From: Promethearchaeota archaeon | GTDB taxonomy: Archaea > Asgardarchaeota > Lokiarchaeia > Sigyniarchaeales > SOKP01 | Direction: 5' to 3' | NCBI GenBank assembly: GCA_016930515.1 | Contig: JAFGGO010000164.1 | Coordinates: 1-21,757 of the forward strand | Length of the DNA: 21,757 nt | Part shown: in pieces, positions 1 through 21,757 of the stretch | How positions within the stretch are numbered: the stretch's first letter is position 1 | Layout of the letters: each line of letters begins with the position of its first letter | Program-made: the position numbers and the translations under genes | Notes under the pieces: model-generated | Database searches by the model: none | The model's input: only the letters and a program-made list of their open reading frames with translations | Told to the model about the DNA's origin: nothing

Positions 1-1998
1 CAGGCGTACAAGCTCGGATTCCTTTCCGAGATTGTCAAGAGCTTTGCAACTATTGGACTATCGTTAGACGACCTGGAGGAGCTGGCCATCGAACACGGCG
101 TCAGCGTGAAGATGCTAGGCGAATCGATTAGAAACGCGGTAAATAAATTAACAATAGCAAAAGAATGCTTATCTATATTAAACTTAATTCCAAGAGGTGT
201 CTCTCAATCGCAAACTCCAGGTATAGTTTTTTCTGAAGAAATTTTACATTATATAAATTCTCCAGATATTAATATCGAAGAATTAAATATTTTTATGATT
301 AATATTAAAGAATTTCTAGAAAGTAATCGAGATTTTGAAGTAACTGTTGATTTTCTTGACAATTGGAAACATATTAATTCTAAAGAAGAGAAAATCGAAA
401 TTTTAGCAAAAGCTTTAAATATTATTGATATAGAAACAGAAATTATTAATTTCAATCACATACAATTGAATGATTTAGTAATTAATCCGCTAATTGATAA
501 ATTAGGTATATTTGTTTTTAAGATGTTTATTGCTGATTCAGTTTCTATTGATTCCGAGGGAAATTGGGGATTTGTGGCTTTATATAGCTTGACTATAAAT
601 GATTTGTTCAATTTCCTAAAATCAAACTTTATAATGTTGTTTGGAAAAGAAATATTCTTTTCAAATCAATTCAAAGATATAGCTAATGCTTTAGAATGTT
701 ATTTAAACACTTTCAAAAACAATATATTGCTAAGAGAGAAGGAATTAGATACAACATTATCTCGCTTGCTTACTATCGTTTATAAAGAGTTGGATCGTTG
801 GGCATATCAAGAAAATATACATGAAGGTACATTTGATGTGAAATATGCTTATATAGCACTAAAAACCAAGGAAATTTCACAATTAAAAAATACAGATTGT
901 TTTATAGTTGAGTTGTTAAGAGAGTTAATGCAAAATTATAGAAAAATTCAATCAAAGAACTTACAGGCATTGGTTTCACCAGAGTTTAAATTTTTAGGAA
1001 ACAATTATAGGTTTGAATTTAGCGCGGAATCCATCGAAGAACTTTCTCATATCAATATACCATATATAGAAACAACTAGGTTGTTTACTCGTATAGCAGT
1101 AGGGGATTTGCAAATCAACTCAAGAAATTTACTTTTAAAAGAGAATTATAATATTTTCGCCAAAAATTGCTACGAAGAGTTGTTAAAAATAAATAGCGAA
1201 TATAATGATAAAGAAGGAGTTGTTCAGTCATCTAAATTATATTTTATTTTTTCAAGACATCCAATTAGAAAACAAGAAATTTACGATCCCTTGTTTAATC
1301 AAGAATATTATTATCTTGATTTTAGCAAACAAATGGAAGATGCAAGTAATTATGTTAATCTTAAGCTAATTTTTATCGCATTATACAATGGATATAGTAT
1401 TCGTTTCAGCAAGACTACTGATGAATTTGTTCCAAATAAACCTAATTATATTGGTCGTTTAAATTTCGTTGATTGTTCCTCTGATTTCTTTGGTTCAACA
1501 AATATCGAACGAAAAATCTATAATAATATCATATTAAAATATAGAGACAAATGTAGTGCATCTTTAGCATTGTTCGTAAAGCAACACGGGGCTATTTTTC
1601 CGTCATATCAGCATATATTACATTCTAGTCCTATCAGTTATTTACATTTATTATTTAGTTATGATAGATTAGATTATAAGCTTCATTTATTGAGGTATAT
1701 AAATTTAAAAGCTTTAAACGATAGGATGCTTGAAAGCGGTAATAACGATTGGATGAAGTTTTTAACTGCATTAAATTTAAATTCACAAGACCTTTCTATG
1801 ATTAATATCATGCAAATTGATAAAACTCTATTGAAGTTGTTTATCGATGCAATCTTGAAAATATATAATTTGGATCAACAAGGAAATAAGATTGGAAACC
1901 CTATCAATATTGATATAGAATCTTATTACCATCCAAGTAGTTACTATTTTGAAATCAATCCCATTTTTAGCGAGGATTTATTAATAGTTAATTATTAA
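1..1998 (+). CDS. Large hypothetical protein, 5'-truncated by the window edge
   Basis: Frame +1 is open from base 1 (QAYKLGFLSEIVKSFATIGLSLDDLEELAIEHGVSVKMLG...) to TAA at 1996-1998, so the GTG at 106 is probably internal. No recognisable motif. GC is about 52% over 1-140 and about 20% over 241-360 (hand count). Confidence 0.75.
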   Translation, partial: QAYKLGFLSEIVKSFATIGLSLDDLEELAIEHGVSVKMLGESIRNAVNKLTIAKECLSILNLIPRGVSQSQTPGIVFSEEILHYINSPDINIEELNIFMINIKEFLESNRDFEVTVDFLDNWKHINSKEEKIEILAKALNIIDIETEIINFNHIQLNDLVINPLIDKLGIFVFKMFIADSVSIDSEGNWGFVALYSLTINDLFNFLKSNFIMLFGKEIFFSNQFKDIANALECYLNTFKNNILLREKELDTTLSRLLTIVYKELDRWAYQENIHEGTFDVKYAYIALKTKEISQLKNTDCFIVELLRELMQNYRKIQSKNLQALVSPEFKFLGNNYRFEFSAESIEELSHINIPYIETTRLFTRIAVGDLQINSRNLLLKENYNIFAKNCYEELLKINSEYNDKEGVVQSSKLYFIFSRHPIRKQEIYDPLFNQEYYYLDFSKQMEDASNYVNLKLIFIALYNGYSIRFSKTTDEFVPNKPNYIGRLNFVDCSSDFFGSTNIERKIYNNIILKYRDKCSASLALFVKQHGAIFPSYQHILHSSPISYLHLLFSYDRLDYKLHLLRYINLKALNDRMLESGNNDWMKFLTALNLNSQDLSMINIMQIDKTLLKLFIDAILKIYNLDQQGNKIGNPINIDIESYYHPSSYYFEINPIFSEDLLIVNY

Positions 1999-2063
1999 GT
2001 GGTAAAATCTGAAGAAAATGGTGAGTATTTATCAAAAAAAATAATCCTCGAAACGAGAAAAAT

Positions 2064-3479
2064 TTGTGTTCAGTGGATTTAAATGAAATATGTACAAACG
2101 ATAGAGAACAATTAGAAATCCTATTAAGAAAAGATGTGAAAGTTCAGGAATGCTCGATAGATAATAAAGGCAATATTGTAGAACTTTTCATAATAAATGC
2201 TAATTTAAAAGAATTTTATTTTCCTGAACTTGAGAAATTATTTCTTTTTAGCGATAATACAATTGATTTATCGTTCATTGAAAAACATATTAATTTAACT
2301 CATTTAACACTTAGAAATAATTTAAGAGATTTTCCCGAAATCAGTTCAAGAAAACTAACATATCTCAATTTAGATAATAATTTACTTGAAGAAATAAATT
2401 CGACATATTTCTTTCCTAAATTGAAGACTTTGATTATCTCAAGAAATAATATTAAATCTCTTGATTCATTGTTTAACTTGTATTTATGTAAAAATCTTAG
2501 GCATTTGATTCTTTCTCATAATTATATTCAAGACCTATTAGATCTTAGACCTTTTAAGGGTTTTACAAAATTAGAGACATTAGACTTATCGTATAATAAA
2601 ATAAAGACAATTAATATTTCTTCTCAAATTCAAAATTTGAAGAGTATTGATTTGAGCAATAACTTGATACAAGAGATACATCGTATCAATAATTTGCCAA
2701 AATTAAGGAAATTATATTTAAACAACAACAATATTAAAGAACTAAAAAATTTTGGAATATTAAAAAGCTTGGAGTTTATCGATACTTTTAATAATCCTAT
2801 TAAAAACATTTCAGATCTCGAAGAACTTCGAAACATTAAAGATATTGGACCGATATTTTTAGGAAATTTTAACAAGAAAGATGTTGAAATTTTATTTAGA
2901 TATATTCATGATATCGGTTTAATAACAGATTTAGGTGATGATTGGGGCGATTACACCCTTGATTATGATCAATCAATAAGAATAATTGGACCTTTCCCGA
3001 AGAAAATCTTTAAAATCAACGATAAAATTACTCTTAAGTTAATAGATGGAAAGACAAAACTTTTTATCGATAATAAGGAGTTTATTCATTGCAAATTCAT
3101 TTTAATTACAGTTCCCAAGGAGGACATGATGAGATTCGACTCCATTGATTCAATCGCGGAAAATTTTGGTTCTGATCAATTACAGAAAGGTTATATTACA
3201 CCAGAAGAAGAATTTTGGGGGCACTGTTCTAATTTACAACTTTGGGCTGAGAACGATTACGATACTCGCTACCTTCACATAAATCTTGCGTTTCCCTTGC
3301 TTGAAAGATTATCAGAGTTAAGAGATAAAACTGCAATTGTCAAATTTAAAGAGGAAATCGTAAGTAGATATAATTCTGGAGACATCAAGGTCCGCAAGTA
3401 TATAGAAAATGGAAAATACTTGGAATATTTGTCAGTAGAAGAAAAATCACGGTTGGATTCATATGGCAATCGATCTTGA
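2064..3479 (+). CDS. Leucine-rich repeat protein with a C-terminal non-LRR domain
   Basis: Repeated LxxLxLxxNxI units (LKTLIISRNNI, LRHLILSHNYI, LETLDLSYNKI, LKSIDLSNNLI, LRKLYLNNNNI). C-terminal domain FKINDKITLKL...ITPEEEFWGHCSNLQLWAENDYDTRYLH. The TTG start is uncertain. Confidence 0.85.
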   Translation: MCSVDLNEICTNDREQLEILLRKDVKVQECSIDNKGNIVELFIINANLKEFYFPELEKLFLFSDNTIDLSFIEKHINLTHLTLRNNLRDFPEISSRKLTYLNLDNNLLEEINSTYFFPKLKTLIISRNNIKSLDSLFNLYLCKNLRHLILSHNYIQDLLDLRPFKGFTKLETLDLSYNKIKTINISSQIQNLKSIDLSNNLIQEIHRINNLPKLRKLYLNNNNIKELKNFGILKSLEFIDTFNNPIKNISDLEELRNIKDIGPIFLGNFNKKDVEILFRYIHDIGLITDLGDDWGDYTLDYDQSIRIIGPFPKKIFKINDKITLKLIDGKTKLFIDNKEFIHCKFILITVPKEDMMRFDSIDSIAENFGSDQLQKGYITPEEEFWGHCSNLQLWAENDYDTRYLHINLAFPLLERLSELRDKTAIVKFKEEIVSRYNSGDIKVRKYIENGKYLEYLSVEEKSRLDSYGNRS

Positions 3480-3583
3480 GCTCCCGTAGGAGACCACCTC
3501 TCCGATATTTAAAACCAAATGTAAGAACATGCTCAATATTCATAACTCGAAATGTTTAAGACAAGAAGGGCACGGGGGGGGAA

Positions 3584-3613
3584 TTGTTCCTAAAGAAAGA
3601 AACCTTCTTTAGC
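3584..3613 (-). other. tRNA intron 2 (30 nt, T-loop position 58/59, strict BHB)
   Basis: GCTAAAGAAGGTTTCTTTCTTTAGGAACAA. Central helix GTTC/GAAC, 3-nt bulges AA^G and AA^T, 10-bp intron stem CTAAAGAAGG/CTTTCTTTAG, outer helix formed by the T stem. Confidence 0.9.
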
Positions 3614-3638
3614 TTGAACCCCCCTCTAGGGATTCACA

Positions 3639-3668
3639 TTCGGGAGTTTAGCGGAAAACGCTAAAGTC
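3639..3668 (-). other. tRNA intron 1 (30 nt, position 32/33, relaxed BHB)
   Basis: GACTTTAGCGTTTTCCGCTAAACTCCCGAA, with an internal 7-bp stem TTTAGCG/CGCTAAA. The central helix GGGG/CCCG pairs 3 of 4; bulges AC^G and AA^T. The boundary could shift 1-3 nt if position 32 is A. Confidence 0.8.
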
Positions 3669-3761
3669 GTCCCCAATACTAACCACTATACGACCCGCGC
3701 CATGAGATTTAAATTTTTTTGAACAAATTAAATTACTTAGATTATGTAAATGTTCAATCCT

Positions 3762-3768
3762 AAAAAAA
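3762..3768 (-). terminator. Putative oligo-T terminator of phnN
   Basis: A7 on the plus strand (T7 on minus), about 55 nt downstream of the phnN stop. Confidence 0.35.
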
Positions 3769-3820
3769 TTTTTTGTAGAGGTAAACAAGGAACGGTTGAT
3801 CTTCCACTGAAACATGTATT

Positions 3821-4399
3821 TTAGTTACAAATGTCAAAAAGTAAATTCAAGAATCGATCGATCGCATCATTTAGACTCCCAGAATTATCTATTGTAAAAT
3901 CAGCTCCATTAAAATCTTGGTTCTTCTTAGCACGTTCGATTCTCTCCTCCAGCGATTTCCCCGATTCTCTGCCTCGTTTTTCAAGTCGTTCAATTGTTTT
4001 ATCTAATGGAACTTTAATAAAAACAACCATAACTTGCTCGTATTGTGCCCTTGCAATTTCGATCACATTCCTACTCACATTAACAATCACGATAGAGCCC
4101 TTTGAGAGCCAATCGTCTATCTCAATGGGTACTCCATATTGAAGACCGTAAATTTCCCAATATATAGCAAATTTTCCTTCGCTTGCCATTGATTTGAATA
4201 TCTCTGGGGTAACCTGTATATTATTCTCGTTCAAAGACATGGGTCGGGTGATACACCTTTTAGGTGATCGAATTTCTGTTCCTTTTAGTAGCACAGAACG
4301 CCTTTTTATCGCACCAGAGATAATAGAATCTTTTCCGGAGCCAGAATTACCTACTACTAAGACTAATGTACCGGGAAATTTCTTTTTGTTCTCGATCAT
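3821..4399 (-). CDS. phnN: Ribose 1,5-bisphosphate phosphokinase PhnN (guanylate-kinase-like)
   Basis: P-loop VVGNSGSGKDS, RCITRP, FAIYWEIYGLQYG, IVNVSR, RLEKRGRE and IDNSGSL match PhnN motifs. ATG at 4399 preferred over the track's TTG at 4405. Confidence 0.85.
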   Translation of the reverse strand: MIENKKKFPGTLVLVVGNSGSGKDSIISGAIKRRSVLLKGTEIRSPKRCITRPMSLNENNIQVTPEIFKSMASEGKFAIYWEIYGLQYGVPIEIDDWLSKGSIVIVNVSRNVIEIARAQYEQVMVVFIKVPLDKTIERLEKRGRESGKSLEERIERAKKNQDFNGADFTIDNSGSLNDAIDRFLNLLFDICN

Positions 4400-4657
4400 T
4401 GACAAACTTATAAGTTTAATTTATCTTAATATTTTAAGCTGTCTTCTAAAAAAAAGGATGGGAATTTCTCAGTTACAATTGAGTATCTTAAATGACTTAG
4501 ATTCTGATAGGACAAGAAGTACTTCTTCTTTTCTTAAGAATTTGATTAAAAAAACGAGAAATGGATCCCATGAGTTTGAGCAGAAAAATTAAAAAAATAT
4601 ATCAATCTAATTATTATTATCAAATTCTGGAAATCACGATAAGAGAATGATGTAAAA

Positions 4658-5077
4658 ATGGCCAAAGAGACGGACATTCAAGATGTGATGGATGTTCCAG
4701 AAAGCTATCAACGTTATTTAGATGAGATTTATAATATAACCTATAAAAAAAAGAAGGGAGGCTGGGTTTCAAACAAGGAGATCGCAGAAGCGCTCCATGT
4801 AAACCCCGCTAGCGTTTCAGGAATGCTTGACAAGCTTAAAAAGCAAGGATTAATAAGCTGGGAGCAAAGAAAGGCAATTCGCTTAACAAAGCAGGGAAAA
4901 GAAATCGCAGAGCATTTATCAAGCGTTCATGCTCTTTTAAATGACTTTTTTGAAAAAGTATTAAAACTTGAAGATCTCGAGCTTATTGACGGTCTATCTT
5001 GCCAAATAGAACATCACATTACGAGAGAAGTAAAGATTTCTCTAGAAAATTTTCTCGAAAGATACTTGTCAAAATAA
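4658..5077 (+). CDS. DtxR/MntR-family metal-dependent transcriptional repressor
   Basis: SYQRYLDEIY, winged HTH IAEALHVNPASVSGMLDKLKKQGLI, IRLTKQG, and dimerisation/metal region H-x3-DFF...SCQIEH. No FeoA-like C-terminal domain. Confidence 0.9.
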   Translation: MAKETDIQDVMDVPESYQRYLDEIYNITYKKKKGGWVSNKEIAEALHVNPASVSGMLDKLKKQGLISWEQRKAIRLTKQGKEIAEHLSSVHALLNDFFEKVLKLEDLELIDGLSCQIEHHITREVKISLENFLERYLSK

Positions 5078-5181
5078 TACTTCGTTATCAATACAATTTT
5101 ATCAAGAAATTATAATTTAAAATTAAATAATTTAATATTTTGTCTTACTATATAATAAGATAGAATTTACTATATAATAGC

Positions 5182-5943
5182 GTGAACTACATGTCAAGCG
5201 AATTTGAACAAAAAATTGGTATTATTACAAAAAGATTTGAGAAATTTTCAAATTTCATCGAATTAGAAAATTTAAGATCCTATTTACTATTTACGGCAAA
5301 TAGCCAAGTATCATCCAATGTTCTGGCTCAAATGGGTTTTGGTAACCACAAAGATGTTGTCATTCTTCCTTACAATCCCGTATCGAAGGTACACTATCAA
5401 AAAGTAAATCTCATAACTTCTGGCTCACTTATTATTTATGTTAAAAGCAAGCCCCTTTCTGAGAAGTTTTTGATAGAAAAAAACGAATCATTTTTTAAAG
5501 AATACTTAAACACAAACGAGTTGAATCTTGCTTTTAGAGGAAGTGAAAAGGTCATCGTACCAGAAATGAGCGATTGTAATTCTCATGACGAAGATTCAAA
5601 AATTCACATAAAAATTGAAGATCTTTTTCACTCAATTGAAAGTTTTTTTGCTGTTGTAGAACCTAATATCGTCTTTCTTTTACAAGGACAATCAAACGAA
5701 CCGGATATACTATTTTCTTTTAACATGATGCCTGAAATGTCAGGAATAAAATCAAAAAATCTCCTTAAAATTGATGTATGCCTTGATTACGAGCATAAAA
5801 CAAAAGGTAAAAATTATATAAAAAGGGAAGAGGATTATAGCATCGAATTCATGGACGATATCAAGGAGGTGGGCCATGCGGAACTTTATAAATCTGCGTT
5901 TTCCTTGATACTGAAGGTAAAGTCTTTTAATAATCCCAATTAA
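5182..5943 (+). CDS. Hypothetical protein
   Basis: 253-aa ORF flanked by AT-rich intergenic DNA and followed by a T8 tract. Alternative start ATG at 5191. No motif recognised. Confidence 0.75.
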   Translation: MNYMSSEFEQKIGIITKRFEKFSNFIELENLRSYLLFTANSQVSSNVLAQMGFGNHKDVVILPYNPVSKVHYQKVNLITSGSLIIYVKSKPLSEKFLIEKNESFFKEYLNTNELNLAFRGSEKVIVPEMSDCNSHDEDSKIHIKIEDLFHSIESFFAVVEPNIVFLLQGQSNEPDILFSFNMMPEMSGIKSKNLLKIDVCLDYEHKTKGKNYIKREEDYSIEFMDDIKEVGHAELYKSAFSLILKVKSFNNPN

Positions 5944-5955
5944 ACACCACACATC

Positions 5956-5963
5956 TTTTTTTT
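5956..5963 (+). terminator. Putative oligo-T terminator
   Basis: T8 starting 13 nt after the stop at 5943. Confidence 0.45.
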
Positions 5964-6003
5964 CATTCTATAATAGTACCGTACATTAATCCCTTAATAC
6001 ATT

Positions 6004-6029
6004 AAACTATTAATAGTTTCAATTTATAA
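6004..6029 (+). promoter_or_regulatory. 16-bp palindrome next to a TATA-like box upstream of the RHH gene
   Basis: AAACTATTAATAGTTT (6004-6019) is a perfect inverted repeat; TTTATAA at 6023-6029. Confidence 0.4.
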
Positions 6030-6077
6030 GTCATCCGACAAAATATGAATATTATAAGAGTATTAGCGTGACAACTC

Positions 6078-6275
6078 ATGAAAATCATTACGATTAACTT
6101 GCCAGAAAAATACTTGAATGCCATTCAAATTTTGAACGATTTAGGGATCTATCCTTCGAGAAGCGAGGCAATTCGAATTGCTCTCGACAAATTTTTAACA
6201 AAAGAGTTAAAAATGGATAAAGATCTCGATGAGGAAAACTTCAGGGCATTGATGAACCGAAATAAACTGAATTAA
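6078..6275 (+). CDS. Ribbon-helix-helix (CopG/Arc/MetJ) transcriptional regulator
   Basis: Alternating beta strand KIITINLP followed by helices and the G-x-YPSRSEAIRIAL signature. Confidence 0.88.
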   Translation: MKIITINLPEKYLNAIQILNDLGIYPSRSEAIRIALDKFLTKELKMDKDLDEENFRALMNRNKLN

Positions 6276-6419
6276 TCCTTTTCATTTGAATTGTTTTCCT
6301 TAACTTTTATTTTTATCTTATTTATATTTTCTATTTAAAAAACGCTCGTTAAAGAAAAAAATAATAAATAATAGAACAAATAAAATACTAATTAAGAATT
6401 TATAAGAGGTTCTATTAAA

Positions 6420-7478
6420 TTGAAATTAGTTAAGTATTACAACAACAAGGATGTGAGACTTGACGAAGATTTAAAACCACAGATATATTCCAAGGAGATG
6501 CTAGTGAAAGTTAAAAAATCTGGAATATGTGGATCCGATGTCCTTGAACATTATAGATTGGCTAAAATGAAAAAGCTTGGTGTGCCGTATTTGGTTTTAG
6601 GACATGAAATTGCGGGGGATATTGTTGAAGTTGGAAAAGATATCACTGGATTTAAAGTCGGAGACAAGGTTTTCGTATCGCATCATGTGCCTTGTTTTGA
6701 GTGTCACTATTGCCGACAAGGGCATCAAACGGCGTGCGACCTTCTGCATAACACGAATTTCGATCCAGGCGGATTTGCAGAATATGTGAGGGTTCCCGCC
6801 ATTAATATCGAAAAGAGAGGCGTTTTTGTCCTCGGTAATAACATAACATACGATGAAGGGGTTTTTATAGAGCCTTTAGGATGCGTGGTCCGAGCACAGA
6901 AACTGGTAAACGTAAGCAAGGGGCAGACGGTGTTGATTTTAGGAAGCGGTGTTTCTGGTTTATTACATCTCCAATTAGCTAAAGTCAGGGGGGCAGCTAA
7001 AGTAATTACTACGGATGTAAGCGAATATCGATTAGAAATGGCTAAAAAATTGGGTGCAGATACCACCTTATACGCTAATACCGATTTACCATCCATCATT
7101 AAAGATGTGAACGAAAATCGACTTCCAGATGTGATTATTGTGTGTACGGGAGCATTTAGTGCCGCCAAGCAAGCATTAGAATGTGCAGGACCTGGTTCCA
7201 AGATCGTCTTTTTCGCCGTACCAGGACCCGGAACGACCATTGAATTACCAATAAACGACTATTGGAGAAACGAGGTCACGGTCATGACGTCCTATGGTGC
7301 TGCTCCTGACGATCTCGACATGGCCTATAATTGGTTGTTAGCGAAGAGAATTAATGTCTTAGACCTCATTACTCATCGCCTTCCTTTCAGTAAGGCCCAA
7401 GAGGCTTTCGACTTGGTATGCAAGGCAGGAAATTCCCTTAAAGTGGTTTTAGAACCAGATCAACCTAGCGAGGAATAG
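6420..7478 (+). CDS. Zinc-dependent medium-chain dehydrogenase (sorbitol/L-iditol dehydrogenase-like)
   Basis: GICGSD, GHEIAG, structural Zn site CFECHYC-x7-C, Rossmann motif ILGSGVSG, terminal LKVVL. TTG start with GAGG upstream. Confidence 0.92.
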   Translation: MKLVKYYNNKDVRLDEDLKPQIYSKEMLVKVKKSGICGSDVLEHYRLAKMKKLGVPYLVLGHEIAGDIVEVGKDITGFKVGDKVFVSHHVPCFECHYCRQGHQTACDLLHNTNFDPGGFAEYVRVPAINIEKRGVFVLGNNITYDEGVFIEPLGCVVRAQKLVNVSKGQTVLILGSGVSGLLHLQLAKVRGAAKVITTDVSEYRLEMAKKLGADTTLYANTDLPSIIKDVNENRLPDVIIVCTGAFSAAKQALECAGPGSKIVFFAVPGPGTTIELPINDYWRNEVTVMTSYGAAPDDLDMAYNWLLAKRINVLDLITHRLPFSKAQEAFDLVCKAGNSLKVVLEPDQPSEE

Positions 7479-8443
7479 AATTTTATCTCTTTATTCCTCT
7501 CTAAATGCTTTCGAATGAACCAAGACTCCCAAACCTTATATATTTCCAATAAAAAGCCTCTCATTTTATGCTTGGGAAAGAAGAGGTCTAATTCCAGCAA
7601 TATATCAACCAATTCATCAATGGTTTTAGGCAATGTTTTTAAGGATCTAATCGCATCGTCTACTACTTTTTGATTATATTTTATCCTTCTCCGCATGTAA
7701 TCAAAGGGCGTTGTGTCTGGATGTTTTACTATGTAAGAATGGCTTGATGTTAAAAAACATGCTTTTTCAAGAAATATTTTTTCAGCTAGATCTATGTCCT
7801 TTTCGTATTGTTCAAGCGAATTCGTCCTAAATCCATACCAAGGTCCAAAACCATCTATGTTTGGTTCATGTTGATCAAATCCCAAACAACTTATATGAAA
7901 TATTTTTTCTTCAGGAAGAAAAAATCCAACATGTCCAAAGGAATGACCAGGCAAGTGTATGGTTTCAATTATAAAATCGTCGAATTTTAAGTAGGTCCCA
8001 GGAGTAAAAGGTTCAACATGACGACATCTTTTATATCCATTGTATTTGATAAAAGATTCTCCTATTGACATGTCTAAATAATCGAGAAATCCAAACTTTC
8101 GCAGTAATATCTCGTGTCCGAGCAAATGATCGTATTCTGGAAAGGGAGCATGTATCTTTGCGCCTAGATCCTCCCACGCGTGCACATGCGAGGAATGATC
8201 CAAGTGAGTATGGCTGCATATATAATCAGATATAGGAGAGATAACCTCGCTAATTTGTTTAATATGTTCTACTTCTAAGTTCAAGTCAATAAGGATGGTC
8301 TTATCATTTCGGTTTTTTTTTGGAAGGACTATTAATCCATCGCAATTAGTAAAAAGCGCCGAAGCCTTGATCTGATGTACCAAGAAAATATCGTCCGTTA
8401 TTTCTTGAATGCGAAGGTTAGGAATGCTTAGAATTGACATCAA
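7460..8443 (-). CDS. Metallo-beta-lactamase-fold hydrolase
   Basis: HTHLDH (HxHxDH), LPGHSFGH and late TSSH. Its 3' end overlaps the convergent dehydrogenase gene by 19 nt. Confidence 0.85.
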   Translation of the reverse strand: MMSILSIPNLRIQEITDDIFLVHQIKASALFTNCDGLIVLPKKNRNDKTILIDLNLEVEHIKQISEVISPISDYICSHTHLDHSSHVHAWEDLGAKIHAPFPEYDHLLGHEILLRKFGFLDYLDMSIGESFIKYNGYKRCRHVEPFTPGTYLKFDDFIIETIHLPGHSFGHVGFFLPEEKIFHISCLGFDQHEPNIDGFGPWYGFRTNSLEQYEKDIDLAEKIFLEKACFLTSSHSYIVKHPDTTPFDYMRRRIKYNQKVVDDAIRSLKTLPKTIDELVDILLELDLFFPKHKMRGFLLEIYKVWESWFIRKHLERNKEIKFYSSLG

Positions 8444-8563
8444 GTCGAGGCTATAATTGAATTATTTTTGATATGTAAATAAATTGTTCTTCATATTAAA
8501 ATGGAATTTTTATAATAACTAATTATTTGAGATAAGAAATAAAAATAGGATGTAAAGCCTTGA

Positions 8564-9364
8564 TTAAAGGCCTTTTGGTCCGTTCTTGTAGATTTCAAAA
8601 GCATCATCCACTGATGCGTTTTCGTGAACAATCGCTCGAACAGCTTTTATCATTCCGACAGGACTATCTGATTGGAAAATGTTTCTTCCCATATCCACAC
8701 CAACCGCTCCTTGGTCAACAGCATTCTTAGACATTTCAAGTGCTTCTCTTTCAGGAATTTTCTTACCTCCTGCGATCACGACGGGACAGGGACAAATACC
8801 AGTAACTTGGTCGAAATCTGGTTCGCAATAATAGGTTTTTACCATGGTTGCACCCATTTCTGCGGCCATTCTACTTGCCATTCCCAAGTAGCGAGAATCT
8901 CTCGCCATTTCTCGTCCAACAGCGGTAACTGCAAGCGTTGGAATTCCATATTCTTGACCCCAGTTCACGAGCTTGGATAAGTTCAGTAGCGATTGTTTTT
9001 CGTAATCACCACCAACGAAGATCGAACAGGTAAGGGCAGAAACGTTCAACCTTAGAGCGTCATCAATGGTTACGTTTATTTCTTCGTTTGAGAGCTCTTT
9101 TAACATGCTCGCCCCGGCAGATACTCTTAAAATGATTGGTTTGTTCAATTCAGCAGGAACGCAATTTCTTAACATTCCTCTCGTCAACATCAAGGCGTCA
9201 GCATACTCGTATAAAGGTTCCAAGTTCTTAAAATCTTTTAATTGACCGGGAATGTTTCCAAAATAACCGTGGTCGATTGCAAGCATCACGCATCTTCCCG
9301 TCTTAGGTTGGAGTATTCGATTTAACCTGTTAGAAAATCCCCAATCTCCTTTAACATTTGTCAT
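8564..9364 (-). CDS. lsrF: LsrF-type thiolase / DhnA-family class I aldolase
   Basis: DWG-x2-NRL, MLAIDHGYF, Schiff-base Lys in VKTYY, PVVIAGGKK, GVDMGRNIFQS. ATG at 9364 preferred over TTG at 9370. Confidence 0.88.
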   Translation of the reverse strand: MTNVKGDWGFSNRLNRILQPKTGRCVMLAIDHGYFGNIPGQLKDFKNLEPLYEYADALMLTRGMLRNCVPAELNKPIILRVSAGASMLKELSNEEINVTIDDALRLNVSALTCSIFVGGDYEKQSLLNLSKLVNWGQEYGIPTLAVTAVGREMARDSRYLGMASRMAAEMGATMVKTYYCEPDFDQVTGICPCPVVIAGGKKIPEREALEMSKNAVDQGAVGVDMGRNIFQSDSPVGMIKAVRAIVHENASVDDAFEIYKNGPKGL

Positions 9365-9536
9365 ATTCAATCTCTCTTTACTGAATAATTTAATTTCTAC
9401 ATACTTTTTAATTTATAATTATAGAACATTATTATTTTTTCTTATTTTTAATATTCACAGTTAAAACATTAGTTCCCATTTAAAAACCTAGAGGGAATTC
9501 ATTAAAAGTTATAATAAGGAGTCGTACAAAATAGAA

Positions 9537-10397
9537 TCAAAGTAGGTTTAAGAATTCTTGTACCTTGTTTTTAATTTTTTGAGTTAATTTAGGAGAATAT
9601 CGTTGATTTATATAATCTTTTATCAAATTTAATCGATATTTGTTGATCTTTGAAATTTTTAGATCGCTTGAAAGCAGATCAATCAAATCTTCTTTGTAAA
9701 TTTCTTTCACGCCTTCCAGAATAAGTTTTGTCTTTTCGGCTTCGGTAATAAACTTAGCAATGTCTTGTTTGATGATTATTAATTGTTCCTTGTTGTCAAT
9801 AATATCAAGAGCTTTTTTAAGCATGTCTTCTTCAAACTTGAGCTTTTCAACCCAAGGCGTTTGAAGGATGTTCTTTTCTGAATCGATTAAGAAAGCGTTT
9901 TTTTCTTTAATCTTGATTTTATCATAGTCAGTTTCGTGGAGAAATTTAATCAAAATGGCAGTAGCTTTGTATTGATCGGGGAGTAAATTGTTAAAAAAAG
10001 AGTTTATTCTTTTTTGATCCTCCCCTGTTTCGCTCTTTTTTATAATATATGAAGGATAATTAAATATTTTAGCATGAATCAGACTAAAGACACCATACAA
10101 TCCATAACTATTGATCAAAACCTTGAGTGTTATATCTCCATGTATTAATTCCTCAGAACTTTTATTATTCTCTGCTTCTTCCTCCAGAGAAACCCCCATT
10201 AATAGATCTATTCGCTCATATCCTCGAACAATGCCTTTTGTATCGACAAAAGCAATGAATTGATGGTCCGGACAAACCGCACCAGGAGGTACTTGTATTT
10301 TAATAGTCCCAAATTTCTTTTGATCGAATATTGTTTCGGGAATTCTTATCTTTTTAAATGTCTGGCAGGTTGGGCAGGTGAGTTCTACTTCTTTCAT
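9537..10397 (-). CDS. Hypothetical protein with N-terminal CxxC...CxxH putative Zn-binding domain
   Basis: LTCPTC...GAVCPDHQFIAFVD...VRGYERID, followed by an acidic linker and a Lys/Ile-rich, probably helical C-terminus. Confidence 0.8.
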   Translation of the reverse strand: MKEVELTCPTCQTFKKIRIPETIFDQKKFGTIKIQVPPGAVCPDHQFIAFVDTKGIVRGYERIDLLMGVSLEEEAENNKSSEELIHGDITLKVLINSYGLYGVFSLIHAKIFNYPSYIIKKSETGEDQKRINSFFNNLLPDQYKATAILIKFLHETDYDKIKIKEKNAFLIDSEKNILQTPWVEKLKFEEDMLKKALDIIDNKEQLIIIKQDIAKFITEAEKTKLILEGVKEIYKEDLIDLLSSDLKISKINKYRLNLIKDYINQRYSPKLTQKIKNKVQEFLNLL

Positions 10398-10593
10398 GGA
10401 TTTTTCTTACTTTTTATACGATATCTAAAAACTCAAATTCTACTATAATAAAATAACACAATTCAACAATTAAATTTTAACTTTTTCTTCCAAATAATCT
10501 GGAATAGAAAGTTGATTAAGAAGAATAAATTAAAATATGCACATTATTATTCTAATAATATTCAGTTCTATTGATATTGAGGAAAACCTGTCT

Positions 10594-11064
10594 ATGGAGA
10601 AAGATCAACTATTATTTGGTGCAATTAGCATTGGACTAACCATAACCCTATTTATCTTGCATATATTATTTGTTTCGCCTTTTCAAAAGAACGGAATCCT
10701 TTTTTCACTTCTTTTATTAATTTTATGCGTTATAGAGACGATATTCCTTAGTAGGATAAAATATATATATGAAAAAAACTCAAACAAGGCAGAATTACTT
10801 GGAAAGATAAATAATACTAGTCAATATGGAAGAATCTTAACAGCAAGCGTGATTATATCATATTTAATAGCTCTTTTCATTTGTATTCTTCCCTCGCAGA
10901 TAAATCCTTCAGGATTAACAGCAAAAGACATTCTTGTTTATTCACTCTTACAATTAACTGACAGTCCAGAAGGTATCATCTTCTTATTGCAATACATTCT
11001 CATACCGGGTTTTTATGTAGCCGCTATAATTATAGGCACTTTCATTTTTGACAAGAACTTTTAA
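10594..11064 (+). CDS. Small integral membrane protein (about 4 TM)
   Basis: Four hydrophobic stretches. ATG at 10594 (GAGG upstream) preferred; the ORF track start is 10537. Confidence 0.7.
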   Translation: MEKDQLLFGAISIGLTITLFILHILFVSPFQKNGILFSLLLLILCVIETIFLSRIKYIYEKNSNKAELLGKINNTSQYGRILTASVIISYLIALFICILPSQINPSGLTAKDILVYSLLQLTDSPEGIIFLLQYILIPGFYVAAIIIGTFIFDKNF

Positions 11065-11164
11065 AGATCTCTTTCATTGTGATATTTTAGTTTTCCTATT
11101 ATGTTATATACGAACAAATCCTAACTATTTATAATTATAAATCTAAATACTTTTAGATATAACA

Positions 11165-12442
11165 ATGAATTTAACAGAAATAATTGGACTTAAGAAGGGG
11201 GACGCAGATAAGTTGATAAAAGCAGGAATATCTTCTGTGGAAGATCTCGTTCCCCTCACCAAAAACGATATAAAATCCGTGTCAAAAAAGACGGGAATTT
11301 CGGAAGAGAATATTGACACATGGCAAGAACACGCGGACTTCATGAGAATTGAAAACATTGGCCCAACAGAAGCTTTCATAATTAATAACATTGGAATCGA
11401 TTCTGTAAAAGAATTAGCGAGAAGAAACCCAAAAAGTACTTACGAAAAAATTAAAGAATATCTTGAAGCCAACCCAAAAACCACGAAAAAACCTCCCACT
11501 CAAAAAATAGTGGAAGAATGGATAAACAAAGCAAAAGTGTTAGAACCTCCTAAAAAAAGAGCAAAAAAAGAAGAAGACGAGGAGCCTCTCATTCCTATAT
11601 TACCTACCTGGACTCCAAAGCAACCAGAAGTTCCAGCGAAACCAGAAAAGCAAAAAGACGATTACGGTCAATATGGTCCCGAATATTGGAATAGCAAATG
11701 GGTCAAGCAACCAATCATATACACGGGAAGGGCACTTCGAGGAAGTAACTACAATAAACAAATCGATGTGGATGTGAAAACTTTCATAAAAAACAACGAT
11801 GAAATCCTGAAACACGTTATCAAGGAAGCAAAACTCAAGAAGGACACATTTAACGCAACTGCTCTTGCGTGTCAAAAATTCGTATGTGAGATGCTTGCAT
11901 ATACATTCGATGAAGAAAGTTCCGACTGTGTTGAGTTTTGGCAATTTCCCTTTGAAACCATCCAATCTGCCGTGGGCGATTGTGAGGATGGTGCGATCCT
12001 GATTTCTAGCCTTTTAATAAACGCGGGCATCCCTTCATGGAGGATTAAATGCGTGGGTGGCGCCGTTTTACCCGATCCAACGGCACCTGCAGCTCCTGGC
12101 GAAGAGCTTGGAGGGCACGGATGGACGATTTACCTGGCAGATCGAGCCGATTCTGAAAGACAGTTAGAATGGGTCGTGCTTGATTGGTGTTACTGTCCCG
12201 ATCCCGAAATCACAGTGGAAGATAAACCATTAGCAAGAGAAGGAGGCCAAGAAGGCGCTTACAAGGATGTTTGGTTTACATACAACGACGAATATAGCTG
12301 GGCTCCAGAACAAATCGCCATCACCGAAGCTAGGATTAGCAAAAACAGGACAACAACCAAGGACAATGTTTTAGAAGTCAAAGAGTTCCTTAACGACATG
12401 GTAAAACAAATTTTCGATAAGCTCGACATTCAAATAGAATAA
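11165..12442 (+). CDS. DUF4332-like (tandem HhH) domain fused to a transglutaminase-like Cys-His-Asp domain
   Basis: N-terminal LTEIIGL...KLIKAGISSVEDL and MRIENIGPTEA...IGIDSVKELARRNP...VEEWINKAK; Pro/Lys/Glu linker; GDCEDGAIL (Cys 11981), GHGW (His 12116), VLDW (Asp 12182). Confidence 0.82.
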   Translation: MNLTEIIGLKKGDADKLIKAGISSVEDLVPLTKNDIKSVSKKTGISEENIDTWQEHADFMRIENIGPTEAFIINNIGIDSVKELARRNPKSTYEKIKEYLEANPKTTKKPPTQKIVEEWINKAKVLEPPKKRAKKEEDEEPLIPILPTWTPKQPEVPAKPEKQKDDYGQYGPEYWNSKWVKQPIIYTGRALRGSNYNKQIDVDVKTFIKNNDEILKHVIKEAKLKKDTFNATALACQKFVCEMLAYTFDEESSDCVEFWQFPFETIQSAVGDCEDGAILISSLLINAGIPSWRIKCVGGAVLPDPTAPAAPGEELGGHGWTIYLADRADSERQLEWVVLDWCYCPDPEITVEDKPLAREGGQEGAYKDVWFTYNDEYSWAPEQIAITEARISKNRTTTKDNVLEVKEFLNDMVKQIFDKLDIQIE

Positions 12443-12451
12443 ACAGAATAA

Positions 12452-13492
12452 TTATATAATTCCTTTTTCAATTTCTTTTATTTTATCTCCAGTCGGTTGT
12501 TTCACGATTATAACGATTGACATAATCACAATTATACTACCTATTAAATGGTAAATAGTAAATGTCTCACCAAGCATGATTACTGAAAAGATGGCCGTAA
12601 CGATAGGTGTAGGTGAAACTAAGATTGTAGCTTTCGATGCGTCTAACAGCGAAAGTGTTTTATACCAAAAGAATAATCCAGAGCTATAGGTTAATCCCAT
12701 TAGGAAATAATAAAGGATATTTATTGGGTTTCCAAATAAGAATTCAATAGTTGGAGAAAAAAAGATCAAAAAACTTGCTAACAATATTATTGAGCTAATT
12801 GCGTTCCTCATGAAAACGATCTGGGTTGAAGTTGAATTTTTCTCATCCAAAATATATCTTTTTGTAATAGCGTGAGCAAGCATCCACATTGCGGCAAGAA
12901 TTAGAAGTAATAAAACGCCAATATTAAATTCGAGCACATTAAAAGAGCCTTGAGTCACCGTAAATATCAAACCAATAAGTAATATTAACGAAAATAGAAT
13001 TTGAGTTTTTGTAATCTTTTCTTTCATTATTAAATATCCGAAAATTAAGGTAAATATAACAGTTGATTTCTGTGCTAACGCACCGTTAATTGGTCCAGCG
13101 TGATAATACCCAATTGTAAATAGAAGTTGCCCGATTCCAAATGTTAATCCCACATAAACCAAAATAAGCTTTCTTTTTTTCCAACCGTTCAAAAGAAAAT
13201 TTTCTTTTACATTTTCAATGTTTTCTTTCGATTGATTAACCAAGATCATCTTGCGATCTATTAACATGATGGGAAAAAACAAGAGTGCCTCAAAGAGGCA
13301 TGTCATAGCAGAAAAGAGATAGAGCGCGGGAATTTGCAGGTCTTCTGAATATGAAGTTAAATCAATAGCTATCTTCCAAGAGGAAACAACAATGGGTTGA
13401 AAACCAACCATGATTATTGATGCTAATCCAAACAACAACCCCTTTGTTCGATCGTCAAGTTCCAAGATGATAAAAAGAACGAAGAATGGCAT
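12452..13492 (-). CDS. EamA/DMT-family transporter
   Basis: About 10 TM segments in two repeats; IFGYLIMKEKIT and TPIVTAIFSVIMLGETFT...IGSIIV motifs. Start uncertain. Confidence 0.88.
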   Translation of the reverse strand: MPFFVLFIILELDDRTKGLLFGLASIIMVGFQPIVVSSWKIAIDLTSYSEDLQIPALYLFSAMTCLFEALLFFPIMLIDRKMILVNQSKENIENVKENFLLNGWKKRKLILVYVGLTFGIGQLLFTIGYYHAGPINGALAQKSTVIFTLIFGYLIMKEKITKTQILFSLILLIGLIFTVTQGSFNVLEFNIGVLLLLILAAMWMLAHAITKRYILDEKNSTSTQIVFMRNAISSIILLASFLIFFSPTIEFLFGNPINILYYFLMGLTYSSGLFFWYKTLSLLDASKATILVSPTPIVTAIFSVIMLGETFTIYHLIGSIIVIMSIVIIVKQPTGDKIKEIEKGII

Positions 13493-13640
13493 AAATATTT
13501 TTAGGAACTAAAAAATTGCTTTTTTCACTTATTTTCTTCCAATTTGCACTAATGTTGCCACGATCTAGCATGTGGAAAGATTTAAAAAATTAATTTCCTT
13601 AATTGATACAAGAGCTTTATAGATAGAGAAGTGAAAAAAT

Positions 13641-14462
13641 ATTTCGAAGGATGTTGCAATTTATACTGATAAACTTACCAAAAAGTTTAAAGATCTCGTT
13701 GCTGTAAGAGATTTGAACCTCAGTATCCCTAACGGTACCACATACGGTCTTTTAGGTCCAAATGGAGCAGGTAAGACGACTACCGTTAGGATGCTTAACG
13801 CCATTATCAAACCAAGTTCGGGAGTAGCAAAAGTTGGTGGATTCGATGTAATTACGCAGAGCGTTGATGTAAAAATGATATGCGGATTTTTACCAGAATC
13901 TCCAGGATTATATCAAAAATTGACTGCAAAAGAGTTTTTAGAATTTATTGGAGAATTATATTACATACCAAAGGATGTACTTGGATCCCGCATCGAAGAA
14001 CTTATAGAAATATTCGATTTAGAAGGACGGGAAAACGACCTTTTAGAAAACTACTCTCGAGGTATGAAACAAAAAGTATGTTTATGCGCGGCGTTAATTC
14101 AAGACCCGAAAATCATTTTCTTGGACGAACCCACATCAAACTTAGATCCCGCAGCGTCCAGAATGGTCAAAGACTTGATTTCAGATCTTGCGAAGAAGGC
14201 AGACAAGACAATATTTATTTGCACGCACTTATTAGATGCTGCCGAAGAATTATGCGACAGGATCGGAATTATTGACAAAGGAGTACTCAAAACGGAAGGT
14301 ACTCCTGCAGAATTAATGGCAGAAACCAATTGCTCCGATTTAGAAAGCGCTTATCTGAAACTTATGGGCGTTTCAAAGATAGACGACTTATTAGCGTGGA
14401 GAGATAAACATCCTAATGAAAATGAATTACCCAAGAAAAAAGGAAGAAAAAGCAAGCCATGA
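13641..14462 (+). CDS. ABC transporter ATP-binding protein (ABC-2/CcmA-like)
   Basis: Walker A GPNGAGKTT, signature YSRGMKQK, Walker B IIFLDEPT, H-loop CTH. The family N-terminus AIYTDKLTKKF...VAVRDLNL lies upstream of the track's TTG at 13713, so the start is placed at ATT 13641 (uncertain). Confidence 0.92.
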   Translation: MSKDVAIYTDKLTKKFKDLVAVRDLNLSIPNGTTYGLLGPNGAGKTTTVRMLNAIIKPSSGVAKVGGFDVITQSVDVKMICGFLPESPGLYQKLTAKEFLEFIGELYYIPKDVLGSRIEELIEIFDLEGRENDLLENYSRGMKQKVCLCAALIQDPKIIFLDEPTSNLDPAASRMVKDLISDLAKKADKTIFICTHLLDAAEELCDRIGIIDKGVLKTEGTPAELMAETNCSDLESAYLKLMGVSKIDDLLAWRDKHPNENELPKKKGRKSKP

Positions 14463-16072
14463 GTCTTTGGAAGGTAATAGCCAAGTACGAAATTAAGCGC
14501 GGAACGAGCTCAATTCGGAAACACAGAGTTTTAATTCTTTTTATCTTATACGCATTCTTGATAATTTGGGCAGTGATTTTAGCACCTTTATTGTTTGATG
14601 CCATCATGCCACCTCTCGTTTCAATAATTCCTTATTTCGAGGAAACTGTAGCTTTAATCATCGAAGCTTTATTGATGATGCTTTTCCTTGTGATCATGAT
14701 GTATCCCATTAATACTGTCTTCCGTAAGACAGAAATTGGATATAAAGAAATCTTATTGGCTTCTCCCGCAACAGAAGGAGATATTTTTATTGGTGAATTC
14801 GTTGGAAAATTTTTAGTATATATGGGAGCCATCTTGATTTTTGCACCAATCCTTCTCGGATTGATAAACGCAATCATTAATTTTACCGTTATAACATACA
14901 TCATTATCTATGCTTGCGTTATGGGACACGTGATATTTGCATTATTGATTGGAAACATTTTAGCTTCCTTAATAGAACACAAAATCGCTCGAAATCCTAA
15001 GTTCAAAGATTTAGGCAAGGTGTTCTTGTTTCTCATTTCGATAGGAATGGTTGCAATCATCTACACGCTACAATTTGCTTTCCAGATATTGTTGGAGAAT
15101 CCTGAACTTAAGAACTGGCTAATGTTCTATCCCTCCCTTTGGTTTTCCAATATCATACTTTATTCTATTAATCCCAATCTCATTAGTACCTATGTGTTAA
15201 ACATTTGGTCAAGCGTTTTGTTGATAATTTTCGTGCCCCTTCTCGTTTTTTACATCGCCTATAAAAAAGCGTCGAAGTTTTTTACCTTAGAAGGGGGAAT
15301 TGAGAAGATTTCGGACATCATTGAAAAAGAAAGCTCCTTTTACAAGCAGCTAAGGAAATACATCCCACATAACTGGGAAACTTTGATCGTGTCGCAATTA
15401 AAGGAATTCTTCAGGCGAAAAGAAAACATAATGAAATTAGTGTACACTTTAGGGATTACCTTGTTTATTGGAACCATGATGTATTTTACATCTCCTGCTG
15501 ATACCGAAGCATTAAGCGCTGAAGTTGATGCCATATTTACCATAATGATATTATTCGTATCTGGGATGATTTATTGTTTCATGATAGGAAACTACATTTT
15601 CGTTGGGAGCAGGGACCTCTTGTGGGTATACAAGAAATCGCCTCGTGGCGTAAAAACGCTTGTCTATTCATACATTCGGGCGCTAACGATACCGAGCATC
15701 TTCATAGGAATAATTACTACGATTTATTACTCGATTCTTTATCAATATACGGTATTATTTTCGATCCTATTTTTTGTATTATACTTGGTAAATATCACGA
15801 TTATCTTGTTCCAAGCGTGCGGAATCCAGTGCTTCAATCCCTCGTTTGAGGAAAAAGGAAAACAAATGGGCGCAAATATAATGATTCAGATGTTTTTCAT
15901 GTTCTTTATTTTATTTATCAGCATATTTTTATTGTTTAATTTTAATCTATTTCCACCCATAGAAGAAGATTTAATTCCCGTATTCATGTACTTGCCAATA
16001 TTGTTGCTATCACTAGCATTTACTATTCCAGTTTTTTATTTTGGAATTCGCAGGCTTGGAAGGATTGAATAA
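14459..16072 (+). CDS. ABC exporter permease, multi-pass membrane protein
   Basis: About 12-13 hydrophobic segments in two halves (ILLASP / VYKKSP). ATGA overlap with the ATPase gene indicates coupling. Confidence 0.82.
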   Translation: MSLWKVIAKYEIKRGTSSIRKHRVLILFILYAFLIIWAVILAPLLFDAIMPPLVSIIPYFEETVALIIEALLMMLFLVIMMYPINTVFRKTEIGYKEILLASPATEGDIFIGEFVGKFLVYMGAILIFAPILLGLINAIINFTVITYIIIYACVMGHVIFALLIGNILASLIEHKIARNPKFKDLGKVFLFLISIGMVAIIYTLQFAFQILLENPELKNWLMFYPSLWFSNIILYSINPNLISTYVLNIWSSVLLIIFVPLLVFYIAYKKASKFFTLEGGIEKISDIIEKESSFYKQLRKYIPHNWETLIVSQLKEFFRRKENIMKLVYTLGITLFIGTMMYFTSPADTEALSAEVDAIFTIMILFVSGMIYCFMIGNYIFVGSRDLLWVYKKSPRGVKTLVYSYIRALTIPSIFIGIITTIYYSILYQYTVLFSILFFVLYLVNITIILFQACGIQCFNPSFEEKGKQMGANIMIQMFFMFFILFISIFLLFNFNLFPPIEEDLIPVFMYLPILLLSLAFTIPVFYFGIRRLGRIE

Positions 16073-16076
16073 ATAA

Positions 16077-16083
16077 TTTTTTT
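16077..16083 (+). terminator. Putative oligo-T terminator of the ABC operon
   Basis: T7 starting 5 nt after the stop at 16072. Confidence 0.4.
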
Positions 16084-16181
16084 CTTTATATAATCTTATT
16101 TTTTCAGAAAATCTGAATGGAGAATATTAAATAAATGTCATGCATTTCCCATAATATTGATTTAATTACTGGAAAATAAAA

Positions 16182-17012
16182 ATGACGAGTTTAGATTTTA
16201 GTACTGTTGGAAAAAAACAAAAAAGGGAAGATTTCAAATATAATTGGAAGGACGCAGCATTATATGCCGTGGGGATTGGGGCAAGTGCCAAGGAATTACC
16301 TTTTGTTTACGAGGGAATATCAGGAGGAATGAAGGTTTTTCCAAGTTTCGCAACGATCGCTGCGGGAAGTGCACTCGTATATCCGGGAAATATCGATTTT
16401 TCTCGATTCTTACACGGAGAAATGTCAATTAAGGTATACCAGCCCTTTCCTAACGGAGCAACGATAAGGCGAGAAACTGAAATATCGAATATTTACGACA
16501 AGGGAAAGGGGGCGTTGATCGTTACTACATCCTCGGGATATCTCGAAAACGGAAATAAACTATACGATGCGATATACGGTTTTTTTTACTTGGGAGAGGG
16601 AGGTTTTGGGGGAGAGCCTGGACCAAAAAGTATCATTGTAGCGCCTCCTGAAGGTACAGCTCCTGATTTTTCCGTTACATATCAAACAACCGAAAATCAA
16701 GCAGTATTATACAGATTAAATGGAGATACTAACCCTTTACACATCGATCCCGAGTTTGCCAGAAAAGGGGGTCAAGCAAAACCAATTCTTCACGGATTGT
16801 GTACATATGGGTTCGCAACGAGAGCAGTTGTATACGAGGCTTGCAATGGAGACGTTTCGCTCTTCAAGGAATTTACAGCCCGATTCACAAATGTTGTATA
16901 TCCCGGTGAAAACCTCACGATTGATGGGTGGAAAACGGGCGATAGATATATCGTCCAAGTACGAACGGATCGTGTGGTAATGCTTGGAAGCGCATTAGTG
17001 AATATCGCTTGA
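16182..17012 (+). CDS. MaoC-family double hot-dog (R)-specific enoyl-CoA hydratase 2 (MFE-2 hydratase-like)
   Basis: ALYAVGIGA, LHGE, DKGKGA, GEGGFGG, hydratase-2 motif YRLNGDTNPLHIDP and ILHGLCTYG. Confidence 0.92.
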   Translation: MTSLDFSTVGKKQKREDFKYNWKDAALYAVGIGASAKELPFVYEGISGGMKVFPSFATIAAGSALVYPGNIDFSRFLHGEMSIKVYQPFPNGATIRRETEISNIYDKGKGALIVTTSSGYLENGNKLYDAIYGFFYLGEGGFGGEPGPKSIIVAPPEGTAPDFSVTYQTTENQAVLYRLNGDTNPLHIDPEFARKGGQAKPILHGLCTYGFATRAVVYEACNGDVSLFKEFTARFTNVVYPGENLTIDGWKTGDRYIVQVRTDRVVMLGSALVNIA

Positions 17013-17143
17013 ATTTCTTTAATTTTTATTATTTAATTTAATAATACACAATATTGTTGTAAATTTTTTAAAAATCCGAGAAGAGGATAGAGACTTTAGA
17101 TCAAAGTTGATATTGGGTTTGATATCGGGATCTTACTATCTAT

Positions 17144-17920
17144 TCACTTAAGATTTCCTCGCCAAATCCCTTCTTTAAAACAAGCTTTAATGCATTTACC
17201 GCACACATTATGTTTCAGATCGAGGGAAAGAATGAAGTTTCTGCATTTCTCTCGATGGTCACCAAGATTATCTTTTTTTTCTAAAATAGGACACACCCTT
17301 AAGCAAGCGTCGCATTCCCCACATTGAGTTTCAATCTTATGCCCTTGTTTTAGCGGCAACTTGCATAAAATGGATGTAAAGCGAACAGCAGGTCCAAAAG
17401 CGGTCGTGACGATTAAGTCGTTTTTGCCTCTCCAACCAATCCCAGCGTGTTCGGCAACGACCCTATGTGAAATAGTGTGTGGAAAGTAATCGCTAACGTG
17501 ACTTATTTTCTCCGTTGGCACGCCTGTAGTCGGAGGTACGCATATTCCATTAAATTCATGTGCAATTTTTTCCCCAATTTCGGAGAGTAAATTATTCAAG
17601 TGAGCGTATTCATCTCCGTATTGATCCCAATATTCTTTATAGACGACATTATTTTTTGAAACATTAATACCTTCGATAATTCCATCGGGATAAAACAAGC
17701 CAAGAGATATAATATTTCCCAAATTCTTATACTCTTCCAATTCCTCTTTGAGAAGCTTTTCAAGTCTTTTTTTCTGGACAGGCATTAGATCTTTGAATAC
17801 TAAAGAAAATTTGGCTACTCCAAATACGCCTTCATAATCGTTCTCGTGTAGGAAATCCGAAAAGAATTGGTAAATTCTGTCTTTATTATTATCTTTTACA
17901 GAATTTGGATTACTATTCAT
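17144..17920 (-). CDS. QueG / reductive-dehalogenase-like 4Fe-4S protein
   Basis: SHRVVAEHAGIGWRGKNDL...FGPAVRFTSIL; CGECDACLRVCP; C-x13-CGKCIKAC. Confidence 0.8.
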   Translation of the reverse strand: MNSNPNSVKDNNKDRIYQFFSDFLHENDYEGVFGVAKFSLVFKDLMPVQKKRLEKLLKEELEEYKNLGNIISLGLFYPDGIIEGINVSKNNVVYKEYWDQYGDEYAHLNNLLSEIGEKIAHEFNGICVPPTTGVPTEKISHVSDYFPHTISHRVVAEHAGIGWRGKNDLIVTTAFGPAVRFTSILCKLPLKQGHKIETQCGECDACLRVCPILEKKDNLGDHREKCRNFILSLDLKHNVCGKCIKACFKEGIWRGNLK

Positions 17921-18027
17921 TAAAGTTCTATCCTGATTATCAATTATGTAGTTAAATTTCTTTGAAATCTAAAATTTTACCTTTTAGGTCGTTAAACAAA
18001 CTATAAATATCATCTTCCCTTAGTTTA

Positions 18028-18035
18028 TTTATAAT
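18028..18035 (+). promoter_or_regulatory. Candidate TATA box for the trp leader transcript
   Basis: TTTATAAT starting 35 nt before the leader ATG. An alternative TATAAAT lies at 18002-18008. The region is AT-rich and shared with the divergent gene. Confidence 0.4.
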
Positions 18036-18062
18036 TTAACAAAACAAAGTTGAGAACATAAC

Positions 18063-18134
18063 ATGCCTAATTTATTAGTCAAGACTGGTCTTCGCACTAC
18101 AACTTGGTTTTGGGTTTGGCGTTGGCACGCATAG
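18063..18134 (+). CDS. trpL: Trp-rich leader peptide (TrpL-like), 23 aa MPNLLVKTGLRTTTWFWVWRWHA
   Basis: ATG at 18063, TGG codons at 18105, 18111, 18117 and 18123, TAG at 18132-18134. It lies 143 nt upstream of trpE on the same strand. The symbol is given by analogy, not homology. Confidence 0.85.
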   Translation: MPNLLVKTGLRTTTWFWVWRWHA

Positions 18135-18191
18135 AACGTGCGCAATGGCAACTTTCAGATCTTAATCATCTTTAAAATCTAGATTTTTTTT
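18120..18191 (+). terminator. Putative attenuator: hairpin over the leader stop, weak AU stem and U8 tract
   Basis: CGTTG-GCACG (18120-18129) pairs with CGTGC-g-CAATG (18137-18147), loop CATAGAA. AGAT-c-TTAA/TTAA-a-ATCT stem at 18157-18180. T8 at 18184-18191. Confidence 0.65.
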
Positions 18192-18277
18192 CGTTATTAC
18201 GATTATCAGAATTTAAAAGCGAGAGTTCTTCAAACATATATAAGAGATAAAAAAATAAATAAAAAGGATAAGATAAA

Positions 18278-19795
18278 ATGATTGACGAAAACATCGAATT
18301 TGACATTCATATTGAAAAACTTGGAACGGTCAAAAATTCGGATATTTTTGGATTTTACAAGTATTTAGTAGCAAAATACGACTTAAAAAATCACGTGTTA
18401 TTGGAATCCGCTTCGGAAAGCACCAAAGAAGCCTTGTATAGTTTTATTGCCATGAAACCGGATTTCATGCTTCAAATTACCAAGGATCAGCACAAGATTT
18501 ACGATATCACCACCGAAAGGGGTGAAAACATCAAACATTACATTGAATCAAAGGATCCCGCAGAAGAAAGACCACACAATCCACTCCCATTCAAGGATAA
18601 TGTCGAATATAACATGGTTGCTCTAGATACCTTAAGTCACCTTACACCCTATTCAAACCTGCCTTTCACGGAATTGTTCCCAAGAAACATTTTTTATGGT
18701 GGAATGTTGGGATACATCGGTTATGATGTAGTAGCACCTTACGTGGGATATTCTGCCTCAAGCGATTTTCAAGACATCCTTATGGGCCTTTACACCAAAG
18801 TTTTAGTGTATTCTCACAAATCTAATTCAATATTCATGATCGACAACAGCATCGACGATTATTCTAAGGATAAGGACATAAGGTATCAATTAAGCTTGTT
18901 TAACAGGGAGCACGCTTCCAATGAAATTGCTGATATTCCGACGGACATTGAGGATATAGACGAATCGACTTTTCGATCAAATACGAGCAAGAGTGCTCAC
19001 GAAAAAATGGTTGAAAAAACCAAGGAGCACATTTATGCTGGTGATATCATCCAAGCGGTTATTTCAAGAAGATTATACGCAGAAAGCAAGGTTGAACCCT
19101 TGGAGATTTACGAAATATTGCGCCAACTCAATCCAAGCCCTTACATGTATAATATTAACTTTAAGGAGATTCACGTGATTGGCAGCAGTCCCGAAGCGCT
19201 CATCTCAAAAAACAAGGACATATTATCGACCGTGCCAATAGCGGGAACTATAAGAAGAGGAAAAACTGCGGAAGAGGACTTAAAACTGGAAAAACAACTC
19301 ATCAACGATCCAAAAGAACAAGCTGAACACCTCCAGTTAACGGATCTTGCTAGAAATGACTTGGCAAAGGTTTCTTATCCCGGAACGGTTGAAACGCACG
19401 ATTTCATGACAATACAGAAATATCAGAAAGTTCAGCACATCGTTAGCAAGGTCCAGAGTAGGACACCACTAGACGGATATCAAGTTTTAAAAAGTGTCTT
19501 CCCTGCTGGGACGCTTAGTGGGGCTCCGAAATTGAAAGCAATGCAAATAATTAACGAGTTAGAAACGGAATCGAGAGGACCATATGGAGGAGGGATCGGA
19601 TATTTCGCCTTCAACGGTGATATGGCGTTCGCAATAGCAATAAGAACTTTATTTGGAAGGGATAACAAGTATTTTGCTCAAGCTGGTGGGGGTATTGTAG
19701 CGGATAGCGTTCCAGAGGATGAATATGCTGAAACTTATAATAAGCTTTACAGCGTACTTAAATCAATAAAAATTGCGGAGGATAAAGGAAAATGA
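18278..19795 (+). CDS. trpE: Anthranilate synthase component I
   Basis: Trp feedback motifs LLES and NPSPYM; GSSPE, PIAGT, AEH-x3-DLARND, FPAGTLSGAPK, RGPYGG, IAIRT, QAGGGIVADS. Confidence 0.93.
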   Translation: MIDENIEFDIHIEKLGTVKNSDIFGFYKYLVAKYDLKNHVLLESASESTKEALYSFIAMKPDFMLQITKDQHKIYDITTERGENIKHYIESKDPAEERPHNPLPFKDNVEYNMVALDTLSHLTPYSNLPFTELFPRNIFYGGMLGYIGYDVVAPYVGYSASSDFQDILMGLYTKVLVYSHKSNSIFMIDNSIDDYSKDKDIRYQLSLFNREHASNEIADIPTDIEDIDESTFRSNTSKSAHEKMVEKTKEHIYAGDIIQAVISRRLYAESKVEPLEIYEILRQLNPSPYMYNINFKEIHVIGSSPEALISKNKDILSTVPIAGTIRRGKTAEEDLKLEKQLINDPKEQAEHLQLTDLARNDLAKVSYPGTVETHDFMTIQKYQKVQHIVSKVQSRTPLDGYQVLKSVFPAGTLSGAPKLKAMQIINELETESRGPYGGGIGYFAFNGDMAFAIAIRTLFGRDNKYFAQAGGGIVADSVPEDEYAETYNKLYSVLKSIKIAEDKGK

Positions 19796-20388
19796 ATATT
19801 TTATTTATAAACAATTATGATAGTTTTGTGTATAATTTAGTAAATTATATTTGTCAACTTACACCAGATTCAAATATAATCGTTGAGGATAACCAGATAT
19901 CTCTTGAAAAAGTAAAAGAATATGTTCCAAATAAAATAATCATTTCACCAGGTCCTGGTCATCCCAAATACGATTCAGGAACAGTAATACCAATTATCAA
20001 GGAATATTACGATAAAGTCCCTATATTGGGCGTTTGTTTGGGACATCAAGCAATGGTGGAAGCGTTTGGAGAAAATCCAGATGAAGAATATGTCGGATTA
20101 GCAAAAGTAGGACCAATGCACGGTAAAGAATCAAAAGTATTTCACGACCAAGAAACCATTTTTAAAAACATCCCTAATCCACTTAGAGTGATCCGATACC
20201 ATTCATTAGCAGCTAAGGGGGATATTCTGCCTAAAGTTCTCAAAATCACTGCGACAGCCGACGATGGTACAATAATGGCAATACGCCATAAGAATTATCC
20301 CGTAGAAGGAGTGCAATTTCATCCCGAATCCATAAAAATGAAGCCTGACGGAATGAAAATTTTAAAGAATTTCATGGAATTAGAATAA
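19792..20388 (+). CDS. trpG: Anthranilate synthase component II (glutamine amidotransferase)
   Basis: NYDSFVYNL, ISPGPGHP, GVCLGHQ, MHGK, RYHSL, GVQFHPES. ATGA overlap with trpE. Confidence 0.93.
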   Translation: MNILFINNYDSFVYNLVNYICQLTPDSNIIVEDNQISLEKVKEYVPNKIIISPGPGHPKYDSGTVIPIIKEYYDKVPILGVCLGHQAMVEAFGENPDEEYVGLAKVGPMHGKESKVFHDQETIFKNIPNPLRVIRYHSLAAKGDILPKVLKITATADDGTIMAIRHKNYPVEGVQFHPESIKMKPDGMKILKNFMELE

Positions 20389-20461
20389 TTAAGGTAAGGA
20401 ACAATTATTAAATAAACAATTAACTAATAAACATTGAAAAATTTGAATACTACTATTAAAA

Positions 20462-21355
20462 ATGGATGAGTATATAATATATAAAAATGAAAAATATTCC
20501 CTTTGGAATAAAAGGTTAGATATAATTGAAAAAGAAATTAAATCCATTTTAGAATTGACAGACCTATTTAAATTTAAGGATTTAAAAGGATTAGCTTTAA
20601 AAACAAATAAGATAACTAGTTTAGAAGGTGTAGAAAAATTCTTAGAACTAAGTAGCTTAAACTTAAGAAAAAATAATATTGAAAAAATAGAAAATCTTGA
20701 TAAACTTGATAATTTAGTGGAATTAATCTTAGAATTTAATAAAATAGGAATTATAGAAGGATTTGCGAATTTAAAAAATTTAACCTACTTGAATCTTTCA
20801 CATAATAACATTAAGAGAATCGAAAATTTAGAGAATTTAGAAGCCTTAAAAACATTAAATCTTAGCTTTAATGAAATATCAAAAATTGAAGGTCTATCAA
20901 CTTTAAAAAATCTGGAAAAATTGGATTTGACAAGAAATGTAAATATTTCTAAAATTGAAAATCTCGATAATTTAGAAAATTTGAAAACACTTATCATTGA
21001 TGGAACCTCAATAAAAAAAATTGAAGGACTGTCAAAATTAAAAAATCTTGAATTTTTAAGCATCGTTTGTGATAAAAATAAAGAACGAATTACTGAAATA
21101 GAAGGTTTAGAACACTTAATAAATTTGAAGGATATTTCTATAAACACTTTTTATCTTCATCATTCGGAATTTAGTTATTCTAATATAGTTATTATTCTTC
21201 GTTTTGCTTGCATGATAAAAACTAATGAATATCATTCAATTGAAGATTGGAAAGAAATTTTCAAAAGATTTCCTAAAGCATTCACAAATTTTGAGATCAA
21301 TTTACCAGATCCGAGAATTAAATGGTATGTAAAACTATGTAGCTCAAAATTATAA
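20462..21355 (+). CDS. SDS22-like leucine-rich repeat protein
   Basis: 22-aa units LxxLxLxxNxIxxIExL (e.g. LTYLNLSHNNIKRIENLENLEA, LKTLNLSFNEISKIEGLSTLKN). The frame stays open for 34 codons after the TAA. Confidence 0.88.
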   Translation: MDEYIIYKNEKYSLWNKRLDIIEKEIKSILELTDLFKFKDLKGLALKTNKITSLEGVEKFLELSSLNLRKNNIEKIENLDKLDNLVELILEFNKIGIIEGFANLKNLTYLNLSHNNIKRIENLENLEALKTLNLSFNEISKIEGLSTLKNLEKLDLTRNVNISKIENLDNLENLKTLIIDGTSIKKIEGLSKLKNLEFLSIVCDKNKERITEIEGLEHLINLKDISINTFYLHHSEFSYSNIVIILRFACMIKTNEYHSIEDWKEIFKRFPKAFTNFEINLPDPRIKWYVKLCSSKL

Positions 21356-21476
21356 GATATCATTGAAAAAATATTAAATAATCCACATTATTCTGACATA
21401 AGAGAAGGTCAAGAATCATTTTGGAATGAATTTAAAGTTAAAATTGGAGAAATTTTATGATTGATAGGTGAAGTAA

Positions 21477-21757
21477 ATGGATGATTTTATAATTTTTAAT
21501 CAAAAGAAATATTTCATTAGAAACAACACGATAAAATTGACAAGTAATGAAATTAATTCCCTATTAGAAATAGAAGACCTATTTAAATTTAAAAAATTAC
21601 TTGGATTGCATTTACAAAACAATAATATTTTAACATTTAAGGGAGTAGAAGAGTTTCCAGATTTAACAATACTGGACCTAACTGAGAATAAAATAGAAAA
21701 AATATCTAATCTGGAAAATAATATCAAATTAAAGAAATTATACCTCAGGAAAAATCA
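21477..21757 (+). CDS. Second LRR protein, paralogue of the upstream gene, 3'-truncated by the window edge
   Basis: Not on the ORF track. GGTGA RBS at 21467-21471, then MDDFIIFNQKKYFIRNNTIKLTSNEINSLLEIEDLFKFKKLLGLHLQNNNILTFKGVEEFPDLTILDLTENKIEKISNLENNIKLKKLYLRKN, open to the window end. Confidence 0.88.
   Translation, partial: MDDFIIFNQKKYFIRNNTIKLTSNEINSLLEIEDLFKFKKLLGLHLQNNNILTFKGVEEFPDLTILDLTENKIEKISNLENNIKLKKLYLRKN

Follow-up and report, generated by a model that had tools for sequence, protein, structure and literature searches.

The window, by which we mean the whole stretch of 21,757 nucleotides analysed here, carries trpE and trpG on its forward strand. A gap of 357 nt separates a leftward open reading frame (ORF; 17144-17920) from trpE, and a short ORF with four Trp codons lies inside this gap; trpE and trpG (18278..20388) are presumably the genes under its control. 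An initial annotation of this DNA had described a set of RNA elements around the short ORF, and every one of them is found where it had put them. The features on which the argument is built are as follows.

17994..18009, forward strand: predicted archaeal promoter, an A-rich BRE-like stretch and the TATA box TATAAATA (18002-18009)
18040..18052, forward strand: 5' arm of helix P1, CAAAACAAAGUUG, in the leader 5' UTR; pairs at 12 of 13 positions with 18100-18112
18063-18134, forward strand: leader ORF of 23 codons, MPNLLVKTGLRTTTWFWVWRWHA and a stop, with four Trp codons (UGG); predicted to be translated
18100..18112, forward strand: 3' arm of helix P1, CAACUUGGUUUUG, spanning the codons Thr-Trp-Phe-Trp
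18120..18147, forward strand: hairpin P2, whose 5' arm is formed by the codons Arg-Trp-His-Ala, with UAG in the loop CAUAGAA
18149..18155, forward strand: CAACUUU, alternative partner of AAAGUUG, present in the sequence and unconserved in orthologs
18155..18183, forward strand: weak AU-rich hairpin before U8 (-3.6 kcal/mol, z -1.1; matched by 31 of 200 shuffles)
18174-18187, forward strand: perfect 14-bp palindrome AAAATCTAGATTTT, within the region of the weak AU hairpin and U8
18184..18191, forward strand: U8 tract, candidate archaeal-type terminator of the leader transcript
18208..18229, forward strand: short hairpin AGAAUUU / GAGUUCU followed by UCAAAC, shrunken counterpart of hairpin P3 of the orthologs
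18278-19795, forward strand: trpE (Pfam Chorismate_bind, 1.2e-83; Anth_synt_I_N, 1.4e-14)
19792-20388, forward strand: trpG (Pfam GATase, 1.8e-52)

TrpE is 75-88% identical to proteins of Promethearchaeota and Hodarchaeota (Asgard) MAGs, and its next relatives are bacterial at only 35-48%; the window is therefore archaeal, as had been supposed initially. The GC content is 28-37%. Directly 3' of trpG lies a gene for a leucine-rich-repeat protein of 297 aa (20462-21355, forward strand), and the ORFs at 14459-16072 (forward strand, 537 aa) and 17144-17920 (reverse strand, 258 aa) have no Pfam match. An assembly titled Methanomassiliicoccales (L005, CP070739.1) carries an Asgard-type trpA-trpE beside a run of N, with a TrpE 80% identical to that of the window; this assembly is probably mis-binned or chimeric.

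The leader ORF has its Trp codons at 18105, 18111, 18117 and 18123, with an Arg-Trp pair at 18120-18125, and ends with UAG at 18132-18134. An orthologous mini-ORF, mostly of 22-23 codons, precedes the trp genes in 15 species of the family, and the first gene behind it is trpE, trpA or trpD. The encoded peptides are variable at the N-terminus and share the C-terminus TWFWxWRWH(A), followed by the stop. These orthologs were collected with a 23-base motif pattern, which matched in 64 of 400 genomes of the phylum and in 47 of the 134 of the window's own family, compared with about nine matches for the reversed pattern used as control; a set gathered by such a pattern is biased toward conserved cores, and its power for covariation is limited. 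In most orthologs the leader stop and the start of the gene are about 140-150 nt apart. With the leader peptide as query, no Pfam family was matched, PF08255 (Leader_Trp) included, and the Rfam search gave no match at the gathering score and none to related families, RF00513 included, even at E<=10.

A scan of the whole genome for intergenic frames with at least four Trp codons in eight returned three, two of them the leaders ahead of trp operons; the third is within a small coding region and is thus no leader. Two further Trp-rich frames, on contigs C63 and C162, were rejected because they fall within coding DNA. The genome therefore holds exactly two true intergenic Trp-rich mini-ORFs, one before trpEG and one before trpD-C-F-B-(EF-hand)-A. 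The Trp pathway of this organism consists of two operons, with a Trp-rich mini-ORF at the head of each. The arrangement is that of a short ORF with Trp codons directly before Trp biosynthesis genes, in which translation of the ORF itself is deduced.

The end of the leader ORF is built into a hairpin. P2 pairs CGUUG with CAAUG and GCACG with CGUGC and leaves G18142 bulged. With -15.4 kcal/mol (z -2.8; 2 of 200 shuffles fold equally well) it is the strongest local hairpin and lies above chance, just as the initial annotation had it when it named 18120-18147, with UAG in the loop, as the most stable hairpin of the neighborhood. P2 is present in all 15 orthologs, with 94.6-94.7% of the alignment cells paired. 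Of 25 leaders, 24 have their stop inside a hairpin formed with the last Trp codons (15/15 of the present type, E-type, and 9/10 of the sister D-type described below), in three registers; a fourth register is seen in the leader of another family. P2 (18120-18147) thus has the layout of a 1:2-like hairpin, with regulatory codons and the stop codon inside it.

The first Trp codons are embedded in a second helix. AAAGUUG (18046-52), which was noted initially as able to pair with either of two partners, forms with CAACUU (18100-05) the core of the 12/13-bp helix P1. In each of the 12 relatives examined, the equivalent duplex between 5' UTR and Trp segment is more stable than the duplexes of shuffled 5' UTRs (z -1.7 to -4.5). 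In the ortholog alignment 83.9% of the P1 cells are paired, and two pairs carry changes on both sides. The non-coding arm differs by lineage (CAAAG, UCAAG, CCAAG) with complementarity kept, and in L047 a G-C pair has become A-U. P1 was tested through a user-specified structure and through duplex energies; RNAalifold on a MAFFT alignment gave P2 alone because the 5' arms are misaligned in it. The second proposed partner, CAACUUU, did not stand up: its duplex with AAAGUUG (-6.2 kcal/mol) is at chance level (p = 0.24 compared with shuffles), the segment is missing in most relatives and a comparable site occurs in only one, so that we rejected this pairing as a conserved feature.

Taken together, P1 and P2 have 88.8% of their cells paired in the orthologs, compared with 29-44% when the partners are slid. 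The initial annotation had looked to conservation and to covariation of the stems. The former was found, whereas the latter did not exceed that of the shuffle control: no more than two pairs are altered on both sides, because the ortholog sequences are too alike. In the Trp-rich C-terminal block a single codon, x in WxW, falls in neither helix, and free variation (V, K, A, D, I) is confined to it. The non-Trp residues of the block therefore seem to be conserved on account of the RNA helices and not of the peptide.

The second Trp leader of the genome, a D-type leader, encodes MTISFANHFGWQWPWRWQ and a stop on contig C24 (about 10732-10790; L024:1490-1553, reverse strand) before trpD-trpC-trpF-trpB-(EF-hand protein)-trpA. 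Its stop codon lies inside a hairpin, T5 follows 23 nt later, and the 143 nt to trpD equal the distance between the E-type leader and trpE. D-type leaders share with the leader of the window the core UGGnnnUGGCGUUGGCA, the stop-enclosing hairpin and a T-run 25-50 nt after the stop. They differ in a shorter ORF of 15-18 codons, in the registers of the hairpin, in the downstream hairpins and in a 5' partner that overlaps the leader start codon; the E-type covariance model detects the D-type leader weakly (E 0.001-0.5). The gene between trpB and trpA on contig C24 encodes an EF-hand protein of 149 aa (EF-hand_7, 4.9e-30; L065:2858-3307, reverse strand). In the D-type leaders L042-L060 of trpD/trpB2 operons, long conserved hairpins such as CGUUAAUAUUAUUG-AAUUC-CAAUAAUAUAACG are found 60-150 nt after the stop, and a CACAUC-AUAA-GAUGUG hairpin is found just before the ribosome-binding site. 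These additional hairpins suggest a second layer of RNA-based control.

Leaders with amino-acid runs are not restricted to Trp in this genome, which has seven of them (Trp twice, Ile, Leu, Leu/Val twice, Val). The five non-Trp mini-ORFs lie upstream of C47 28373, C134 20521 (reverse strand), C61 8107, C126 42127 and C122 19770 (reverse strand); the Ile run precedes a cimA-like gene and the Leu run a leuA-like gene, both judged from their N-termini only. All five have their codon runs embedded in hairpins, and at least five T follow the stop in only one. Outside the family, a genome of another family of the same class (G129), which is GC-richer, has a 34-codon leader (...FWRWQWCWRWQ and a stop; L038, reverse strand, motif 1509-1529) before a trpB2-like gene. 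The loop of a hairpin of -16.2 kcal/mol, whose 3' arm is a different one, contains its UGA; an AU hairpin and U5 stand just before the ribosome-binding site.

In 15 orthologs the promoter element AAA(A/C)TATAAATA is conserved, and the P1 5' arm follows it at a constant distance of about 30 nt. From this conserved TATA box and the usual archaeal spacing between TATA box and start, transcription is predicted to begin near 18033, and 18046-52 should therefore be transcribed. SD-like GGTG/AGGA motifs precede the first trp gene in most orthologs, which places the beginning of the 5' UTR upstream of these motifs.

The candidate output of such a leader is the U-run. In archaea, terminators are U-tracts to which aCPSF1 binds and which need no hairpin (PMC8716108); for FttA, an action upon uncoupling of transcription and translation has been proposed (PMC11616081). 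This picture of archaeal termination, on which the initial annotation had drawn, agrees with what the host offers. FttA/aCPSF1 is encoded in the genome (TIGR03675, 879.5 bits compared with a cut-off of 580.2), and sense-strand runs of T6 or longer peak genome-wide 0-25 nt after stop codons, at 0.21 per gene compared with 0.02 inside genes, while A-runs show no such peak. U8 falls within the definition of an archaeal terminator as at least 4-5 U without a hairpin (PMC8716108). No terminator of the bacterial type came up in the consensus scan of 17900-18320, and what precedes U8 is the weak AU stem listed above instead of a GC-rich 3:4 hairpin; both observations confirm the lack of a strong GC terminator stem that had been pointed out at the outset.

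T-runs recur in the relatives. A run of at least six T lies between leader and gene in 13 of the 15 orthologs, and its position counted from the leader stop varies: +49 in the window, +60 in L001, and +91 to +101 in most orthologs, where it is fixed in nine. At least five T are found at +25 to +50 in eight of ten D-type leaders. For comparison, 37% of the 150-nt upstream windows of the genome contain T>=6 and 7.6% contain T>=8. With T-runs this frequent in intergenic DNA, and with the run of the window at +49, U8 by itself is weak evidence; the recurrence across relatives argues moderately for a role in the output.

The surroundings of the T-run are less constant. Most orthologs, L053, L003, L004 and L055 among them, have, 70-130 nt after the leader stop, a strong and conserved hairpin P3 (UUAGAAUUUCU ... 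AGAAAUUCUAA, with a loop of 25-95 nt), behind which come UUCAAAU and, after a further stretch of about 25 nt, T6-T10; both arms of P3 are lengthened together in L047. In most relatives P3 stands between P2 and the T-run, and a U-rich tail comes directly after P2, whereas in the window U8 comes first, the P3-like hairpin behind it is small and a U-rich tail is missing. That hairpin (18208-18229) resembles the 3' arm of the ortholog P3 with UUCAAAU, and the segment around it (18192-18246, -4.8 kcal/mol) includes one more small hairpin, of 3 bp. The output region has evidently changed quickly in evolution. The U fraction of the tail after P2 has a mean of 0.53 in relatives compared with a background of 0.37, and in the window it is 0.38 with U3 as the longest run. 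A terminator made of P2 and this U-rich tail, and occluded by a stalled ribosome, fits some relatives and not the window, and was rejected. A word TTACGATT shared by three leaders after the T-run occurs at its expected genome-wide frequency (386 matches), and no TRAP-like (U/G)AG repeat array was seen in a search by eye. That U8 is a regulated, hairpin-independent terminator is, on this evidence, close to an even call.

A run of T just after a stop codon is also what an ordinary gene end looks like in this genome. The leader could, on a quite improbable reading, be a transcription unit of its own, a Trp-rich micropeptide or a small RNA ended by U8, with trpEG transcribed from a second promoter in 18195-18270 and only an indirect link to Trp. 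TATA-like AT-rich words do stand 20-40 nt before the start codon (CATATATAAGAG at 18236-18247 in the window, AATATAAA-like words in several orthologs). The spacing of about 140-150 nt from leader stop to gene in most orthologs, and of 143 nt for both leaders of the genome, argues against two independent units, as does the fact that the leader accompanies whichever trp gene is first. The SD-like motifs ahead of the start codon speak for a longer 5' UTR, and the peptide, which is without a Pfam match, is conserved only where its codons fall in helices.

The palindrome that overlaps U8 and its weak stem, and which the initial annotation had offered as a possible repressor site, leads to a further reading, in which AAAATCTAGATTTT is the operator of a DNA-binding tryptophan repressor that does the regulating. 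The leader does contain this perfect 14-bp palindrome, with about 0.09 expected in an intergenic region of this size; yet there are eight in the window and 527 in the genome. AAAATCTAGATTTT is unique in the genome, neither the sister trp leader nor any of the 14 orthologous leaders has it, and it lies about 150 nt downstream of the conserved promoter. An operator palindrome conserved or repeated over a regulon was not found here. As RNA alone the palindrome has 0 kcal/mol. Since it is a single copy without counterpart in sister or orthologs, nothing points to a repressor site, and we consider this explanation very unlikely.

We then come to the coupling between ribosome and output. Each leader was folded as far as its T-run while 30 nt were masked as the footprint of a ribosome, positioned in turn at the Trp codons and at the stop codon. 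In these masked folds a ribosome at the first to third Trp codon (W1-W3) abolishes P1, which forms again once the footprint is moved to the stop; P2 is missing at W2-W4 as well as at the stop. Around the U8 of the window nothing moves. The predicted accessibility of the U8 region in the window is 0.41-0.44 under all masks, and the hairpin beside U8 is unchanged. With UAG in its A site, a ribosome would end near 18147 and leave 37 nt before U8; stalled on the Trp codons it is still farther away, so direct steric gating is unlikely. The initial proposal that ribosome position gates access to the U-tract thus finds no counterpart in the folds, and the suggested comparison of folding with and without the footprint left the predicted structure around U8 unaltered in the window.

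These folds also bear on a classical attenuator of the bacterial style, in which the freed 3' arm of P2 or 5' arm of P1 would pair downstream and prevent a terminator hairpin at the U-run. Some pairings of this kind can be drawn. AAAGUUG pairs with CAACUUU in the W1-stalled fold, the P2 3' arm CGUGCG can pair with ACGCAUG of the P3 loop in four orthologs (p = 0.02 in L053), and in several orthologs the T-run is predicted to be less accessible once the A-rich 5' arm is free. None of them generalizes. By duplex prediction, the alternative pairings of the P2 3' arm are at chance in 11 of 12 orthologs and those of the P1 5' arm in 12 of 12, at sites that are non-homologous; in the window the P2 3' arm finds no downstream partner (p = 0.97). 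The pairing with the P3 loop is confined to a few orthologs, not including the window, and was set aside as a switch. Masking of the T-run by the A-rich arm was likewise set aside, as it is negligible in the window (0.97 to 0.93), modest in some relatives and inseparable from base composition. There is no GC-rich terminator to be prevented, and the stem before U8 (-3.6 kcal/mol) persists in every masked fold. No mutually exclusive 2:3 antiterminator appears, the comparison being one of thermodynamic predictions only. We judge a bacterial-style attenuator unlikely, in line with the initial idea of a mechanism different from 2:3/3:4 switching, for which no conserved alternative pairing was found. 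A link between helix opening and read-through would, as far as these models go, involve neither a detectable conserved 2:3/3:4 hairpin swap nor a direct steric cover of the U-tract.

A distinctly less favored but serious possibility than termination at U8 keeps the same sensor and changes the output: the stalled ribosome would act on mRNA stability, processing or translation, for instance by blocking a 5'-to-3' exonuclease or by altering a structure that is recognised by a nuclease or a protein, and U8 would be incidental or a constitutive partial terminator. At least five T follow the stop in only three of the seven amino-acid-run leaders, so such leaders may not generally use U-tract termination as their output; intergenic DNA often contains T-runs, the masked folds reveal no structural link from ribosome position to U8, and the strong, conserved P3 of most orthologs has a role that is unexplained. 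The T-run between leader and gene is, on the other hand, kept in nearly all E-type and in 8/10 D-type leaders despite varying flanks. Of the possible other outputs, sequestration of the ribosome-binding site is unlikely, because the trpE start is A-rich and predicted to be open in all masked states.

The reading that we favor, and that we hold to be probable, is that 18033-18277 is the 5' leader of a trpE-trpG mRNA that acts as a ribosome-read Trp attenuator with termination at U8 as its output. Its transcription start, its RNA 3' ends and the translation of its ORF are all deduced from sequence. The sensor part, a ribosome-read Trp gauge in an archaeon, is well supported and is the part in which we are confident. 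The four UGG codons sit in the P1 3' arm and the P2 5' arm, and the stop sits in the P2 loop. A ribosome awaiting Trp-tRNA would hold P1 open, and P2 as well when it stands at the second to fourth Trp codon; a ribosome that reaches UAG and leaves would allow both P1 and P2 to fold. With the helices folded and the RNA free of ribosomes, RNA polymerase would stop at U8 (18184-91) through aCPSF1/FttA and without a strong hairpin, which would yield a leader transcript of about 155-160 nt. A stalled ribosome would lower termination at U8, so that trpEG would be made under tryptophan scarcity.

Comparison with known systems shows what is shared and what is not. Like the enterobacterial trpL attenuator (RF00513, PF08255), the Asgard leader is a short ORF with Trp codons just before trpE and has a U-run between leader and first gene; P2 corresponds to the 1:2 hairpin of trpL in having the regulatory codons and the stop inside the hairpin, and the expected logic, in which a ribosome stalled at Trp codons leads to expression, is the same. 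The differences are several. The host is archaeal, four alternating Trp codons (WxWxWxW) replace the two tandem ones of trpL, an additional helix, P1, links the 5' UTR with the first Trp codons, a GC-rich 3:4 terminator is missing, a 2:3 antiterminator is not detectable, and the U-run lies 37 nt beyond the strong hairpin. A second point of reference is tnaC-tnaAB, which is Rho-dependent: the ribosome stalls at the stop codon at high Trp and covers the entry site of the factor. By analogy, in both systems the leader-ORF ribosome would decide on the action of a termination factor on naked downstream RNA, with no intrinsic hairpin needed; unlike tnaC, a biosynthetic operon would need the opposite sign, and the candidate site would be too far away for steric cover. 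The archaeal U-tract/FttA terminators (PMC8716108, PMC7515710, PMC11616081) resemble U8 in having at least five U and needing no upstream hairpin. Those known are gene-end or intra-operon terminators (PMC10450193). Our literature search found no published leader peptide that controls an archaeal U-tract terminator, and a full-text search found no archaeal leader-peptide attenuator. Only tentatively do we propose the full chain of events for Asgard archaea, in which charged tRNA-Trp is sensed by the leader-ORF ribosome and turned into FttA termination at a bare U-tract without the bacterial hairpin swap.

Attenuation by leader peptides is the textbook case of coupled transcription and translation, and to our knowledge it has so far been documented only in bacteria. 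Archaea couple transcription and translation and terminate with U-tracts and a CPSF73-like nuclease; an attenuator in Asgard archaea, the prokaryotes closest to eukaryotes, would therefore show how a signal from the ribosome reaches a eukaryote-like transcription machinery. If true, the finding would bring ribosome-mediated attenuation to the archaeal domain, with an output mechanism undescribed in any domain. For the proposed FttA quality control of coupling (PMC11616081), the leader would be a compact natural template of about 250 nt. Its sensor, made of P1, the four UGG codons and the stop-enclosing P2, is conserved and portable between operons, and the output region behind it changes quickly.

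Follow-up and report, generated by a model that had tools for sequence, protein, structure and literature searches.

Genomic context of the trpEG locus

The window, that is, the whole 21,757-nt stretch of DNA that was analyzed, carries on its forward strand trpE (18278-19795), encoding anthranilate synthase component I with the Pfam domains Anth_synt_I_N and Chorismate_bind, and trpG (19792-20388), which overlaps trpE and encodes the glutamine amidotransferase subunit (Pfam GATase). Neither TrpE nor TrpG contains any Trp residue. Upstream of trpE on the same strand, a leader ORF of 23 codons (18063-18134) begins with ATG and is separated from the trpE start by 143 nt. Its N-terminal part is variable and its Trp-rich tail, which reads W-F-W-V-W-R-W-H-A-stop, is conserved. 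The four TGG control codons are located at alternating positions (18105, 18111, 18117, and 18123, spanning 18105-18125), confirming the coordinates and the Trp content that a first-pass annotation of the sequence had given for this ORF.

A TATA-like box (TATAAATA, 18002-18009, + strand) lies 61 nt 5' of the leader ATG, and a comparable box is found 49-69 nt 5' of the leader ATG at 17 of 20 loci of family A, the leader subtype of the window. From its position, transcription is predicted to start at approximately 18030-18036, which would give the leader a 5' UTR of about 30 nt. A short conserved motif of the CAA-GTTG type just 5' of the leader start (18045-18052, + strand) is present in most family-A upstream sequences, and we raise the question of whether it may be an initiation signal. 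The intergenic flanks contain 26 G in 269 nt versus 18 in the 72 nt of the leader ORF, so both the TATA-like box and the G-poor flanks noted in the first-pass annotation are borne out. Its assumption that the contig is archaeal also holds, as judged from the trpE orthologs (68-88% identity between the window trpE and those of the same family), from relatives named Promethearchaeota that carry the leader motif, and from the gene for aCPSF1/FttA encoded by this genome. The class of the genome is that of P. syntrophicum and Ca. L. ossiferum.

Among the surrounding genes, a divergent gene on the minus strand (17144-17920) encodes a 258-aa protein with ferredoxin-type Cys motifs and without a Pfam match, and is also the neighbor of the locus in another genome (G003). 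Three leucine-rich-repeat genes are present in the window (2064-3479, 20462-21355, and 21477 to the end), two of them in tandem directly 3' of trpG.

Conservation of the reading frame and of the Trp codons

Family A comprises 22 copies gathered by DNA motif, of which 20 entered a reading-frame test; a decayed copy and a copy cut by a contig end were left out. The tested stretch, the 13 codons before the first Trp, has a mean DNA identity of 44%. In these 20 leaders there are no in-frame stops, versus 33 and 41 in the other two frames, and an in-frame ATG is found in 20 leaders, versus 2 and 4 for the other frames. Trp occupies tail positions -9, -7, -5, and -3 in 20, 19, 17, and 20 of the 20 leaders, respectively. 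The N-terminus of the peptide is not conserved across the family, and this freedom to vary indicates that the signal resides in the codons rather than in the peptide. Family B, the subtype of the trpB2 and trpD leaders, shows the same frame pattern, a result that is biased because the set was filtered for ATG. A U precedes TGG in 253 of 356 cases, whereas codon usage would predict 105, and the rare codons CGT and CAG are preferred in the leaders, indicating that the codons are also constrained at the RNA level.

These observations bear on whether the peptide itself could be the sensor. In a TnaC-like mechanism, the nascent peptide would be arrested by free tryptophan, with the WxWxWxW tail acting in the exit tunnel, and the partly conserved tail length and inter-Trp residues (F, R, H, A) of the family-A leaders, as well as the resemblance of 23 codons and a long untranslated spacer to tnaC, speak for it. 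However, the inter-Trp residues are conserved within families and differ between them, as explained by pairing and codon choice, and both the number of Trp codons per leader (2 to 4) and their spacing (alternating or tandem) vary. Stalling by free Trp would moreover induce biosynthesis at high Trp unless the output were inverted, and we regard such an arrest as very improbable.

Within this genome, clustered Trp codons of this kind are rare. Three or more Trp within the 7 codons just before a stop occur in 2 of 1,555 intergenic regions (at least 150 nt long and ahead of genes), both with four Trp, and the two regions head trpE and trpD. The same two loci account for the only 2 of 4,272 short intergenic ATG ORFs with three or more Trp in 7 codons. 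The second Trp leader belongs to family B and has 18 codons with four Trp (contig C24:10732-10788, minus strand), 143 nt before trpDCF-B-x-A. In the latter operon, a 149-aa EF-hand-like gene is inserted between trpB and trpA.

Short ORFs rich in Leu, Ile, Val/Leu, or Ala/Val precede six further genes of this genome (C134:20609-20716, C47:28123-28191, C122:19911-19988, C61:7871-7996, C126:41855-41956, and C175:36075-36188). The genes behind them, named by motif only, are a leuA-like gene, a cimA-like gene, the genes for an acyl-CoA dehydrogenase, an acyl-CoA mutase, and the gamma subunit of a 2-oxoacid oxidoreductase, and an ilvE-like gene. At C106:14995-15105, overlapping poly-Leu and poly-Ile ORFs on opposite strands arise from a simple trinucleotide repeat and are probably not leaders.

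It could also be argued that the ORF is a by-product of a TGG-rich RNA or DNA motif, or encodes a small protein acting in trans, and that regulation is left to a protein such as TrpY or Tar, which govern trp genes in other archaea (PMC6737238). Nucleotide conservation is strong around the Trp codons, as such a motif would have it, but the open frame and the in-frame ATG are retained where identity is just 44%, and every TGG lies in one frame. No TRP box (TGTACA) is found near 17920-18277, the promoter region, and the three matches in the whole window compare with 2.6 expected by chance. The parallel Leu-, Ile-, and Val-rich ORFs before the leuA-like, cimA-like, and branched-chain acyl-CoA genes also speak against this explanation, which we consider remote.

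Occurrence of the leader in Asgard archaea

A search ahead of the trp genes of relatives found the Trp-rich leader at operon heads; its absence from relatives, which the first-pass annotation had named as a refutation, is thus not observed. Most relatives have trpE inside trpDCFBAEG, where it lacks a leader (none of 23 internal trpE copies has a leader with three or more Trp). In Lokiarchaeia, the Trp-rich ORF precedes whichever trp gene leads, be it trpE, trpA, trpD, or a stand-alone trpB2. An operon-head leader with 2-4 Trp is present in all 19 genomes with a readable region, in two of them without an evident in-frame ATG, and a genome with a split operon carries one leader before trpD and another before trpE. 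One exact leader pattern that was searched gave matches only in Promethearchaeota/Asgard records. Other pattern hits, where followed up, again pointed to trpD or trpB2, and hits in coding DNA or in Gly/Ser repeat DNA were discarded.

The product of stand-alone trpB2 makes Trp from indole and serine. A leader with three or more Trp is found at 57 of 87 trpB2 loci of Lokiarchaeia (antisense control 0 of 87); in other Asgard families, 16 of 59 loci have one, versus 2 on the antisense strand. All of these counts are inflated, because related genomes share history and are not independent trials. In families f11, f13, f19, f20, f21, and f26, a trpB2 without a leader means only that trpB2 adjoins coding DNA. 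The carriers include P. syntrophicum, Ca. L. ossiferum, Ca. Odinarchaeum yellowstonii, and Ca. Borrarchaeum, and a Trp-rich ORF precedes trpB2 in genomes labeled Odin-, Sif-, Hod-, and Heimdallarchaeota. Leaders from Asgard groups other than Lokiarchaeia often have longer open frames (40-80 codons), and tandem Trp codons occur in some of them. The alternating WxWxWxW spacing pointed out in the first-pass annotation is typical only of Lokiarchaeia; Hodarchaeota-labeled leaders have tandem WW. Shared motifs are the only indication that the element descended vertically.

Several copies depart from the common arrangement. In a decayed leader (L084, G068:C147:3834-3858), two Trp codons have become stops; this copy precedes a truncated trpA, and an intact leader-trpA copy lies 2.6 kb away. 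Four family-A leaders with three Trp each (L085, L087, L088, and L076) precede a 385-aa GNAT and methyltransferase fusion gene, which has no known link to Trp and lies just 3' of trpEG in two genomes; this leader is either orphaned or marks a new member of the regulon. Leader loss before trpB2 occurs mostly in genomes with a full trp operon.

We also noted the following features of individual leaders. The trpD (L047) and trpB2 (L125) leaders of Ca. L. ossiferum are nearly identical over approximately 80-90 nt around the Trp codons, a likeness that may point to recent duplication or conversion. A remnant of a short ORF (up to about 99 aa, with a common GPEK motif) lies between leader and trpD at L031, L034, L036, L038, L086, and L283. 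The long leaders of Odin-, Sif-, Hod-, and Heimdall-type genomes (L193-L197, L205, L219, and L231-L236) share an N-terminal G-(L/F)-A-L motif, and a similar DNA motif is located directly 5' of the family B leader ATG in Lokiarchaeia.

RNA structure of the leader and the linker

The end of the leader ORF can fold into a hairpin, H1 (18120-18147, + strand), whose 5' arm (18120-18129) contains the last Trp and His codons and whose 3' arm (18137-18147) follows a loop that holds the leader stop codon; the stem has one bulge. In 21 family-A relatives, 96% of the cells are paired, with no compensatory change. The homologous hairpin of the trpB2 and trpD leaders in family B (46 sequences) does show compensatory changes. 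For H1 together with an irregular hairpin downstream, 29 cells are changed on both sides in this family, a number reached in none of 500 shuffles, and the slid controls were all lower. In some family B sequences, the register of H1 is shifted. At the foot of H1, a CA(A/T)NGG motif (18142-18148, + strand) is found in 74 of 102 leaders and is common to the trpB2/trpD family and the Odinarchaeia leaders. The downstream hairpin of family B sits past the U-rich linker; it is kept in three genomes without the ORF, at the upstream regions of trpB2 L105, L108, and L110, where the Trp ORF has been lost.

Beyond H1, the untranslated linker (18149-18277, + strand) is U-rich and then A-rich. It contains a U8 run (18184-18191, + strand), a candidate termination or cleavage signal, and AAGGA (18264-18268, + strand), a candidate SD sequence. 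The fraction of U at 20-40 nt past the stop is 0.51-0.58 versus 0.39-0.43 in controls, and a run of six or more U is present in 94% of family-A linkers versus 31-39% of control intergenic regions. A scan for bacterial terminators, defined as a GC-rich hairpin followed by a U run, found none; the only structures of this kind in the region are AU-rich stems and free U tracts. The overall folding of the leader region is not unusual (z -0.77), and in an Rfam scan the leader did not come near any gathering score of the Trp leader families.

Given the position of H1, we considered a classical trpL attenuator, in which mutually exclusive 1:2, 2:3, and 3:4 hairpins would end in an intrinsic terminator. 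H1 has the 1:2 geometry of trpL. Segment 2 of family B is similar to the pairing strand of the irregular hairpin downstream, for which it might compete, and 84% of the cells in the candidate alternative pairs of this family are compatible. However, the 2:3-type antiterminator pairs covary no more than shuffled alignments (3 covarying cells versus 3.5; 390 of 500 shuffles reached at least this number), 36 of 44 sequences do not form one of the central pairs, and covariation is seen for neither of the two pairings considered in family B, that between segment 2 and the 5' strand of this hairpin and that between the CAUUGG motif and CCAAU. Together with the missing GC-rich hairpin and U run and with ribosome-footprint masking that gave no refolding, this makes a trpL-type switch an unlikely explanation, and clearly so. 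The tRNA-Trp-sensing attenuator of the first-pass annotation is upheld as a conserved, frame-selected Trp leader, whereas its classical architecture is not supported, as no bacterial-type terminator, covarying antiterminator, or modeled ribosome-dependent refolding was found.

The main rival to the favored model described below is that the output is translational or otherwise post-transcriptional. The stalled ribosome would then make the start of trpE more or less accessible, or keep the completed mRNA from being cleaved, and no premature termination would take place. The absence of a terminator hairpin suits this explanation, and the model fold of the window pairs the linker with the trpE SD and start (P unpaired 0.16). 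There is a precedent in the mycobacterial polycysteine sORFs (bioRxiv 10.1101/834739), and such control would work without transcription-translation coupling, which is possibly loose in Asgard cells (PMC8776820). On the other hand, the helix that would cover the SD is AU-rich, does not outperform shuffled sequences, and is not conserved, and no conserved anti-SD helix is found in the leader alignments. In folding models of 79 leaders under ribosome-footprint masking, the accessibility of SD and linker was unchanged, that of the SD being 0.41-0.50 in every masking state. Finally, the gap of 140-450 nt between the leader stop and the downstream start is too long for direct coupling. We consider this option possible but rather doubtful.

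RNA contigs of Ca. L. ossiferum (four runs from one study) cover the region from the leader into trpD without a break, consistent with one transcript, although assembled contigs of this type cannot show starts, ends, or levels of transcripts. A start base shared by these contigs inside the ORF was rejected as a start site: it lies 30 nt from the first difference between the trpD leader and its trpB2 leader copy, as expected of k=31 assembly at a repeat. A tenfold depth step in one of the runs was likewise set aside as evidence.

Proposed mechanism of Trp sensing

The leader ORF most likely senses charged tRNA-Trp through ribosome stalling, and from the sequence comparisons we place the probability of this reading at about 0.9. 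It is the simplest reading because conservation is limited to the reading frame and the Trp codons, and because the genes under control provide Trp but encode next to none of it in their own products. How stalling would be turned into an output is less certain. We favor a model in which the stalled ribosome holds H1 open and shields the RNA from termination or cleavage by aCPSF1/FttA, a step for which we see about even chances. Archaeal termination at U tracts is carried out by the nuclease aCPSF1/FttA (PMC13675443), and the Lokiarchaeum aCPSF1 ortholog, placed in M. maripaludis, terminates according to the number of U4 tracts (PMC8716108). The model is favored on account of this U-tract termination, the data on the Loki enzyme, and the presence of the gene in this genome.

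In the proposed model, the leader ORF, once translated, would control trpEG in cis. When Trp is ample, the ribosome would run through the leader and depart, H1 would fold, and the bare U-rich linker could be used by aCPSF1/FttA or for intrinsic U-tract termination, so that the transcript would be stopped or cut before trpE. When Trp is scarce, the ribosome would pause on the Trp codons, keeping H1 open and hindering the loading of the factor, and the delay would let the polymerase reach trpE. The ribosome itself would then be the antiterminator, and for this reason an alternative hairpin would be unneeded. All steps beyond translation of the ORF are inferred.

Points in favor of the model are the position of the leader ahead of the leading trp gene, the variable N-terminus of the peptide, the RNA-level constraint on the codons, the two-sided changes in H1 and the downstream structure of family B, the U enrichment 3' of the stop, the presence of aCPSF1, and the decayed leader in front of a truncated trpA. 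Several observations count against it. A ribosome stalled on the Trp codons would cover the RNA to only a few nucleotides beyond the stop and would not reach the U8 run. The leaders of the GNAT-methyltransferase gene fit it poorly, as do the position of the family B downstream hairpin and its survival without the ORF. In bacteria, a stalled and uncoupled ribosome normally promotes factor-dependent termination; for the model to act in the proposed direction, H1 or its foot would therefore have to belong to the signal, as we assume. In addition, DNA and ribosomes were found spatially apart in cells of Loki- and Heimdallarchaeota in one imaging study (PMC8776820), and archaeal transcription-translation coupling is itself still a proposed model (PMC13681488).

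In its broadest form, the proposal is that Asgard archaea, including the Hodarchaeales-type relatives of eukaryotes, possess ancestral, phylum-wide uORFs sensing Trp, Leu, Ile, and Val, in which a stalled ribosome gates the CPSF73-family nuclease aCPSF1 with no bacterial terminator or antiterminator hairpins. We offer this generalization tentatively, with the odds somewhat against it. If true, the gating of aCPSF1 would be an attenuation mechanism of the archaea's own and a genetic readout of transcription-translation coupling. Should the output be premature termination, the leaders would be natural reporters of coupling in Asgard cells, which bears on the origin of the nucleus given the reports of separated DNA and ribosomes. 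Should it be post-transcriptional, control by uORFs would have a precedent among prokaryotes, and in the very lineage that is nearest to eukaryotes. The element is testable now, because both cultured Lokiarchaeia carry the leader and Loki aCPSF1 works in Methanococcus.

Comparison with known systems

Sensing of charged tRNA by leader peptides is textbook knowledge for bacteria. Our literature search, in which coverage of subscription papers was thin, found no archaeal or Asgard leader-peptide attenuator. Trp leaders of the E. coli and Salmonella trpL kind are also known from Corynebacterium and Streptomyces (PMC1262725). Like trpL, the Asgard leader is a short ORF at the head of a trp operon with Trp codons clustered near its end, and its control codons are buried in a hairpin that also contains the stop codon. 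Unlike trpL, it has alternating Trp codons, an archaeal TATA promoter, and a 143-nt AU-rich linker, and it lacks a GC-rich poly-U terminator, a covarying antiterminator, and an Rfam match. The element would work like bacterial leader-peptide attenuation, but two tests that define trpL gave a negative result, and we therefore do not count it as a member of the trpL family.

For archaeal trp genes, a 2019 paper names only protein regulators, TrpY of Methanothermobacter and Tar (TK0271) of Thermococcus (PMC6737238). Control by TrpY or Tar concerns the same pathway in the same domain of life, but these are DNA-binding proteins that act at initiation with no leader ORF, and the window promoter has no TRP box. 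The Met-Trp of the Methanothermobacter system, taken for a minigene in the first-pass annotation, reportedly consists of the first residues of the TrpY protein.

The mycobacterial polycysteine sORFs, or 'ribulon' (bioRxiv 10.1101/834739), resemble the Asgard leaders in being rich in the cognate codon, in having no terminators, and in serving several unlinked operons. The mycobacterial ORFs are leaderless, and their effect comes from the release of a sequestered SD (bioRxiv 10.1101/834739), whereas the Asgard ORF seemingly has a 30-nt UTR and a conserved SD-sequestering helix was not found.

In E. coli, tnaC is subject to Rho-dependent attenuation, a system also mentioned in PMC1262725. The TnaC peptide senses free Trp and controls catabolism. 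The Asgard leader is similar to tnaC in length and is likewise followed by a long untranslated pyrimidine-rich spacer. The spacer is enriched in U tracts and the genome encodes a termination factor, the sites of action being candidates only; as in tnaC, a ribosome left at the leader end could block this factor. In contrast to tnaC, the Asgard genes are biosynthetic, the N-terminus of the peptide is free to vary, and the factor would be aCPSF1/FttA instead of Rho. The favored model would thus combine a geometry like that of tnaC and Rho with a trigger like that of trpL.
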